Assembly (NCBI GenBank): GCA_964418895.1
Contig: CAYQND010000002.1
Location: forward strand, 212,093 to 276,092
Reading direction: 5' to 3'
Origin: an uncultured Lentimicrobiaceae bacterium
Lineage (GTDB): Bacteria; Bacteroidota; Bacteroidia; Bacteroidales; F082
DNA: 64,000 bases
Position 1 is the first letter of the stretch, and each line of letters begins with the position of its first letter. The translations under genes were made by a program, and so were the position numbers. This document shows positions 1-64,000 of the stretch, one piece after another. The notes beneath the pieces are model-generated. The model did not search any database. It saw nothing but the letters and a program-made list of their open reading frames with translations, and was not told the DNA's origin.

Positions 1-2103
1 TATTGTGCTGGCTATCAGCACAAGGACAGCACCATTGTCGGCTTCAGCCACACCCATTTCAGCGGGACAGGCCATTCCGACTTGGGCGACATCCTTGTCA
101 TGCCCGTGACGGGCAAGATAAAATTTCATCCTGGAACACAGGACAATCCCGACTCAGGCTACCGTTCGCGCTACTCGCACGATACCGAGAAAGCCCAGCC
201 GGGTTACTATGAAGTCACCTTGGCCGACTACGACATCAAGGCGCGGCTGACGGCTACGGAACATACCGGCATTCACCAATATACATTTCCTGATAGTACT
301 GACGGCAGCGTCATCATCGACCTGAATCACGCCATCTACAACTACGACGGCAAGGTGCTTTGGGCGAATCTGCGTGTTGAAAACGACACTTTGCTGACGG
401 GCTACCGCATTACAAATGGTTGGGCAAGAACGAATTACGTATATTTTGCCATCAGTTTCAGCCAGCCCATCGCCGATTATGGCTATAAGGACTTGCAGAG
501 CATCAAATACAACGGCGGATGGGGCAAGTTTCCCGTCAACCACAATTTCCCGGAAATGACGGGGCGTAAGATTGTGGCTTATTTCACCTTTGCCAATCCC
601 CACACGCTGGAGATGAAAGTCGCCCTTTCGGCGGTCAGCACGGAAGGCGCATTGAAAAACCTTCATGCCGAGACCGACGGCAAGCATTTCGACGATTTGT
701 TGGCCGAGACGCAAGCCAAATGGAACAAGGAACTTTCCGTCATCGAGATGGAAGGCAGCGACGACCAGAAAGCCATGCTTTACACGTCGCTGTACCACAC
801 CATGATCAACCCATCGGTCTATATGGATGTGGACGGACAGTATCGCGGGCTGGATCACAACATCCATCACGCCGACGGCTTCACCAACTACACCGTGTTC
901 TCGCTTTGGGACACCTATCGCGCCTTGCATCCGCTGTTCAACCTGTTACAGCCGCAGCGTAACTCCGACATGGTGCAGTCTATGCTGAAACATCAGGAAC
1001 AGAGCGTCCATGGCGCGCTGCCCGTATGGTCGCAAGACGCCAACGAAAACTGGTGCATGATCGGTTATCATGCCGTGTCGGTACTCGCCGACGCTTACGC
1101 CAAAAGCGTTGTCAACGACGCATCGCCTTTGCTGAAAGCCATGAAAAGCAGTTCCACCATACCTTATTATGGTAATCTCGACTCCTACATGGAACTGGGT
1201 TACGTGCCTTTCGACAAAAACAAGGGTTGCGTCTCGATGACGATGGAATATGCCTATGACGACTGGACGATTTACCGCACTGCCGAGAAGTCTGGTGACG
1301 CTGAAACGGCGGCGATTTACAAGCGGCGTGCCGCCAATTGGCGCAACACTTTCGACACCGTGATGGGCTTTGCCCGTCCCCGTCTCAGCGATGGCGGCTG
1401 GAAAACGCCGTTCAGCATGTTCGATACGGAAGGCGAAGGCTTTGTGGAAGGCAACTCCTGGGTGTATTCATTCTATGTGCCGCACGATGTCAAAGGACTT
1501 GTGAAGGCCATGGGCGGCGACAAGCAGTTCATCGCCAACCTTGACACGCTTTTTGTCATGAAACTGCCCCCAGAGTTCTTCGCAAACACCGAAGACGTCA
1601 CAGAAGAAGGGCTTATGGGATGCTACAATCACGGCAACGAGCCTGCCCACCACATCGCCTATCTTTATGACTGGACATCAGCGCCTTACAAGACACAGTA
1701 TTGGCTGCGTGAGATTATGAACCGCTTCTACAAGAACAACATCGATGGGCTTTGCGGCAATGACGACTGCGGCCAGATGTCGGCATGGTACATCTTCAGC
1801 GCGATGGGATTTTACCCCGTCTGCCCCGGCAGCGACCAGTATGTGTTGGGAGCGCCTTATCTGCCTTATATGAAAGTCCGGCTTGGAAACGGCAAGACTT
1901 TGGAAATCAAGGCGGACAAGGTCAGCGACAGAAACCGCTACGTGCAGAAAGTCACCTTGAACGGCAAGACCATTGACAAACTGTATGTCACGCACAACCA
2001 ACTCATGCAAGGCGGGACGCTGGTCTTCGATATGGGCGCCAAGCCTAACAGGCAACGCGGCCAAAAGCCTGAGGATAAGCCTTATTCGTTGAGCGACGAA
2101 TAA
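1..2103 (+). CDS. glycoside hydrolase family 92 (alpha-mannosidase-like), 5' end outside window
   Basis: Frame 1 is open from nt 1 with no start codon (YCAGYQHKDSTIVGFSHTHFSGTGHSDLGD...). The ORF is long and uninterrupted, with blocks I recognise from GH92 (FSHTHFSGTG, NENWCMIGYH, GNDDCGQMSAWY). Stop at 2101-2103. Confidence 0.9.
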   Translation, partial: YCAGYQHKDSTIVGFSHTHFSGTGHSDLGDILVMPVTGKIKFHPGTQDNPDSGYRSRYSHDTEKAQPGYYEVTLADYDIKARLTATEHTGIHQYTFPDSTDGSVIIDLNHAIYNYDGKVLWANLRVENDTLLTGYRITNGWARTNYVYFAISFSQPIADYGYKDLQSIKYNGGWGKFPVNHNFPEMTGRKIVAYFTFANPHTLEMKVALSAVSTEGALKNLHAETDGKHFDDLLAETQAKWNKELSVIEMEGSDDQKAMLYTSLYHTMINPSVYMDVDGQYRGLDHNIHHADGFTNYTVFSLWDTYRALHPLFNLLQPQRNSDMVQSMLKHQEQSVHGALPVWSQDANENWCMIGYHAVSVLADAYAKSVVNDASPLLKAMKSSSTIPYYGNLDSYMELGYVPFDKNKGCVSMTMEYAYDDWTIYRTAEKSGDAETAAIYKRRAANWRNTFDTVMGFARPRLSDGGWKTPFSMFDTEGEGFVEGNSWVYSFYVPHDVKGLVKAMGGDKQFIANLDTLFVMKLPPEFFANTEDVTEEGLMGCYNHGNEPAHHIAYLYDWTSAPYKTQYWLREIMNRFYKNNIDGLCGNDDCGQMSAWYIFSAMGFYPVCPGSDQYVLGAPYLPYMKVRLGNGKTLEIKADKVSDRNRYVQKVTLNGKTIDKLYVTHNQLMQGGTLVFDMGAKPNRQRGQKPEDKPYSLSDE

Positions 2104-2112
2104 GACGGCGTG

Positions 2113-2255
2113 GATTGATTTGCTTGGTTATTTGATGAATTTATTTAGAATGAACGAGTTATGAGTATTATTCGTTCAAAGGATTTCGAAACCGAAATGA
2201 AAAGACGAAGATAGAAATAAGGAAATTGAGGGGAATTTAAGGAAAATTCCCTTCG
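2113..2255 (+). repeat. decayed copy of the 3' end of the downstream Fic gene (last ~45 codons plus terminator hairpin); upstream arm of a direct repeat
   Basis: 2161..2255 aligns base for base with 3556..3650 (offset 1395) at roughly 80-85% identity by hand count. Weaker similarity extends back to ~2113 versus ~3508. The remnant reads NERVMSIIRSKDFETEMKRRR* against the Fic C-terminus NKRIMSYVRSENFEAEMKNQRKN*. Confidence 0.8.
2231..2251 (+). terminator. hairpin GGGAATTT-AAGGA-AAATTCCC downstream of the GH92 gene
   Basis: Perfect 8-bp stem with a 5-nt loop. It is the same hairpin as the one after the Fic gene. The following U-tract is weak. Confidence 0.45.
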
Positions 2256-2273
2256 GTTTAATAAAAATAGTAA

Positions 2274-2281
2274 TAACTTTG
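2274..2281 (+). promoter_or_regulatory. -7 promoter box TAACTTTG (TAnnTTTG)
   Basis: Matches the Bacteroides -7 consensus, 20 nt upstream of the Fic ATG at 2302. Confidence 0.45.
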
Positions 2282-2301
2282 CAGAATAAAATATCAGTAA
2301 A

Positions 2302-3615
2302 ATGATAGAAAAAGCTCCTAGTTTTGATGGAAAAGGTATTGCAGAAGCTGTAGAATATCTTTCAGCCAATAGTCTTGAACCATTGTTGAAAAAAATCAAC
2401 AACACTTATTCCTACTGGGATAAGGTGAAATATCTTGCCCCGGAAGGCATCGACAGCAAAACATTGTGGCATGCAGTCAAACTGCGGAGGATGCTTAATG
2501 CCAAAACCATCAAGTTCGGACATTATACATTTCGTTTTACTATTACAGAGCGAATGTTGGCACTATTACACGAATTTGACATGAATTTTGGAGGCAGCCT
2601 CGGTACACAAAGTATCATTCCCGAACGCGACAAGAATTTTTATCTCGTCAGTTCAATAATGGAAGAGGCCATTGCTTCGAGTCAGATGGAGGGTGCTTCA
2701 ACCACTCGAAAGGTGGCAAAAGATATGCTGCGTAAACAGCAAAAACCCAAAAATAGAGGACAGCAGATGATTGCCAACAACTACACAACCATTCATTATG
2801 TAGCAGAGCACCGTCAAGATGGTTTTTCTATAGAGAAATTACTTGACATACATAAATTAATAACTACTAATACGTTGGATAATTCTGATGATGAGGGCAG
2901 AATACGCACTGATGACGATATTCGGGTGCTGGACGGTATTACTGGTGACATTGCCCATACACCCCCCACGCATACCGAAGTTAACGAATTGCTTTGCATG
3001 CTGTGTCAATTTGCCAATGAGGATAGTGCTGACGATTTTATTCACCCAATTGTGAAAGGAATAATTATCCATTTTATGTTAGCATACATTCACCCGTTTA
3101 TTGATGGTAACGGGCGGACGGCACGCTCGCTTGTTTATTGGTATTTGATAAAAAAAGGCTATTGGTTGACAGAGTATTTGTCTATTTCGCGTATCATTTA
3201 TCGCAATAAAAAACAATATGAGAAGGCGTTTCTTTATACTGAAAATGACGAGAACGATCTTTCGTATTTTATTCAATTCAACTTGGAGACTATGAAAAAA
3301 GCATACGAAGAGTTGAAATCTTATTTGCAGCGAAAAATAAGCGAACGTGATGGAGTTTTGCTATGCAAGGGAATTTCGGGCATCAATGAAAGGCAGGCGC
3401 ATATATTGAAGATTTTCATGGAAAAGCCCAATACAATCTTTACAACTAAAGAAATAGTAATTCGTTTTGGTGTAACAGCAAAAACGGCACGAACTGATTT
3501 ACAAGGACTTGTTTCACTTGGTTTTGTAGATGAAATACCTTTAAATAAACGAATTATGAGTTATGTTCGTTCAGAGAATTTCGAAGCCGAGATGAAAAAC
3601 CAAAGAAAGAATTAA
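2302..3615 (+). CDS. Fic family protein (AMPylase-type core, N-terminal inhibitory helix, C-terminal wHTH-like region)
   Basis: HPFIDGNGRTARSL matches the Fic core HxFx(D/E)GNGRxxR. SSQMEG upstream fits the (S/T)xxxE(G/N) auto-inhibition motif. The gene is visibly more AT-rich than its neighbours. Confidence 0.9.
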   Translation: MIEKAPSFDGKGIAEAVEYLSANSLEPLLKKINNTYSYWDKVKYLAPEGIDSKTLWHAVKLRRMLNAKTIKFGHYTFRFTITERMLALLHEFDMNFGGSLGTQSIIPERDKNFYLVSSIMEEAIASSQMEGASTTRKVAKDMLRKQQKPKNRGQQMIANNYTTIHYVAEHRQDGFSIEKLLDIHKLITTNTLDNSDDEGRIRTDDDIRVLDGITGDIAHTPPTHTEVNELLCMLCQFANEDSADDFIHPIVKGIIIHFMLAYIHPFIDGNGRTARSLVYWYLIKKGYWLTEYLSISRIIYRNKKQYEKAFLYTENDENDLSYFIQFNLETMKKAYEELKSYLQRKISERDGVLLCKGISGINERQAHILKIFMEKPNTIFTTKEIVIRFGVTAKTARTDLQGLVSLGFVDEIPLNKRIMSYVRSENFEAEMKNQRKN

Positions 3616-3650
3616 GGAAAACGAAGGGAATTTAAGGGAAATTCCCTTCA
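3508..3650 (+). repeat. downstream arm of the direct repeat (genuine Fic 3' end plus terminator)
   Basis: Partner of 2113..2255; see that entry. Confidence 0.8.
3626..3646 (+). terminator. hairpin GGGAATTT-AAGGG-AAATTCCC after Fic
   Basis: Perfect 8-bp stem immediately after the stop codon, followed by a T-rich stretch. Confidence 0.5.
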
Positions 3651-3842
3651 ATCACTTTTCTGTTCTTTGCTCGAAAAGATCAACTGCTTTGCGTTTTGTG
3701 TCTTTTACGACTGTGAAAGAATAAGAAATCAGTTCATATTGTTTATTCAAATCAAGCCACTTGTTCCTGCATTTTGTTTTCGATGGTTAAAGTTTTGTCA
3801 TCTTATTGCCAGCCGAAAATCGCTTGAAAACAAGAGAATTGC

Positions 3843-3850
3843 TATTTTTG
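3843..3850 (+). promoter_or_regulatory. -7 promoter box TATTTTTG
   Basis: TAnnTTTG match 14 nt upstream of the mnmA ATG at 3865. Confidence 0.45.
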
Positions 3851-3864
3851 CAAAAAATTCAACG

Positions 3865-4938
3865 ATGAACATTGCTGCATTGGTTTCGGGGGGCGTTGAC
3901 AGTTCATTGGTGGTGCCTTTGCTGAAGGAACAAGGCTACGATCCCCATATCTTCTACATCAAGATTGGCATGGAGGGCAAGGAAGACTTGTCGAGTTGCC
4001 CATCGGAGGAAGACATTGAAATCACGACCTACATAGCCAAGAAATACGGCTGTAAGTTCGACATCGTTGATTTGCAGCACGAGTATTTCGAGACGGTGGG
4101 GAGATATACCATGGACATGGTTCGCAAAGGCTTGACTCCCAATCCCGACGTGATGTGCAACCGCTGGATAAAACTCGGCGCTTTCGAGGAAAAGGAAGGG
4201 CACAATTTCGATAAGATTGCCACGGGCCATTATGCGCGTTCGTGGGAAGACGGCAATGGCATATTCTGGCTCGGCACCGCCGAAGACAGTTTCAAGGACC
4301 AGACCTATTTCTTAGGCCGTATCACCTATGCCCAATTGAGCAAAGTCATCTTTCCCATTGGCGACATCGCCAAGACGGAAGTGCGCCGTCTGGCGGCCCA
4401 TTACGGCTTGCCGAGCGCCGAGCGTCACGACAGCCAAGGCATCTGCTTTCTGGGCAAAATCAACTACAACGACTACATCCGTGAATATCTCGGCGAGATG
4501 CCAGGCGACATCGTCGAACTGGAAACGGGAAAGATATTAGGCCGTCACAAGGGCTACTGGTTTCACACCATCGGGCAGCGCAAGGGGCTTGGCTTGGGCG
4601 GCGGCCCTTGGTTTGTGGTGAAGAAAGACATCCCGAACAATGTCGTATATGTGTCGCAGGGCTATGACCCGATGACACAATACACCAACCTTGTGCCGCT
4701 TGCCGATTTGCAGATGATGAACCCCGTCCTTCATCTCACCGAGGGACAGCGTGTGCGTTTCAAGATACGCCATCAGCCCGAGTTCTCGTCGGGCACCTTG
4801 CACTTTTCGGCGGAAGGTCCCGATGTTGTGTCGGATGTGGCGCTGTCAGGCGTGGCGCCGGGCCAGTTTTGCGTCATGTATCACGAAACGGAGCCTTACG
4901 TCATCGGCAGTGGCGTGATACGCGAACTAATCGTTTAA
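3865..4938 (+). CDS. mnmA: tRNA 2-thiouridine(34) synthase MnmA
   Basis: MNIAALVSGGVDSS carries the PP-loop SGGxDS motif, and DSQGICFLG is also present. I chose the ATG at 3865 because the 66 codons upstream in the listed ORF (3667) are non-homologous and contain the promoter box. Confidence 0.9.
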   Translation: MNIAALVSGGVDSSLVVPLLKEQGYDPHIFYIKIGMEGKEDLSSCPSEEDIEITTYIAKKYGCKFDIVDLQHEYFETVGRYTMDMVRKGLTPNPDVMCNRWIKLGAFEEKEGHNFDKIATGHYARSWEDGNGIFWLGTAEDSFKDQTYFLGRITYAQLSKVIFPIGDIAKTEVRRLAAHYGLPSAERHDSQGICFLGKINYNDYIREYLGEMPGDIVELETGKILGRHKGYWFHTIGQRKGLGLGGGPWFVVKKDIPNNVVYVSQGYDPMTQYTNLVPLADLQMMNPVLHLTEGQRVRFKIRHQPEFSSGTLHFSAEGPDVVSDVALSGVAPGQFCVMYHETEPYVIGSGVIRELIV

Positions 4939-4953
4939 TGTCAATTTGTTGTT

Positions 4954-5670
4954 ATGAGTGATATTTCGGATAGAATCCTTTACGAAGACAACCATCTCAT
5001 CGTGGTGAACAAACTTCCGTCGGAAATCGTTCAGGCGGACAAGACCGGCGACGTCTGTCTCCTTGACGACGTGAAGGAATACATCAAGGAAAAATACAAC
5101 AAGCCGGGCAATGTCTATGCCGGACTTGTTCACCGCATCGACCGCCCCGTGAGTGGCGCCGTGATTTTCGCCAAGACCAGCAAAGCCTTGTCGCGCATGA
5201 CGGTGATGGTCAAGGACCGTGACTTTCAGAAGACTTATCTCGCCATCGTCAAGAACCATCCGCCCAAGGAAGCCGACGTGCTTGAGGATTATCTCGTGAA
5301 GAACGAGAAGATGAACAAATCTTTCGTCACCACGCCCGACAACAAGGAGGCGAAATTGGCAAGGCTGAGTTATCGCGTCATCGGTAAATCCGACAATTAC
5401 TATCTACTTGAAATAGAATTATTTACAGGCCGACATCATCAGATAAGGGCGCAGTTGGCACATATCGGCTGTCCCATAAGAGGCGATCTGAAATACGGGT
5501 ATCCGCGCTCAAACCGTGACGCTTCCATCTGTCTGCACGCTTACAGGGTGGCGTTTGAGCATCCTGTTCAGAAAACCCATGTCGATGTTGTGGCGCCGTT
5601 GCCCGACACCTTGCTGTGGAGTTGTTTCAGAGACGCGCTGGACAATGGCGGCGCCGTTGCCGAACCTTGA
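4954..5670 (+). CDS. RluA-family pseudouridine synthase
   Basis: HRIDRPVSGAVIF contains the catalytic Asp motif, and GRHHQIRAQLAHIG is typical of RluA/RsuA-type synthases. Confidence 0.88.
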   Translation: MSDISDRILYEDNHLIVVNKLPSEIVQADKTGDVCLLDDVKEYIKEKYNKPGNVYAGLVHRIDRPVSGAVIFAKTSKALSRMTVMVKDRDFQKTYLAIVKNHPPKEADVLEDYLVKNEKMNKSFVTTPDNKEAKLARLSYRVIGKSDNYYLLEIELFTGRHHQIRAQLAHIGCPIRGDLKYGYPRSNRDASICLHAYRVAFEHPVQKTHVDVVAPLPDTLLWSCFRDALDNGGAVAEP

Positions 5671-5702
5671 CGAAACATCTTTTTCGACCTATAAGAAGAC
5701 AA

Positions 5703-5729
5703 AAGCCCACCAATTTGGCGGGCTTTTTT
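5703..5729. terminator. bidirectional rho-independent terminator between convergent genes
   Basis: AGCCCACC-AATTT-GGCGGGCT hairpin. It has one mismatch on the + strand and a G-U pair on the - strand, and T/A runs flank it on both sides. Confidence 0.6.
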
Positions 5730-5750
5730 ATGTTGCTGAGCGTTGTGTCG

Positions 5751-7742
5751 TCACCAGACGAACACCATGCCGCCGCCAGGAGCGAGATGCACTTTCAGCA
5801 TGTCGCCCATCACCTGATACGTCTCACTGACATAATCTTGTGCGACCTTGTCGGCATTCGCCCCGTCGTGGTAGAGCACGCCTGATTTGGCGCCCCCTTT
5901 CAGCGGCGACAGGTCGATGACGAGGTCACGTTCTTGCCAGTCGGTGATGGCGCCGATGTACCATTTGGCGCCTTTGCGCCTTGCTATGACGATGTATTGG
6001 CCCACCTTGCCGTCGAGTACTTTGGTTTCGTCCCAAGTGGTCGGCACGCTTGCGATGAAGCGCGTGCATTCATCTTCTTTCATGTAGTTGCTTGGGCTGT
6101 CGCACAGCATGTTGAACGGCGATTCGAAAATCACGTATTCGGCAAGTTGTCTGCAACGTGTGCCTTGGCTCATCGGTTCGGTATAGACGGCCTTGTAATT
6201 GCTCTTGATGGCATTGCGCATGGCGCCTTGCGTGAAGTCGAAATAGCCCGCAACCATGCGGATGAAAGGTATCGTCGTCTCGTAAGTCACCATGTCGTGG
6301 TCGTCGCACCATTTGTCTTGTTCGAGGCCATAGACGCCTTCCACGTTCAGCACGTTGGGATAGGTGCGGCACATTCCCGTAGGTTTGTAGGCGCCGTGGA
6401 AGTCAACGAAGAGATGGTATTTCGCCGCTGTCTCCGCCATGCGGTAATAAAAGTCCACGACCTTCTGGTCGTCGCGGTCCATGAAGTCGACCTTGAAGCC
6501 TTTCACGCCCATGTCGGAATAATGCTTGCAGACGCGCTCCATGTCCTTGTCTATCGCGGCATAGCCCGCCCACAGCACGATGCCGACGTTTTTCTCTTTG
6601 GCATAGTTGACGATTTTCTGCAAGTCGATGTCGGGGATGACTTGCAATAGGTCGGCTTTCTTGTTCACTGCCCAGCCTTCGTCGAGGATGACGTATTCAA
6701 TGCCGTATTTGCTGGCGAAGTCGATGTAATACTGGTATGTCGCGGTGTTGATGCCGGCTTTGGAATCGACGCCGTAGATGTTCCACGCGTTCCACCAGTC
6801 CCACGCCACCTTGCCGGGTCTGATCCACGAGACGTCGCCGATACGGTTTGGCGAGGCGAGTTTGTAAACGAGGTCGCTGTCGGCCAAGTCGCTGTCTTTT
6901 TTCGAAATCTTGATGCAACGCCACGGAAACGCTCTGGTTCCGCTGGTCTTTGCGATGTAGTTTTCGCGTTCCTTGACGACGTATTGTAGGTTGTTGTGAC
7001 CGCTTTGTTCTTCGGTCTTCGGATAGCCTGCATGGATGGCGGCGAAGCCATTCTTGCCAGTTGCGTTGCGCAGCATCAGGCCGGGGAAGTCTTCAAGATC
7101 CGCTTCCGTGATGACGGCTTTCTTGCCATCGCCAAGGTCCACCATGACAGGAAGGAACGCAAGGCGGTTAGGCTCCATCTTCGAGATGGGCGTGACGGTA
7201 TAGAGGTTTTCAAAGGAAGTGAAAAACTGCTGTTCTACGAAGTCGCCTTCGCCTTTGCGGGCGTTGACGTAAGGGATGGTGACGGTTTTGTCGGAGTCGA
7301 AGTTGAAATCCGCCGTCTCTTCCGCTATGGTGATGTCTTTCGGAAATTCCGTCTGGAAACGGTAGGCGACGCCTTCGTCGTAGGCGCGGAAGATGACCTT
7401 GTAATTCCCTTTGAAGGTCATGGTCATCTCGTTGTAAACATCGCTTATCTCGTCGCGTTTGTAGAAATTGGCTTTGATGGTTTCGTTGACGGAAGCCGTC
7501 TTGACGCGTTTCACCTTGGGATTTTCGCCCAACGTGGTGCCGTCGGCCAGTTTCATGGCAATGGGCGAAGCCGCAAGGACGCTGGTATTGCCTTGTTTCA
7601 CCGAGTAACTCAGTTGTCTGTCAACGTTCACCGTGATGGTGATGCCTTTGTCCGGCGACTGCAAGGTGTATTGCTTTTGGGCATGAACTCCCGTGACGAG
7701 CAGCGTCAGCACCGAGAGTAAAACGATTCTGTATTGCATCAT
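5751..7742 (-). CDS. glycoside hydrolase family 97 (SusB-like alpha-glucosidase/galactosidase)
   Basis: Signal peptide MMQYRIVLLSVLTLLVTGVHAQ. GH97-like blocks are present (ILDEGW, GVKGFKVDFMDRDDQ, VDFHGAYKPTG). Confidence 0.88.
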   Translation of the reverse strand: MMQYRIVLLSVLTLLVTGVHAQKQYTLQSPDKGITITVNVDRQLSYSVKQGNTSVLAASPIAMKLADGTTLGENPKVKRVKTASVNETIKANFYKRDEISDVYNEMTMTFKGNYKVIFRAYDEGVAYRFQTEFPKDITIAEETADFNFDSDKTVTIPYVNARKGEGDFVEQQFFTSFENLYTVTPISKMEPNRLAFLPVMVDLGDGKKAVITEADLEDFPGLMLRNATGKNGFAAIHAGYPKTEEQSGHNNLQYVVKERENYIAKTSGTRAFPWRCIKISKKDSDLADSDLVYKLASPNRIGDVSWIRPGKVAWDWWNAWNIYGVDSKAGINTATYQYYIDFASKYGIEYVILDEGWAVNKKADLLQVIPDIDLQKIVNYAKEKNVGIVLWAGYAAIDKDMERVCKHYSDMGVKGFKVDFMDRDDQKVVDFYYRMAETAAKYHLFVDFHGAYKPTGMCRTYPNVLNVEGVYGLEQDKWCDDHDMVTYETTIPFIRMVAGYFDFTQGAMRNAIKSNYKAVYTEPMSQGTRCRQLAEYVIFESPFNMLCDSPSNYMKEDECTRFIASVPTTWDETKVLDGKVGQYIVIARRKGAKWYIGAITDWQERDLVIDLSPLKGGAKSGVLYHDGANADKVAQDYVSETYQVMGDMLKVHLAPGGGMVFVW

Positions 7743-7758
7743 TGATTTGTTTTGTTTT

Positions 7759-7766
7759 CAAAAGTA
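7759..7766 (-). promoter_or_regulatory. -7 promoter box (minus strand TACTTTTG)
   Basis: The + strand reads CAAAAGTA, 16 nt upstream of the GH97 ATG at 7742. Confidence 0.4.
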
Positions 7767-7882
7767 CGGTTTTCTTCAATATGCGGCATGGCGTCCCGAA
7801 TATTTCATCGGGCAATGCCGATAGACAGATTCATCGGTTACGATGCCTTAATGCGAAGAAATTGCAGACCAAGACTGGCCAA

Positions 7883-10645
7883 TCAGACGACGATTTCCAC
7901 CTTGCTGCCGCCCGTCTTTTCTTTGGTGACGATGATCTGCTTGTCGATTTCTTTCAAGGCGGGAACGTGTGAGATGATGCCCACCAGCCTGTCGCCTTGT
8001 GTGAGGTCGTTCAAGGATTTTATGACTTGCGGAAGCGAGTTTTCGTCGAGCGAGCCGAAGCCTTCGTCGACGAACATGGTGTCGAGTTTGATGCCGCCGG
8101 AACTCGACTGCACTTCGTCGGACAATCCCAATGCCAGCGACAGCGCCGCCTTGAAGGACTCGCCACCCGAAAGCGACTTCACATCACGCGAGGTGCCGTT
8201 GTAGTGATCCACAATGTCGAGGTCGAGACCCGACTGCGAGCGGTTGTTGTCCGCCGACTCCTTCCGTTTCAACTCGTATTGTCCGCCTGACATGATCATG
8301 AATCTTGTGTTGGCGCGTTGAATGATGCGGTCGAAATAAGCCATCTGCACATAAGTCTCAAGCATGACTTTTTCCTTGCCGCTCAGGCTTCCGTTTGCAG
8401 TCCTGTATAGCGCAGACTTCCAACTATATTCGTTTTCAAGTCTTTTGATTTCGTTCGACTTGGTGCTGATGTTATTCAAAGCGGCTTCGTTGTTATTCCA
8501 GCGTGCGAAAATGGTCTGCTTCAGTTCGTTTTTCTTGGTTTTGGCTTCATTAAGTTCCGCCAGGCGCGCTTTTTCTTTTTCAATGTCGATGGTGCAGCCG
8601 TCTTTAAGTTGTTCTTTCAGCGAGACTAATCCGCCTTGCAGCGTGGAAATCTCGTTCTTGAGGTCGTCGTGTGCTTTTTTCGCTGCTTCAATTTCGTCGG
8701 ACAAGGCTTTGCTCTTCCTTTTCAGATCTTTGACTGCATTCTCGGCGCTGACTTTGTCCTTGTATTCCAATTCCTTCTTTTCGGCTTCGGCCATTTCCAG
8801 TTTCTCTTTCTTCTGAGTCTTGGCCGTGGTGAGGTCGGTCGTCAGTTTTGCGATAGCGTCGTTCACGTCTTTCAGCAGTTTCTCTTCTTGCGGAATGAGG
8901 CTGTCCAACTTCAGTTTGCGCTCCACGTTCTTGATTTCAATAGCGATTTTTATTTCCAGTTCGCTGATTGCCTTACGGAGGTTTTCAAGACGCTTGGCGA
9001 TTTCCAGGGGAACGGCATCAAATGGAACGTTTCCGAGAATCTCCGCAATCTGCACGTCGATGCCGGACTTCTTTTCATCTACTTTGCCCTTGGTTTCCTT
9101 ACAAATCTCACTACCATTCTTGACCCTTTCACTAAGTTTGTCCGTCTCCGATTTCAAATGTTTCAACTCATTTTCGGAAGGTGCGTTTGCGGCTTTTGTG
9201 GCCTTATGAGGATGCGTTGTTGCGCCGCAGACGGGACAAGGAGTGTTGTCTTTCAGTTTCTCAGCGAGGATGCCGGCCTGCTCTTTGAGGAACAAGTCAT
9301 ATTTCACATCATATTCATCCTTGTTGGCTTTATATGCCTCGTTGAGTTTAGTGAAGGCTTCCTGATAACGAGCGAGGTCACTTTTCAGAGAATCGTATTC
9401 CTTTATCCCGGTTTGCAATCCATTCAGTTTTGCGATGGTGTCTTTTGCGTTTTGCTTCTCGTTTTCGAGTGTAACTTTTTGAGCGCCAGCATTCTGAAGG
9501 CCATTCTGTTCCGCTTTGTAACTTTCTATGAGTTTGATTTTTTCTTCATTAGCCTTGTCATTGTGGTCTTTTTTCTGTTCTAAGTCGAGGATTAGGGTGT
9601 CAAGCCGTTTTATCTCGGATCCTATCTCGTCAAGTTTTGCATAGCGCGGCATCTTGGCTTCCAGTTTGGCTGCGGCATCATTAAGCCGGTCTATCTCAGA
9701 TGTTAGTTTCTGTTTGTCGTCTTTTATTTCTGACAATTTTTTGAGTTCAGGCTCTTTCTCCTTCAAGGTGTTTTCGTAGTCCAGCATCTTTTTTCGGGCT
9801 GTTTCGAAAGCCGTAGCCTTCTCGACATTGGTCTTGGCCTCGTCGCATTGCTTCTCGATTGCCGAAATCTCAAGTCCCAGATTTTGGTCCGTTTTTTTGT
9901 CGGCAGCCACCAATTCGGTTATTGCCGCGATGACATCCTGCATGGGCGATTCGCCGTTTTTCGCCTTGGCGATTTCCGAAAACAAGATGTCGTTCTCATC
10001 GCAGTTGACGCCGTTGATGTATTGTTTCACGCTGCGTTTCGCATCCTCGCATTTGCCGAACAGTGTTCCTGCTTCGGATTTCAGCCTTTCCTGAAGTTGC
10101 ACATACAAGTCGGTTTTGAATATTTTGCGGAAAATCGCCTGACGTTCTGGAGTTTCGGCGGTGATGAGTTTCATGAAATCGCCTTGGGCAATCATGGCGA
10201 TTTGGCAGAACTGGCGGCGGTCAACGCCAAGAATCTCCCGTATCTTCTCATCGACGGCGCTTATTCTGGTGAGCGGAGGCTGTCCGGGACAATTAAGTTC
10301 TGCCGACGCTTTCTCCTCGGTCATGCCGGAGCCTCTCAGGGCAGGACGCATATAGGAAGGGTTGCGCTTAACAGTGTATGTTTTGCCATTGTATTCGAAA
10401 CTCAGTTCGACGAAAGTGGGAATGTTCGGGTCGGCATACATCGACCGCAACATGTCGTTGGTGCGGTGTTCTCCTGATGCTTCGCCGAAAAGGGCGAAAG
10501 CGATGCCGTCGAAGATGGTGGTTTTTCCTGCGCCTGTGTCGCCGGTAATCAGATAGAGGCCGCTGCGTCCAAGTTTCGTGAAATCGACGGTGGTTTCGCC
10601 GGCATAAGGTCCGAAAGCCGACATGGTTAGCGTTAATGGTCTCAT
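7883..10645 (-). CDS. sbcC: SbcC-type SMC-like exonuclease ATPase subunit
   Basis: Walker A GDTGAGKTT, a long coiled coil with the zinc hook CPVCG, C-terminal LSGGE and DTMFVDEGFGSLD. The ATG at 10645 overlaps the sbcD stop (ATGA). The extra 92 codons of the listed ORF lie inside sbcD and are Arg/His junk. Confidence 0.9.
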   Translation of the reverse strand: MRPLTLTMSAFGPYAGETTVDFTKLGRSGLYLITGDTGAGKTTIFDGIAFALFGEASGEHRTNDMLRSMYADPNIPTFVELSFEYNGKTYTVKRNPSYMRPALRGSGMTEEKASAELNCPGQPPLTRISAVDEKIREILGVDRRQFCQIAMIAQGDFMKLITAETPERQAIFRKIFKTDLYVQLQERLKSEAGTLFGKCEDAKRSVKQYINGVNCDENDILFSEIAKAKNGESPMQDVIAAITELVAADKKTDQNLGLEISAIEKQCDEAKTNVEKATAFETARKKMLDYENTLKEKEPELKKLSEIKDDKQKLTSEIDRLNDAAAKLEAKMPRYAKLDEIGSEIKRLDTLILDLEQKKDHNDKANEEKIKLIESYKAEQNGLQNAGAQKVTLENEKQNAKDTIAKLNGLQTGIKEYDSLKSDLARYQEAFTKLNEAYKANKDEYDVKYDLFLKEQAGILAEKLKDNTPCPVCGATTHPHKATKAANAPSENELKHLKSETDKLSERVKNGSEICKETKGKVDEKKSGIDVQIAEILGNVPFDAVPLEIAKRLENLRKAISELEIKIAIEIKNVERKLKLDSLIPQEEKLLKDVNDAIAKLTTDLTTAKTQKKEKLEMAEAEKKELEYKDKVSAENAVKDLKRKSKALSDEIEAAKKAHDDLKNEISTLQGGLVSLKEQLKDGCTIDIEKEKARLAELNEAKTKKNELKQTIFARWNNNEAALNNISTKSNEIKRLENEYSWKSALYRTANGSLSGKEKVMLETYVQMAYFDRIIQRANTRFMIMSGGQYELKRKESADNNRSQSGLDLDIVDHYNGTSRDVKSLSGGESFKAALSLALGLSDEVQSSSGGIKLDTMFVDEGFGSLDENSLPQVIKSLNDLTQGDRLVGIISHVPALKEIDKQIIVTKEKTGGSKVEIVV

Positions 10646-11781
10646 GATTGGCCCTCCCAGATGTCTTTTATCAGACTGTCCATATAATTCTTCTGTTCTT
10701 CGCTCATCTCTTGTCCGTTTTGCTTTTTGAAAAGTTCCGAGAATAGGCTTATGGGCGTTTTTCGCTCCACGTCTTCGGCAGCGCCTATCGTGGCGACGGT
10801 GCGTGTGCGCCGGTTGTCGTAATGCAGTTCCATAAGGTTGTGATAGATGGTGCGGAGTCTCGCGATGGCATCGAGGATATCGTCTTCGTCTGTCAGCGTG
10901 ATGCGGACGTAGTCGTCGCAATAGGTTGTGCCTTCGTAGAAAGTTTTGGCGATGACTTCATCGTAAGTGCCGCGCAGGTCTTGCCAGTCGTGCTTGAACT
11001 TCAATGGCAGCGTTGTGATTTGCTGAGTGCCTTTGGGACCAAGTTCGACGAGGGTGACCGACTTGACGTCGTGCACTTCCGAAAAGGAATACTTCAAAGG
11101 CGAGCCGCAATAACGGATACGCGTGCCGTCGCAATTTTGCGGCCTGTGCAGATGTCCCAAGGCGACGTAATCGAAGGCATTAAAGACGGAAGCATCGACG
11201 TTGTCGAGTCCGCCGACAAAGGACTCCTCCGAATCGCTGTGCTCCGCGCCAGTGACGAATTGGTGGGCGATTATCACGTTTCGACGGTTTTGGTCAACGT
11301 CCATCGCGTCAACGGCAACTCTGGCGGCGTCGGTGTAGGTGACGATGTCGGCTTCCTGAAAACAGTGACGCACCGTGGCGGGCTTGACGAAAGGAAACAT
11401 GTAGAAAGCCACGTCGCCATATTCGTCGTGAAGCACAACGGGACTGACATTGCCGTTATAGACCGGAGCGAGATGGATGCCGCTTTTGTCCATGATGCGC
11501 GAGCCGAACGAAATCCGTTCAGCGGAATCGTGATTGCCGCTGATGACCATGACCTGGAGATTGCGTTCCGACAAGCGGAATAGAAAATCGTCGAACAGTT
11601 GAACGGCTTCTGCCGCTGGCACAGTCTTGTCGTAAACGTCGCCGGCGATGATGACAGCATCAGGCTTCTCATCATCGACGATTTTGAGGATTTCCTTTAA
11701 CACGAATTGCTGATCCTCAAGCATGGAATACTCGTTGATGCGTTTGCCAAGATGAAGGTCGGAGAGATGGATGAGTTTCAT
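10642..11781 (-). CDS. sbcD: SbcD/Mre11-type exonuclease nuclease subunit
   Basis: Calcineurin-like motifs are present (MKLIHLSDLHLGK, GDVYD, SGNHD, GHLH). The start at 11781 follows a -7 box. Confidence 0.9.
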   Translation of the reverse strand: MKLIHLSDLHLGKRINEYSMLEDQQFVLKEILKIVDDEKPDAVIIAGDVYDKTVPAAEAVQLFDDFLFRLSERNLQVMVISGNHDSAERISFGSRIMDKSGIHLAPVYNGNVSPVVLHDEYGDVAFYMFPFVKPATVRHCFQEADIVTYTDAARVAVDAMDVDQNRRNVIIAHQFVTGAEHSDSEESFVGGLDNVDASVFNAFDYVALGHLHRPQNCDGTRIRYCGSPLKYSFSEVHDVKSVTLVELGPKGTQQITTLPLKFKHDWQDLRGTYDEVIAKTFYEGTTYCDDYVRITLTDEDDILDAIARLRTIYHNLMELHYDNRRTRTVATIGAAEDVERKTPISLFSELFKKQNGQEMSEEQKNYMDSLIKDIWEGQS

Positions 11782-11829
11782 AATGCGAGAAGCGTTTCTG
11801 GATGTTGCGGCACACGATTGTTTATTATG

Positions 11830-11837
11830 CAAAAATA
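11830..11837 (-). promoter_or_regulatory. -7 promoter box (minus strand TATTTTTG)
   Basis: The + strand reads CAAAAATA, 48 nt upstream of the sbcD ATG. Confidence 0.35.
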
Positions 11838-11967
11838 GGCAATATGTCCCTAAAAAGCCAGTCAAGAGGGTAAAAATCACTACTGAAAAAGACGTTTATC
11901 CGACACATCGCTGTATTCAAAGATAATGATAGAAGAACGATTTCAATCGTGCTATCCGAAAATGGCT

Positions 11968-11975
11968 TATCTTTG
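11968..11975 (+). promoter_or_regulatory. -7 promoter box TATCTTTG
   Basis: 22 nt upstream of the ATG at 11998. Confidence 0.45.
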
Positions 11976-11997
11976 GAGTCTATAACAAACAACAAAC

Positions 11998-13593
11998 ATG
12001 AAAACCCTATTCCGTGCTGGCTTGATCTACGATGGATCTGCTTCTGAACCGTTTATCGGTGATGTCCTCATCGAGGATGACCTTATTGTTGACGTGGCGC
12101 CACAAATTGTCTGCGATGACGCCCAGGTTGTTGACATCAGCGGCCTTTCCATCGCTCCTGGCTTTTTCGACGCCCATTCGCACAACGACTGGTTTGCCAT
12201 TCACCAGAATCCAATCAACTATTTCGAGCCATTTATCAGGCAGGGAATCACATCTTTTGTCACCGGCAACTGCGGCTTGTCTGCCGTGGGCTTCGAGAAG
12301 GACACTCCGAATCTTGACAAAATCGGAGGCGGTCTGTTTGGCTACCGAGGACAGACTACCGGAAACTATCCCAGTCCCAAGTCCTTTTTCGATGCGATAG
12401 ACCGCAACACGCCTTGCAACATTGCACTTCTGATAGGACATTGCTCGGCACGTGCCAGCGTTACGGGATACGATAACGTTTTATTGGACGAAAGCCAGAT
12501 GAAACGGATGCTGGCCATCATGGAACAAGGATTGCAGGAAGGCGCTTGCGGACTGTCGTTGGGACTGATGTACAACCCTGGAATCTTCGCTCCTAAGGAG
12601 GAACTTCGGGAAGTCGCCAAACTTTGCGAAAAATACGACCGCCCCATGACTGTGCATCCACGAGCCGAGTCCAAGGTGTCGATGGACTATCCTTTGATTG
12701 GACGGTCGCACATCCTCAGAGCCCTTGACGAACTTGTCGAGGTGTGCAGCGGACTTAAAATGAAATTCGAGTATAGCCACGCCATCTTCGTGGGACGCAA
12801 CACTTTCGGTGACAAAGACAAGTTTCACAGCATTCTCGCCGAGATGCGTAAGAATGGCGTTGACGCCATGTTCGACATCTACAACGAAACGCTCGGCGTG
12901 AGCGTCATCACCGTGGTGATGCCGACTTGGTTTCAGGGATTGCCGATGGAAAAACGTCACACATGGTGGAACCGCTTAAAACTTTCGGTGCTTTGCAAAG
13001 CCACCACGACGTTGTTGGGTCTCTATTGGAGCGACATCATCGTTGCTTACGTAGGCGAAGGAAACGAGAAATGGGAAGGGAAAAGCATAGCCCAATGCGC
13101 CAAGGAGATGGGCAAGAGTTGCGTTGACGCCTATCTGGACATCTGCGAGATGAGCGACTGGAAAGGGCGCATCAACATGGGACCTTACACCACTCCCGAC
13201 ATCATCGCATGGCAATCGCGACAGGACAACTGTCTCTACATGACCGACGCTTGGGTGGAAGATCACGGCGTGCAGAATCCGGCAATTTACGACTGCTTCC
13301 CGAAGTTCCTTCGCAGTTCGCTTTTAGGCATAGGCGACACCATGCCAAAAACCATTCGCAAGATGAGCGGCGCTGTTGCTGACAGATTTTCGATAAAAGA
13401 CAGAGGATATATCCGGAAAGGTTATTTCGCCGATTTGACAGTCTTTGATGAAACGGCACTGAAATCGGCCACTCCCGACCAGTCACGCTCATTCGGAATC
13501 GAAAAAGTGTGGATCAACGGCGTCAATGTGCTTGACGGCGGACAACTTGATACCGAAGCGGTGAAGACAAGCGGCAGAGCGCTAAGAAGTTGA
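11998..13593 (+). CDS. amidohydrolase family protein (N-acyl-D-amino-acid deacylase-like)
   Basis: The N-terminal pattern GLIYDG...GDVLIEDDLI...APGFFDAHSHND is typical of the D-aminoacylase branch of metal-dependent amidohydrolases. Confidence 0.8.
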   Translation: MKTLFRAGLIYDGSASEPFIGDVLIEDDLIVDVAPQIVCDDAQVVDISGLSIAPGFFDAHSHNDWFAIHQNPINYFEPFIRQGITSFVTGNCGLSAVGFEKDTPNLDKIGGGLFGYRGQTTGNYPSPKSFFDAIDRNTPCNIALLIGHCSARASVTGYDNVLLDESQMKRMLAIMEQGLQEGACGLSLGLMYNPGIFAPKEELREVAKLCEKYDRPMTVHPRAESKVSMDYPLIGRSHILRALDELVEVCSGLKMKFEYSHAIFVGRNTFGDKDKFHSILAEMRKNGVDAMFDIYNETLGVSVITVVMPTWFQGLPMEKRHTWWNRLKLSVLCKATTTLLGLYWSDIIVAYVGEGNEKWEGKSIAQCAKEMGKSCVDAYLDICEMSDWKGRINMGPYTTPDIIAWQSRQDNCLYMTDAWVEDHGVQNPAIYDCFPKFLRSSLLGIGDTMPKTIRKMSGAVADRFSIKDRGYIRKGYFADLTVFDETALKSATPDQSRSFGIEKVWINGVNVLDGGQLDTEAVKTSGRALRS

Positions 13594-14123
13594 ACGTGTC
13601 GCCCACCATCAGAATAGGATATTACCATTCCCCTTGCGGAATACTTGTGCTTGGCGCCTTCGATGGCAGACTTTGTCTGTGCGATTGGGAAAATGGCAAG
13701 CACCGCGACCTTGTGGGCCGTAAGATTCAGCAAGGATTAAAGGCACATTTCGAAGAAGGAAAAAACGAAATGTTGGCGAAGGCCGAAAGGCAACTTGACG
13801 AATATTTCGCAAAAAAACGCACCACATTCGACCTTCCGCTTCTGTTTGTCGGAACGGAATTTCAGAAGACAGTCTGGAACGCCCTTCTGACGATACCTTA
13901 CGGAAAGACAATATCTTACGGCGATTTGGCGAAGCAAATCGGAATGCCGACAGCCGTCCGCGCCGTCGCTAATGCAAACAGCATGAACGCCCTTTCGATA
14001 ATCGCTCCTTGCCACCGCGTCATCGGCAGCAACCACACGCTGACCGGATATGCTGGCGGACTTGCTGCAAAACAGATGCTTCTTGAACTGGAATCCGGAC
14101 AAGATACGCTTAAAGTAAGATAA
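13590..14123 (+). CDS. ogt: methylated-DNA--protein-cysteine methyltransferase
   Basis: PCHRVIGSN is the active-site motif, and TIPYGKTISYGDLA is also present. The start is uncertain: TTG at 13590 overlaps the upstream stop, and GTG at 13596 is an alternative. Confidence 0.85.
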   Translation: MNVSPTIRIGYYHSPCGILVLGAFDGRLCLCDWENGKHRDLVGRKIQQGLKAHFEEGKNEMLAKAERQLDEYFAKKRTTFDLPLLFVGTEFQKTVWNALLTIPYGKTISYGDLAKQIGMPTAVRAVANANSMNALSIIAPCHRVIGSNHTLTGYAGGLAAKQMLLELESGQDTLKVR

Positions 14124-14252
14124 GCAACTGATTTTCAGTAAAGTATTATTACAAAATACAGAAACGTTTGTTTTTGAACGACATCGAGCCATGAAGGAAG
14201 GAATTTCGGATTCGGACAGCCGATGGAAGGCCGTCTTTTTGATGATTTGTCC

Positions 14253-14260
14253 TATTTTTG
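14253..14260 (+). promoter_or_regulatory. -7 promoter box TATTTTTG
   Basis: 18 nt upstream of the ATG at 14279. Confidence 0.45.
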
Positions 14261-14278
14261 TGCCATAAATACAACACC

Positions 14279-15298
14279 ATGTCCGTCATCCAAAATATGG
14301 CCTTGCACTTCGTGGGCAACAAACTCGCCGAAGAAGGTCTCGTCTGCTCCAAAGGTCTTTTGTCCACCGACAACGATATCCGCAACATCCTGCACGACTA
14401 TTTCATACAAGTGTTTCTTTCCGAAGAACAGTTTTGCTTTACGCACGAAAACGGCTTGAAATACAACGAAGTGTATGACATCGTTTCGGAAATCTTTGAC
14501 GATACCGACAGTCTGTACATCAATTCCGTGAAGTTGGCGAAACATCTTTACGAAACCAGCGACCATCCTAAAATCAAGGCGGGAGAGTTTTACGTGGTGC
14601 ATTTCACCGATTGCGACTTTCATGGGCAGCATTGCGACGCCATCGGACTTTTCAAATCGGAAAACAAGGATACTTTTCTCCGCGTGTGGAGTTCGGAAAA
14701 CGGCTTGAATCTGGCTCCCGAAAAGGGCATAAATACAAATAAACTCGACAAAGGTTGCCTTATCTACAACACGGAGCGCGATAACGGTTACATCGTCACT
14801 GTCGTTGACAACACCAACCGCAGCGAAGCCCAATACTGGATTGACGGCTTTTTGAACATCATCCAGAAACAGGACGAATACTTCAACACGCACACCATGC
14901 TGTCGATGACGAAAAGGTTCGTCACCAAAGAGTTGCCGCAGAAGTTCGAAGTGTCGAAAGCCGACCAGGCCGACATGCTCAACCGCTCTGTCGCTTATTT
15001 CAAAGGAAAGGATCACTTCGACATGGACGAGTTTTCCAAGGAAGTCATCGAACAGCCCGCCGTCATCGAGAGTTTCCATAGTTTCAGAAACACTTTCGAA
15101 GAACACGAAGACATCTCGCTTTCCGACCATTTCGACATCAACGACTCGGCGGTCAAGAAGCAGACGCGCGCGTTCCGAAGTGTCATCAAACTCGACAAGA
15201 ACTTCCACATCTACGTCCATGGCAACCGCAACCTAATAGAACAGGGCGAAGACGACAAGGGCAAGTATTACAAAGTCTATTACAAACAGGAATCGTGA
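14279..15298 (+). CDS. nucleoid-associated protein, NdpA/YejK-like
   Basis: The N-terminus MSVIQNMALHFVGNK, the length (~340 aa) and overall pattern resemble Bacteroidetes proteins annotated as NdpA-family. This is from memory and was not searched. Confidence 0.7.
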   Translation: MSVIQNMALHFVGNKLAEEGLVCSKGLLSTDNDIRNILHDYFIQVFLSEEQFCFTHENGLKYNEVYDIVSEIFDDTDSLYINSVKLAKHLYETSDHPKIKAGEFYVVHFTDCDFHGQHCDAIGLFKSENKDTFLRVWSSENGLNLAPEKGINTNKLDKGCLIYNTERDNGYIVTVVDNTNRSEAQYWIDGFLNIIQKQDEYFNTHTMLSMTKRFVTKELPQKFEVSKADQADMLNRSVAYFKGKDHFDMDEFSKEVIEQPAVIESFHSFRNTFEEHEDISLSDHFDINDSAVKKQTRAFRSVIKLDKNFHIYVHGNRNLIEQGEDDKGKYYKVYYKQES

Positions 15299-15792
15299 TG
15301 AAAACCGCCCCTTGCTCCGAAGCCGACATCCGAAACATCATCGACATCTGTGAAGAAGTCTGGCAGGCGCTGCCCGACAAGACTTTGCTGCGCCACAACA
15401 CGCCTGAGATGCTGGCTTCGTGCGTCAAGGAACCCAACGTCACGCTCGGCGTGTGGGACGACGGTCAACTTGTGGCTTTGGGCGTGCTGTATGTCCCGCA
15501 ATGCGATGAAGAAGACGTCGCGAACGAACTCGGACTCGCCGGATGGCATAAAGCCGCCAACCAGAAATTGTTTGTCGTGAAAGAACAGTACAGGGGACAA
15601 GGCCTTCAGCGCCATCTGATAATCCGCCTTGAGCAGATTGCCAGACAAAAAGGCTTCGACTTGCTTTGCACCACTTGTGCGCCAAACAACAGTCATAGCA
15701 TTGGCAACTTCGAAAAAGAAGGCTACCGCTTTGCCAAAACCGAAATAAAATACGGCGGTCTCGCCCGGAATCTGTACTACAAATTCATCTGA
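15295..15792 (+). CDS. GNAT family N-acetyltransferase
   Basis: YRGQGLQRHL fits the acetyl-CoA binding motif Q/RxxGxG/A. The ATG overlaps the upstream stop (ATGA at 15295). Confidence 0.8.
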   Translation: MMKTAPCSEADIRNIIDICEEVWQALPDKTLLRHNTPEMLASCVKEPNVTLGVWDDGQLVALGVLYVPQCDEEDVANELGLAGWHKAANQKLFVVKEQYRGQGLQRHLIIRLEQIARQKGFDLLCTTCAPNNSHSIGNFEKEGYRFAKTEIKYGGLARNLYYKFI

Positions 15793-16009
15793 ACGACAGC
15801 AGATTTCATCAGATTAAGCCGTTTTTCTCTCTTTTTTGGAATTATTGCAACTAACTGGATATTAATAATATATCCGTTATTAAACGTTTACTTTCGACTA
15901 TAAACGGATAATCAGCGACTTAGTCTTGACAGCCGCTGTTACTTTGCATCGTCAAACCAAACGAATGGTGATGACAGATTGAATTGCAAACTTTAAAAAC
16001 ATCCGTAAA

Positions 16010-16342
16010 ATGAATACAATGATGAATTCGGTCCAACTTATTGGCCGCCCAGGGAATGAACCCGAAGTGAAGACATTTGACAACAACCGCGTTGTGGCGC
16101 GTTTCGACATGGCCGTGAACGTGAAACGTAACAAGAAAGCGCAATGGTTTAGAATTGTGGCTTGGGACAAGACTGCGGAACGCGTTGCGTGCTGCATCAA
16201 GAAAGGCATGCAAATCGCCATCGATGGCACCCTGCTTAACGACAACTGGACTGATGCCGCCGGCGTGCGCAGAAACATGACGGAAATCAGACTGAACAAC
16301 TTCCTTCTTGTAGATTGGAATGACAACAAAAACTTAGCGTAA
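16010..16342 (+). CDS. ssb: single-stranded DNA-binding protein, short form without C-terminal tail
   Basis: OB-fold pattern NSVQLIGRPGNEPEVK...AQWFRIVAWDKTAE. Only 110 aa, with no Gly/Pro linker and no acidic DDxPF tip. Confidence 0.85.
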   Translation: MNTMMNSVQLIGRPGNEPEVKTFDNNRVVARFDMAVNVKRNKKAQWFRIVAWDKTAERVACCIKKGMQIAIDGTLLNDNWTDAAGVRRNMTEIRLNNFLLVDWNDNKNLA

Positions 16343-16382
16343 ACTACACACATAATTATTTAACCCACAAACACTTAGAATC

Positions 16383-16724
16383 ATGAGTACAATGAGAAAT
16401 TCGGTCCAACTTATCGGCCGCCCGGGCAATGACCCAGAATTGAAGAAATTTGAAAACAATCGCGTTGTCATGCATTTCAGCCTTGCTGTGAACGACAGTT
16501 ATCTGGATGCCAACAAGAAACGCGTGGAAAACACACAATGGTTCCCAATCGTGGCTTGGGACAAACTGGCCGAAAACATGGCCAACATGATCAAGAAAGG
16601 CAAACAAGTTGCGATAGAAGGTTCCTTGCGCAACCGCGACTGGACCGATAACGATGGCGTCAGGCATTTCGTCACCGAAGTCTATGCCAGCAACTTCTTT
16701 CTGATAGAACGGACCCAAAACTAA
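16383..16724 (+). CDS. ssb: single-stranded DNA-binding protein, short form without C-terminal tail (paralogue)
   Basis: NSVQLIGRPGNDPELK...TQWFPIVAWDKLAE. 113 aa, roughly half identical to the upstream copy. Confidence 0.85.
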   Translation: MSTMRNSVQLIGRPGNDPELKKFENNRVVMHFSLAVNDSYLDANKKRVENTQWFPIVAWDKLAENMANMIKKGKQVAIEGSLRNRDWTDNDGVRHFVTEVYASNFFLIERTQN

Positions 16725-16753
16725 AATTCACGAACCGATTAGATTCGGTTGAA

Positions 16754-16779
16754 AGCCATGGCGTGCCATGGCTTTTTTT
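16754..16779 (+). terminator. rho-independent terminator after the SSB pair
   Basis: AGCCATGG-CGTG-CCATGGCT hairpin followed by a run of 7 T. Confidence 0.7.
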
Positions 16780-16914
16780 GTGCCTTGACGGAAACGCATC
16801 ATCACACGATTCATGAAATGTATATCGACATGAATATCCGGCAGACCGCAGCGTTAGCAACAAATTGAACCTGACAAGTTTATTCTGTCGCTGTCATGTT
16901 AAAGGACAATTGTT

Positions 16915-16922
16915 TATCTTTG
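16915..16922 (+). promoter_or_regulatory. -7 promoter box TATCTTTG
   Basis: 25 nt upstream of the ATG at 16948. Confidence 0.45.
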
Positions 16923-16947
16923 CACATTCACCACATAATCGTTGGCC

Positions 16948-17574
16948 ATGACACCGAGATACGACACTTGCTTTTTTGAACGATACGCCATGATATCGCT
17001 CAAGACTTTGCTTGGCGACAAGTTTTCCCATCTTGTCAACAACGACCGTCCCGACCTGCAGGACAACATCAACAGCATTGGAATCGAGGTCACGCGTGCC
17101 ATACGTGAGGACAAGAACGTCGCCAACGCGCTCATCAACGAAATGGCGGGCATGAATGTCAAGGAAGTGGATGAAACCGAAATGAACGAAATCAACCGTT
17201 CGGGCTACGCCTATGGTCTCGGTTCGGGCAAACTGATGGGCAAAAAGGAGTACGACTACTGGGCTTTGGCACTACCGATGAAACGCATTCTGAAGAGCAA
17301 AGTCGAAAAGGTCAGCAACGGCTTCTATGGCGATTTTCGCGAATTCGACCTTTATGTTTTCACGAAGGAAAACCTTGAAGACAATGAAATCGAAGAAGCC
17401 ATCGACTATATGAAACGGATTCAAAACAAGTTCAAGACGCATTACGACAACCTTTTCATTTCACAAATCCAGTCGATGTTTGTCTGCGACCTGAACCTGT
17501 TATCCTATGACAAAATCCAGATTGACGATGTCTTAAGACAATCGTTCTATAAAAACGCTATCGGTATCTTTTGA
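16948..17574 (+). CDS. hypothetical protein (orphan; weak nuclease-like N-terminal pattern)
   Basis: Clean ORF with its own promoter box and no family I recognise. The N-terminus FERYAMISLK...DRPDLQD...IGIEVTRA loosely resembles an E...D...ExK-type restriction-endonuclease-fold core, but the Lys position is not canonical. Confidence 0.6.
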   Translation: MTPRYDTCFFERYAMISLKTLLGDKFSHLVNNDRPDLQDNINSIGIEVTRAIREDKNVANALINEMAGMNVKEVDETEMNEINRSGYAYGLGSGKLMGKKEYDYWALALPMKRILKSKVEKVSNGFYGDFREFDLYVFTKENLEDNEIEEAIDYMKRIQNKFKTHYDNLFISQIQSMFVCDLNLLSYDKIQIDDVLRQSFYKNAIGIF

Positions 17575-17601
17575 TTCCGAATCCCTTAATGTTAGGTTGT
17601 T

Positions 17602-19179
17602 TCAGCGCACCACGAGAGTAGCGTGGCGTCTTTCCGGCGTGATGGCTTCTACAAGATAAGCGCCGCTTTTCACGGTATTGTAAAGGCCTTCAAGCGATAG
17701 GCGCTGTTCGCCCGCAGCCAGACCTGAAAACTGTTGTTCCCATACGAGGGAGCCTGTCACCGAATAGGCTCTGAGGACGACGTCGCCTGACTGTTGCAAT
17801 GTCAAGTTTGCCTGACTTGTGGACGCGATGGGATTGGTCGAAATGACCAGTTTTCGGTCGGCCAAAAAGCCTTCGCCCACGCTGGACGCATCGTATTCGT
17901 AGGCGCCCATGTCGATGGCGCAGTTTGACACACGCTGGTTGCCGTCGAGGTCTGTCCCCGACAATACGGATTCGTCTATATCTGGCGAGCCGGAGTCACG
18001 GCAAGGACTTCTATAGAGGAGGCGGAAATCACGGTTTTCAGGGTCCACAAGCAAAGGATCAGAGTCCAGCATGTTGACGTAATCGCCCAGGAACATAGGG
18101 TTATGAATGCCCTCGGCACCATATTGAAGCACGCTGTTGAAGAAGTTGGGCAGTGATTCCACCGACCAAATCCACACCTGCGAGCCGTCGATGATTGTAG
18201 TGCTGTCGGCCCAATGGTTGCCCCATATTATGCAGTTTGTGAATTTCGGCCTGCTGTCGCCAAAAAACATGACAGCACCGCCGCCAGCGCCGATACACTG
18301 ATTGTCCACCATGGTCACGTTGTCAATTTCGGGCGAGGAAGTGCCAAAATGGATGGCGCCGCCATAATGCAAGGCGCTGTTACCGGTCAGCAACAGGTTG
18401 GAAGCCAGCACATCCTTGTCGTTGCAGCGCAGGAACGAGATGCCGCCGCCGTTGCAGGCGAGGTTATCTTCGAATATCGATTTGTCGAGTTTTACTGAGC
18501 AATTGTCAAAACAGACGCCGCCGCCGCAACAACTCTCGCAATGGTTGCCGTGAAACTTCATGCCGCTCATCTCGACTTCGCAGGCGAGAAAGAACATGCC
18601 GCCGCCATACATGTAAATGTTGCCGTCATTGTTATATCCAAGATTGTCAGCGACTTCGCAGTCGAGGATAATCAGGGATGCATTTTCGGCATACAAGGCG
18701 CCACCACTTTCACGGGTAAAGTTGCAGTGAAAGACACAATTCGCAATGTCGGCATTGGAATTGAAGATGCGCACCGCACCGCCTTTGTATGCTGTCCCGA
18801 AAGATGCTTTTCCGAACGAAAACTTGCAGTATTTCAACTCGACAGGCTCTGTCATCATGTTGAACGTAAGTCCGTTCCAGCCTCCACGCGGCGCATCGTA
18901 CAGGTAAAAGTTAGTCGTGTCGAGCACCGTGAAAACTATGCTGTCGTCCTCGGTTCCGACTGCCTTGAAACTCGCTTCGGTTGCCGTGATGCCATAGAAT
19001 CCTCTGAAAACCACAGCGGTACCAGGCTCGACGACAAGGCTGCCGTCAACCACGACATCGCCGACCACGAAGACAGTATCCGAATTCCATGTGCCGGTCT
19101 GAAGCCCCGACACTTCTATGTTCTGAGCCCTTGTGACATAAGGAAGGAAAAGCAACAATAACAAGAATGTTTTTTTCAT
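17602..19179 (-). CDS. T9SS-sorted secreted protein with right-handed beta-helix / PMP-type (GGAx) repeats
   Basis: Signal peptide MKKTFLLLLLFLPYVTRAQ. GGA[VLI]/GGG repeat motifs recur (GGAVRIF, GGALYAE, GGGVCFD, GGGISFL, GGAIHFG). The C-terminal ~80 aa resemble a T9SS sorting domain. The listed ORF extends 94 codons upstream without support. Confidence 0.8.
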   Translation of the reverse strand: MKKTFLLLLLFLPYVTRAQNIEVSGLQTGTWNSDTVFVVGDVVVDGSLVVEPGTAVVFRGFYGITATEASFKAVGTEDDSIVFTVLDTTNFYLYDAPRGGWNGLTFNMMTEPVELKYCKFSFGKASFGTAYKGGAVRIFNSNADIANCVFHCNFTRESGGALYAENASLIILDCEVADNLGYNNDGNIYMYGGGMFFLACEVEMSGMKFHGNHCESCCGGGVCFDNCSVKLDKSIFEDNLACNGGGISFLRCNDKDVLASNLLLTGNSALHYGGAIHFGTSSPEIDNVTMVDNQCIGAGGGAVMFFGDSRPKFTNCIIWGNHWADSTTIIDGSQVWIWSVESLPNFFNSVLQYGAEGIHNPMFLGDYVNMLDSDPLLVDPENRDFRLLYRSPCRDSGSPDIDESVLSGTDLDGNQRVSNCAIDMGAYEYDASSVGEGFLADRKLVISTNPIASTSQANLTLQQSGDVVLRAYSVTGSLVWEQQFSGLAAGEQRLSLEGLYNTVKSGAYLVEAITPERRHATLVVR

Positions 19180-19197
19180 TTCAGGATGTTTTGAATG

Positions 19198-19205
19198 CAA
19201 AGATA
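19198..19205 (-). promoter_or_regulatory. -7 promoter box (minus strand TATCTTTG)
   Basis: The + strand reads CAAAGATA, 18 nt upstream of the ATG at 19179. Confidence 0.45.
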
Positions 19206-19293
19206 TGCATTTTCGTGAAATCGGGCATAATCGTGTTAATACGCTGTGCAGAAGCAAATAAGCCATAAATGCTGATTGTATGCAAGTATTTCT

Positions 19294-19301
19294 TATTTTT
19301 G
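19294..19301 (+). promoter_or_regulatory. -7 promoter box TATTTTTG
   Basis: 17 nt upstream of the ATG at 19319. Confidence 0.45.
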
Positions 19302-19318
19302 CCGCATATATACAAATC

Positions 19319-20869
19319 ATGTCAACTCCATTATTAGGTACGATTATCAAGACGGCGGCGGAAATAAAGAACGTTCCTGTCGAGATAAAGCAAAGGAATA
19401 TCAACCCCTTAAAAGCCCAAACGAAAGAATTGCGCAAACTCTTGCGCAAAGCGCGGTCCACGGCTTTCGGCGAATGTTATCACTTTGACGAGATTCTTGA
19501 AGCGGACGATATCATGGCTGCTTTCAGGGAAAACGTTCCTGTCTTCGACTACAACAGCATGCACGATCAATGGTGGTACAGGGCTCAAGAAGGGGAGAGT
19601 GATGTGGCATGGCCTGGAAAGATCAAGTATTTCGCTTTGAGTTCCGGAACATCGGAATCGGCGAGCAAATATATCCCTATCACAAAGGAAATCAATTCGA
19701 AAATCACGAAAGCCAGCATCAGGCAACTGGTGTCGGCCGTGCGTTACGATTTTCGGGTGGAGTTTTACAATAAGGGCATCCTTATGATTGGCGGCAGCAC
19801 CGATTTGCAGTATTGTCGTCAAGGCAGTTATTTTGCCGGTGACTTGTCGGGAATCTCCGCAAGCCGCATTCCAAAGTGGTTCGAGTTTTTCTACAAACCC
19901 GGCAGACGCATTTCGCAAATCAAGAACTGGACTGAGAAAATCGACGAGATGGTGAAGATGGCCCCGACTTGGGACATCGGCGTCATTGTGGGCGTGCCGG
20001 CATGGGTGCAGATCCTTTTGGAACGCATCGTGGAGGAATATCATCTGAATAACATCCACGAACTCTGGCCAAACCTGACCATTTATGTCCATAGCGGCGT
20101 GTCATTCTCGCCTTATGAAAAGAGTTTCGAGAAACTGTTCGGCAAAGAAGTCATCTTCGTTGAAAGTTATCTGGCTTCGGAAGGCTATATCGCCTATCAG
20201 GTCGACCTCAAGAAGCGCGTTATGCAACTTCTGGTCGATAACGGCATCTATTTCGAGTTTGTCCCGTTCAACGAGAAGAACTTCGACCTCGAGGGTAATA
20301 TTGTGAAAAATCCCGTCACCTTGACCCTCAACGAGATAGAGGAAGATACCGAATATGCTTTATTGCTTTCCACTTGTGCAGGAACTTGGCGTTACCTCAT
20401 CGGCGACACTTTGAAATTCCTCAACAAGGAACGTTGTGAAATTGCCATCACGGGACGCACGAAGCAATTTCTCAGCATCACGGGCGAGCACCTGTCGCAA
20501 GACAACATCACGCGTGCCGTCGAAATGCTTGCAGAAGACACCGGAGTGGAGATTTGCGAGTTCACCGTGGCAGGCATACGTCACGGCTCGATGTACGCCC
20601 ATCATTGGTATTTGGGCACCAACCAACAGATAGACCCTCAGTATGCCATAAAGAAACTGGACGAGTATCTGTGCCAACTCAACGACGACTATGCCGTGGA
20701 ACGTACAGAAGCCATCAAGGAACTTTTCATTGATATCCTTCCCACTCATGTGTTCTATGATTTCATGGAGCAGAAAATCGGCAAATGGGGTGGCGCGACA
20801 AAATTTCCTCGCGTCATGAAAGGTGACCGACTTACAATGTGGGAGAACTATCTCAAAGATTTGAAATAA
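19319..20869 (+). CDS. GH3-family (auxin-responsive-promoter-type) adenylate-forming enzyme homologue
   Basis: FALSSGTSESASKYIP is a P-loop-like adenylation motif of GH3 acyl-acid amido synthetases. Length and layout match the bacterial GH3 homologues common in Bacteroidetes (from memory). Confidence 0.8.
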   Translation: MSTPLLGTIIKTAAEIKNVPVEIKQRNINPLKAQTKELRKLLRKARSTAFGECYHFDEILEADDIMAAFRENVPVFDYNSMHDQWWYRAQEGESDVAWPGKIKYFALSSGTSESASKYIPITKEINSKITKASIRQLVSAVRYDFRVEFYNKGILMIGGSTDLQYCRQGSYFAGDLSGISASRIPKWFEFFYKPGRRISQIKNWTEKIDEMVKMAPTWDIGVIVGVPAWVQILLERIVEEYHLNNIHELWPNLTIYVHSGVSFSPYEKSFEKLFGKEVIFVESYLASEGYIAYQVDLKKRVMQLLVDNGIYFEFVPFNEKNFDLEGNIVKNPVTLTLNEIEEDTEYALLLSTCAGTWRYLIGDTLKFLNKERCEIAITGRTKQFLSITGEHLSQDNITRAVEMLAEDTGVEICEFTVAGIRHGSMYAHHWYLGTNQQIDPQYAIKKLDEYLCQLNDDYAVERTEAIKELFIDILPTHVFYDFMEQKIGKWGGATKFPRVMKGDRLTMWENYLKDLK

Positions 20870-21561
20870 TGCGATTCATACTGGAAGCCGTTTTATTAGG
20901 CGTCACGTTATCCTTGGTGTTTGGATTCGGACCCGCCTTCATCACCCTTGTGCAAACCAGCATACACCGTGGTTTCAAGTCGTCGGCATTCTTTGTCCTT
21001 GGCACTAATCTTAACGATGTCTTCATCGTCGCGTTGTGCGTGCTGACTTCCATACAGTTCGTGCTGGACGGTGATGCCGAAATGATGTATTTCAGTTTCG
21101 GTGCCGGCATCATACTTATTCTCTTCGGCATTTTCACGTATATCAGAAAAGTCAAGGAGAAACCTGTTGAGCAACCCGCCAACGACTCCAACGAAGTTGA
21201 GCGCATCGATATGAATGGCGATGGCGTCATCGACGAAAAAGACGACACGCCACACTGGTACACTTTCATCGGGAAAGGCTTTGTGCTGAACCTCTTGAAT
21301 CCTTTCATGTGGCTGTTTTGGCTCAGTATGGTGGCCTTAGTTGCTGGCAACAACCACGGCAACAAACTCAGGACGCTGACTTTCTTTGCCATCACCATCG
21401 GAACCGGTTTTGTGCTTGATTTGGGGAAAGCGTGGTGCGCCGCATTGCTGAAACATACTTTCACCGCAAAGAGCATCAAGGTGATGAACAAAATCGCCGG
21501 TGCAGCGCTGATCTGTTTCGGCATCTATTTCATCGTGAAGGGTATCACTGTATTGGCATAA
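20869..21561 (+). CDS. LysE/RhtB-family translocator with an EF-hand-like insert
   Basis: GFGPAFITLVQTSIHRG and KGFVLNLLNPFMWLFW are typical LysE-family blocks, and there are about 6 hydrophobic segments. The ATG overlaps the GH3 stop (TAATG). Confidence 0.8.
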   Translation: MRFILEAVLLGVTLSLVFGFGPAFITLVQTSIHRGFKSSAFFVLGTNLNDVFIVALCVLTSIQFVLDGDAEMMYFSFGAGIILILFGIFTYIRKVKEKPVEQPANDSNEVERIDMNGDGVIDEKDDTPHWYTFIGKGFVLNLLNPFMWLFWLSMVALVAGNNHGNKLRTLTFFAITIGTGFVLDLGKAWCAALLKHTFTAKSIKVMNKIAGAALICFGIYFIVKGITVLA

Positions 21562-21581
21562 ACAATAAAAGCATAAGGTCT

Positions 21582-22190
21582 ATGGAAATTAAAAAATCCA
21601 ACTTCAATTGGTGGGCTTTTCTGCTGAACGGAATTATCGCCATCATTTATGGCGTGCTCACTTTCACGGCGCCTGCCGATGTCATGGTGACCATCATCAC
21701 CATTTCCGGCATTGTCGTCATTGTCACCGGGTTGATTTGTCTTCTTATCGCTTTCAGGCGCAAGAAGAACATGCTGCCTTATGGCCTGCTTCTTTTTGAA
21801 TCCATTCTGCTGATTGCGCTCGGCGCGGTGGCGATAATCTGGTCGAGCGGGACCATCAAGGTGCTCGGCATCATCATCGGCCTCTGGGCTTTGAGCATTG
21901 GCGCTTTCCAATTGTTCACAATACTGAATCTCAAAGGCTTGTATAATAAAGGGTTCTACATCCTCAGCGCAATCCTGAGCATTGGATTCGGAGTCCTGCT
22001 TGTCTTCAAGCCTTTCGAGTCGGCGCAAGTTGTCACGGTTCTTTCCGGCATCCTCGCCCTGACTTTCGGTCTTATCATGATTATGTTTGCCATGAATGTC
22101 AGACGCCTCGAAAAAGCCGTTGATAAGGCCATGAATCAGACCACCGTCGATGGCAATGCGGAGGTGATGGACTCGAAAACAGAAAGTTGA
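21582..22190 (+). CDS. HdeD-family (DUF308) membrane protein
   Basis: NWWAFLLNGIIAIIYGVLTF is followed by repeated paired TM segments typical of HdeD/DUF308. It lies 20 nt after the LysE gene. Confidence 0.75.
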   Translation: MEIKKSNFNWWAFLLNGIIAIIYGVLTFTAPADVMVTIITISGIVVIVTGLICLLIAFRRKKNMLPYGLLLFESILLIALGAVAIIWSSGTIKVLGIIIGLWALSIGAFQLFTILNLKGLYNKGFYILSAILSIGFGVLLVFKPFESAQVVTVLSGILALTFGLIMIMFAMNVRRLEKAVDKAMNQTTVDGNAEVMDSKTES

Positions 22191-22283
22191 AAGGTAGCAC
22201 TACACTGAGGTAGCGTTTTTTTTCGGGCTTTTCTTGAAAATGGATTATCGGCAACTGGTCACGTTGCTTTCTAAGCGTTATGC

Positions 22284-24086
22284 TTATTGGTCTTCCAGTT
22301 CTTCCTTGAACTTGATGTCTTTCACGTTCAGTTGCAGCGTCGTCTTGCCTTGCCAGAAGTTGTATTCCAGATGATAGCACAAACTGAAAGGCTCTCCCTT
22401 ATGGATGCGGTCGTATAAATCGCCTTTTTGGAAAGCGATGCCCGAAAATGGCGGCGTGTCGTTGTCGCCGACTTGCCTTACGGTAAGTTTGAGATGCTTA
22501 TGAGCCCCGACGGGATGGGAGGAGCCGGCATCGATGACGTTTTCAGTCCAGAACACAGGTGCCATGTTGCCAGGTCCGAAAGGCGCAAACTGGTTCAGGA
22601 CGCGCATGAACTTGTCGGTGATGTCCTTGAAGTTGATTTTCAAGTCCACGTCGAGTTCCGGGACAAGGCCATCTTCGGCGAGGTTCTCGCGGACATATTC
22701 TTCGAAACGTTCTTGAAACTTCTTGATGTTCTCGGGCTTCAGCGAAAGTCCTGCGGCATATTTGTGTCCTCCGAAATGTTCCAGCAAGTCGGAACAATGG
22801 TCGATGGCGTCGTAGATGTCGAAATTCTTGATAGACCGTGCCGAACCGGTAATGAGGTCGTTGGCTCGGGTGAGCACGATGGTCGGCCTGTAATAGTAGT
22901 CGGTAAGGCGCGATGCCACGATGCCGATAACGCCTTTATGCCAATGTTCGTTGAAGATCACTGTGCTGTGGGCGTTTCTCAGTTTTTCGTTGCTGCTTAT
23001 CATGGTCAGCGCCTCCTCGGTGATTCTGTTGTCGAACTCGCGGCGAGTGTCGTTGAGTTCGTTGATGTTGGCGGCCAGTTTTTCGGCATGTTCCTTTTTG
23101 TCGGCGACGAGAAGACGCACGGAGTCGGAAGCCTTGTCGATGCGGCCTGCGGCATTGATGCGTGGCCCGATGAGAAACACCAAATCGCTGATTGTCAGTT
23201 CTCTGATGTAATATTTATCATCAAGAACAACATCCGATTGTTCGGCTTGATCCTGATTGATTTCACGTGGTCCGATGTGAGCCTGATGCAGGATGGCCTC
23301 GATGCCGGGACGTGGCTTGGTGTTGAGCAGTTTCAAACCATAATAGGCCAAAACGCGGTTCTCGCCCGTTATCGGGACGATGTCGGCGGCAATGCTGACC
23401 ACAAGCAGGTCGAGCAATTCATAGACTTCCTCGATGGGGAGTTTGCGGCGCATTGACAACGCGGTGACGAGTTTGAAACCCACGCCGCAACCGGACAGTT
23501 CCTTGTAGGGATACTCGCAGTCAGGACGTTTGGGATCCAGAACGGCGACAGCGTTGGGAATCTCGTCTCCGGCACGGTGATGGTCGCAGATGATGAAATC
23601 CACACCATGCTCGTTGGCATAGTCGATTCTTTCCACAGCCTTGATGCCGCAGTCAAGCGCGATGACCAGAGTGTAGCCGTTTTCAGCGGCATAGTCTATG
23701 CCCTTGAACGAAATACCGTATCCTTCATCGTAACGATCCGGAATATAGAACTCGATCTTCTTTTTCTTGAAAAAACGCTTCAGGTAATTGTAAACCACAG
23801 CGACTGCCGTCGTGCCGTCAACGTCGTAATCTCCGTAAATCAGCACCTTCTCGTTGTCATCAATGGCACGCTCGATTCTGTCAACGGCTTTATCCATGTC
23901 CTTCATCAAGAATGGGTCGTGAAGTTGGTCCAGCATGGGACGGAAAAACACCTTGGCTTCGTCGAAGTTCGTGATGTCGCGTTGGACTAACAAAGTGGCG
24001 AGATTCTCGTCAATATTGAGAATCTTTCCGAGTTCAGCAACACATTGCTTGTCAAACGATTCATTTAGAATCCACCTTGTTTCCAT
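22284..24086 (-). CDS. recJ: single-stranded-DNA-specific exonuclease RecJ
   Basis: DHH-family motifs are present (YGDYDVDGTT, ALDCG, ICDHHR, FGGHKYAAG). Confidence 0.92.
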   Translation of the reverse strand: METRWILNESFDKQCVAELGKILNIDENLATLLVQRDITNFDEAKVFFRPMLDQLHDPFLMKDMDKAVDRIERAIDDNEKVLIYGDYDVDGTTAVAVVYNYLKRFFKKKKIEFYIPDRYDEGYGISFKGIDYAAENGYTLVIALDCGIKAVERIDYANEHGVDFIICDHHRAGDEIPNAVAVLDPKRPDCEYPYKELSGCGVGFKLVTALSMRRKLPIEEVYELLDLLVVSIAADIVPITGENRVLAYYGLKLLNTKPRPGIEAILHQAHIGPREINQDQAEQSDVVLDDKYYIRELTISDLVFLIGPRINAAGRIDKASDSVRLLVADKKEHAEKLAANINELNDTRREFDNRITEEALTMISSNEKLRNAHSTVIFNEHWHKGVIGIVASRLTDYYYRPTIVLTRANDLITGSARSIKNFDIYDAIDHCSDLLEHFGGHKYAAGLSLKPENIKKFQERFEEYVRENLAEDGLVPELDVDLKINFKDITDKFMRVLNQFAPFGPGNMAPVFWTENVIDAGSSHPVGAHKHLKLTVRQVGDNDTPPFSGIAFQKGDLYDRIHKGEPFSLCYHLEYNFWQGKTTLQLNVKDIKFKEELEDQ

Positions 24087-24343
24087 CGCCTAATTTTGAA
24101 TTTGTAAAAATAATCAATATTCTTTTTCAAAATCAAATTTCCGTAGTTTAAAAACGTAATAATTGTATCTAATTGATTACAAATATTTTATAAGATAACA
24201 CCTTTTATCTATTCTACATAAAGCCGATTTGATCGGACCTGGATGACACATCATATTTTCTCGAAAAAAAGATGCTGCTTTATTTGCAAGCGTTTCATTT
24301 TTTTCATAATCTTGCAATTTCATTTGTCGCAAAATCATCCAAG

Positions 24344-25861
24344 TTGAAAAATATAAGAACAGCCTTAATATCAGTTTTTTACAAAAACGGTATCGACACT
24401 ATTGTAAAACTTCTCAGGCAGCATGATGTACAGATTTATGCTACCGGCGGAACATACGATTTTATCAAGGCGATAGACGGGACTGTGAAGACCGTCGAAT
24501 CGTTGACAGGTTATCCTTCCATTCTTGGCGGACGTGTCAAGACGTTGCATCCCAAAGTGTTCGGCGGAATATTGGGGCGTACCGCTCTTGAAGAAGACCA
24601 GAAGGACATGGAACAGTACGAGATTCCTTCCTTCGACCTTGTGATTGTTGACCTTTATCCGTTTAAGGAAACTGTCGCTTCCACGGACGACGAAAGTGAG
24701 ATCATAGAGAAGATTGACATCGGCGGTATCTCATTGATTCGCGCCGGCGCGAAAAACTACAACGATGTGCTGATTGTCCCTTCGATGGCTCACTATGCCG
24801 AGTTGGCGGAACTGCTTGAAAAACAGCATTGCGCCACATCGATTGAAGACAGACGGCGTTTCGCGGCTTATGCGTTTGCCGTGAGTTCGGAATACGACGG
24901 CGACATCTACAATTGGTTTACGAAAGACGATGGAAGCCGTTCGTTGCGGATTGCCGAAGATGAAGGCTCCGTCTTGCGTTACGGCGAGAACCCGCATCAG
25001 AAAGGCGTGTTTTACGGTGACCTGGAAGCGATGTTCGAAAAATTGCACGGCAAGGAACTGTCGTACAACAACTTGCTTGACTTGGATGCTGGTTTGAACC
25101 TTATCCGTGAGTTCGACGAGCCTGCATTCGCCATTCTGAAACACAACAACCCGTGCGGCACGGCCTGCCGCGGCACCGTCGCCGAATCGTATGCCGCCGC
25201 ACTCGCTGGCGATCCGGTTTCTGCCTATGGCGGCGTGCTGGTGTGCAACCGTCCTATCGACATGGCTGCCGCCGAAGACATCAACAAACTTTTCATCGAA
25301 GTCATCGTGGCACCCGAATACAAGGAAGGCGTGCTCGACCTGCTGTTCTCGAAAAAGAACAGAGTCATCCTTCGCCTCCGCAACGAAAGCGTTCGTCCGA
25401 CGACCGTCAGAACCGCGCTGAACGGCTATCTGGTGCAGGACCGCGACCTTCACACGGAAAGCATCGCCGATTTCAAAGTCATCACGGCAACGGCGCCCAG
25501 TGACGACGAAATGGCAGACATGATTTTTGCGAACAAGATTGTGAAGCACAGCCGTTCCAACGCCATCGTTTTGGCAAAAGGGAAACAACTGTATGCTTCC
25601 GGCATCGGACAGACTTCGCGCGTGGATGCGTTGGAACAAGCCATCGAGAAGGCGCACCGTTTCGGTTTCGACCTTCATGGCGCCGTGCTCGCATCCGATG
25701 CGTTCTTCCCCTTCAAGGATTGCGTTGAACTCGCCCACAAGGCAGGCATCACCGCCATCGTCCAGCCTGGCGGTTCGGTAAGAGACCAGGAATCCATCGA
25801 CTGCTGCAATGAGAACAAAATCAGCATGGTTTTTACAGGTTACAGACATTTCAAACATTAA
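24344..25861 (+). CDS. purH: bifunctional AICAR transformylase / IMP cyclohydrolase PurH
   Basis: TALISVFYKNG..., ILGGRVKTLHP and KHNNPCG are PurH blocks. The start is uncertain. The in-frame ATG at 24272 adds 24 non-homologous residues, while TTG at 24344 gives the usual length (~505 aa). Confidence 0.9.
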   Translation: MKNIRTALISVFYKNGIDTIVKLLRQHDVQIYATGGTYDFIKAIDGTVKTVESLTGYPSILGGRVKTLHPKVFGGILGRTALEEDQKDMEQYEIPSFDLVIVDLYPFKETVASTDDESEIIEKIDIGGISLIRAGAKNYNDVLIVPSMAHYAELAELLEKQHCATSIEDRRRFAAYAFAVSSEYDGDIYNWFTKDDGSRSLRIAEDEGSVLRYGENPHQKGVFYGDLEAMFEKLHGKELSYNNLLDLDAGLNLIREFDEPAFAILKHNNPCGTACRGTVAESYAAALAGDPVSAYGGVLVCNRPIDMAAAEDINKLFIEVIVAPEYKEGVLDLLFSKKNRVILRLRNESVRPTTVRTALNGYLVQDRDLHTESIADFKVITATAPSDDEMADMIFANKIVKHSRSNAIVLAKGKQLYASGIGQTSRVDALEQAIEKAHRFGFDLHGAVLASDAFFPFKDCVELAHKAGITAIVQPGGSVRDQESIDCCNENKISMVFTGYRHFKH

Positions 25862-25885
25862 CAGAAAAACTCAACATCAAAAGAT

Positions 25886-26908
25886 ATGGGAGCATTTTCA
25901 TTTCTGAACAAGGAAATCGCTATTGACCTTGGTACGGCCAATACGATTATCATATACAACGACAAGGTCGTCGTTGACGAACCTTCCATCGTCGCCGTGG
26001 AGCGCGACTCGAAGAAAATCATCGCCGTAGGCAAACGCGCCATGATGATGCATGGCAAGACCCACGAAAACATCAAGACCATACGTCCTCTGCGTGACGG
26101 TGTCATCGCCGACTTTCAGGCTGCCGAATACATGATGCGCGAGATGATCAAGATGATCAACTTCAAGAACACGCTGTTTCCGCCGTCCCTGAAGATGGTC
26201 ATCTGCATTCCTTCGGGCATCACCGAAGTCGAGGAACGCGCCGTGAAGGATTCCGCCGAACAGGCTGGAGCCAAGGAAGTGAGGCTGATACACGAGCCTA
26301 TGGCAGCCGCCATCGGTATCGGAATTGACGTTCTCGAACCCACAGGCAACATGATCATTGACATCGGAGGCGGCACCTCTGAAATCGCCGTTATTGCCCT
26401 TGGCGGTATCGTCAACAACAAATCCATACGCATCGCAGGTGACGACTTCAATGCCGACATCGAGGAATACATGCGCAAACAGCATAACATCATCGTCGGA
26501 GAACGTTCTTCGGAAAGAATAAAGATCGAGGTTGGCGCCGCCATTCCCGAACTTGACAATCCGCCGGATGATTTCGCCGTGCAAGGACGCGACATGCTGA
26601 CTGGCATTCCGAAGGAAATCAAGGTGAACTACGCCGAGATCGCCCATTGCCTTGACAAGAGCATCGTGAAGATTGAGACCGCTGTGCTCAACGCATTGGA
26701 AAACACGCCTCCGGAACTGGCCGCTGACATCTTCCGTACCGGCATCTACCTGACGGGTGGCGGAGCCCTTTTGCGTGGCCTCGACAAGCGTCTTGCCGCA
26801 AAGACAAAATTGCCGATTCACGTGGCCGACGACCCGCTTCGCGCCGTCGCTCGCGGTACTGGCATCGCCCTCAAGAACTTCGACCGCTTCACATTCCTCA
26901 TCAAGTGA
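25886..26908 (+). CDS. mreB: rod shape-determining protein MreB
   Basis: Actin-fold motifs IDLGTANT and DIGGGTSEIAV, with full-length MreB-like sequence. Confidence 0.95.
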   Translation: MGAFSFLNKEIAIDLGTANTIIIYNDKVVVDEPSIVAVERDSKKIIAVGKRAMMMHGKTHENIKTIRPLRDGVIADFQAAEYMMREMIKMINFKNTLFPPSLKMVICIPSGITEVEERAVKDSAEQAGAKEVRLIHEPMAAAIGIGIDVLEPTGNMIIDIGGGTSEIAVIALGGIVNNKSIRIAGDDFNADIEEYMRKQHNIIVGERSSERIKIEVGAAIPELDNPPDDFAVQGRDMLTGIPKEIKVNYAEIAHCLDKSIVKIETAVLNALENTPPELAADIFRTGIYLTGGGALLRGLDKRLAAKTKLPIHVADDPLRAVARGTGIALKNFDRFTFLIK

Positions 26909-26958
26909 TGAGCAGGGTAGTGGCGACTTGTCGCATCATAATGTAAAACGCTTTCGGC

Positions 26959-27789
26959 ATGTATAACCTGATCCGTTTTATACAAAAGCATAACTTCATC
27001 TTACTCTTCCTGTTGCTGGAAGTCGTGTGTATGGTGTTGCTCATGACAAGTCAGGGTTTCCATAAGCAAATCATTGTAAATCAGACTAATGATGTTGTTG
27101 GAAAACTTTATGAGACCGGCAGCAACGTCAGCGAATACTTCCACCTCAGAAGCATAAACCGTAAACTGGCTGACGAAAACGCCATGCTGCGCCAGCAACT
27201 CGCCGTGTCCATCGACACCAGCAGCACGGGTTGCGTGCTGAGCAACGAAGCAGATCACGACACCCTCTATAGGTACATTTCCGCCAGAGTCGTCAACAAC
27301 AGCATTAACCAGGTCAACAACTACATCACCATCAACAAGGGCAGAATGGATGGCATCAAGAAAGACATGGGCGTAATATCCTCCGACGGCATTGTCGGCG
27401 TGGTCTCCGATGTGAGTTCCCATTACGCCACCGTCCTCAGCCTGCTTCACAGTTATTCCGTGACCAGTGTGCGGTTCAAGAACAACCAGCATCTGGCCAA
27501 TCTGAAATGGGGAACCAACAACTTCCGCTACGGCACCATAGAAGACATCCCCACGCACATTCTTCTCAAGACTGGCGACACTGTTGTCACAAGTTGTTAT
27601 TCGTACATCTTCCCCGAAGACCTTATGGTGGGTACCATACAGAAGGTTATCGTGTCGCCCACAGGCGACTTGAACAAGGCCAAAATCAAATTCGCCACCA
27701 ACTTCTCAACGCTGAGGCAGGTTTTTGTCATCGAAAACAAAGCCCGACCGGAACTCGATTCACTGACGCAAAGGCTTCCCGACATATGA
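26959..27789 (+). CDS. mreC: rod shape-determining protein MreC
   Basis: N-terminal TM segment, a coiled-coil segment (LRSINRKLADENAMLRQQL), then a beta-rich domain. It sits between mreB and mreD. Confidence 0.85.
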   Translation: MYNLIRFIQKHNFILLFLLLEVVCMVLLMTSQGFHKQIIVNQTNDVVGKLYETGSNVSEYFHLRSINRKLADENAMLRQQLAVSIDTSSTGCVLSNEADHDTLYRYISARVVNNSINQVNNYITINKGRMDGIKKDMGVISSDGIVGVVSDVSSHYATVLSLLHSYSVTSVRFKNNQHLANLKWGTNNFRYGTIEDIPTHILLKTGDTVVTSCYSYIFPEDLMVGTIQKVIVSPTGDLNKAKIKFATNFSTLRQVFVIENKARPELDSLTQRLPDI

Positions 27790-28301
27790 ACAAGACTTTG
27801 GCAAACATAATCCGTTTCGTAGCGTTGGTGCTGGTTCAAGTCCTTGTGATAAACCACATCAGACTGGGAGGCTATGTGCAACCTTACGTGTACATTCTCT
27901 TTGTCATGCTGCTGCCGTTCAACATTCCCAAAACGCAACTTCTGCTGTTGGGATTTGCCACAGGCTTTGTCATCGACCTCTTCATGGGAACGCCCGGATT
28001 GCATGCCGGCGCCACTACCTTTATCGCATTTTGTAGGCCAAGCATCATAAAACTGGTTTCAGGGAGCCAGAAGTTCGAAAACATTCAATACCCTAACCTT
28101 AACCAAATCAATGGATTATGGTTTCTTAGATACACGTCCAGCATGGTAATAGTCCATCATCTGACCTTGTTTCTGCTCGAGACCTTCAGTTTCAGACTTT
28201 TAGGACAAACCCTGCTTCGTACCCTTCTTAGCGCTCCGGTTTCCATATTTCTCATTATGCTCATGCTTTACTTTTTCAAATCCGGAAAACAGAAAGACTA
28301 A
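27786..28301 (+). CDS. mreD: rod shape-determining protein MreD
   Basis: 171-aa polytopic membrane protein. The ATG overlaps the mreC stop (ATGA). The listed ORF from 27507 is an unsupported extension inside mreC. Confidence 0.8.
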   Translation: MNKTLANIIRFVALVLVQVLVINHIRLGGYVQPYVYILFVMLLPFNIPKTQLLLLGFATGFVIDLFMGTPGLHAGATTFIAFCRPSIIKLVSGSQKFENIQYPNLNQINGLWFLRYTSSMVIVHHLTLFLLETFSFRLLGQTLLRTLLSAPVSIFLIMLMLYFFKSGKQKD

Positions 28302-28327
28302 TCAATAACAATTCAAATTCCATTCAA

Positions 28328-29419
28328 ATGAAAAGAAATTTAATATTGCTTTTGGCTCTTGCCATGGCTTTTGCTTCCTGCCAAAGGAAACCGAAAGAAT
28401 TCAAGGTAAATGTCAGCCTCACCAATGCTGACCAAACCATGATTTATCTTCAGAAATATGCCGATAAGGATTTTGTCGTCATCGACTCCGCCACTATCGT
28501 TGAAGGCGCTGCCACACTGACGGCTCCCATCGAGGACATCCAGACATTGTATTCGCTGCGCGTGAAAGACGTTCAGGGTGCGATGCCATTCTTCGCCGAC
28601 AATAAGGACGTGTCCATCATCGGTGACCTGAAAAATCCGCGTGACATCAAGATCATTGCCTCGGAAACTCAAACCAAACTCGATGACTTCAGACAGCAAT
28701 TCGCCGCGTTCTACGATCAGGTGGAGCCGCTCTATCAAATGATGGAACAGGCCTACAACAGCGGTGACTCCATTGCTTTGGACTCGATAAATAAGGTCGG
28801 TGATTCCCTGCTGAAAGCACAGGGCGATTTCAGAGACAACTTCATCAGAAACGACTCGACATTCTTGGGCCATTACCTGCTCGATGAAGCCAAAGAAGAC
28901 TATCCGCTCAACGAACTGAAAGCCTTCGTGGCTGGGTTTGGGACCAAGAACACTTCCATCTTCCTCGACGAAATCAATACTTACATCGCCGACATGGAGA
29001 AACTCGAAATTGGACAACCATACATCGACTTCGCATTGCAGACCGCTGACGGCAAAGACGTCTCCTTGTCGGAGAGCATCGGCAAAAACAAACTGACACT
29101 CGTCGATTTCTGGGCTTCGTGGTGCAATCCTTGCCGTGCCGAAAATCCCAATGTCCTTGCCGCTTACAACAAATTCCACGACAAAGGTTTCGACGTTATC
29201 GGCGTGTCGGTGGACCAGAAGCCCGAAGATTGGACAAAAGCCGTGGCCGACGACCATCTGCCATGGACACAAGTCCGCGATACCGACCACAGCGTCAGCG
29301 ACAAATACCTTATTTATTACATTCCGAGCAACTTCCTCTTCGATCAGAACGGCAAAATTGTGGCCAAGAATCTGAAAGGGGAAGAACTTCAGGCCAAATT
29401 AGCCGAAATCCTTAAATAA
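28328..29419 (+). CDS. TlpA-family thiol:disulfide oxidoreductase lipoprotein (N-terminal DUF4369-like domain)
   Basis: Lipobox LAMAFASC and thioredoxin-fold active site WASWCNPC. Confidence 0.85.
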   Translation: MKRNLILLLALAMAFASCQRKPKEFKVNVSLTNADQTMIYLQKYADKDFVVIDSATIVEGAATLTAPIEDIQTLYSLRVKDVQGAMPFFADNKDVSIIGDLKNPRDIKIIASETQTKLDDFRQQFAAFYDQVEPLYQMMEQAYNSGDSIALDSINKVGDSLLKAQGDFRDNFIRNDSTFLGHYLLDEAKEDYPLNELKAFVAGFGTKNTSIFLDEINTYIADMEKLEIGQPYIDFALQTADGKDVSLSESIGKNKLTLVDFWASWCNPCRAENPNVLAAYNKFHDKGFDVIGVSVDQKPEDWTKAVADDHLPWTQVRDTDHSVSDKYLIYYIPSNFLFDQNGKIVAKNLKGEELQAKLAEILK

Positions 29420-29434
29420 CACAATATCACGACA

Positions 29435-30532
29435 ATGAAACGCATCATCCTGTTTTGCGTCATAGCCCTGCTGGCAACGGCTTGCAACAATACCAAGCCT
29501 TCCTTCAAGGTCACTGTGAACCTCGCCAATGCTGATGGCTCCATGGTTTATCTGCTCAAAGACTCCGGCACGGAAGCCGTAAAGATTGACTCAGTGACTA
29601 TCGACAATGGCACTGCTGTCTTCCAAGTTCCGGTTGCCGCCGACAACGAGATGTATTCCATCACGACCGAAGGTTTCCGCCGTCCGCTGTCATTCTTCAC
29701 CGACAACAAGGACGTCATCATTAGCGGTGACAAACAGAAACCGAATGACATCGAAATCCAGGCCTCGGAGACGCAACAGCGCCTCAACGCTTTCACGAAG
29801 GACTTCAACGCCTTCGACCAGCAACTCGATTCCATCAGCGCGCTCATCAAGCAGGCCCAAGACGCCAACGATATCGTGGCCAAAGGAAAACTCGACACAG
29901 CCTATCTCGACAAGGAAGAAGAGCAGAAGATGTTCTGTTTCAACTATATCTGGGACAACAAGAGCGATGTGGTTTCACATTATCTGCTGTACCGCTACAA
30001 ATGGGCTTTCGGTCCTTGCGAGATTCATTACATGATTGACAACCTCGACACTCTGGTGACATCGGGCAACCTCGACAAGGTGAAAGCCTACGTCGCCGCG
30101 CTCGACCGCGTCAGCGAAGGACAGCCTTATCTCGATTTCACCCAGAACGACGTCAACGGCAATCCCGTGACTTTGTCGCAACTCGCCGGCGGAACGAAAC
30201 TTCTTCTTGTAGACTTCTGGGCGTCGTGGTGCCCCGACTGCCGCAAGGAAAATCCTAACGTGGTGGCCGCATACAACAAATATCACGAACAAGGTTTCGA
30301 CGTTCTCGGCGTTTCGTTCGACACTGACAAGGAAGCCTGGAAGGCTGCCATCACCAAAGACGGTCTTGTCTGGAATCAGGTTTCCGATCTTCAAGGCTGG
30401 AACAATGCTGCTGGCGGACTGTATTCAATCGCTTTCATTCCACAAAACGTCCTTCTCAAAGATGGTGTCATCGTCGCAAGAAACCTTTCAGGCGATGCCT
30501 TGATGACCAGCGTGGAGGAAAACCTGAAATAA
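29435..30532 (+). CDS. TlpA-family thiol:disulfide oxidoreductase lipoprotein (paralogue)
   Basis: Lipobox LLATAC and active site WASWCPDC. It has the same architecture as the upstream gene. Confidence 0.85.
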   Translation: MKRIILFCVIALLATACNNTKPSFKVTVNLANADGSMVYLLKDSGTEAVKIDSVTIDNGTAVFQVPVAADNEMYSITTEGFRRPLSFFTDNKDVIISGDKQKPNDIEIQASETQQRLNAFTKDFNAFDQQLDSISALIKQAQDANDIVAKGKLDTAYLDKEEEQKMFCFNYIWDNKSDVVSHYLLYRYKWAFGPCEIHYMIDNLDTLVTSGNLDKVKAYVAALDRVSEGQPYLDFTQNDVNGNPVTLSQLAGGTKLLLVDFWASWCPDCRKENPNVVAAYNKYHEQGFDVLGVSFDTDKEAWKAAITKDGLVWNQVSDLQGWNNAAGGLYSIAFIPQNVLLKDGVIVARNLSGDALMTSVEENLK

Positions 30533-30565
30533 GCCGCCATTTATGGCATAAGTTTTTGTGACAAT

Positions 30566-30600
30566 AGTCCTCGAAATCCGTTTCGGGGACTATTTTTTTT
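30566..30600 (+). terminator. rho-independent terminator
   Basis: AGTCCTCGAAA-TCCG-TTTCGGGGACT hairpin with one G-U pair, followed by 8 T. Confidence 0.7.
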
Positions 30601-30709
30601 GCATCTGCAAAATGATGATGCATTGCCGACTATTGTCGGGAATTAGGAAGTCATTATGGCCGTCTCTAATGCTGAAGCCAAATTGGAATACCCACTTTGT
30701 GGGATGTCC

Positions 30710-31081
30710 TCATGCCCTCAACATCCGTCCACGCCGCTTTACGATGTCTGACATGTTGTCCTGAGCCCAACCGATAAGTGCGTTGATGTGAGGTATCAGG
30801 GTCTCCGCTTTCTGCGTGAGCGAGTATTCCACCTTTGGCGGCACTTCGGGATAGATTGTCCGTTTCACAAGACCGTCCACTTCCAGCGTTCGCAAGGTGG
30901 CGGTGAGCATCTTTTGCGAGATGTCGGGAATTGATTTCTGCAAGGCGTTGAAGCGCATCACGCCGCTCCCATTCAGCGTGAAAAGAACGAGCATCGACCA
31001 TTTGTCACTGATGCGCGAAAGGACGTTCCTGATGGGACAATCCGGAAACATTGCATCTCTGTCTGTTATAAGTTTAGTCAT
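30710..31081 (-). CDS. HxlR-family winged-helix transcriptional regulator
   Basis: CPIRNVLSRISDKWSMLVLFTL...VEYSLT is the typical HxlR pattern. Confidence 0.88.
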   Translation of the reverse strand: MTKLITDRDAMFPDCPIRNVLSRISDKWSMLVLFTLNGSGVMRFNALQKSIPDISQKMLTATLRTLEVDGLVKRTIYPEVPPKVEYSLTQKAETLIPHINALIGWAQDNMSDIVKRRGRMLRA

Positions 31082-31104
31082 GTTACTTTTTATTATTACA
31101 CTAC

Positions 31105-31112
31105 AAAAGTAA
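31105..31112 (-). promoter_or_regulatory. -7 promoter box (minus strand TACTTTTG)
   Basis: The + strand reads CAAAAGTA, 23 nt upstream of the HxlR ATG. Confidence 0.4.
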
Positions 31113-31268
31113 GTAATATTATTTTATAATGTAATTTCGGTCAATATTTTTCTACAAAAAAATAATTGAAAAATTATCACGTGATAATACATTGAAATTC
31201 AACAATGGTAACCTGTAAGTGCCTATGCCACTTTTAGGTGCCTTCTTGCGTGGTATTTTCAAACGATC

Positions 31269-31276
31269 TATTTTTG
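31269..31276 (+). promoter_or_regulatory. -7 promoter box TATTTTTG
   Basis: 56 nt upstream of the cupin ATG at 31333, in the region divergent from the HxlR gene. Confidence 0.35.
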
Positions 31277-31332
31277 CAGCGTCAAAAGGATATTAGATTA
31301 CTTTTTTATACTAACATTAAAAACAACACATA

Positions 31333-31686
31333 ATGGAAAACTTTCAAAAAATCAGCGTGGAGAAAGAAGCCCGCTTAGAATTGCACGACAAACTCAATCT
31401 GACTGGCGCAGAAGTATCAATCAACAACATTCCGGCAGGTGCTGGAGTTCCCTTCGTGCACCATCATCAGAATAACGAAGAACTTTACGCCATCCTTTCT
31501 GGTCGCGGCAGTTTCGTTATCGATGGAGAAACAATTGAGTTGAATGCTGGAGACTGGATTCGCGTTTCACCTGCTGCAAAACGTCAAATTTCCGCCGCTG
31601 CCGACAGTTCTATCAGTTTCATCTGCATCCAGACAAAGGCAGGTTCCCTCGAAGGGTATACAAATACCGACGCCGTTCTTGACTAA
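31333..31686 (+). CDS. cupin domain protein
   Basis: GAGVPFVHHHQNNEELYAILSG...GDWIRV fits the two cupin motifs. Confidence 0.8.
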   Translation: MENFQKISVEKEARLELHDKLNLTGAEVSINNIPAGAGVPFVHHHQNNEELYAILSGRGSFVIDGETIELNAGDWIRVSPAAKRQISAAADSSISFICIQTKAGSLEGYTNTDAVLD

Positions 31687-31980
31687 CTCATCATCAAGCC
31701 TTCAGACCAGACACATCATCAATTCGTGATAGTTTGGTTTGAAGGCTATTTTATCATGCATTTGAGCCGATTACCAATACTAATCGGCTCAAAAATTATA
31801 TATGGTTGCGCCGAATAGTATTTTTAGACAAAGCGGAATATGCATAATTGGCTCTTGGAATAAATTGTGTAGAAATACATCACAAACTCATTCTTTATAA
31901 AAATACTATGAATCAATATGTTGTAAATTTCTTTAATGTGTGTTTTTAACCACAAAAGAATTATTTCAAACAATAAAGTT

Positions 31981-31988
31981 TATATTTG
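31981..31988 (+). promoter_or_regulatory. -7 promoter box TATATTTG
   Basis: This is the only TAnnTTTG match in the AT-rich gap. It lies 136 nt upstream of the small ORF at 32125 and ~270 nt upstream of the 462-aa gene. Confidence 0.3.
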
Positions 31989-32124
31989 CAGTCAAACAAA
32001 TGTATTGTAGAACCAAATTATCAACCATTAGAAATCTTCAACTAACGTTTCAAAGCATTTGTTAAGTAGGTGTTCATCACCAACGGCAAATACTACTACG
32101 GAACAAAAATAAAGGATACTTGCG

Positions 32125-32262
32125 ATGGCTTTCAGTTCAATATGCACGAAGGTCGCCATGAAGAAACATCCGAGCGGTCTATATAAAATTACGGTCCTCA
32201 TGATGTTGTTCTTCTCCGGCATTACGACATCGGCTTTGGGGTTGATAATCAGTTTTGAATGA
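32125..32262 (+). CDS. candidate small membrane protein (45 codons; below the ORF-track cut-off)
   Basis: Hand translation gives MAFSSICTKVAMKKHPSGLYKITVLMMLFFSGITTSALGLIISFE*, with one clear TM helix. Its TGA overlaps the ATG at 32259 of the next ORF (ATGA). I see no homology. Confidence 0.3.
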   Translation: MAFSSICTKVAMKKHPSGLYKITVLMMLFFSGITTSALGLIISFE

Positions 32263-33647
32263 CTAATTTGAAAAGAGAAGGGAACATCATTATGAGAAAA
32301 ACAAGATTTTACAAATCATCCACACCAAGTTCTTATAAAAACGTAGTCTATTTCTTATTCGGGGCAGTTGGAATATTCATGCTGTTGCAGTCTTGTCAGG
32401 GAAATTCCAACCAAGCAACAGCGTCGGCAGATGCTGATTATGAGAATTTGTGCTCGACCTATGAAGATGCCAATTCCAAAATTAAAAGCATTGAAGAAGG
32501 GTGTACGCCTAACGATTTACAATCATTGGAGCAAACCATAAAGAAACTTCACTTTAATTATAACGAAGAAGAGATACCTGAAGAGAAACTGAATTCTTAC
32601 AAAAAGAAAGCGCACGCCATAGATTCATTGCGAGAGACATTGAATGATCAATTGGATGAGATAGTGCCCCAATTGAAACTGAAATACAAATCTGTTTCCG
32701 ATACATTGGTGGCGGCGCCAGGAACAGAATATGCTGTTTTCTTGATGCGTGGCGATACGCTGTTTGTGGATTTTGAGGGCGAGGAACCTACAAAGTTGAA
32801 TGTGCTTAATGCGGACAGTGAGAAGAACATAGCCAGTTATTCAAAGAAAAGCGAATATCATTTCAAAACGGCCATACGAAATTCAGCCGTGTATTTGATA
32901 GAGATAAAAACACCCCAAACGCAATATATCAATTTGGACATAGCCAAAAAGAATCCGGAACATGATAAACTGATGGCAACAATGGATGTAATTACGACTA
33001 TAGATTCTGCCGGAGTTGGTGATTTTCATGCAAAGGAAACGCAGACGGTCAAGATGAAGAATCTGTTTATGAATCCACGGAAAATATCTTTAAGAAGCAA
33101 TCTCAAGTCAGCGTTTTCCGGTAGCAATCGTTCTGTTGTGGCGCTGCAATTGCCAAAAGGAAGTTTGAATGTGGTGTATCAGTTGCGGATTTCAACAAGC
33201 AAGTCCAATCAAGGTTCAGACGGCGATTTTTTTGACAGAGCCAAGGAGTCGTACAGAGAAATTAAGTTTTTGGGACTGCCTATTTATGAGTCTACCAAAG
33301 AAGGAAATAGCGTTATTCGCGAATTGCTTGGTTACCTTACTGATCCTCCCAAGGAAGAGGATGCTTACTGTGACATGTATGTGTTTCATAGTCAAAGTGA
33401 GGCAAAGAGATTCCAGGATCACAAACCAGTTACTGAATTGAAATACGATGTAGATTTGTCCACGATTGGAACTCAGTCGTGCACCAATTGTATGGATGTA
33501 AAAGGAAGTAATACGCTCTACTTGGGATTCGAAAATAGTCATACGACAAAAGATGTGTATGTCTGGTTGGAGGCTTTGGCTACAACTAAATCCAAAGAAT
33601 ATTACCGTTGTTACTACACATCAGTTTATAAAGAGTCGGAAGAGTGA
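32259..33647 (+). CDS. hypothetical lipoprotein (orphan, AT-rich)
   Basis: Long clean ORF with a lipobox-like FMLLQSC after a basic N-terminus. An alternative start is MRKTRF at 32292. No recognisable domain. Confidence 0.7.
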   Translation: MTNLKREGNIIMRKTRFYKSSTPSSYKNVVYFLFGAVGIFMLLQSCQGNSNQATASADADYENLCSTYEDANSKIKSIEEGCTPNDLQSLEQTIKKLHFNYNEEEIPEEKLNSYKKKAHAIDSLRETLNDQLDEIVPQLKLKYKSVSDTLVAAPGTEYAVFLMRGDTLFVDFEGEEPTKLNVLNADSEKNIASYSKKSEYHFKTAIRNSAVYLIEIKTPQTQYINLDIAKKNPEHDKLMATMDVITTIDSAGVGDFHAKETQTVKMKNLFMNPRKISLRSNLKSAFSGSNRSVVALQLPKGSLNVVYQLRISTSKSNQGSDGDFFDRAKESYREIKFLGLPIYESTKEGNSVIRELLGYLTDPPKEEDAYCDMYVFHSQSEAKRFQDHKPVTELKYDVDLSTIGTQSCTNCMDVKGSNTLYLGFENSHTTKDVYVWLEALATTKSKEYYRCYYTSVYKESEE

Positions 33648-33806
33648 TGTAAGTCAGAGAACACAGCATGGCGCTGGACGCAGCATGCACTGTCTGTAGA
33701 TTTTATAAAGACTCTGTTTGTATATTTGACTTTGTTTCCCACCTGTTGAACTTGCTGTTTTTCCATGTGTTTCATGGGGTTATGTACAAGGGAATGAAAT
33801 TTTTCG

Positions 33807-33814
33807 TACCTTTG
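33807..33814 (+). promoter_or_regulatory. -7 promoter box TACCTTTG
   Basis: 60 nt upstream of the EF-G paralogue ATG at 33875. Confidence 0.4.
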
Positions 33815-33874
33815 CAAACCGAAAAACTATCCGTATAACTTCTTGTTATACATTATAAATCAATCAATTAAATA

Positions 33875-35947
33875 ATGAGTCAGAACATTTCTAAACTTAG
33901 AAATATCGGTATTGCTGCCCATATCGATGCAGGTAAGACCACGGTATCCGAACGAATCCTGTTTTTTACCGGTGTAAACCGCAAGGTTGGTGAGACGCAC
34001 GACGGTGCCGCCACCATGGATTTCATGAAACAGGAACAGGAACGTGGCATCACCATCGCTTCGGCGGCTATCACCACACATTGGAACGATTATCAGATCA
34101 ATCTTATCGATACTCCCGGTCACGTGGATTTCACCGTTGAGGTGGAGCGTTCGCTTCGCGTCATCGACGGCATGGTGGCTGTATTTTGCGCCGTCGGCGG
34201 CGTCGAGCCGCAAAGCGAGACGGTGTGGAACCAGGCCGACAAATACCGCGTGCCCCGCATCGCTTTCGTGAACAAGATGGACCGCACCGGTGCCGACTTC
34301 AACGAAGCGGTTGCGCAAATGAACCGTTATCTCGGTGCCAACGCCGTGCCGCTGCACCTTCCCATTGGGGTCGAGGCTTCTTTCGAAGGCATGGTGGACC
34401 TTGTCAACATGAATGCCGTCCTTTTCAAAGACAAGGAAAGAATTGTCGGACCCATTCCCGAAGCCATTATGGAACAGGCTCAGGCTGCCCGCCATAACCT
34501 TATCGAGAAGGTCGCTGACCTTGATGACGATGTCGCCGAACTTTATCTCGACGATGCCGAAATCCCTGTCGATTTGCTGATGTCGGCCATCCGCAAAGCC
34601 ACCATCAAGTTGATGATGGTCCCGGTACTTTGTGGTGCCGCATACAAGAACAAAGGAATCCAACTCCTGCTTGACGCCATCGTCGATTACCTGCCTTCTC
34701 CGAAAGACATCGGCGCTGTCATCGCGCACGACCCCGACAACGAAGAAAAGACCTATCAGCGCATTCCTTCCGACAACGAACCTTTTACAGCACTTGCTTT
34801 CAAACTCATCAACGACCCGTTTGTCGGTCAGCAGACCTTCATCCGTATCTTCAGTGGCAAACTGGTCAACGGCATGAGCATCTACAACACCAACAAGGGC
34901 AAGAATGAGCGCGTGGGACGTATATTCCGCATCAAGGCCAAGGAACGTGAGGAAATTCAAGAGGCCGGCGCAGGCGAAATCGTTTCCCTCGTAGGCATGA
35001 AATACACCAAGACAGGCGACACGCTCTGCGATGAGAAGAGTCCCGTCCTTCTGGAATCCATACAGATACCGCCTTCCGTCATTGAAATGAAGGTGAACCT
35101 TAGCGACAAGAACAACCGCAACAAATTAGGCGAAGCCTTGTCGAAACTTTGCAATGAAGATCCTTCTTTCCGCGCCCATTACGACGAGGAAACCGAGGAA
35201 ACCATCATTGCAGGTATGGGTGAACTTCATCTTGAAATCATCGTCGACCGTCTGAAAGAGGAATTCAAGGTTCCTGTCACCGTCGGCGAGCCTTCCGTCT
35301 CCTTCCGCGAGACCATCACCGCTCCGTTTGAATGCAACTACAGGTATGTCAAGCAGACCGGCGGCAAGGGACAGTATGCCCATACCGTCATCCGTTTTGA
35401 GCCGAATCCGGGCAAAGGCTTCGAGTTTGTCGATGTCACCAAGGGCGGCGTCATTCCTAAGGAATACATACCTTCGGTGCAGAAAGGTCTGGCAGCTTCT
35501 ATGGCGAAAGGTCCTTTTGCCGGTTATCCCGTCATCGATGTCAAGTGTGTCCTTCTTGACGGTAGTTTCCATCCTGTGGACTCAAGCGACATGGCATTCC
35601 AGGTCTGCGCCCAGATGTGTTTCAAACAGGCGTTCATGAAAGCCAACCCGGTGATTTTGGAGCCAATGATGAAAGTGGAGATCAACACTCCGGACGACTA
35701 TATCGGAAACGTCACTGGCGATGTCAACAAACGCCGCGGCCGTATCGAAGCCATGCGCCGTTTCAGAAAGGGATCGCAGAAACTCGACGCTTTCATTCCG
35801 CTTATGGAACTCTTCGGCTATGCCACGGCATTGCGTAACCTTACATCAGGACGCGCCAACTACTCCATGGAGTTTTACCAGTACACGCCTACGCCAAAGG
35901 ACAAGCAGGAAGAAATTGTCAAAACGCGTAACGAACGAAATCAGTGA
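33875..35947 (+). CDS. elongation factor G family protein (stand-alone paralogue)
   Basis: G1 [10 protein letters not shown]2 RGITI, G3 DTPGHVDF and G4 NKMD, followed by domains II-V over 690 aa. No rpsL/rpsG lie upstream and no tuf downstream. Confidence 0.92.
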
Positions 35948-36875
35948 TAGCCTCTTCCAGCGGGATCTGTCCGAGTGACAGTTCCCGCCGGGCTTTCGCG
36001 TTGTCGTAGTATTCCATCACGCATAACTGACGCGTGTTGCGGAGGCTGACTTGTGTGCGGAGCCCTAATTTTTCCAACGCGTCACCGCAACATCCTATTC
36101 CATTTATCATCCAGTCGGGCAATCTGATTAGCCACTGACGATAGCCGCAGACTTTTTTCTGAAGTCTGTAGAAGTCGTAAAGCGAAAGATTGTAGTTGCC
36201 GACGAAATAACGTTCGCCGTTGCTGCCATGGCTTAAGGCTTCGACGGCTGCTGCCGCCACGTCTTTGACGTGAATGAAGCATTTTCCTCCCTTCGGCGTG
36301 AGCATTATTGGTTTGCGATAGGCTGACATGATGAGTCTTCCTGAACTGGGTTTGGTGTCGAAAGCGCCTAACATGAAACCAGGGTTAAGAATGACGATGT
36401 GTTTGCCGGAACTGGCGTAGTCCATGAACAGTTGTTCCGCTCGGGCTTTGGTCTGCGCGTAGTACGATTCCGTGAAGGGAAACTCCATCGGAGCGTTCTC
36501 GTCGGCCGACTTTTCAGGTGTTCCGTATCCGATGGTGTTCGCCGTGCTGATGAAAACGATGGTGTCGATGCCAAGGGTGTCGGCAACTTTGATGACGTTT
36601 TGCGAGCCGCCGACGTTGACTCTTGCGAACTCGTCGTATGACAAGGCCATATCTGTCGCTGCGGCGGCGTGGATGATGGCCTCACAGCCTGTTGCAGCAG
36701 CACGTAATTCCTCGTAATTCAGAAAATCGCCTTTCATTACCTGAAGGTGAGCATCTTGAATTTTCATCGTTTCGGGTCGCCTCACTATGGCTTGCACTTC
36801 GTGTCCCCGATCGATGAGTGCGCCGATGAGGTTGTGTCCCAGAAAACCGTTGCCACCTGTGAGGAGTATCCGCAT
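35919..36875 (-). CDS. NAD-dependent epimerase/dehydratase (extended SDR) family protein
   Basis: [16 protein letters not shown] is a Rossmann GxxGxxG motif, and YAQTK fits YxxxK. The 3' end overlaps the EF-G gene by 29 nt. Confidence 0.85.
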
Positions 36876-36885
36876 AATTGGTATC

Positions 36886-37557
36886 TTATTCTAAATCGTA
36901 ATTTACAGTGTTGTTCAGCAGTTGCGCAAAGTCGTGAGTCGTTTTGAACTCTTCCAGAGCCCATTCTATCAGATGGCTGTCGTAGAGACGTTCGTTAGAG
37001 ATGTCTTGCATCAAGAGCCAGTCGCGTTGCTTGAAAAGTTCGGCATCTGGATGGTCTTTCGGGTATCCATTGGGCACGCGTGAGGTGTTGTTTTCGGTAT
37101 CAAGTGAGAAATGTTTCGCTTTCGAAATTGCCTTTTTGAAAGGCTTGCTGTCGAAAAGGACGGCATCGCGGATGCTTTTGACCATTTCCTTGTCGGGGCA
37201 ATACATTCCCGTACATAAAAGGCAATGGTTCAGATAGTTGGCATCATCAGGTTCAAGATGGAAGTAGTAACCGCCGAGCATGGACTTTTTACCGCCTGGA
37301 CTGATGAAAACGCCAAAATGATTCTTGTAAGGACTCTTGTCAGTGGAAAAGCGGATGTCGCGATAGAAGCGGTAGGTGCAGTCTTTCAGGGTGAGGTTTT
37401 TACAACTGTCATCGAATTTCTGTACGCCGAGAATGAGTTGTTCGGCAATCTCATTGAAATTCTGCTGCGCTTTCAGGTACTCGTTCTTATGCTCTTGAAA
37501 CCAAGGCCTGTTGTTGTTGCGCAATATGCCTTCCAGAAACTTGAATATCTCTTCCAT
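36886..37557 (-). CDS. DUF2461 (TIGR02453) family protein
   Basis: NNNRPWFQEHKNEYL...YRFYRDIRFS is characteristic of this family (from memory). Confidence 0.75.
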   Translation of the reverse strand: MEEIFKFLEGILRNNNRPWFQEHKNEYLKAQQNFNEIAEQLILGVQKFDDSCKNLTLKDCTYRFYRDIRFSTDKSPYKNHFGVFISPGGKKSMLGGYYFHLEPDDANYLNHCLLCTGMYCPDKEMVKSIRDAVLFDSKPFKKAISKAKHFSLDTENNTSRVPNGYPKDHPDAELFKQRDWLLMQDISNERLYDSHLIEWALEEFKTTHDFAQLLNNTVNYDLE

Positions 37558-37632
37558 GATATGATGTGTTTTTTCGTGGCATCAAGCCACTGTTGGCTTT
37601 ATAGCCTTATTCTAATGTCCTATCGTTTGTTG

Positions 37633-37640
37633 CAAAAGTA
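37633..37640 (-). promoter_or_regulatory. -7 promoter box (minus strand TACTTTTG)
   Basis: The + strand reads CAAAAGTA, 75 nt upstream of the ATG at 37557. Confidence 0.3.
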
Positions 37641-37711
37641 GCAAACACTTTTGTAATGGTGACCTTCATTGCACAAACATCTTGGCGATGAGGTGTCTCA
37701 TAAGACAAGAA

Positions 37712-37736
37712 AAGGCCGCCGCGAAACGGCAGCCTT
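37712..37736 (-). terminator. rho-independent terminator after pheS
   Basis: The minus strand reads AAGGCTGCCG-TTTCG-CGGCGGCCTT with one mismatch, followed by TTTTCTTGTCTT. Confidence 0.6.
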
Positions 37737-37758
37737 GTTAGTGAATGACGAATCTTCG

Positions 37759-38772
37759 TCAGGCGAGTTCGAACTGTTCGAGGAAACGAAGGTCGTTTTC
37801 AAAGAACAGACGCAAGTCGTTGATTTGGTATTTCAGCATGGCGATACGTTCCACGCCCATACCGAAAGCGAAACCGGTGTATTTTTCAGGGTCTATGCCG
37901 CTGGCGATGAGAATGTTAGGGTCGCACATGCCGCATCCTAAAATCTCCACCCAGCCGGAGTGCTTGCAGATGTTGCATCCTGCGCCGCCGCAGATGTTGC
38001 ACGAGATGTCCATTTCAGCCGAGGTCTCGGTGAATGGGAAATAGGATGGACGGAAGCGCACTTTGGTGCCTTCGCCGAAAAACTCCTGAACGAAATGGTA
38101 CAAGGTCTGTTTCAGGTCGGCGAAAGAGACGTTCTCGTCGATATAAAGTCCTTCTATCTGATGGAACATGCAATGTGCGCGAGCCGATATGGCTTCGTTG
38201 CGGAACACGCGTCCCGGGGCGATGATGCGGATGGGCAACTTGCCTTGTTCCATCACCCTGACTTGGATGCTCGACGTGTGGGTGCGCAGCAGCACATCGG
38301 GATTCTTCGTGATGAAGAAGGTGTCCTGCATGTCGCGTGCCGGATGGTCGGGCGGGAAGTTCAAGGCCGAGAACACGTGGAAGTCGTCTTCTATTTCAGG
38401 ACCTTCGGCGATGGTGAAGCCGAGGTGTTCGAAAATAGTGTTGATGTCGCGGCGGACGATGGACAAAGGATGGCGTGAGCCGCGCATCTCGTTGGCCGGC
38501 ATGCTCATGTCGAAGTCGGCTTCCGAATGATGTTGTGACTCGAATTTCTCAAGTTGTTCATCTACCTTGTCCTGAATGGTGTTCTTCAATTCGTTGAGTC
38601 TCATGCCAATTTCCTTGCGCAAATCGGGTGAAACGTTCTTGAAATCGGCAAACAGACTCGGGACAATACCTTTTTTACTGAGATAAGTGATGCGGAAGTT
38701 CTCAAGATCTTCCTTCGTGTTGGCGTTGAAATTCTTGACTTCGCTTAATATCTGTTCTATTTTATCTTTCAT
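37759..38772 (-). CDS. pheS: phenylalanine--tRNA ligase alpha subunit
   Basis: Class II aaRS motifs are present (FRNEAISARAH, GFAFGMGVERIAML), and the length matches PheS. Confidence 0.95.
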   Translation of the reverse strand: MKDKIEQILSEVKNFNANTKEDLENFRITYLSKKGIVPSLFADFKNVSPDLRKEIGMRLNELKNTIQDKVDEQLEKFESQHHSEADFDMSMPANEMRGSRHPLSIVRRDINTIFEHLGFTIAEGPEIEDDFHVFSALNFPPDHPARDMQDTFFITKNPDVLLRTHTSSIQVRVMEQGKLPIRIIAPGRVFRNEAISARAHCMFHQIEGLYIDENVSFADLKQTLYHFVQEFFGEGTKVRFRPSYFPFTETSAEMDISCNICGGAGCNICKHSGWVEILGCGMCDPNILIASGIDPEKYTGFAFGMGVERIAMLKYQINDLRLFFENDLRFLEQFELA

Positions 38773-38795
38773 CTAAACTAAGTGACTACGTTCTG

Positions 38796-39422
38796 TTATT
38801 TCTGAATCTCCATTGAGATGATGGTGACGGGTTCGACAGGCACATCCTGATATCCGGTTTGCACGGCGGCTATCTTATCGACGACGTCGAGGCCTTCGAC
38901 AACTTCGCCGAAGACGGTGTAGTCGCCATCGAGATGTGGCGTGCCGCCTAAGGTTTTGTAGGTCTGTCTTTGTCTGGCGGAGTACATTTTGCCGTAGTTG
39001 TCTTCCATCCTGTCAAGTTCCTTGTCGCTCCACACTCTGCCTTGTACGATATAGAACTGCGAGCCGCTTGAGGCTTTCTTGGGGTTCACGTTGTCGCCTT
39101 GACGTGCAGCGCATAGGGCGCCTTTCTTGTGGAAATGGTTGTCGCGGATTTCAGCAGGGACGGTATAGTTCGGATCCTCTCTTCCGTCGGCATTTTGACC
39201 GCCTTGTATCATGAAATTCTTGATGACGCGGTGAAAAGGCGAGCCTTTAAACCATCCTTCGTTGACGAGTTTTATGAAATTGTCGCGATGCTGCGGCGTA
39301 TCATTGTAAAGTTTCACTTTAATTGTGCCGTAGTTGGTTGTCATGACCACAACGGTCTCTGCATTTTGTGCATAGCATGTAACGCTGGCGAGAACCAGCA
39401 CGGCAAGAATAAGTCTTTTCAT
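38796..39422 (-). CDS. peptidylprolyl isomerase (cyclophilin type), secreted
   Basis: Signal peptide, then FHRVIKNFMIQGG and SQFYIV, which are cyclophilin blocks. Confidence 0.9.
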   Translation of the reverse strand: MKRLILAVLVLASVTCYAQNAETVVVMTTNYGTIKVKLYNDTPQHRDNFIKLVNEGWFKGSPFHRVIKNFMIQGGQNADGREDPNYTVPAEIRDNHFHKKGALCAARQGDNVNPKKASSGSQFYIVQGRVWSDKELDRMEDNYGKMYSARQRQTYKTLGGTPHLDGDYTVFGEVVEGLDVVDKIAAVQTGYQDVPVEPVTIISMEIQK

Positions 39423-39455
39423 AACGCTGTGTCTTTAAACTTGCAAAATTATGTA

Positions 39456-40817
39456 TTATTCCCCGACTATGGAATAGGTTATTTCCAGTTTCAGCCGCTT
39501 GCTTCCGCCAGAGTTGGGTCCTGCGACAATCCAGCGGTTGGCATTGTATGCGCCCGCATTGATAGCCACGTAGATGCCTTTGTTCGGCTTGTCGCCCTGA
39601 ATCAGGTTCTGAAGGTATTCGCTGATACGGAATGTAACGCTGTTGGTCTTTGAGGAATAGGAACCTCCGTAGTAACTTGACCCTTCATAATAGTCAGGCA
39701 GCAGGTAAGTTGAGCCGTCTTCGTTGATGCCGTAAAGGACGAGTGCGCTTGGATGTCCATATATGGAGGTGTCTCCTGCTACTTCCGATGCCGGAATGAT
39801 GAGTTTGGCCTGGTTGATGACGACATGCTGATAGTCTTCCAGTGAATCGCCACCCAAATGGAGGACGTTGGGGAATCTCAGGAATGTCCTGACGCCGCCG
39901 GTAGCCTGCAGATAGAGCACTTGTGCACCTAAGGTGGTGTCACCGTTGACGACTTGGTTCACGAAGGCTTCTGACCCCAATGTGTAGTTGTGGTCAAAGT
40001 GGTTGAAATACTTGTCGGCCGATGTGACGTAAAAGTCGTAGCGGCTCGTTGTGGTCGCTTCGGGTGATTCGTGGTAGTAGAGTTGCAGCAGCGTGTAGTC
40101 GTGGTTGGTCAGCGTGATGTAACTGACGGAACCGCCTGCACTGACGGATTCGCAGGTCACATAAAGGCCTTTCAGGAATTCCTTGAAGTTGTCAGGCTCC
40201 GAATAGGCGTCGTCGCCCGCTGTGAGGAGTTTGTTTCCGAAGGATGCCGAGAGCGGGATTCTGATTACAGGCTTCTTTAGGGTGTCGGAACCTATGACGT
40301 ATCCTGTCGTGTTGGGTTTTGGCTTGAATTGATAGCCGTTGGCGAAATCTTCCGTTTCGGTCGGAATGATGCTGAAACTATAATAAGTCTCGCTTGACGA
40401 GAGGGAATCGCTCATCTCGTAAACGTGTACGGTCTGCAAGGTCGTGGTGTCGCCGTAATAGCCGCTCAGATTCAGTTGGAGCACAACGGAATCGAGCACG
40501 GCGTTTTCGCCGAATTGTTGTCCTGATGAAGACAGGTGCAACTGGGTGTAGAAACCGGCATTGGTGCGGCCGAACACGGGATCCATCATGCTGCCCAGAA
40601 GGGCGTATGTGACCGATGTCGTTCCCATTGAGTCAACGAAAGTGGAGTAGCACTCGATGGAGGTGGTGTCCGTAAAATATGCGCCGATATAATTGCTTTC
40701 AGGCTGCAACTCGTTGCCGATGGTGTCCGGCGATTTCTTGCACGAGAAATTGAACAAGGTCGAAGCGCCAATCATTAACGCTAATAATAATCGAGCGGTA
40801 GAATGATGTGTTTTCAA
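39456..40817 (-). CDS. DUF4270-like lipoprotein
   Basis: Lipobox LFNFSC. Position next to the short glycogen-synthase-like gene is the usual Bacteroidetes context for DUF4270 (from memory). Confidence 0.65.
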   Translation of the reverse strand: MKTHHSTARLLLALMIGASTLFNFSCKKSPDTIGNELQPESNYIGAYFTDTTSIECYSTFVDSMGTTSVTYALLGSMMDPVFGRTNAGFYTQLHLSSSGQQFGENAVLDSVVLQLNLSGYYGDTTTLQTVHVYEMSDSLSSSETYYSFSIIPTETEDFANGYQFKPKPNTTGYVIGSDTLKKPVIRIPLSASFGNKLLTAGDDAYSEPDNFKEFLKGLYVTCESVSAGGSVSYITLTNHDYTLLQLYYHESPEATTTSRYDFYVTSADKYFNHFDHNYTLGSEAFVNQVVNGDTTLGAQVLYLQATGGVRTFLRFPNVLHLGGDSLEDYQHVVINQAKLIIPASEVAGDTSIYGHPSALVLYGINEDGSTYLLPDYYEGSSYYGGSYSSKTNSVTFRISEYLQNLIQGDKPNKGIYVAINAGAYNANRWIVAGPNSGGSKRLKLEITYSIVGE

Positions 40818-40839
40818 GATGTGCTGTTTTGCGTCTTTG

Positions 40840-41652
40840 TTATTTCAATATCCTGTCATAAAACTCGTTATAGGCGGCCTGATAGGTCTCTTCGGGCTGG
40901 TATTCCAAAACGGGTTTTCCGCATGAGACCAGATAATCCGCAATCTCGGGATTGATCTTCTTGCTGCCGATGATCACGCCGTCGGAATAGTCTATTGCCG
41001 CCTTTGTCAAGTTAACGAAAGAAGTGTCCTTATAGTATTTGAGGTCTTTCACAGTTATTCCGGGAAGTTTCATTTTCTTGTCGAAACCTTCGGGGAAAAC
41101 CTCATTGAAATCGTCGTCATAAACGGAATAGACCACTTTGGTTTCATTGAAGAGCGGATTGTCCTTGTAGGCACGCTTGATGTAAATGGGCATCAGTGCA
41201 GACAGCCATCCGTGGCAGTGAATCAAGTCGGGCGACCAGTTGAGTTTGCGCACCGTCTCGATGACGCCGCGGTTGAAAAACACGGTGCGGTCGTCGTTAT
41301 CGTCGCAGAAACTGCCATTTGTATTGCGCATGGTGTATTTCCTTGTCGAGAAGAAATCGTCATTGTCGATGAAATAAATCTGCATCCTCGCCTTCTGAAT
41401 CGACGCCACTTTGATGATGAGCGGGTGGTCGGTGTTGTTGATGATGAGGTTCATGCCCGAAAGACGTATGACTTCATGAAGTTGATTGCGCCTCTCGTTG
41501 ATGATGCCGAAACGTGGCATGAAAATCCTGATTTCTTTTCCGCTTTCCTGAGTTGCTTGGGGTAAGTATCGTCCGATAAGACTTGCATTAGTCTCTGGCA
41601 GATATGGGGTGATTTCTTGATGGACGAAAAGTACTCTTGTCTTGTTAGCCAT
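40840..41652 (-). CDS. glycogen/starch synthase-like protein (short Bacteroidetes form, GT5 N-terminal domain only)
   Basis: RVLFVHQEITPYLPE...IRIFMPRFG...HCHGWLSAL resembles the N-terminal half of GlgA. The protein is only 270 aa. Confidence 0.75.
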   Translation of the reverse strand: MANKTRVLFVHQEITPYLPETNASLIGRYLPQATQESGKEIRIFMPRFGIINERRNQLHEVIRLSGMNLIINNTDHPLIIKVASIQKARMQIYFIDNDDFFSTRKYTMRNTNGSFCDDNDDRTVFFNRGVIETVRKLNWSPDLIHCHGWLSALMPIYIKRAYKDNPLFNETKVVYSVYDDDFNEVFPEGFDKKMKLPGITVKDLKYYKDTSFVNLTKAAIDYSDGVIIGSKKINPEIADYLVSCGKPVLEYQPEETYQAAYNEFYDRILK

Positions 41653-41677
41653 AATCTATGTACTTGGATTTCAAATG

Positions 41678-41685
41678 CAAATTTA
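41678..41685 (-). promoter_or_regulatory. -7 promoter box (minus strand TAAATTTG)
   Basis: The + strand reads CAAATTTA, 25 nt upstream of the ATG at 41652. Confidence 0.4.
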
Positions 41686-41945
41686 CAGTTTTTTTCCGAA
41701 TATAACACCATTTGTCGCCCTCGGACTAAAAATAATCCAGATTTTCATTTTTCAATTGCTTGTCTTTCTTAAGTTTCCATGACCCGCCTATCGTCAAATC
41801 CACATTGTGTAGGCCGCTGCTCGCTCCATCATTATTGACAACATTGGCTTTCTGACCTTGATTGTTTCATTTTCAACGAATTGGTATGAGCAATTATAAC
41901 ACGCCAACGACCTGGTTGGTTTCTTCGAAAAGAATTATCTTTGCC

Positions 41946-41953
41946 AATGAAAT
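41946..41953 (+). promoter_or_regulatory. -7 promoter box TATCTTTG
   Basis: 10 nt upstream of the ATG at 41964. This argues against the upstream starts at 41862 and 41886. Confidence 0.4.
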
Positions 41954-41963
41954 TCTACGTGAC

Positions 41964-43082
41964 ATGCCATACGAACATTTTGAAAATCAGGAACATGAAT
42001 GGGATTCCAACCTTAAGGTGAACGGAAGTGTCGAGCAACCCGTTCAAGTCAATCCTGATGCGTTGGAGCGACTTAAGACCAGCCGACAACACATCATGCC
42101 GCTTGATTGGTATGTCGAAGGCATACTGAAGGGAGACCGTGTCGTACTCAGCAAGGCCATCACTTTGGTGGAAAGTGTTTTGCCCCAACATCAAGACATG
42201 GCGCAGCAAATCATCGGCAAGTGCATCTCCCATTCGGGAAACGCTTTGCGTCTTGGCATCACAGGAGTTCCTGGCGCAGGGAAAAGCACCTTCATCGAGG
42301 CCCTTGGGATGCATCTGTGTCGGCAAGGCCACAAACTCGCCGTACTCGCCATCGACCCGAGCAGTCAGCGTTCCAAAGGCAGCATCATGGGTGACAAGAC
42401 GCGCATGGAACAACTTTCCGTCCAGCCACAGGCTTATATCCGTCCTTCGGCGACAGCAGGCACGCTCGGCGGCGTGGCACGCAAGACCCGCGAAACGATT
42501 ATTCTTTGCGAGGCCGCTGGCTTCGACACGATATTTGTGGAAACCGTCGGCGTCGGACAGTCCGAGACCGCAGTCCATTCCATGGTCGATTTCTTCCTGC
42601 TCATCCTCATCAGTGGCGCCGGCGACGAACTTCAAGGCATCAAGCGCGGCATCATGGAGATGGCGGATGGCATCGCCGTCAACAAAGCCGATGGCGACAA
42701 TGTGATGCGCGCCAACCGCGCCGCGGCGGAATGCCGCAATGCGCTGCATCTGTTTCCCTTGCCGGAATCAGGACAGGAAACCAAGGTCTTGACTTGTTCC
42801 GCCTTGTCAGGCTTGAACATCGACGAAGTGTGGAATATGGTTTACGAACACGTTCAGGCCATACGCCAAAACGGCTATCTTGCTCACAAACGCGCCCAGC
42901 AGGATGTCCAGATGATGTTCGACAGCATGGAAGGCGTCCTGAAAAACGATTTTTATCAAAACAAACTTGTCGCTGACATGTTGCCCCTGATTGAGGACGA
43001 TGTCCGTCAGCAGCGCTATAGCGCTTATGTCGGGGCGCAGAAACTTCTCGACACTTATTTCAACACTTTGAAAGGCCGATAA
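41964..43082 (+). CDS. meaB: methylmalonyl-CoA mutase-associated G3E GTPase MeaB/ArgK
   Basis: Walker A GVPGAGKST, then IDPSS, ETVGVGQSE and NKAD. No mutase gene lies in the window. Confidence 0.88.
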   Translation: MPYEHFENQEHEWDSNLKVNGSVEQPVQVNPDALERLKTSRQHIMPLDWYVEGILKGDRVVLSKAITLVESVLPQHQDMAQQIIGKCISHSGNALRLGITGVPGAGKSTFIEALGMHLCRQGHKLAVLAIDPSSQRSKGSIMGDKTRMEQLSVQPQAYIRPSATAGTLGGVARKTRETIILCEAAGFDTIFVETVGVGQSETAVHSMVDFFLLILISGAGDELQGIKRGIMEMADGIAVNKADGDNVMRANRAAAECRNALHLFPLPESGQETKVLTCSALSGLNIDEVWNMVYEHVQAIRQNGYLAHKRAQQDVQMMFDSMEGVLKNDFYQNKLVADMLPLIEDDVRQQRYSAYVGAQKLLDTYFNTLKGR

Positions 43083-43128
43083 TCGCTCAGAGTCTGAATT
43101 TTTTCAGCCTCTCGCATCGGCATTTGCG

Positions 43129-43416
43129 TCAGTCTTTTCCAATTTTATTGAATTTCTCCTCTGCTGTGGCTTCATCGGCTGCTTTCTCGAGGCTTTTATA
43201 AAATTCCGCCTTTTGTTCGTCGCCTTCGATATGGTACAGTTCGTTTAGGTTCCGGCAAGCCTCGTTCCATACGTTTGTCACGGCTTCATTCTGGCCTTCT
43301 TTTCCTATGTTTCTGAGCACCAATTCATATTCGTGAATGAGTTGAGCGCCCGTGTTGTTGTTAGCCTCCATTGTCTTTGCGCTGTTGAAAGCGATTTGCC
43401 ATTCCTTGAGTGCCAT
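43129..43416 (-). CDS. hypothetical small helical protein
   Basis: 95-aa ORF, charged and helix-prone, with no signal peptide and no family recognised. Confidence 0.55.
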   Translation of the reverse strand: MALKEWQIAFNSAKTMEANNNTGAQLIHEYELVLRNIGKEGQNEAVTNVWNEACRNLNELYHIEGDEQKAEFYKSLEKAADEATAEEKFNKIGKD

Positions 43417-43603
43417 ATCTATCTTGTTTTGTTAGTCAAAGTCATACAATATTCAAAACCAAGCGACAAAGATAGGAAATCGTATCGTCAGAGAGACTGG
43501 CAAAATCCGCCGAAGAGTGATGCCTTGTCTGAATCAAAGCATTAATTATTTCGATTTTCTGATGGTATTGGTTTGTTTTTTGCACATGCACCATTCGGTT
43601 TCA

Positions 43604-43611
43604 TATTTTTG
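43604..43611 (+). promoter_or_regulatory. -7 promoter box TATTTTTG
   Basis: Only 6 nt upstream of the ATG at 43618, so the mRNA would be leaderless or nearly so. Confidence 0.35.
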
Positions 43612-43617
43612 CAAGTC

Positions 43618-44460
43618 ATGTACGTGTATGCAGCGATAATTGTTTTTCTGTCCGTTCTTTATGGCACGGCAAACGTGATGCTTCGAAAACGGCTGGATCA
43701 CGGAGTCGGGATAGGGCCATTCATACAGGGCGCTGTCGGTGGCCTTATCTCAGGTCTCGTCTGGTGCGCCGGTGTTTATTTGGCGTTGAAAGATTCTTTT
43801 GCAGCCAACTTCGCGGGCTATGCCATAATCGCTGTCAAATCCATCAACCCGATTGTCTTTTTGGCCGGTTGTCTGGTCAACGCGAAGAACGCCATCAGGA
43901 TATTGGCAGGTCGTGCCTATTCTGACGAACACATCGGTTTCCTCGGCGGCTTGTGGCAAATCGTCAGCAGGCTCACGTGGGAGTTTCCGCAGACCTGGTT
44001 GGGTAATGTCTTTTCGCAAGCGCGAAACCTGGTGGGCGCGGTAGATGCCGTCGCTTATCTTGGCGGAGCGACTTATGTCATTGGAAGAAGTAAAAAATAC
44101 GGCGCAGGCGTTTCTATTGGCAACATCGTGAACCTTTGGACGGGAGGCAGATTCAACGGCGACATTTCAGAGCGTGCTGTGCACAATCCTGTGTTCATGC
44201 ACGAGTACGGCCATTACGTGGACAGTCAGATCCTCGGGCCTTTGTATCTTCTCGTCGTAGGGCTTCCCAGTTTATGCAGCGCCATTTCCACCAAGCCGAT
44301 CGAAGGAGAACCGGCCGGCGTCACCACACACGACTTCGCATGGTACGAGATGCGCGCCAACCGTCATGCGGCAAAGTATTTCGGAAAGCATTACGGCATT
44401 CTTTGGGAAGGAAGCAATGAGACTTACTTTCCAAAAGGGAAACGTCAGCATCAATGCTGA
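43618..44460 (+). CDS. hypothetical membrane protein with HExxH zincin motif
   Basis: About three N-terminal TM segments, then a soluble region containing FMHEYGHYVDSQ (HExxH). The TTG at 43573 is an alternative start. Confidence 0.7.
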   Translation: MYVYAAIIVFLSVLYGTANVMLRKRLDHGVGIGPFIQGAVGGLISGLVWCAGVYLALKDSFAANFAGYAIIAVKSINPIVFLAGCLVNAKNAIRILAGRAYSDEHIGFLGGLWQIVSRLTWEFPQTWLGNVFSQARNLVGAVDAVAYLGGATYVIGRSKKYGAGVSIGNIVNLWTGGRFNGDISERAVHNPVFMHEYGHYVDSQILGPLYLLVVGLPSLCSAISTKPIEGEPAGVTTHDFAWYEMRANRHAAKYFGKHYGILWEGSNETYFPKGKRQHQC

Positions 44461-44509
44461 TTTACAGCATGTTGCAATTCATTTAACAGCAAGAGATTAT
44501 ACGCAGAAG

Positions 44510-45847
44510 TTATTCGCCTTTGAGGCGTTTCATCAGCATTTCCGTCTTTTCCTCGAAGCCTTTTTTGCCAAGCAAGGCGAACATGTTTTTCTTGTACGCC
44601 TCGACGCCCGGCTGGTCGAAAGGATTCACGCCCAGCATGTAACCGCTCAGGGCGCACGACATCTCGAAGAAGTAAATCAGTTCGCCGATGACTTCCGCTG
44701 AAATTTCGGGGATGACGATGCGAATATTGGGCACGCCACCGTCTTCGTGGGCGAGAATGGTGCCCAGTTCGGCCATCTTGTTGATTTCCGAAAGACGACG
44801 TCCCGCGATGTAGTTCAGTTGGTCGAGGTCGTCCTTGTCCGATGGGATGCGCAGTTCAGATGCGGCGTCCTCGACGGATATCACCGTTTCGAACAGGTTG
44901 CGAAGGCCATCCTGAATGTATTGTCCCATGGAGTGGAGGTCGGTGGTGAATGTCACGGAAGCGGGGAAAACGCCCTTGTGCTCTTTGCCGTGGCTTTCGC
45001 CGAAGAGTTGCTTCCACCATTCCGAAAAATACACCAGTCGTGGCTCGTAGTTCACCATGATTTCGTTGGTTTTTCCGGCGTTGTAGAGGGCGTGGCGCAC
45101 GGCGGCATATTCAGCGACGGGATTCTCATCGAGATGTGGATTCAGTCTGCATTGCTTCTCCACTTTGACGGCTCCTTCAAGCAGTTTCCTGATGTCGATT
45201 CCGGCTACAGCGATGGGAAGCAACCCCACAGGAGTGAGCACGGAAAAGCGTCCTCCGACATCGTCAGGAACGATGAAAGTCTTGTATCCTTTGACATTGG
45301 CAAGGTGTTTCAGCGCTCCCTTTTCCTTGTCGGTGATGGCGACAATGCGGGTGGCGGCTTCTTGCTCGCCGTATTTGCCGACAAGATGATCCTTGATGAT
45401 TCGGAATGCTATCGCAGGCTCTGTTGTGGTGCCCGATTTGGAGATGACCGCCAATGAATAGTCCTTGGCGTCGAGCAGGTCGAGCAGTTCCGAGAGATAG
45501 TCTTCGCTCATGTTGTGTCCTGCATAGACCACCAGCGGTCTGGTGCCGCACAAAGAGGCGAAGTGTCCCGACAAGGCTTCAATCACGGCTCGGGCGCCGA
45601 GATAGGAGCCTCCGATGCCGATGACGACGAAAAGCTCGGATTTGCTGCGCAAGACATCGGCTGTCTTTATGATGTCTTCCACCACGTTGGCGTCAATTTC
45701 GGAGGGCAGGTTCACCCAGCCAAGGAAGTCGTTGCCAGCGCCATCCTTGCGGTAAATCGTATCGAAAGCCTCATTTATTGCTGTCTTTGATGATTCGAAG
45801 ATTTCCTTGCGTGTGAAAGGAGTGATGTGTTCCAGTTCTATTCTCAT
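44510..45847 (-). CDS. pgi: glucose-6-phosphate isomerase
   Basis: ISKSGTTTEP and DDVGGRFSVL are PGI signature blocks. Confidence 0.95.
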   Translation of the reverse strand: MRIELEHITPFTRKEIFESSKTAINEAFDTIYRKDGAGNDFLGWVNLPSEIDANVVEDIIKTADVLRSKSELFVVIGIGGSYLGARAVIEALSGHFASLCGTRPLVVYAGHNMSEDYLSELLDLLDAKDYSLAVISKSGTTTEPAIAFRIIKDHLVGKYGEQEAATRIVAITDKEKGALKHLANVKGYKTFIVPDDVGGRFSVLTPVGLLPIAVAGIDIRKLLEGAVKVEKQCRLNPHLDENPVAEYAAVRHALYNAGKTNEIMVNYEPRLVYFSEWWKQLFGESHGKEHKGVFPASVTFTTDLHSMGQYIQDGLRNLFETVISVEDAASELRIPSDKDDLDQLNYIAGRRLSEINKMAELGTILAHEDGGVPNIRIVIPEISAEVIGELIYFFEMSCALSGYMLGVNPFDQPGVEAYKKNMFALLGKKGFEEKTEMLMKRLKGE

Positions 45848-46036
45848 GACGATGCGTTTTATTTCTGCGAAGATACGTAATTATTTCCTGAAAACCTGTT
45901 TCGGCGGTTTTCACGTTTTACCAAAACAAGAAAATCCCAGCAGGGATGCCGGGATTTTCAAGAACCAAAAACCAAAATTTATGAAACCTTTAATTTACAG
46001 CACTGGGCTGTAAGGTTATTATGATAAGAACCGTTG

Positions 46037-46044
46037 CAAAAATA
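46037..46044 (-). promoter_or_regulatory. -7 promoter box (minus strand TATTTTTG), candidate pgi/leader promoter
   Basis: The + strand reads CAAAAATA. This is the only match upstream of pgi, about 190 nt from its ATG. Confidence 0.3.
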
Positions 46045-46299
46045 CTACTTTTTTCTTTTCTTGTATGGGAAAATGAGAGTTTTTTTCATCAAGTTTTTTT
46101 CGGAAGAATTTTTTTGTGTCATCAGAAAGTCGTTCGGAATAGTATGGAATATTTTTAATCACGCTTTGTACTTGTGTAACTTATTGGCAGACGTTGAATT
46201 TTAGATTGTGAGAAATGAAATTAATTAAGGTGTGAAGTTGTAAAATACGCTGAACAAGAAAATATTTAATAGAAAATGCAGTTTGATTAAATAAAAGTA

Positions 46300-46307
46300 T
46301 AAATTTG
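46300..46307 (+). promoter_or_regulatory. -7 promoter box TAAATTTG
   Basis: 65 nt upstream of the GTG at 46373. Confidence 0.4.
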
Positions 46308-46372
46308 CAAGGTTAAAATAGAAGAGCAGATTTTTGATTTAAAATCATTTTTTAGTTTAAGGAGGAATAATT

Positions 46373-47059
46373 GTGTCGCAAATAAACATTCTACTTGCCG
46401 AAGACGACAAGAATCTTGGCGCAATCCTGAAAGCCTATCTCGATGCCAAGAATTATCGGACGACCTTATGTTTCGATGGTGGAGAGGCTTTGGATTCTTT
46501 CAAGAAAGGATCGTTTAACTTCTGCATCCTTGACGTGACTATGCCCGTGATGGATGGCTTCACTCTTGCAAAAGAGATTAAAAAAATCAACAGCAATGTC
46601 CCTGTCATTTTTCTGACTGCCAGGACAAAGCAGGAGGACGTGCTTGAGGGATTTCGAATCGGTGCCGACGATTACGTCACCAAACCTTTCAGCATGGATG
46701 AACTTATGATGAGAATCATGGCTGTTTACAATCGTTACATTGCCAAAGATCCGAGTCCGACGCCATTCAAGTTAGGCAAATACACCTATGACGCTCCTCA
46801 TCATCTGTTGATAAAAGGTGATAACAGCCGGAAACTCACCTCCAAGGAAGCCGATTTGCTTCTGCTTTTGTGCGAACACATGAATCAGACGCTTGAACGT
46901 TCGGTGGCCCTGAACCGCATCTGGTGCGAGGCGAACAACCTCAACGCCCGCTCGATGGATGTCTATATCACCAAGCTGCGCAAGTATTTTGAAGACGAGC
47001 CGAATGTACGTATCATCAACGTTCACGGTGTCGGATTCAAACTGATTGTCAGAAAGTAA
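46373..47059 (+). CDS. OmpR/PhoB-type response regulator (orphan)
   Basis: Receiver domain (LLAEDD, ILDVTMPVMDG, TKPF) plus a winged-helix output domain (MDVYITKLRKYF). GTG start preceded by AAGGAGG. There is no adjacent histidine kinase. Confidence 0.88.
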   Translation: MSQINILLAEDDKNLGAILKAYLDAKNYRTTLCFDGGEALDSFKKGSFNFCILDVTMPVMDGFTLAKEIKKINSNVPVIFLTARTKQEDVLEGFRIGADDYVTKPFSMDELMMRIMAVYNRYIAKDPSPTPFKLGKYTYDAPHHLLIKGDNSRKLTSKEADLLLLLCEHMNQTLERSVALNRIWCEANNLNARSMDVYITKLRKYFEDEPNVRIINVHGVGFKLIVRK

Positions 47060-47102
47060 GGTTCCCCATTCTGAGACCCTATCTTAGGGAGATTTTGTAG
47101 GT

Positions 47103-48347
47103 TTATTTCGGCATGAAATCCGTTTTGATGCCGTTGTCGGATTTCCATTGGCTGACGTTGACATCAGCTTGTGGCAGTTGCAACGTGGTGTCGTTAATGA
47201 AATTCCACAACGCTTCGCCGCTGGTGCCTCTGTCGGTGTTGGTCAGGACTATGAGCACGCGGTTTTTATCCACATAACGGATGATGTAACTGCGGTAGCC
47301 CTTCCACCAGCCGAAATGATATACCGTGCCTGGATGTTGCTGGTGCAGACGCCATCCGAATCCGTAGTTTTCTTCATGCCACCACGTGGGCGAGCCGGGA
47401 CGAAATGCCTCCGACTGAATGCTGTCGGGCAGCAGCAGGTCGTAATTCAATGCGACGCAGAAGCGATAGATGTCATCGACGGTCGAAAACATGATTTTGT
47501 CCCCCATCACGCCGTTGAGGTAGTCGTTTTGGGCGGTCTGTCCCCCGTTTCGGAACATATCGTGTCCGGGCACGTCGCAATCCATGAATGTCGATACGAC
47601 GGTGTCGCCTCTCATGGAATAAATGTAGGAACGATGCATGCCCAAAGGCTCAAAGATGTTGTCGCGCATGAAATCCTCGAAATGTTTGCCGGTGATGCGC
47701 TCGACAATTGTGGCCAGCAGCGCATAGTTGATGTTATTGTAGTGGAAGATTACGTCGGGCGGAGAATAAGGCTCCGGCTTTTTCTCGACGAGCAGTTTTA
47801 TCATGTCTTCGTTGGAGAGGGGCACATTTCTGTCGGGCCAGAACTCATCAGCGACGACTTCGTATCGTGACAGGCCTGACCTGTGATTGAGCAAGTTGCG
47901 CACGGTGATGCCGGAATAAGGGAATTCGGGGATGTATTCGCGGACATCGGCGTCATAGTCGATCTTGCCTCTCATGTGAAGCAGCATGATGGCTTCGGCA
48001 GTGAACATCTTCGAATCGGAGGAAAGTTGGAACTGGTCGTCGATGCGCAGCGAGTCGCGTCTGTGCCTCAGGTCGCGCCATCCGAACGCATGCCGGTAAA
48101 GCACTTGTCCTTGTTCGGCGTAGAGCACGACGCCGTTCAGTCCCGAGGTGGCGCATATCTCTTCAAAAGCGGCATCGGCCATCTTGGCCCGGCGTGTCAC
48201 CTTGCCTTTTCCTAAGTCGATGAAAAGGCTGTCCGTGTTGATTTCTACACCCTTACGCTTGACGTCATCTCCATGGTCATGCCGACACGAGGCGAATGGC
48301 AACAAAAGCAGCATGCAAGACAATATGGCAAGACATTTTGTGCTCAT
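47103..48347 (-). CDS. serine hydrolase, beta-lactamase/PBP4* family, lipoprotein
   Basis: Lipobox LLLPFASC and the SxxK motif (SDSK) in LSSDSKMFTAEA. Typical class C-like length. Confidence 0.85.
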   Translation of the reverse strand: MSTKCLAILSCMLLLLPFASCRHDHGDDVKRKGVEINTDSLFIDLGKGKVTRRAKMADAAFEEICATSGLNGVVLYAEQGQVLYRHAFGWRDLRHRRDSLRIDDQFQLSSDSKMFTAEAIMLLHMRGKIDYDADVREYIPEFPYSGITVRNLLNHRSGLSRYEVVADEFWPDRNVPLSNEDMIKLLVEKKPEPYSPPDVIFHYNNINYALLATIVERITGKHFEDFMRDNIFEPLGMHRSYIYSMRGDTVVSTFMDCDVPGHDMFRNGGQTAQNDYLNGVMGDKIMFSTVDDIYRFCVALNYDLLLPDSIQSEAFRPGSPTWWHEENYGFGWRLHQQHPGTVYHFGWWKGYRSYIIRYVDKNRVLIVLTNTDRGTSGEALWNFINDTTLQLPQADVNVSQWKSDNGIKTDFMPK

Positions 48348-48355
48348 ACGGGCGG

Positions 48356-48363
48356 CAAAAGTA
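48356..48363 (-). promoter_or_regulatory. -7 promoter box (minus strand TACTTTTG)
   Basis: The + strand reads CAAAAGTA, 8 nt upstream of the ATG at 48347. Confidence 0.35.
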
Positions 48364-48438
48364 AGGAAAAACAAGACAGCATTCTCGTCAAAAGTGGTCT
48401 AATTGAAGCCAAATGGGGCGCAATAAGCTAATTATTAC

Positions 48439-48446
48439 TATCTTTG
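48439..48446 (+). promoter_or_regulatory. -7 promoter box TATCTTTG
   Basis: 21 nt upstream of the ATG at 48468. Confidence 0.45.
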
Positions 48447-48467
48447 CAGCCAATTAATTTTTATTCA

Positions 48468-50441
48468 ATGTCACAATTTACAGATTTTGGATTGAATCCC
48501 GCTCTGTTGAAGGCAATAAGAGAGCTGGGGTTCGAAAATCCAATGCCAATACAGGAACAAACCATTCCTGTCTTATTGGAAAAAGACGTGGACTTCGTTG
48601 GCCTCGCACAGACGGGAACAGGGAAAACAGCGGCATTCGGTCTTCCGTTACTTCAGAAAATCAATCCCAGTGAACGCAGCGTTCAAGCTTTGATTCTTTG
48701 TCCGACACGTGAACTCTGCATGCAGATCACCAAAGACCTGAAAAGCTATTCCAAATACATTCCCGAAATCCTAATCGTCCCCGTATATGGGGGTGCGAGC
48801 ATTGAAGGCCAATTCAAGGATTTGGCCAGAAAACCGCAAATCATCGTTGCCACCCCCGGAAGGTTGCAGGACATGATTCGCCGCAACAGAGTCGATTTTT
48901 CCGATGTCAAATACATGATTCTTGACGAAGCAGACGAAATGCTGAACATGGGTTTCCAGGAAGAGGTTGATGCCATCCTGAAATTCATGCCGGACAGAAA
49001 AAACACGGGTCTGTTCTCCGCCACCATGCCGAAAGAAGTTGAGGCCATCCTGTCAAAATACATGACCGATCCCGTGAAGGTGTCGGTGGGACAGCGCAAC
49101 TCAGGCACCGTCAATGTGGACCACAAATACTACATGATGGCCGCCAAAGACCGTTATGCAGTCTTGAAACGTCTCATAGACTACACTCCGACCATTTACG
49201 GAATCGTTTTCTGCCGCACCAAACTGGAGACGCAGGAAGTGGCCGACAATCTGGTCCGCGATGGCTATAACGCCGCCGCTTTGCATGGCGACCTTTCACA
49301 AGGCATGCGCGACAACGTCATGGAACACTTCCGTCAGAAAAGCCTGCAACTGCTCGTCGCTACCGACGTGGCGGCACGTGGCATCGACGTCAGCGACCTG
49401 ACACACATCATCAACTATAACCTGCCGGACGACATCGAAACCTACGTGCACCGTAGCGGTCGTACCGGACGCGCCGACAAGCGTGGCATCTGCATCAGCC
49501 TTATCAACCTGCGCGAAAAAGGAAAAATCAAGCAAATCGAAAAGATAGTGGGCCGTCCGCTTGAAAGAGCCCTGATCCCCACTGGCAAGGAAGTTTGCGA
49601 GAAACAGTTGTTCAAGCACATCGACAACATCGAGAAGGTGGATATCAACCGCGAAGATATCGACGATTATTTGCCCGTCATCTTCCGCAAACTCGAATGG
49701 ATGTCGCGCGAAGAACTAATCACCAGAATGGTGGCGTTGAACTTCAACCGTTTTCTCGACTACTACAAGAACGCCAACGACCTTAACGTCAGCGAGACGG
49801 AAGAGAAGAAAAGCCGTAGCGAAAGAAAGAGCCGCGAACCGGAAGGCGACCGCGACGCTGGTCTGAAGACACTCTTCTTCGGACTCGGCCGCATCGACCA
49901 CATCCTTCCGCAAAGGATTATCGGTACCATCAACGATGTCACCAACACCAAAGACATCCGTATTGGCCGCATCGAACTCTACGACGATTTCTCGTATGTC
50001 GATGTGGAGGAATCGTTCCTTCCTATGATTCTCGATTGTTTCTCCGACCCGAATAAGAACCCGAAAGGCATCGTCGTGGAAGTCGCCAAAGACAAGGCAC
50101 CCGGCTCTAAGAGCAGGAAAAAATACCATGACGGCGACGGCGATTCCCGTGGCGGAGAAAGAAGATCGAGATATCACGACTCGGAATACAAAGTGGAACG
50201 CTCACGCGATGGCCGTGAATGGATCGACGACAACAGAGGCGGAAGAGGTGGCAATCGTAACGACGATTCACGTCCGAGCAGAAAAGAGAGAAACTCCGAG
50301 CGCGGTTTCGGTTCAGGCAGAGGCTCGTCCGACAGAGGACGTGGCTATTCTTCGTCAAGAGGCTCCAGAGACTCCGACAGAGGACATCGCGGATCTTCGC
50401 ACGAAGGTTATGGCAGAAGAAGTTCTGGCCGCCGCAAATAA
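48468..50441 (+). CDS. DEAD-box ATP-dependent RNA helicase with DbpA-like RNA-binding domain and Arg/Gly/Ser-rich tail
   Basis: Q motif, AQTGTGKT, DEAD (ILDEADEM), SAT and HRSGRTGRA. A DbpA-type domain (GRIDHILPQRIIG...IGRIELYDDFSYVDV) is followed by ~117 aa of R/G/S/D low complexity. Confidence 0.92.
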   Translation: MSQFTDFGLNPALLKAIRELGFENPMPIQEQTIPVLLEKDVDFVGLAQTGTGKTAAFGLPLLQKINPSERSVQALILCPTRELCMQITKDLKSYSKYIPEILIVPVYGGASIEGQFKDLARKPQIIVATPGRLQDMIRRNRVDFSDVKYMILDEADEMLNMGFQEEVDAILKFMPDRKNTGLFSATMPKEVEAILSKYMTDPVKVSVGQRNSGTVNVDHKYYMMAAKDRYAVLKRLIDYTPTIYGIVFCRTKLETQEVADNLVRDGYNAAALHGDLSQGMRDNVMEHFRQKSLQLLVATDVAARGIDVSDLTHIINYNLPDDIETYVHRSGRTGRADKRGICISLINLREKGKIKQIEKIVGRPLERALIPTGKEVCEKQLFKHIDNIEKVDINREDIDDYLPVIFRKLEWMSREELITRMVALNFNRFLDYYKNANDLNVSETEEKKSRSERKSREPEGDRDAGLKTLFFGLGRIDHILPQRIIGTINDVTNTKDIRIGRIELYDDFSYVDVEESFLPMILDCFSDPNKNPKGIVVEVAKDKAPGSKSRKKYHDGDGDSRGGERRSRYHDSEYKVERSRDGREWIDDNRGGRGGNRNDDSRPSRKERNSERGFGSGRGSSDRGRGYSSSRGSRDSDRGHRGSSHEGYGRRSSGRRK

Positions 50442-50465
50442 TCATCAAATCGTCATGACAATACC

Positions 50466-51365
50466 ATGACAAACGGTTTGAAAAATTGGTTGAAAGCATC
50501 ACGTCCGAGGACGCTGATGCTTTCTTTTTCAGGCATCATGACGGGAGGATTCCTGTCTCTCACATGCACCAGTCACAGCCTGCTGACGGTCGTTTTGTGC
50601 GTGTTCACTGCCGTTACCTTGCAAATCCTGTCTAATCTTGCCAACGACTACGGCGATTTCATTCATGGCATCGACAATGACGATAGAATAGGTCCGCAAA
50701 GGCAGTTGCAGTCGGGAGAAATAGACAAGAAGGCGATGAAAAGCGGAATCATCGTCACGGCTTTTCTGGCGCTGGCTTTCGGTGCGGCATTGATTTTCAC
50801 TGCTCATCTTAAGCCTGCCGAATTCATCTTTTTCGGCAGCCTGGGATTCGCCGCAATCCTTGCAGCATTGCTCTACACCTTGGGCAAGCATCCTTACGGA
50901 TATCAGGGGTTTGGAGACCTTTTCTGTTTCTTATTCTTCGGAATAGTGTCAGTAGCAGGAACTTATTACTTATCGACACACAATATCGATTATCTGATTC
51001 TGCTTCCCGCCGCAGCGCATGGATTTTCGTCCAATACGGTGCTGAATGTCAATAATATGCGTGATTTTGAAAACGACAAAAGAAGTGGCAAAAACACTTT
51101 GGTCGTCAGAATCGGGCTGAAAAAAGCCTTCGTCTATCACATCACACTGATAATCAGTGCATTCGTTTGCCTCACGGTTTTCACAATACTGAAACACAAT
51201 CCAATCTACTGCTTTGCATTCTGGATCGTATTTCCATTCTTGTTGAAAGATTTTAAGGCGATGGCCAAAATCAAGGATTTGCAATTGCTGGATCCTTTCC
51301 TGAAGCGACACGCCATAGCGACGTTTGTCACATTTCTGATTTTTGGCGTCACGCTAATCTTGTAG
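50466..51365 (+). CDS. menA: 1,4-dihydroxy-2-naphthoate polyprenyltransferase
   Basis: UbiA-family NDYGDFIHGIDNDD motif and about 8-9 TM segments. Confidence 0.88.
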   Translation: MTNGLKNWLKASRPRTLMLSFSGIMTGGFLSLTCTSHSLLTVVLCVFTAVTLQILSNLANDYGDFIHGIDNDDRIGPQRQLQSGEIDKKAMKSGIIVTAFLALAFGAALIFTAHLKPAEFIFFGSLGFAAILAALLYTLGKHPYGYQGFGDLFCFLFFGIVSVAGTYYLSTHNIDYLILLPAAAHGFSSNTVLNVNNMRDFENDKRSGKNTLVVRIGLKKAFVYHITLIISAFVCLTVFTILKHNPIYCFAFWIVFPFLLKDFKAMAKIKDLQLLDPFLKRHAIATFVTFLIFGVTLIL

Positions 51366-51372
51366 GAACAAA

Positions 51373-51403
51373 AAAAACGGCAGCAGAAAAACTGTTGCCG
51401 TTT
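51373..51403. terminator. hairpin between menA and the convergent tRNA gene
   Basis: AACGGCAGCAG-AAAAA-CTGTTGCCGTT with one mismatch, flanked by an A-run on one side and a T-rich stretch on the other. Confidence 0.55.
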
Positions 51404-51409
51404 CAGACG

Positions 51410-51483
51410 TCGGAGCGGCCGGACTCGAACTGGCGACCGCTTGCACCCCATGCAAGAATGCTAGCCAACTGCACCACGCCCCG
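51410..51483 (-). tRNA. tRNA-Pro (anticodon GGG)
   Basis: Hand-folded cloverleaf on the minus strand: acceptor CGGGGCG/CGCTCCG (one G-U), D arm GTGC-AGTTGGCTA-GCAT, anticodon arm CTTGC-AT GGG GT-GCAAG, T arm GCCAG-TTCGAGT-CCGGC (A-C mismatch at 52:62), discriminator A. CCA is not encoded. Confidence 0.85.
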
Positions 51484-51494
51484 ATTTCTGAGTG

Positions 51495-51502
51495 CAAAGA
51501 TA
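51495..51502 (-). promoter_or_regulatory. -7 promoter box (minus strand TATCTTTG) for the tRNA
   Basis: The + strand reads CAAAGATA, 11 nt upstream of the mature tRNA 5' end. Confidence 0.45.
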
Positions 51503-51691
51503 TAAAGGATTATTGAATCAAAGTCAATTTATGAAAGGAATTTTTTTGAATATAAAATCGTAATCATATTTAATTATTTGATTTACAATATTTTACATTC
51601 AATTCTAATCTTTCCATTCAAGAAACGGAATGGACATAATAATTACGAAAAAAGCCATGTCATGACCGGCTTGCGACAATCTGAAATACTG

Positions 51692-51699
51692 TATCTTTG
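51692..51699 (+). promoter_or_regulatory. -7 promoter box TATCTTTG
   Basis: 26 nt upstream of the trxB ATG at 51726. Confidence 0.45.
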
Positions 51700-51725
51700 T
51701 ATGATGAAACAAACAAAATAATGAT

Positions 51726-52673
51726 ATGACTGAAAATATTGAACACACTGATTGTCTGATAATTGGTTCAGGTCCTGCAGGATATACGGCTGCCATCTAC
51801 ACTTGCCGTGCCGATGTGAAAACCATAATCTACGAAGGCATACAACCTGGCGGACAACTTACGCAGACTACCGAAATAGAGAATTTTCCCGGATATCCTA
51901 AGGGAACGAATGGTCCCGAAATGATGGACGACATACGCCAGCAGGCTGAGCGTTTCGGTGCTGAGATCCGCATGGGCGAAATCACCGCCATCGACGCATC
52001 GCAACGTCCTTTCCGCGTCACTACGGAATATGACGGCGACATTCTCGCCGACACCATCATTGTGGCTACTGGAGCCTCGGCGCGTTATCTGGGACTGCCG
52101 TCCGAAGAGGAATTCAAAGGCGGCGGCGTGTCGGCATGCGCCACTTGCGACGGCTTCTTCTACAAAGGCAAAGACGTCGCCGTAGTCGGTGGCGGTGACA
52201 CGGCATGTGAAGACGCGACTTATCTCTCAAAACTCTGCAACAAGGTTTATCTCATCGTCCGCCGTGACGTGTTGCGTGCTTCGAAAGCCATGCAGCATCG
52301 CGTGCTCAACACACCCAATATCGAGGTGCTGTGGACAACGCAGACCAAGGAACTCTTCGGCGAACAGGAAGGTTTCATGAAGAAACTGAAAGGTGCAGTG
52401 CTTTTCGACAGCCAGACCAAAGTCGAACGCACGATTAATATCGACGGTTTCTTTGTCGCCATAGGTCACCTTCCGAACACGTCGGTGTTCAAGGGCCTGC
52501 TCGACATGGACGAAGACGGCTACATCATCACCAAAGCCAAATCGACAGCGACAAACGTGGAAGGCATCTTCGCTTGCGGCGACTGTCAGGACAGGACATA
52601 CCGCCAAGCCATTGTGGCTGCCGGAACGGGCGCCATGGCCGGCATTGAGGCTGAACGTTTCCTGCTTCAATAG
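51726..52673 (+). CDS. trxB: thioredoxin-disulfide reductase
   Basis: GSGPAG is the FAD motif, CATCDG the redox-active disulfide, and GGGDTA the NADPH motif. Confidence 0.95.
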   Translation: MTENIEHTDCLIIGSGPAGYTAAIYTCRADVKTIIYEGIQPGGQLTQTTEIENFPGYPKGTNGPEMMDDIRQQAERFGAEIRMGEITAIDASQRPFRVTTEYDGDILADTIIVATGASARYLGLPSEEEFKGGGVSACATCDGFFYKGKDVAVVGGGDTACEDATYLSKLCNKVYLIVRRDVLRASKAMQHRVLNTPNIEVLWTTQTKELFGEQEGFMKKLKGAVLFDSQTKVERTINIDGFFVAIGHLPNTSVFKGLLDMDEDGYIITKAKSTATNVEGIFACGDCQDRTYRQAIVAAGTGAMAGIEAERFLLQ

Positions 52674-52682
52674 CATCGGCAC

Positions 52683-53633
52683 ATGGAGTTCATGACCGAG
52701 GACAAGATGCTGCCGTTAGAAAACGGCATCGTCTATGGCGACAGGATTTTCTTTTTAGGTTCCTGCTTCGCTGATGAAATCGGCGGCATCTGTCGCGGGC
52801 TGGGCTTCGACGCCATGCTGAATCCGTTCGGGACACTCTTCAACCCCGCTTCGATTCGCGATGCCATATCGCGTCTGAACGAAGGCCGGCATTTTACCGA
52901 AAACGATGTTGTGAAGGTGGATGAAGGCTATTTCTCCACCTTCTCGCATAACAACAGATTTTGGTACAACACGCCAGAGAAACTGCTGAGCGAAGCCAAC
53001 GCCGCGCTCGACAAGGCAATCCAGCATTACAATCAGTCCAAATGGGTCATCATCAGCCTTGGCACCGCGTGGTGTTACAGGTTTGCCGCTACCGGAAACA
53101 TAGTCTCGAATTGTCACAAATTGCCGTCTTCTGATTTCCAACGTCTGCGACTCACCGTTGATGAATCGGCTGCCATTCTTTCGGAGATCGTCAGCCACAA
53201 CGCCGACAAACGTTTCATCTTCACCGTGTCGCCCTTGCGCCATCTGAGCGACGGACTGCACGGAAACCAGTTGAGCAAAGCCACATTGCTGCTTGCTGTG
53301 GACAAGGTGTGCGGTGACTTCAAGAATGCCAACTACTTCGGCGCTTACGAAATACTTCTCGACGAGTTGCGCGACTACAGATATTACAAAGAGGATATGT
53401 TTCATCCCAGCGATCAGGCCGTGCGCTACATCTGGGATAAATTCAGAGAATACGCCTTCGACGAGAGTTGCCGTAAGCCTATGGAAATGGCTGAAAAGTT
53501 AAGGCAGATGCTCGACCATAAGCCGTTTTACCCTGAGAGCAAGGCATACAAGAGTTTCCTTGAGACGATTGACAAGTTGAAAGAAGAACTGAAGGCCCAT
53601 TATCCGAAGATGAATTTGGAGAACATCTTGTGA
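52683..53633 (+). CDS. GSCFA domain protein
   Basis: FFLGSCFADEIG contains the motif that names the family. Confidence 0.8.
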   Translation: MEFMTEDKMLPLENGIVYGDRIFFLGSCFADEIGGICRGLGFDAMLNPFGTLFNPASIRDAISRLNEGRHFTENDVVKVDEGYFSTFSHNNRFWYNTPEKLLSEANAALDKAIQHYNQSKWVIISLGTAWCYRFAATGNIVSNCHKLPSSDFQRLRLTVDESAAILSEIVSHNADKRFIFTVSPLRHLSDGLHGNQLSKATLLLAVDKVCGDFKNANYFGAYEILLDELRDYRYYKEDMFHPSDQAVRYIWDKFREYAFDESCRKPMEMAEKLRQMLDHKPFYPESKAYKSFLETIDKLKEELKAHYPKMNLENIL

Positions 53634-53716
53634 CGGCTATGCCTGATTCGTGGCGGTCGCCGTTGCTTTCTGAAATGATATGGGATTTGCGGATTGCCGC
53701 AGATTTTGGAAAAGAT

Positions 53717-53724
53717 TATCTTTG
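53717..53724 (+). promoter_or_regulatory. -7 promoter box TATCTTTG
   Basis: 14 nt upstream of the ATG at 53739. Confidence 0.45.
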
Positions 53725-53738
53725 CAGCAAGGATAGAG

Positions 53739-55847
53739 ATGATGGAAGTCAACCTGCTTAATACGAAGATCGAATATCTGAAAGGTGTGGGGCCAAGGCG
53801 TGCCGAGCTGCTGCATAAGGAGATGAACGTCTATACCTATCAGGATCTGCTTAACAGATTCCCTTTCCGTTACATCGACAAGAGTCAGATTTACAAGGTT
53901 GCGCAGGTGAACGACGATCTGGTGTACTATCAGCTTATCGGCACCATCTCTGACATCCAGCTCGTAGGTGCGCCACGTGCGACGCGCGCCACGGCGCGTT
54001 TCAGCGATGAGACGGGCAGCATCGAACTGGTGTGGTTCAGGGGACTGAAATGGATTAAAACGAGTTACAAGCCCGGCGTGCGGTATGTGTTGTTTGGCAA
54101 AGCCAGCCAGTTTAACCACAACTTCAACTTCGTCCATCCTGAACTGGAACTTTACGATCCTAATGATCCCCTTGTCGGCGAAGGGCTTCAGGGCGTTTAC
54201 TTCACCACCGACAAGATGAAAGACAACGGTTTGGGAACGCGCCAAATCGCCAAGTTGCAGAAAATGATTCTTCAACAGGTGTTTGATATCATCCCCGAAG
54301 TGCTTCCGGCGCGCATCCTGCAACAGCAAAATCTCATTCCGCGCAGATACGCCTACTATCAGATTCACCTTCCGTCGAACAGTGCCGATGTGCAGCAAGC
54401 CACGCGGCGACTGAAGTTCGAGGAACATTTTTTCTTCCAATTGAAGTTGTTGCGAAACAAGAAACGTCGCGAAAACTGCACCAAGGGTCGCGTCTTCAGC
54501 AAGGTAGGTGACTATTTCAATAGCTTTTACAATGAACATCTCCCTTTTCAACTCACGAACGCCCAGAAACGCGTCATCAAGGAAATTTTCAATGATTTGA
54601 GAAGCGGACACCAGATGAACAGGCTTTTGCAGGGCGATGTGGGCAGCGGCAAGACAATTGTCGCCCTGATGGTCATGCTGTTGGCCTTGGACAACGGCTT
54701 TCAAGCCTGTCTGATGGCGCCCACCGAGATTCTGGCGACGCAACACTATGCCACGCTGAAAGAATTGTTGAAAGACATGCCTGTCACGTTTGCCCTCCTC
54801 ACTGGATCGACAAAGATTTCGGAACGGCGCAAGATACATGCCGGGTTGGAAGACGGCACCTTGCAAATCATCGTGGGCACACACGCATTGATAGAGAAAA
54901 ACGTCATTTTCAAGAACCTCGGTCTCGCCATCATCGACGAACAGCACCGTTTCGGAGTGGAACAACGTTCCAGATTTTGGGAGAAGACGGAGATGCCTCC
55001 GCACATGCTGGTCATGACGGCAACGCCCATCCCACGTACATTGGCCATGACGCAGTACGGCGATCTTGACGTGTCGAAAATCGACGAACTGCCGCCGGGA
55101 AGAAAGCCGGTCCAGACAGTCCACGTCTATCAGGACGACGGCTACCGCATCGTGCTGTTCATGAAACAGCAAATCGCATTGGGTCGGCAGATTTATGTCG
55201 TCTATCCTCTCATCAAGGAATCCGAAAAGACCGACATGATTGCGCTGCAGGAAGGCTACGAAGCCCTGCTCCGCGATTTTCAGGAACCCGAGTACAAGAT
55301 TTGCGTCTGCCACGGACAACTGAAACCTGAAGACAAAGACTTCGAGATGCAGCGTTTCGTTAACAAGGACACCCAGATCATGGTGGCGACCACCGTTATC
55401 GAAGTCGGTGTCAACGTGCCGAATGCCAGTGTCATGATCATTGAAAACGCCAACCGTTTCGGACTGTCACAACTCCATCAGCTGCGCGGCCGTGTGGGAC
55501 GTGGCGCCGACCAGTCGTACTGTGTCCTGGTCACCGACCATAAGATGACTAACGACGGCAGAACCCGAATAAAAACGATGTGCACCAGCAATGATGGCTT
55601 TGAGATAGCCGAAGTTGACCTGCAGTTGCGCGGTCCTGGCGAAACGGGTGGAACGCGTCAGTCCGGTCAGTTGGAGATGCTTATCGGCGACTTCCAGAAA
55701 GACGGCGACCTCATCCAGGAAACCCGCGCCATCGCCACAAGCCTGCTTGACGATGACCCAAAACTCGTCAAACCGGAAAACCTTATGCTCCGCGAACACT
55801 ACAAGGAACTTTTCGCCCAAACCTTCGACTGGAGCCAGATCGGGTGA
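53739..55847 (+). CDS. recG: ATP-dependent DNA helicase RecG
   Basis: YLKGVGPRRAELL at the N-terminus, a wedge region, Walker A GDVGSGKT, DEQH and QLRGRVGRG. Confidence 0.93.
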   Translation: MMEVNLLNTKIEYLKGVGPRRAELLHKEMNVYTYQDLLNRFPFRYIDKSQIYKVAQVNDDLVYYQLIGTISDIQLVGAPRATRATARFSDETGSIELVWFRGLKWIKTSYKPGVRYVLFGKASQFNHNFNFVHPELELYDPNDPLVGEGLQGVYFTTDKMKDNGLGTRQIAKLQKMILQQVFDIIPEVLPARILQQQNLIPRRYAYYQIHLPSNSADVQQATRRLKFEEHFFFQLKLLRNKKRRENCTKGRVFSKVGDYFNSFYNEHLPFQLTNAQKRVIKEIFNDLRSGHQMNRLLQGDVGSGKTIVALMVMLLALDNGFQACLMAPTEILATQHYATLKELLKDMPVTFALLTGSTKISERRKIHAGLEDGTLQIIVGTHALIEKNVIFKNLGLAIIDEQHRFGVEQRSRFWEKTEMPPHMLVMTATPIPRTLAMTQYGDLDVSKIDELPPGRKPVQTVHVYQDDGYRIVLFMKQQIALGRQIYVVYPLIKESEKTDMIALQEGYEALLRDFQEPEYKICVCHGQLKPEDKDFEMQRFVNKDTQIMVATTVIEVGVNVPNASVMIIENANRFGLSQLHQLRGRVGRGADQSYCVLVTDHKMTNDGRTRIKTMCTSNDGFEIAEVDLQLRGPGETGGTRQSGQLEMLIGDFQKDGDLIQETRAIATSLLDDDPKLVKPENLMLREHYKELFAQTFDWSQIG

Positions 55848-55868
55848 GAAGTGTTTCGTATCGTCCAT

Positions 55869-56592
55869 GGAATGCCGTAAGCATTGGCCTTGGCAGTATG
55901 GTTCATTCCTACGGAATGTTGTCATTCTCTATGTTTAGGTCTTTTTACCGACAGGTTTTCCCTACGGGAAATTAAGCTTTGATGCGTCTTCTGCTTGTTT
56001 TGTTATCGTTTATAGAGGCATTAATGGTCTGTTTTGAAACAGCCCTAAGTCAAAATGCCGTAGGCATTATCTGTCGGTAAAGACAAAGCAAATCCGATAA
56101 AACCTTATGCCAAGGCATTGACTATGGCAGTATGGTTCATTCCTACGGAATGTTGTCTTTTTCTTTGGTTAGGTCTTTTTACCGACAGGTTTTCCCTACG
56201 GGAAATTAAGCTTTGATGCGTCTTCTGCTTGTTTTGTTATCGTTTATAGAGGCATTAATGGTCTGTTTTGAAACAGCCCTAAGTCAAAATGCCGTAGGCA
56301 TTATCTGTCGGTAAAGACAAAGCAAATCCGATAAAACCTTATGCCAAGGCATTGACTGTGGCAGTATGGTCCATTCCTACGGAATGTTGTCTTTTTCTTT
56401 GGTTAGGTCTTTTTACCGATAGGTTTTCCCTACGGGAAATTAAGCTGTGATGCGTCTTCTGTTCGTTTTGTTATCGTTTATCTAGGCATTAATGGTCGGG
56501 TTTTAACAACCCTAAGTCAAAATGCCGTAGGCATTATCTGTCGGTAAAAGAGAGCAAATAGTTGATAGTGAATGCCGTAGGCATTGACCATC
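55869..56592 (+). repeat. tandem array of three 234-bp copies of a hairpin-dense non-coding element
   Basis: The anchor TGGCAGTATGG recurs at 55891, 56125 and 56359, an exact 234-nt period. Copies 1 and 2 are nearly identical and copy 3 carries scattered substitutions. No ORF of 60 aa or more is present. Each unit carries five short perfect hairpins plus an 11-nt long-range inverted repeat. Confidence 0.9.
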
Positions 56593-56652
56593 GAAAAAAA
56601 CGGCAAGGCAGGCTCTTTTCATCTTCTTTTCCCGACACATTCAAAAAAAAAC

Positions 56653-56660
56653 TATTTTTG
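56653..56660 (+). promoter_or_regulatory. -7 promoter box TATTTTTG
   Basis: 29 nt upstream of the ATG at 56690. Confidence 0.45.
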
Positions 56661-56689
56661 TGACAAACAAAGATAATCTATAACCTATT

Positions 56690-57685
56690 ATGAAACAAGT
56701 TTTTACGTTTATCGCGGCAGCATTTCTTCTTGTTGTCGTCGGCTGCCAGCCAAAAACCGGAAACAACAACGACACTACGGAATCATCCGTAACACAGCCA
56801 GAACAGTCCGTCATGACGCCAATCGCACTGAAGGACTGTAACCTTGCATTCACCAGCACCAGCGACATGGTGTTTTTAGCCAACGCGGATAGCAACGCCG
56901 TAGCGCCTTTCGACGTAGAAAAAGACACGGTTTTCAATTACGTTTTCGTCACCGACCTCAACAGGTTCTATTACACAGTGAAGACGAACAACACGCTGAA
57001 GCTCAGATATATCGACTTCAACGACGAGACTGTTGTCCCACACGATGTCATCGACTGGGGCAAAACGCCACAGGATTGTTTTTCGGAAACCGACGGCCTT
57101 CCTGCCAAATTAATCTACAAGAACAACAGCCTTTACATTGCTTGTGATTTCGATTGGGACAGCTACAATTTCAGTCGCGCCATGGTTTACGATCTGACGA
57201 CTAACACCTTGCGTAAGTCAAAACTGACAAATAACAGCAACGAGTATATGGATCTCATCACTTCCAATAACGATGAAGGCTCGGATTCCTTTAGCATGCA
57301 GAATCAGCAGTATTACTATAAGATGAATGGCAAGAAAGTCTGTCTGAGCGACAAGATCGACTTCAACAGCCTTGTCTCCGACCCTGATTATGCTGAGCCC
57401 AGAGAGTTCTTTTATCCGGCTATTTCGCCCGATGGCAAGCGGGTTTGTTACGGCGTGATGGTGGAGATGGGCGACCTTGGCCATGGACCATACTGCATCG
57501 CCAACCTTGACGGCAGCGGACAAAAGGCGTTGAAGGGCACCGACTTGTCAAACAGCTACAAGCCTAAGTGGACTGAAAGCGGCTCGCTTGTCTTTATCTC
57601 CGACACGCTGCTGAACGTAATCCGTCCAGCTCAGAGCGAGCCTGAAGTTTTGTATGATAGGACGAAAATGTTTGTCATTAAATAA
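56690..57685 (+). CDS. hypothetical lipoprotein (possible beta-propeller; PD40-like segment)
   Basis: Lipobox LLVVVGC. ISPDGKRVCYG resembles a TolB/PD40-type repeat. No firm family assignment. Confidence 0.7.
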   Translation: MKQVFTFIAAAFLLVVVGCQPKTGNNNDTTESSVTQPEQSVMTPIALKDCNLAFTSTSDMVFLANADSNAVAPFDVEKDTVFNYVFVTDLNRFYYTVKTNNTLKLRYIDFNDETVVPHDVIDWGKTPQDCFSETDGLPAKLIYKNNSLYIACDFDWDSYNFSRAMVYDLTTNTLRKSKLTNNSNEYMDLITSNNDEGSDSFSMQNQQYYYKMNGKKVCLSDKIDFNSLVSDPDYAEPREFFYPAISPDGKRVCYGVMVEMGDLGHGPYCIANLDGSGQKALKGTDLSNSYKPKWTESGSLVFISDTLLNVIRPAQSEPEVLYDRTKMFVIK

Positions 57686-57691
57686 TTTCTC

Positions 57692-58258
57692 ATGAATAAA
57701 AAGTTATTTCTTCTTGTCATGGTGACGATGTTCGTCGCTGTGGCTTATGCTCAGAACGGGTCGTTTCCGACAGTGTTAGCTGAGTTGATGGACAAGGAAC
57801 ATGTTGCTCAGGCCAAGGCTGACATCGCCGCTTTCCGTCAGAATGAGATGGAAAATGACGAGTACCTCTCTGAAGCGGAACTCGGGTTCCGTTGCGACAC
57901 CTTTGCTATCGAGCATTTCCGCGTGATGCGCAACGACATCGACATTACCGATTTGGGCATGCGGCAGACCGAGTCTGCGTGCTACGACGCCTACGACGCC
58001 CTTCTCAACAAATATTACAAGTTGCTGAAATCAAGCTTGAGTGAAGCCGATCAGGCTGTACTTCTCAAGTCGCAACGCAGTTGGCTCGCCTATCGCGACA
58101 ACGAATTCGACTTAGTCAAGTTGCTCAACAAGGATGAGTATTCTGGAGGCGGCACGATTTCGCTTCTCATAGCAGGTTGCCGTGAGACGGACATTGTGAA
58201 GGACAGGGTGTTGAAATTGGCTTGGTATTGGATTAGTGTGTCGGACATGGCCGAGTGA
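57692..58258 (+). CDS. DUF1311 (LprI-like) domain protein, secreted
   Basis: Signal peptide. CYDAYDALLNKYYKLLKSSL...QRSWLAYRDNE matches the DUF1311 pattern. Confidence 0.75.
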   Translation: MNKKLFLLVMVTMFVAVAYAQNGSFPTVLAELMDKEHVAQAKADIAAFRQNEMENDEYLSEAELGFRCDTFAIEHFRVMRNDIDITDLGMRQTESACYDAYDALLNKYYKLLKSSLSEADQAVLLKSQRSWLAYRDNEFDLVKLLNKDEYSGGGTISLLIAGCRETDIVKDRVLKLAWYWISVSDMAE

Positions 58259-58282
58259 AGCAGTCCGCGACGGCAAAACGGG

Positions 58283-58780
58283 CTACTTTTCGGAGTCTCT
58301 CATCCTGTTGATGATAGATGTGGTGGAGTAACCTTCCACGAGGTCAACGGTCACCACGCTTCCGCCATGTGCTGTGACGATGTCGTGCCCCACGATGTCT
58401 TCAGGTTTGTAGTCCTTGCCTTTCACCAGCACGTCGGGTTGCACCATCTTGATCAATTCGTACGGTGTGTCTTCGTCGAACAGCACGACGGCATCGACAA
58501 ACTGCAAGGATGCAAGCAGCAAGGCGCGGGCAGCCTCATCATTCACGGGACGCTGTTCGCCTTTGAGTCGGCGCACCGAGGCATCGGCGTTCAGACCAAC
58601 GATGAGCACATCGCCGCAGTCGGCAGCCTGTGCGAGGTATTCCACATGTCCGCGATGAAGTATGTCGAAACAACCGTTGGTGAAGACAATGCGTTTTCCC
58701 GAACGGCGCCATTCGTCAAGTCTTGCGACGAGCGCATCGCAAGAAAGGATTTTGTCATTGATTTTCCGTAAAGTCTTCAT
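58283..58780 (-). CDS. cytidylyl/adenylyltransferase family protein (RfaE domain II-like, heptose-1-phosphate adenylyltransferase type)
   Basis: TNGCFDILHRGH contains the HxGH nucleotidyltransferase motif. 165 aa. The listed ORF start at 58903 is an unsupported extension. Confidence 0.8.
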   Translation of the reverse strand: MKTLRKINDKILSCDALVARLDEWRRSGKRIVFTNGCFDILHRGHVEYLAQAADCGDVLIVGLNADASVRRLKGEQRPVNDEAARALLLASLQFVDAVVLFDEDTPYELIKMVQPDVLVKGKDYKPEDIVGHDIVTAHGGSVVTVDLVEGYSTTSIINRMRDSEK

Positions 58781-59291
58781 TGTCAGCCGTATTATGGTTA
58801 GATATTCTAAACGAAAAGAAACGATTGAAGAAATAGCTGAACAGCACCGAGATGATGCCAATGAGGATATACGACAGCGTTGGGAAGATGCCGCAGACCT
58901 CAACGAAGAATTTCAGACCGCCATATACGATAAAAACGTTCACCACAGACACCATCAGGTAACGGAAAATCTGTGCTTTACCGCCCAAAGATGACTCGGA
59001 GAAGGTGATGTGACGTGCCAGCCAGAAGCCTGTCAGGAAGGTGATTGGCCATTTGAAGACAAACGAAGCGATGTGAGGCGTGAAGGTGACAAGGTTACCA
59101 AGTTGAAACAAGGTTCTGTGGAATACGTAATGGTAGAAAACGTAATACAAGATGGTGTCAAAGACCATGTTGAGGCCACCCGTGAATCCGTAGCGGAAAA
59201 ACTGCAAGCTGCACACTTTGTGGAACGGCGGATAAAAGAAATCGACGACCGACCAAAGTGCGTGCTGAATTTTTTCCTCAAAGCGTTTCAT
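58755..59291 (-). CDS. GtrA-family membrane protein
   Basis: FFRYGFTGGLNMVFDTILYYVF and 4 TM segments are typical of GtrA-like proteins. It overlaps the downstream gene by 26 nt. Confidence 0.75.
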   Translation of the reverse strand: MKRFEEKIQHALWSVVDFFYPPFHKVCSLQFFRYGFTGGLNMVFDTILYYVFYHYVFHRTLFQLGNLVTFTPHIASFVFKWPITFLTGFWLARHITFSESSLGGKAQIFRYLMVSVVNVFIVYGGLKFFVEVCGIFPTLSYILIGIISVLFSYFFNRFFSFRISNHNTADNEDFTENQ

Positions 59292-59309
59292 CGTTGTTGT
59301 TTAAGACAA

Positions 59310-59317
59310 CAAAAGTA
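59310..59317 (-). promoter_or_regulatory. -7 promoter box (minus strand TACTTTTG)
   Basis: The + strand reads CAAAAGTA, 18 nt upstream of the ATG at 59291. Confidence 0.4.
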
Positions 59318-59377
59318 AGCAAAATAGCTTTTCATCCTGAAAATGAGCGGAACATAGGAAGGATTCCGCCACATTTC

Positions 59378-59785
59378 CTATTCTTTACCAGGCACGGTGT
59401 CCTTGATGCTTCCAACCAGACCCTCGAAGAAGGGGCTGACACTCTTGAAAAGTTTCTGAGCGCCATTGGCGACTTGTGTGGCTCCGGCCTTGGTGGCAAA
59501 GCCGACATACTCGCCGCGAAGCCGTGTGAACAAGGTTTTTTCCTCGTCGCTGAAACGGCTCAGGTTGTCGCGGTACTCCTCGACCATTGCCTTATACTCG
59601 TCGAATGAATAGTCCCAGTCCTCATTGGTGAAGTTTGGATATTCGCTTCTTGTGGAGTCGATGAACTGTTGGGCGCGTTTCATGAACGTTCTTTGGCTGC
59701 CACTTTTGAAGGCCACTTGATGTTCCTGTCCGAAAGCTGTCATGGCTGTCAGGCAGAACAAGGCGATTACAATTAGTTTTTTCAT
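59378..59785 (-). CDS. hypothetical secreted protein
   Basis: Signal peptide MKKLIVIALFCLTAMTAFGQ. It starts 13 nt after the stop of the mevalonate-kinase-like gene. No family recognised. Confidence 0.65.
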   Translation of the reverse strand: MKKLIVIALFCLTAMTAFGQEHQVAFKSGSQRTFMKRAQQFIDSTRSEYPNFTNEDWDYSFDEYKAMVEEYRDNLSRFSDEEKTLFTRLRGEYVGFATKAGATQVANGAQKLFKSVSPFFEGLVGSIKDTVPGKE

Positions 59786-59798
59786 GACTTCTCAACGT

Positions 59799-60683
59799 TT
59801 AAATCCATATTACATTATATGACTCCAGCAATTTTGATGCCGAATCCACGTCGTCGGTGAATCCGAGCATGTAGCCTCCTCCTCCGGAACCTGAAATCTT
59901 GACGCCGAAATGGAAATCGGGTCTCATTTCGAATAGCGGCAACGTGTTGTCAGTAATCATGGGCAGCAGAAATGTCATCTGAGCCGCAGACAAGCATCCA
60001 AGGGAGTCGAAAAAGTCCTTCACATCGCCTTTCAGCATGGTTTCAATACATGATGTGACATGAGGAACATACTCTTTCTGAAACCGAATCAGAAAGTCTT
60101 CATCCATTCGTTTTTCCTTGAAATAATTCACCAGAGGTCCCGTCTTGCTTCTCCTTCCAGTGTCGATGAGACAGACACGAATTTCTTTGTTCAGGAAGCC
60201 TTCGTCGAGCAATTCCAACTTTCCATCCTTGATCTGGAATGGCTTGCCAAGGTAACACTGCAGCGGGTCGATGCCCGAACTGCTGCCGTGAAAATAACTC
60301 TCCATCTGTCCGAATAGACGCTTCAGAGCCATCGTGTCGTCTGTTGTCTGTCGTCCGTAGCGTTTATAGACAGCCGCTACCAGAACTCCGGAACTACCTA
60401 ATCCATAACTACTTGGCACATCGGAATAAAGAAACAAGCCTTTGTCTAAATCATCAGCCAAGCGTTTTAAGTCGAGTTTGTCGCCAAAATCGGTTTGCCC
60501 TGACAAATAGTCGGCGAAACGCCGGATGGCGGCATTGGAAGATTTCTCCCTTTCGTCGGTCAAAGTGTTGCCGAAACTCCAGTATGCCTTGAATTTCCTG
60601 AAAGGAATCATCAAGGCCACGGAATCGAATATCATCGAATACTCGCCGAAAAGGATGATTTTGCTATAAAACACTTCGTCCAT
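59799..60683 (-). CDS. GHMP kinase (mevalonate kinase-like)
   Basis: SKIILFGEYSMIF is an N-terminal GHMP substrate motif and SSYGLGSSGVLVAAV is the GHMP ATP-binding loop. It lies 3 nt downstream of the decarboxylase gene. Confidence 0.75.
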   Translation of the reverse strand: MDEVFYSKIILFGEYSMIFDSVALMIPFRKFKAYWSFGNTLTDEREKSSNAAIRRFADYLSGQTDFGDKLDLKRLADDLDKGLFLYSDVPSSYGLGSSGVLVAAVYKRYGRQTTDDTMALKRLFGQMESYFHGSSSGIDPLQCYLGKPFQIKDGKLELLDEGFLNKEIRVCLIDTGRRSKTGPLVNYFKEKRMDEDFLIRFQKEYVPHVTSCIETMLKGDVKDFFDSLGCLSAAQMTFLLPMITDNTLPLFEMRPDFHFGVKISGSGGGGYMLGFTDDVDSASKLLESYNVIWI

Positions 60684-60686
60684 GGC

Positions 60687-61751
60687 TCATAATTTGGATG
60701 GACCCGTTCCGACGCGGTCTTCTATCCATTGCGAATTCATGCAGAATGGTTCCAAAGCATTGGAAATAAACGATTTCACTTCATCAGCGCAGGATTCGGG
60801 ATAGAGCAGATGCACGTTAGGGCCGGCATCCAGCGTGAAAGCCACGGGAATTGATCTTTGCTCCCTGTAACGCCGCACTTCTGCAATGATATTCAGCGTG
60901 TTAGGCTTGAGCAACATATAAGATGGGTTGGAACACATCATCAAGGCGTGGAGTTGCAAGGCTTCCGCTTCGGTGATGTTGACAAAAGTTTCCAAATCAC
61001 CTGTTTTCAAGGCTGACAATAAACTTGCGATGTTGTTTTGTGCCTGATTGTAACGTGTTGATGCATACGGATTTGTATCCATCAATGCATGACCTTTTCG
61101 GCTTGATGTCTGTTTTTGTCCATCGCTGACGACAAGGATGCTGTCGCGGTAAGTCTTGAAGACAGGATGAATAATGTCGCAGATAGGCACGGCATAATCG
61201 TCGGAACTATCAGTATAACAGTTTGTTGCCCCCCAAAGCGCCATCGTCGGGAACACCGATCTTGAAGCGCTGCCGGAAGCAAGTCGGGCAAGGTATGAGG
61301 CTTTCTGCAAATCGATGGCGGTTTCGTCATTCGCCATCCTTTCTATGTCTAACAGGCACATTATCAATGCGCTCATCGATGATGCCGAGGATGCGATGCC
61401 AGAAGAATGAGGAAAAGTGTTGTGACTGTCGATTTTAAGATCGAGTTGCGAAAGGAATGGGAGATAAGGCAGGTTGGCGACAAGAAATTCCTTGATTCTC
61501 TCGGAAAATGGAACGTTTTCCTTGCCGTCGAATCTGAAATCCAGAGAGAAACGGTCTGATTTCTCGAAGAAGACGGAAGTCTCGGTGCGGCATTGCGACA
61601 AGGTGAAACTGATCGAAGGGTTTCGGGGAAGTTGGTTGTCTCTCTTGCCCCAATATTTCACGATGGCGATGTTCGATGGGCTTTGCCATTTCACGCCGCC
61701 GTGAAAGTCTTCGGGAAGTGTGCCCGATAATGAAGCATCGTTCCAATTCAT
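60687..61751 (-). CDS. diphosphomevalonate decarboxylase
   Basis: SPSNIAIVKYWGKRD and HSSGIASSASSMSAL are MVD blocks. I chose the ATG at 61751 because a TATCTTTG box sits 18 nt upstream and inside the longer listed ORF. Confidence 0.85.
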   Translation of the reverse strand: MNWNDASLSGTLPEDFHGGVKWQSPSNIAIVKYWGKRDNQLPRNPSISFTLSQCRTETSVFFEKSDRFSLDFRFDGKENVPFSERIKEFLVANLPYLPFLSQLDLKIDSHNTFPHSSGIASSASSMSALIMCLLDIERMANDETAIDLQKASYLARLASGSASRSVFPTMALWGATNCYTDSSDDYAVPICDIIHPVFKTYRDSILVVSDGQKQTSSRKGHALMDTNPYASTRYNQAQNNIASLLSALKTGDLETFVNITEAEALQLHALMMCSNPSYMLLKPNTLNIIAEVRRYREQRSIPVAFTLDAGPNVHLLYPESCADEVKSFISNALEPFCMNSQWIEDRVGTGPSKL

Positions 61752-61769
61752 CTCTAAACGTTTATAAGG

Positions 61770-61777
61770 CAAAGATA
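61770..61777 (-). promoter_or_regulatory. -7 promoter box (minus strand TATCTTTG) internal to the mevalonate cluster
   Basis: The + strand reads CAAAGATA, 18 nt upstream of the ATG at 61751. Confidence 0.4.
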
Positions 61778-61876
61778 ACGAAAATATCATCGATGGCGTC
61801 AAGGCGATACATCAGGCAGGCTTTTCCAAAGCGAAGCGATAGTGTGTTTTTGACGATCATCAAAGGGAAAAGATTA

Positions 61877-62794
61877 TTATAGCACCCACTCGCGATAAGG
61901 GACAACGACGTGAAGTCCCAAAGACTGGAAGTAGGTCCGCACGCGATTTTCCGGCCATTCCGTTGCGGCGAGGAAGAAGTCGCCACCCCAAGCTCCGAGC
62001 GATTTCATTCCGCCGTCGAATTTCGGGAAGCGTTTCAGTATGGATTCGCGTCCAATGCACGAAGCCACGATGTCTTCATGGATGCGGATGTAGTAACAGA
62101 ACAGAGCCAGCGAGGGACAGTCCACGAGGGTGCGGGTGATGTCGCTCACGGTGTCTATCTCATATTGAAAATTCTGCTGTCGCAGCAATTCCAAGAAGGA
62201 TTTCACTTCGCCTGAAGACTGCTGCTTCCGGCCTTGATAGACGAAATACAGGTTGTCGGAAAATGGAGGGTCGAAAGGCACAGGTTCCATTACGGGATGT
62301 CCGTTTTCGAGGTGGTAGAACAATGGTGATGTCGCCGTGGCGCAAGCGATGTCGTAGCCAGAGCCGCCGAAGGTCCGTTTTAGCAACTCATAGGGGTCGA
62401 TGCCGGCCCAACGGGCGAGGTTGGAAATCAGCGTGGAACTGCTTCCCAAGCCCCACTCGGGATCGAAGTCAAGTTCCGTATTGAACATCAAGTCGTTGCC
62501 TGAAAACAAAGATGGATTCAAATCGCGTACGGCGTTGAGGATGCGTTGCAGGTATTCTGCCTTATCCACGTCGTCGGTGGTTTTCAAGTCGAGATTCTTA
62601 CGTCCGAAGACAGCCGAAAACCAATGCCCATCGGGTTTGATGCTGTTCCAGACGAGGGTGTCGGTATTATTGTCGGACGAGACGACATTCATGCTTTGTC
62701 CGAGCTTCAGAGGCAAAGCCAAGGCATAGGCTCCGCAGAGGACGAGGTATTCGCCTGAGAGGAGCAATTTAGCGTTTGAACGAAAGTTTGCCAT
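61877..62794 (-). CDS. GYDIA-motif GHMP kinase (candidate phosphomevalonate kinase)
   Basis: AKLLLSGEYLVL, GLGSSSTLISNL (GHMP loop) and the literal GSGYDIA motif. It overlaps the HMG-CoA reductase stop by 26 nt. Confidence 0.8.
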   Translation of the reverse strand: MANFRSNAKLLLSGEYLVLCGAYALALPLKLGQSMNVVSSDNNTDTLVWNSIKPDGHWFSAVFGRKNLDLKTTDDVDKAEYLQRILNAVRDLNPSLFSGNDLMFNTELDFDPEWGLGSSSTLISNLARWAGIDPYELLKRTFGGSGYDIACATATSPLFYHLENGHPVMEPVPFDPPFSDNLYFVYQGRKQQSSGEVKSFLELLRQQNFQYEIDTVSDITRTLVDCPSLALFCYYIRIHEDIVASCIGRESILKRFPKFDGGMKSLGAWGGDFFLAATEWPENRVRTYFQSLGLHVVVPYREWVL

Positions 62795-64000
62795 TATGTT
62801 TCCTTAATGAGTCAAGATATTGTTCGACAGCGGCATACGACACGACTTTGTCTTCGAAATACGTATGTGCCAGTTTCTTTTCGTTATCGGTTGCCTGAAG
62901 CTGGTTGAGGATGTTGTTCAGGTGCATTTTCATGTGTCCTGCCTGAATGCCTTTGGTGGTCAGCGAGCGCACGGCGGCGAAGTTGTTGGCTAATCCCATG
63001 GTGGCGGCAATCATCATCAGTTCGGGAGCGGTAGGGTTGCCCAGCAGTTCGAGCGATTTTTTTGCAAGAGGATGCAGGCTGGTCAGTCCCCCCACAGTGC
63101 CGAGTGCCATAGGCACTTCGAGTTCGAAACGGAATTGTCCTGCTTCTGTCGTCACGCTGGAGAGGCTTTCGTAGCGTCCGTTGCGTGCGGCAAAGGTGTG
63201 GCCGGCAGCTTCCACGGCGCGGAAGTCATTGCCTGTGGCGATAACCACGGCGTCGATGCCGTTGTAGATGCCTTTGTTGTGTGTCGTGGCACGATAGACG
63301 TCCACATGGGCGATGTCCACGGCAGTCTTGAATTTCGTGGCATATTCGGCACCCGAAAGATGCTCGTCGATGCCATCCAGCTTATCTACAGGACATTCCA
63401 CCCACACTTTCACCCTGCAATCGGGCGTATTGTTCGACAGGATGGTCATGACGATTTCGACATGGCGTTCCACTTCACTGAGGGCGGTCTGTCCGGCGAA
63501 GAAGTCGCAAAGGCTGTGTCCGAACTGTTCGAGTACCGAGTTGATGAAGTTGGCTCCCATTGAGTCGCAGGTGTTGAACTCGGCGAAAATCTGGTATAGG
63601 TCGGGGATTTGTTCCGAGAAGTCTTTGAGGCTGATGTCCAAAATGCCGCCGCCACGTTTCACCATCTTTTCGGTCATCGAGACGGTGTCGTCAATCAGGC
63701 GTTGCCGTATGTCGGGAAAGAGTTCCGCGAGCCGAGCCTTGTCGCCGTGCCAAAGGAAATGTACCTGCCCCACTTTCCTCACGTCAATCACTTCGGCATG
63801 GAATCCACCTCTTTCGCCCCAGAACTTGGCAGCCGCCGAAGCTGCCGCGACGACGGAACTCTCTTCGATGACCATGGGAACGATATAGTTTTTCCCGTTG
63901 ATCATCACGTTGGGCGAGATGCCGTATGGCGTGAAAAAATTGGTGATGGTATTCTCGCTGAACTCGTCGAAAAGTTCCTGTTGCCGTTTGTCGGTATACC
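62769..64000 (-). CDS. hydroxymethylglutaryl-CoA reductase, class II type; 5' end outside window
   Basis: EESSVVAAAS, CDSMGANFIN and ALGTVGG are class II HMGR blocks. The frame stays open upstream of the listed start (…DKRQQELFDEFSENTITNFFTPYGISPNVMINGK) to the window edge. Confidence 0.88.
   Translation of the reverse strand, partial: YTDKRQQELFDEFSENTITNFFTPYGISPNVMINGKNYIVPMVIEESSVVAAASAAAKFWGERGGFHAEVIDVRKVGQVHFLWHGDKARLAELFPDIRQRLIDDTVSMTEKMVKRGGGILDISLKDFSEQIPDLYQIFAEFNTCDSMGANFINSVLEQFGHSLCDFFAGQTALSEVERHVEIVMTILSNNTPDCRVKVWVECPVDKLDGIDEHLSGAEYATKFKTAVDIAHVDVYRATTHNKGIYNGIDAVVIATGNDFRAVEAAGHTFAARNGRYESLSSVTTEAGQFRFELEVPMALGTVGGLTSLHPLAKKSLELLGNPTAPELMMIAATMGLANNFAAVRSLTTKGIQAGHMKMHLNNILNQLQATDNEKKLAHTYFEDKVVSYAAVEQYLDSLRKHNGKLSFKR

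Follow-up and report, generated by a model that had tools for sequence, protein, structure and literature searches.

The recG gene (53739–55847, + strand), whose product carries the Pfam domains RecG_wedge, DEAD, Helicase_C and RecG_dom3_C and whose start was fixed by an identical 702-aa protein (P0015), stops 22 nt before the first hairpin of an array of tandem repeats, the only locus with such hairpin modules in the window (the whole 64-kb stretch of DNA that was analysed). Downstream of the array lies a two-gene operon on the + strand (56690–58258), encoding a 331-aa lipoprotein with no Pfam match (56690–57685) and a 188-aa LprI-domain protein (57692–58258). The genes neighbouring the array encode a thioredoxin-reductase-like protein, a GSCFA protein, RecG, the lipoprotein, the LprI-domain protein, a cytidylyltransferase and GtrA. 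The sequence-only reading of this DNA had reported no open reading frame of 60 aa or more after recG, and the longest stop-to-stop frame in 55848–56689 is indeed only 50 codons. Its statement that no −7 promoter box lies inside the array also holds, as a regex scan found a single + strand box of the Bacteroidetes type, TAnnTTTG (56653–56660), which is outside the array and serves as the −7 box of the lipoprotein gene. In three related species with RecG proteins 83–85% identical (RecG clusters P0016 and P0022, with four assemblies between them, and P0027 with a single one), recG is separated by 70 nt from a convergent cytidylyltransferase gene or overlaps it, and the array together with the two downstream genes is therefore a lineage-specific segment of about 2.4 kb (55848–58282) where relatives have 70 nt. 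Homologues of the downstream lipoprotein were found at no more than 35% identity and in unrelated contexts; it was the RecG homologues that gave the orthologous loci instead.

Tandem Repeats Finder returned the exact 234-nt recurrence claimed earlier as one array (55891–56559, period 234, 2.9 copies, 95% matches, no indels, score 1198), which is the sole sizeable tandem repeat in the window. A repeat search placed the in-register 234-nt copies at 55881–56114, 56115–56348 (97%) and 56349–56582 (71% ungapped), with the low value of the third copy due to a 1-nt deletion and a different tail. We delimited the repeat units as 55891–56124 (unit 1), 56125–56358 (unit 2) and 56359–56595 (unit 3). Units 1 and 2 differ at five positions (55924, 55927, 55931, 55934 and 56124), and unit 3 is the most complete, as its closing hairpin AATGCC-GTA-GGCATT is intact and followed by TGACCATCGAA. 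The array is preceded by a solitary hairpin of the type that forms the outer hairpin of an inverted module (GAATGCC-GTA-AGCATTG, 55870–55886), recognised through repeat family D3 and alignment A1; the five copies of this family start at 55870, 56053, 56287, 56520 and 56570. The solitary hairpin corresponds to the one at the close of every unit, which brings the array to a length of about 3.1 units, and the bracketing sequence GAATGCCGTA(A/G)GCATTG noted previously was found at both 55870 and 56570. A CRISPR array had already been excluded, correctly, as whole 234-bp units repeat at 90–98% identity and there are no short repeats with unique spacers.

Each unit is a doublet, consisting of a forward (F) module, a centre segment and an inverted (R) module. 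All hairpins described in the sequence-only reading were present: CATTCC-TAC-GGAATG at 55904, TTTCCC-TAC-GGGAAA at 55957, CTGTTT-TG-AAACAG at 56029, AATGCC-GTA-GGCATT at 56054 and ATGCC-AA-GGCAT at 56107. They are arranged in modules with the order outer hairpin, spacer of approximately 25 nt, an arm of sequence T(T/C)TACCGA(C/T)AG, 3 nt, and an inner hairpin whose core is CC-TA(A)C-GG, so that the conserved single-stranded signature, TTTACCGAYAG, lies between the two hairpins. The arm, whose complement is CTRTCGGTAAA (or GGTAG in some Flavobacteriia), is located 3 nt from the inner hairpin. F module 1 (55902–55973, + strand) thus reads CATTCC-TAC-GGAATG, 25 nt, TTTACCGACAG, GTT and TTCCC-TAC-GGGAA, and R module 1 (56053–56121, − strand), when read on the + strand, is AATGCC-GTA-GGCATT, AT, CTGTCGGTAAA, about 25 nt and ATGCC-AA-GGCAT. 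The long-range inverted repeat formed by TTTACCGACAG (55944) and CTGTCGGTAAA (56071) had been described as an 11-nt pairing; it is present, but its arms are longer, spanning 24 nt with 83% complementarity at a distance of 90 nt, and pairing of these arms dominates the minimum-free-energy fold. Two of the motifs exceed chance: the window contains 12 copies of the heptamer CCTACGG where 2.7 are expected, with 10 of the copies falling in the array, and ATGCCGTAGGCAT with up to two mismatches has 10 sites in the window (eight of them in the array), against 1.2 expected.

The centre segment (55974–56052 in unit 1, containing CTGTTT-TG-AAACAG at 56029–56042) is lineage-specific and recurs in units 2 and 3. 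The replacement of its stem in the third copy by GGGTT-TTAAC-AACCC (56498–56512), to which the earlier reading drew attention, is real but amounts to one comparison only, and the segment with the swapped hairpin is not conserved in relatives.

The sequence-only reading had proposed looking for a co-occurring RAYT- or IS200-like tnpA gene, and this proved productive: the module was found inverted on both sides of small, single-copy, IS200-like Y1 HuH transposase genes in four genomes elsewhere (loci L014, L064, L065 and L066), from Flavobacteriia and a Balneolaceae MAG and representing two phyla (Bacteroidota/Balneolaceae). In L064 the layout is doublet, gene, doublet. We built a covariance model (R2) solely from modules that flank such Y1 genes, eight in number and taken from L064 (Antarcticibacterium), L065 (Confluentibacter) and L066 (Balneolaceae), all of which were reached by protein homology. 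With filters on or off, this model gave exactly six full-length matches in the window, all in the array. The + strand matches (33.7–39.6 bits, E 3e-7 to 6e-6) are F module 1 (33.7 bits, E 5.7e-6), F module 2 (56136–56207; 35.8 bits, E 2e-6) and F module 3 (56370–56441, with the arm TTTACCGATAG; 39.6 bits, E 2.7e-7). The − strand matches (23.2–23.8 bits, E about 1e-3) are R module 1 (23.2 bits, E 1.3e-3), R module 2 (56287–56355; 23.2 bits) and R module 3 (56520–56587; 23.8 bits, E 9e-4). The next best match in the window scored 8.4 bits (E 2.6), and the five best window matches of a sequence-only nhmmer profile were also in the array.

The flanked Y1 protein is 75–89% identical across genera, matches PF01797 (1.6e-28) and scores 72 bits with the NCBIfam IS200 model (cut-off 55), and 37.5 bits with the NCBIfam RAYT model REP_Tyr_transpos, below its cut-off of 80. 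Its motifs (DHIH, WQ and Y---Q--HH) fit those of subclass 1.2 (PMC6006769). A tblastn search detected no Y1 gene in the window. The only Y1 gene seen in a rumen MAG (L023) has hairpins of another kind on its 3′ side, and a Y1 homologue with 51% identity on a Bernardetia plasmid (L067) is flanked by other repeats; these two loci therefore provide no link of the module to Bacteroidales Y1 genes. As no Y1 gene with these modules was present in any Bacteroidales locus fetched, the connection of the enzyme to the repeats of the window's lineage is one that we infer. Searches of plasmids and phages with the region (blastn) gave no match, and scans of viral contigs for the module motif, the MITE end and Y1 relatives were all empty. 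A metagenome scan with the C-variant of the motif yielded four loci, of which two (L042 and L043) contain related but different arm-plus-hairpin repeats and the other two are chance matches.

Related doublets of 184 bp were identified in MAGs of rumen Bacteroidales, with three to six exact-motif loci in each, where they are dispersed over intergenic regions in both orientations relative to the genes. These rumen doublets have 13-nt terminal inverted repeats (TTCAAGTTTCGCA and TGCGAAACTTGAA), and 9 of 14 loci show perfect, AT-rich 8-bp target duplications; at least 7 of the 8 duplication positions match in 10 of the 14 loci, compared with a mean of 0.43 loci in shuffled pairings. The whole element folds as one long hairpin, which is also the RNAalifold consensus of the rumen copies; this consensus has almost no covariation and is uninformative alone, because the copies are about 90% identical. 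A model (R1) built from 18 rumen copies matched only the array in the window, with a full-length match to unit 3 (56351–56595, − strand, 41.8 bits, E 4.6e-9) and a match to unit 1 (55883–56118, − strand, 34.1 bits, E 4e-7), and chance carriers of the selection motif scored below 8 bits. Where the rumen MITE has a centre of 20 nt, this model reads the centre segment of the array as containing an insertion of 96–97 nt. No target duplication could be recognised around the array of the window, where only a 4-bp ATCG coincidence was seen, which is not significant, and the ends of the array are weakly similar (ATTGACTGTGGCA versus TTCGATGGTCA) and do not form a convincing terminal repeat.

The hairpin stems differ between lineages yet persist via compensatory changes. 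Across 33 modules, 88.3% of the cells were paired versus 77.4 ± 1.0% after shuffling, and double-sided changes numbered 43 versus 13 ± 4.6, with neither value reached in any of 500 shuffles, although the alignment used for these counts was fitted to the structure and thus favours pairing. In controls with the 3′ partner slid by 1–3 columns, 25–56% were paired.

Small, intergenic and non-autonomous MITEs with inverted ends and target duplications are familiar in bacteria, and some of them hold or form tandem repeats; the Correia elements and BrickBuilt of Porphyromonas gingivalis are examples with internal repeats. The array resembles these in general terms, but it is not known to be related to them in sequence, and its internal modules match the flanks of Y1 genes. 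It differs from autonomous IS200/IS605 elements, which consist of tnpA with or without tnpB and direct subterminal hairpins, in that its modules are inverted and its longest frame is 50 codons, which agrees with the earlier exclusion of an insertion sequence. The array and its module family share with the REP/BIME clusters and REPtrons of Enterobacteria and their TnpA_REP/RAYT proteins (Ton-Hoang 2012, as cited in PMC3733652 and PMC6006769) the extragenic hairpin repeats in alternating orientation, the tandem reiteration, the inverted placement of hairpin repeats around a Y1 HuH gene and the frequent location at gene 3′ ends. Unlike REP sequences, it has two hairpins per module with a conserved 11-nt arm between them, and a period of 234 bp instead of about 40–100 bp, and it lacks the canonical REP hallmark, a GT[AG]G tetranucleotide at the foot of the palindrome on its 5′ side. 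The comparison of the GTAG/CTAC core with REP heads in the sequence-only reading was thus not quite right, as TAC and GTA are located in the hairpin loops and not at the 5′ foot. The protein also differs from that of REPtrons, being of subclass 1.2 (IS200-like) and not class 2, with a RAYT HMM score below cut-off.

Pseudomonas REPINs (PMC3116915, PMC3337134) likewise consist of two inverted modules with a spacer, able to form a long hairpin, and are similar to the doublets described here in adjoining a conserved, single-copy Y1 gene (as in L064). In our doublets, by contrast, each half measures about 70 nt and is a double hairpin in its own right, few copies were seen, and the 8-bp target duplications of the relatives have no reported equivalent in REPINs. 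Another close known system is that of the TIRtrons with their TIRYT proteins and 'double palindromic TIRs' (Di Nocera et al. 2013, PMC3733652), described mainly from Acidobacteria, Stenotrophomonas and others; neither the passages searched in that paper nor the other literature searched contained the double-hairpin module or its Bacteroidota hosts. The motifs DH[IV]H, WQ and Y---Q--HH, a length of about 150 aa, low copy number and a Bacteroidetes distribution are all shared with the subclass 1.2 Y1 HuH enzymes (Quentin et al. 2018, PMC6006769). That subclass was reported as lacking REPs, whereas a conserved double-hairpin module is present on both sides of the gene in the four genomes found here.

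Our verdict is that this is probably a new repeat family of the REP/BIME/REPIN-like kind and not a new RNA gene. The three tandem double-hairpin doublets of the array would form a local cluster of a non-autonomous repeat, similar to REP/BIME or REPIN sequences and active as DNA. Among the four options offered in the sequence-only reading, those of a REP/BIME-like palindrome cluster and of a MITE-like element were supported, the former through the modules that flank Y1 genes in inverted orientation and the latter through the rumen doublets with their inverted ends and target duplications, and that of a structured ncRNA or 3′-UTR array was not. By analogy with IS200/IS605 and REP-RAYT systems, the hairpins would form in single-stranded DNA, where a cognate Y1 endonuclease would bind them, with the guide or cleavage sequence being supplied by the conserved arm. 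Y1 enzymes work on the template of the lagging strand. One doublet may have arrived downstream of recG and then been amplified to three by unequal recombination or by replication slippage between the repeated hairpins. The present effect of the array may be neutral, or it may function as an incidental terminator or insulator that separates recG from the lipoprotein operon acquired downstream, as every unit has a hairpin followed by a T-run on the recG strand. The more specific proposal that the 'orphan' subclass 1.2 Y1 HuH endonucleases of Bacteroidota have this module as their cognate DNA substrate, and that doublets integrate with 8-bp duplications, is put forward tentatively, as a possibility that we would not bet on. 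Duplications of 8 bp are not a product of Y1 'peel-and-paste' transposition, and point to an enzyme making staggered cuts or to a mechanism yet to be described.

Terminal inverted repeats combined with target duplications are the hallmark of DDE elements, and we know of no Y1 enzyme that generates them. The family might accordingly be an ordinary cut-and-paste MITE moved by a DDE transposase, with the Y1 flanks being captured or shared hairpins and the array a tandem MITE duplication, and the 13-nt ends and duplications of the rumen doublets, the MITE-like folding of the whole rumen element and the end-to-end alignment of unit 3 with it are all consistent with this view. We nevertheless consider it doubtful, as about 180 kb of rumen loci, plasmids and viral contigs yielded no transposase whose ends match, neither a target duplication nor convincing terminal repeats could be recognised around the array in the window, and bracketing of a Y1 gene on both sides in four genomes of two phyla is hard to explain as capture. 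Neither the loci that were fetched nor the plasmids, phages and viral contigs yielded a parent IS with the same ends and a DDE transposase, and the rumen consensus had no match in plasmids. Selection for an RNA fold, in a 3′-UTR or terminator array of recG or in tandem small-RNA genes, would account for the stem covariation between lineages, for the better folding of one unit compared to shuffles (z about −3.5, with −3.6 for the + strand and −3.4 for the − strand) and for the CATTCC-TAC-GGAATG hairpin with a T-run, a terminator-like pattern present three times on the recG strand versus 1.3 expected. This explanation is nonetheless quite improbable, since the two strands fold about equally well, the module occurs in both orientations within every unit, relatives are inserted in either orientation relative to neighbouring genes, homologous modules bracket a gene in inverted orientation, the array has no −7 promoter box of its own, and the region is wholly missing from related species. 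A search of Rfam, as suggested with the sequence-only reading, gave no relevant match at the gathering threshold or at E 10, with a tRNA elsewhere in the window and sn3060 (16.5 bits, which is noise) as the only matches.

A second type of RNA array was considered on account of the recently described UG27 systems of Bacteroidota prophages, in which sequence-diverse units of about 135–167 nt are gained and lost next to RT, sORF and bORF genes (bioRxiv 10.64898/2026.09.22.753630). The present locus, with its structured units in tandem and its Bacteroidales host, is reminiscent of such a reverse-transcriptase ncRNA template array, the units of which also come and go, but this reading fails on gene context and its probability is close to nil: no reverse transcriptase or accessory gene was present among nine genes scanned (three upstream, six downstream), the flanking genes show no signs of a prophage, and the 234-nt units are longer than those of UG27 and near-identical where UG27 units are highly sequence-diverse. 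The number of units may itself be questioned, as the third copy could have been created during assembly, or the locus could be a genuine VNTR that has 2 to 3 or more copies. A contig of a MAG of the same species (L005, GCA_029573175.1) has two units, consisting of positions 1–233 of unit 1, a G of unit 2 and then unit 3; at least 10 short-read Logan contigs end inside the repeat, and units 1 and 2 have 189 consecutive identical bases in common. We regard this explanation as unlikely, as substitutions distinguish all three units, unit 2 does not simply duplicate unit 1 or unit 3, and the two-copy form is exactly what collapse in a short-read assembly would give.

The textbook example of mobile repeats that persist over long times and are inherited vertically is that of the REP/REPIN-RAYT systems, which to our knowledge have been described almost exclusively from Proteobacteria, where the palindromes are tagged with GTAG. 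The double-hairpin module flanks an IS200-like Bacteroidota gene that is very widespread, highly conserved and present in single copy, and that previously had no reported substrate, and the same module makes up dispersed doublets and a tandem cluster in Bacteroidales. If the link between enzyme and repeats is true, the orphan subclass gains a testable DNA target, and an explanation is obtained for a class of intergenic repeats at which short-read assemblies of Bacteroidales from gut and rumen are interrupted. If the modules are indeed the cognate substrate, this would represent a second, independent enzyme–repeat partnership of the REPIN-RAYT type across Bacteroidota, with a domesticated enzyme; the target duplications of the elements make this a mechanistic puzzle, and would imply a Y1-linked (or two-enzyme) mode of insertion unlike peel-and-paste. 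In practical terms, little changes for the recG locus: its array is probably selfish or neutral repeat DNA, with possible reuse as a terminator, and is likely to be a variable-copy marker.

Downstream of recG, Tandem Repeats Finder returned a single array at 55891–56559 (period 234, 2.9 copies, 95% matches, no indels), which agrees with the exact-period tandem array proposed from the sequence alone and is the sole substantial tandem repeat within the 64-kb window. A 21-bp tandem repeat at 35271–35311 (1.9 copies, score 54) looks trivial and probably lies within a coding region. Units 1 (55891–56124) and 2 (56125–56358) differ at five positions, and unit 3 (56359–56595) has ~90% identity over its first 203 nt, a 1-nt deletion and a divergent tail. 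The sequence-only reading was borne out, with coordinates, for its five short hairpins, for the long-range inverted repeat, for the changed central hairpin of the third copy and for the bracketing GAATGCCGTA(A/G)GCATTG, and the region is indeed non-coding, with its longest frame at most 50 codons. The recurrent hairpin heptamer CCTACGG/CCGTAGG occurs 12 times in the 64 kb versus 2.7 expected, 10 of these within the array, and the only + strand −7 box (TAnnTTTG) is at 56653, outside the array as claimed and directly upstream of the next gene. On each strand, folding of a single unit surpassed that of shuffled versions (z = −3.6 and −3.4).

The array unit is a quasi-palindrome in which a single double-hairpin module is used twice, in forward (F) and inverted (R) orientation. 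The F module consists of an outer hairpin (CATTCC-TAC-GGAATG), 25 nt, TTTACCGA(C/T)AG, GTT and an inner hairpin (TTCCC-TAC-GGGAA), and is separated by a centre of ~80 nt from the R module, which reads AATGCC-GTA-GGCATT, AT, CTGTCGGTAAA, ~25 nt and an outer hairpin, this being ATGCC-AA-GGCAT in units 1 and 2 and AATGCC-GTA-GGCATT in unit 3. A lone hairpin at 55870 is a homologue of the one that closes each unit, which brings the true array length to ~3.1 units, with the + strand order R / F-centre-R / F-centre-R / F-centre-R.

Scanning a genome collection with an 18-nt motif from the window (TTTACCGAYAG-N6-CCTACGG) gave 31 loci, 23 of them in uncultured rumen Bacteroidales MAGs (RUG390, RUG11296, RUG12769, RUG13948, RUG11511, RUG382, RUG358 and 'bacterium F082'), and individual MAGs carry as many as six. 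The rumen loci have in common a ~184-bp element with its parts in the order of the window unit: CATCCC-TAC-GGGATG, ~20 nt, TTTACCGATAG, 3 nt and ATCCC-TAC-GGGAT, then a centre of ~20 nt, and finally GCATCCC-ATC-GGGATGC, 5 nt, CGGTAAA, ~20 nt and GCATCCC-ATC-GGGATGC. Copies show ~90% mutual identity across several MAG species (loci L011–L041, for example L018:3661–3845), with 13-nt inverted repeats (TTCAAGTTTCGCA / TGCGAAACTTGAA) at their ends. Perfect AT-rich 8-bp direct duplications such as TGAAATAA, ATAATTGA, TAAGATTT and TCATAGAA flank the element at 9/14 loci, and flanks agree at ≥7/8 positions at 10/14 loci, versus a mean of 0.43 loci at 7/8 in shuffled pairings; most loci are independent insertions. 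All gene arrangements and both orientations are represented among the copies, which are intergenic and often lie within 1–20 nt of a stop. These related doublets are demonstrably mobile, and the rumen element is a true miniature mobile element (MITE); the fetched loci, plasmids, phages and viral contigs yielded no parent transposase for it. A covariance model of 18 rumen copies matched the window at the array only (unit 3, 41.8 bits, E 4.6e-9, full length; unit 1, 34.1 bits), part of this score being forced because the loci were picked by the 18-nt window motif; chance-motif loci (Nitrospinota, Neptunicella, Raoultella and others) scored <8 bits.

An odd locus from the same scan, in Salegentibacter tibetensis (L014), scored 18 bits at several places and encodes a 153-aa Y1 (IS200-like tyrosine HuH) protein on the minus strand (6109–5651), with inverted modules on both sides and more doublets adjoining. 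This protein matched PF01797 (Y1_Tnp, 1.6e-28), passed the NCBIfam IS200/IS605 model (72 bits, cut-off 55) and failed the RAYT model (37.5 versus 80), and its motifs PDHIHIL, SWQ and YIQNQQKHH correspond to subclass 1.2 in the classification of Quentin et al. 2018, which lists no REPs for that subclass (PMC6006769). Homologues with 75–89% identity, labelled 'REP element-mobilizing transposase RayT' in IMG and nearly all on one contig each, are present in many Flavobacteriaceae genera and one Balneolaceae MAG. Three such loci were fetched purely by protein identity, from Antarcticibacterium arcticum CP042476 (L064:2501–2962), Confluentibacter flavum (L065:2501–2962) and the Balneolaceae MAG (L066:358–819). 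In all three, the upstream side reads inner hairpin (GTCCC-loop-GGGAC), CTATCGGTAG, ~22 nt, outer hairpin (CGTGCC-TTTA-GGTACG), ~20 nt and ATG, and the stop codon is followed by 7–45 nt, an outer hairpin, ~22 nt, TTCTACCGATAG, 3 nt and an inner hairpin. Conserved inverted modules thus bracket the subclass 1.2 gene in four genomes, L014:5651–6109 (−) included. In Antarcticibacterium the gene lies between two full doublets (F-centre-R, gene, F-centre-R), which, judged from the sequence, is how the window array would look had one R/F junction received a gene. The outer hairpin of these four loci (GTACC...GGCAC, e.g. L064:2971–2987) contains an A.C mismatch that is conserved on the F strand and reads G.T on the complementary strand, whereas the window hairpins are perfectly paired; this hints that the R-reading strand may be the one that folds, or alternatively suggests a recognition feature. 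Judged by eye, L014:5395–5516, which has a doublet on one side and the Y1 gene on the other, resembles a fragment from the C terminus of a classical IS200-type TnpA (...GYGVESTGNITDEMVNEYLEHH...), and about seven GGTGGTCGGT decamers lie at L066:31–78, near the Balneolaceae Y1 locus.

A second covariance model was built from eight modules of Antarcticibacterium, Confluentibacter and Balneolaceae only, none chosen using the window. It gave exactly six matches in the 64 kb, all full length and within the array, also with filters off: the F modules at 55902–55973, 56136–56207 and 56370–56441 (33.7–39.6 bits, E 6e-6 to 3e-7) and the R modules at 56053–56121, 56287–56355 and 56520–56587 (23.2–23.8 bits, E ~1e-3), with the next-best match at 8.4 bits (E 2.6). 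A sequence-only profile gave the same ranking weakly (best E 0.002). In the rumen elements the model also found the F half (25–34 bits), and it matched none of the chance-motif loci. Sequence comparison hence establishes the module as homologous to the flanks of Y1 genes. Its hairpins are structurally conserved, with compensatory series in the outer (CGTACC/GGCACG, CATCCC/GGGATG, CATTCC/GGAATG, AATGCC/GGCATT) and inner stems (GTCCC/GGGAC, ATCCC/GGGAT, TTCCC/GGGAA, ATGCC/GGCAT, GCCCC/GGGGC). Over 33 aligned modules, 88.3% of cells were paired versus 77.4 ± 1.0 in shuffles, with 43 double-sided changes versus 13 ± 4.6, figures which lean towards structure because the alignment was fitted to it; sliding the 3′ partner by 1–3 columns left 25–56% paired. 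Despite this fitting, the compensatory pattern is obvious by eye in the aligned sequences. Almost no variation is seen in the T(T/C)TACCGA(Y)AG arm or in the CC-TA(A)C-GG cores.

The closest named RecG is that of Candidatus Limimorpha (Bacteroidales, 84% identity). In three related, Ca. Limimorpha-like species (RecG 83–85%), a convergent cytidylyltransferase gene lies 70 nt beyond recG or overlaps it, and next come GtrA, DUF6565, GHMP kinase and MVD genes. The window flanks match this order, with a ~2.4-kb segment (55848–58282) inserted between them that comprises the 842-nt repeat region, a 331-aa lipoprotein gene and an LprI-domain gene and is missing from the orthologous recG junctions. The lipoprotein has no homologue of >35% identity among 5.8 billion proteins. 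The array thus belongs to a young, lineage-specific segment. The convergent − strand block from 58283 to 60683 and beyond (cytidylyltransferase, GtrA, DUF6565, GHMP kinase and diphosphomevalonate-decarboxylase-like; mevalonate pathway) is syntenic with the relatives. Same-species short-read contigs terminate within the repeat, and one same-species MAG contig spans the array with two units, its unit 1 equalling that of the window for 233 nt, followed by the G that ends unit 2; with 189 identical bases, this form is expected of unequal crossing-over or assembly collapse. Of the three copies originally read, at least two are certain, and the third depends on the window assembly.

The array region had no Rfam match at gathering thresholds and noise alone at E 10, which left the family match sought for the unit wanting, and blastn against plasmids and phages gave zero matches. 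The sole gathering-threshold match in the window is a tRNA gene at 51410–51483 (−, 47.5 bits). Orientation, context and Rfam evidence led us to reject an RNA role, earlier entertained as a structured RNA, as well as a UG27-type array and a CRISPR array, the last already dismissed in the sequence-only reading.

IS200/IS605 TnpA and TnpA_REP recognise hairpins in single-stranded DNA, with a short guide sequence beside the hairpin. The array hairpins may form in single-stranded DNA and be bound by a cognate Y1 enzyme, the conserved arm being a putative guide or cleavage region, and the local triplication could have arisen via recombination or slippage between modules, an origin proposed for BIME and REP clusters (PMC3733652). 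In its workings the array resembles a REP/BIME cluster, one of the options offered, or a tandem REPIN set, but two features set it apart from canonical members: its module has no GTAG foot, unlike canonical REP/RAYT, and the associated protein is IS200-like subclass 1.2, unlike class 2 RAYTs. The 'TIRtron with double palindromic TIRs' (Di Nocera, PMC3733652) is the nearest published description, and the literature searched describes neither the module itself nor repeats linked to subclass 1.2.

Mobilisation as a MITE by a DDE transposase stays a serious rival for the origin of the array. To our knowledge, Y1 chemistry does not yield 8-bp target duplications, so those of the rumen relatives are unexpected for an element of Y1-type modules; moreover, the surroundings of the window array showed no such duplication, and the co-occurrence with tnpA that had been put forward as a check was seen in the four bracketed genomes but in none of the Bacteroidales loci fetched. 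Taken alone, the locus is commonplace selfish DNA; what merits pursuit is the tie between its module and an orphan subclass of enzymes, together with the puzzling target duplications. With a hairpin and T-run in every unit on the strand of recG, the array could plausibly serve, incidentally, as a terminator or insulator in front of the lipoprotein promoter (56653).

Other subclass 1.2 Y1 genes adjoin other repeats, with CGTGTC-TCC-GACACG (5200–5440) beside that of a rumen MAG (L023:5441–5749, −) and a repeated GTTGC-AGA-GCAAC hairpin with a 51% identical protein on a Bernardetia plasmid (L067:1290–1480), which suggests clade-specific enzyme-repeat pairs resembling those of RAYTs. A metagenome contig carries an 81-bp tandem repeat (L042:6630–6812, 2.3 copies) of arm plus inner hairpin (CTACCGACAGGTTGCCCCTACGGGGC) in direct orientation without the outer hairpin, and a similar pair with GTCCC-TAC-GGGAC is present in L043; by sequence, both are related to yet distinct from the window module. 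In an Odoribacter sp. MAG (L035:7489–7762), R and F modules ~160 nt apart form a gene-less 'empty' cassette with an arm and inner hairpin 97% identical to the window over 30 nt (TTTACCGACAGATTTTCCCTACGGGAAA).
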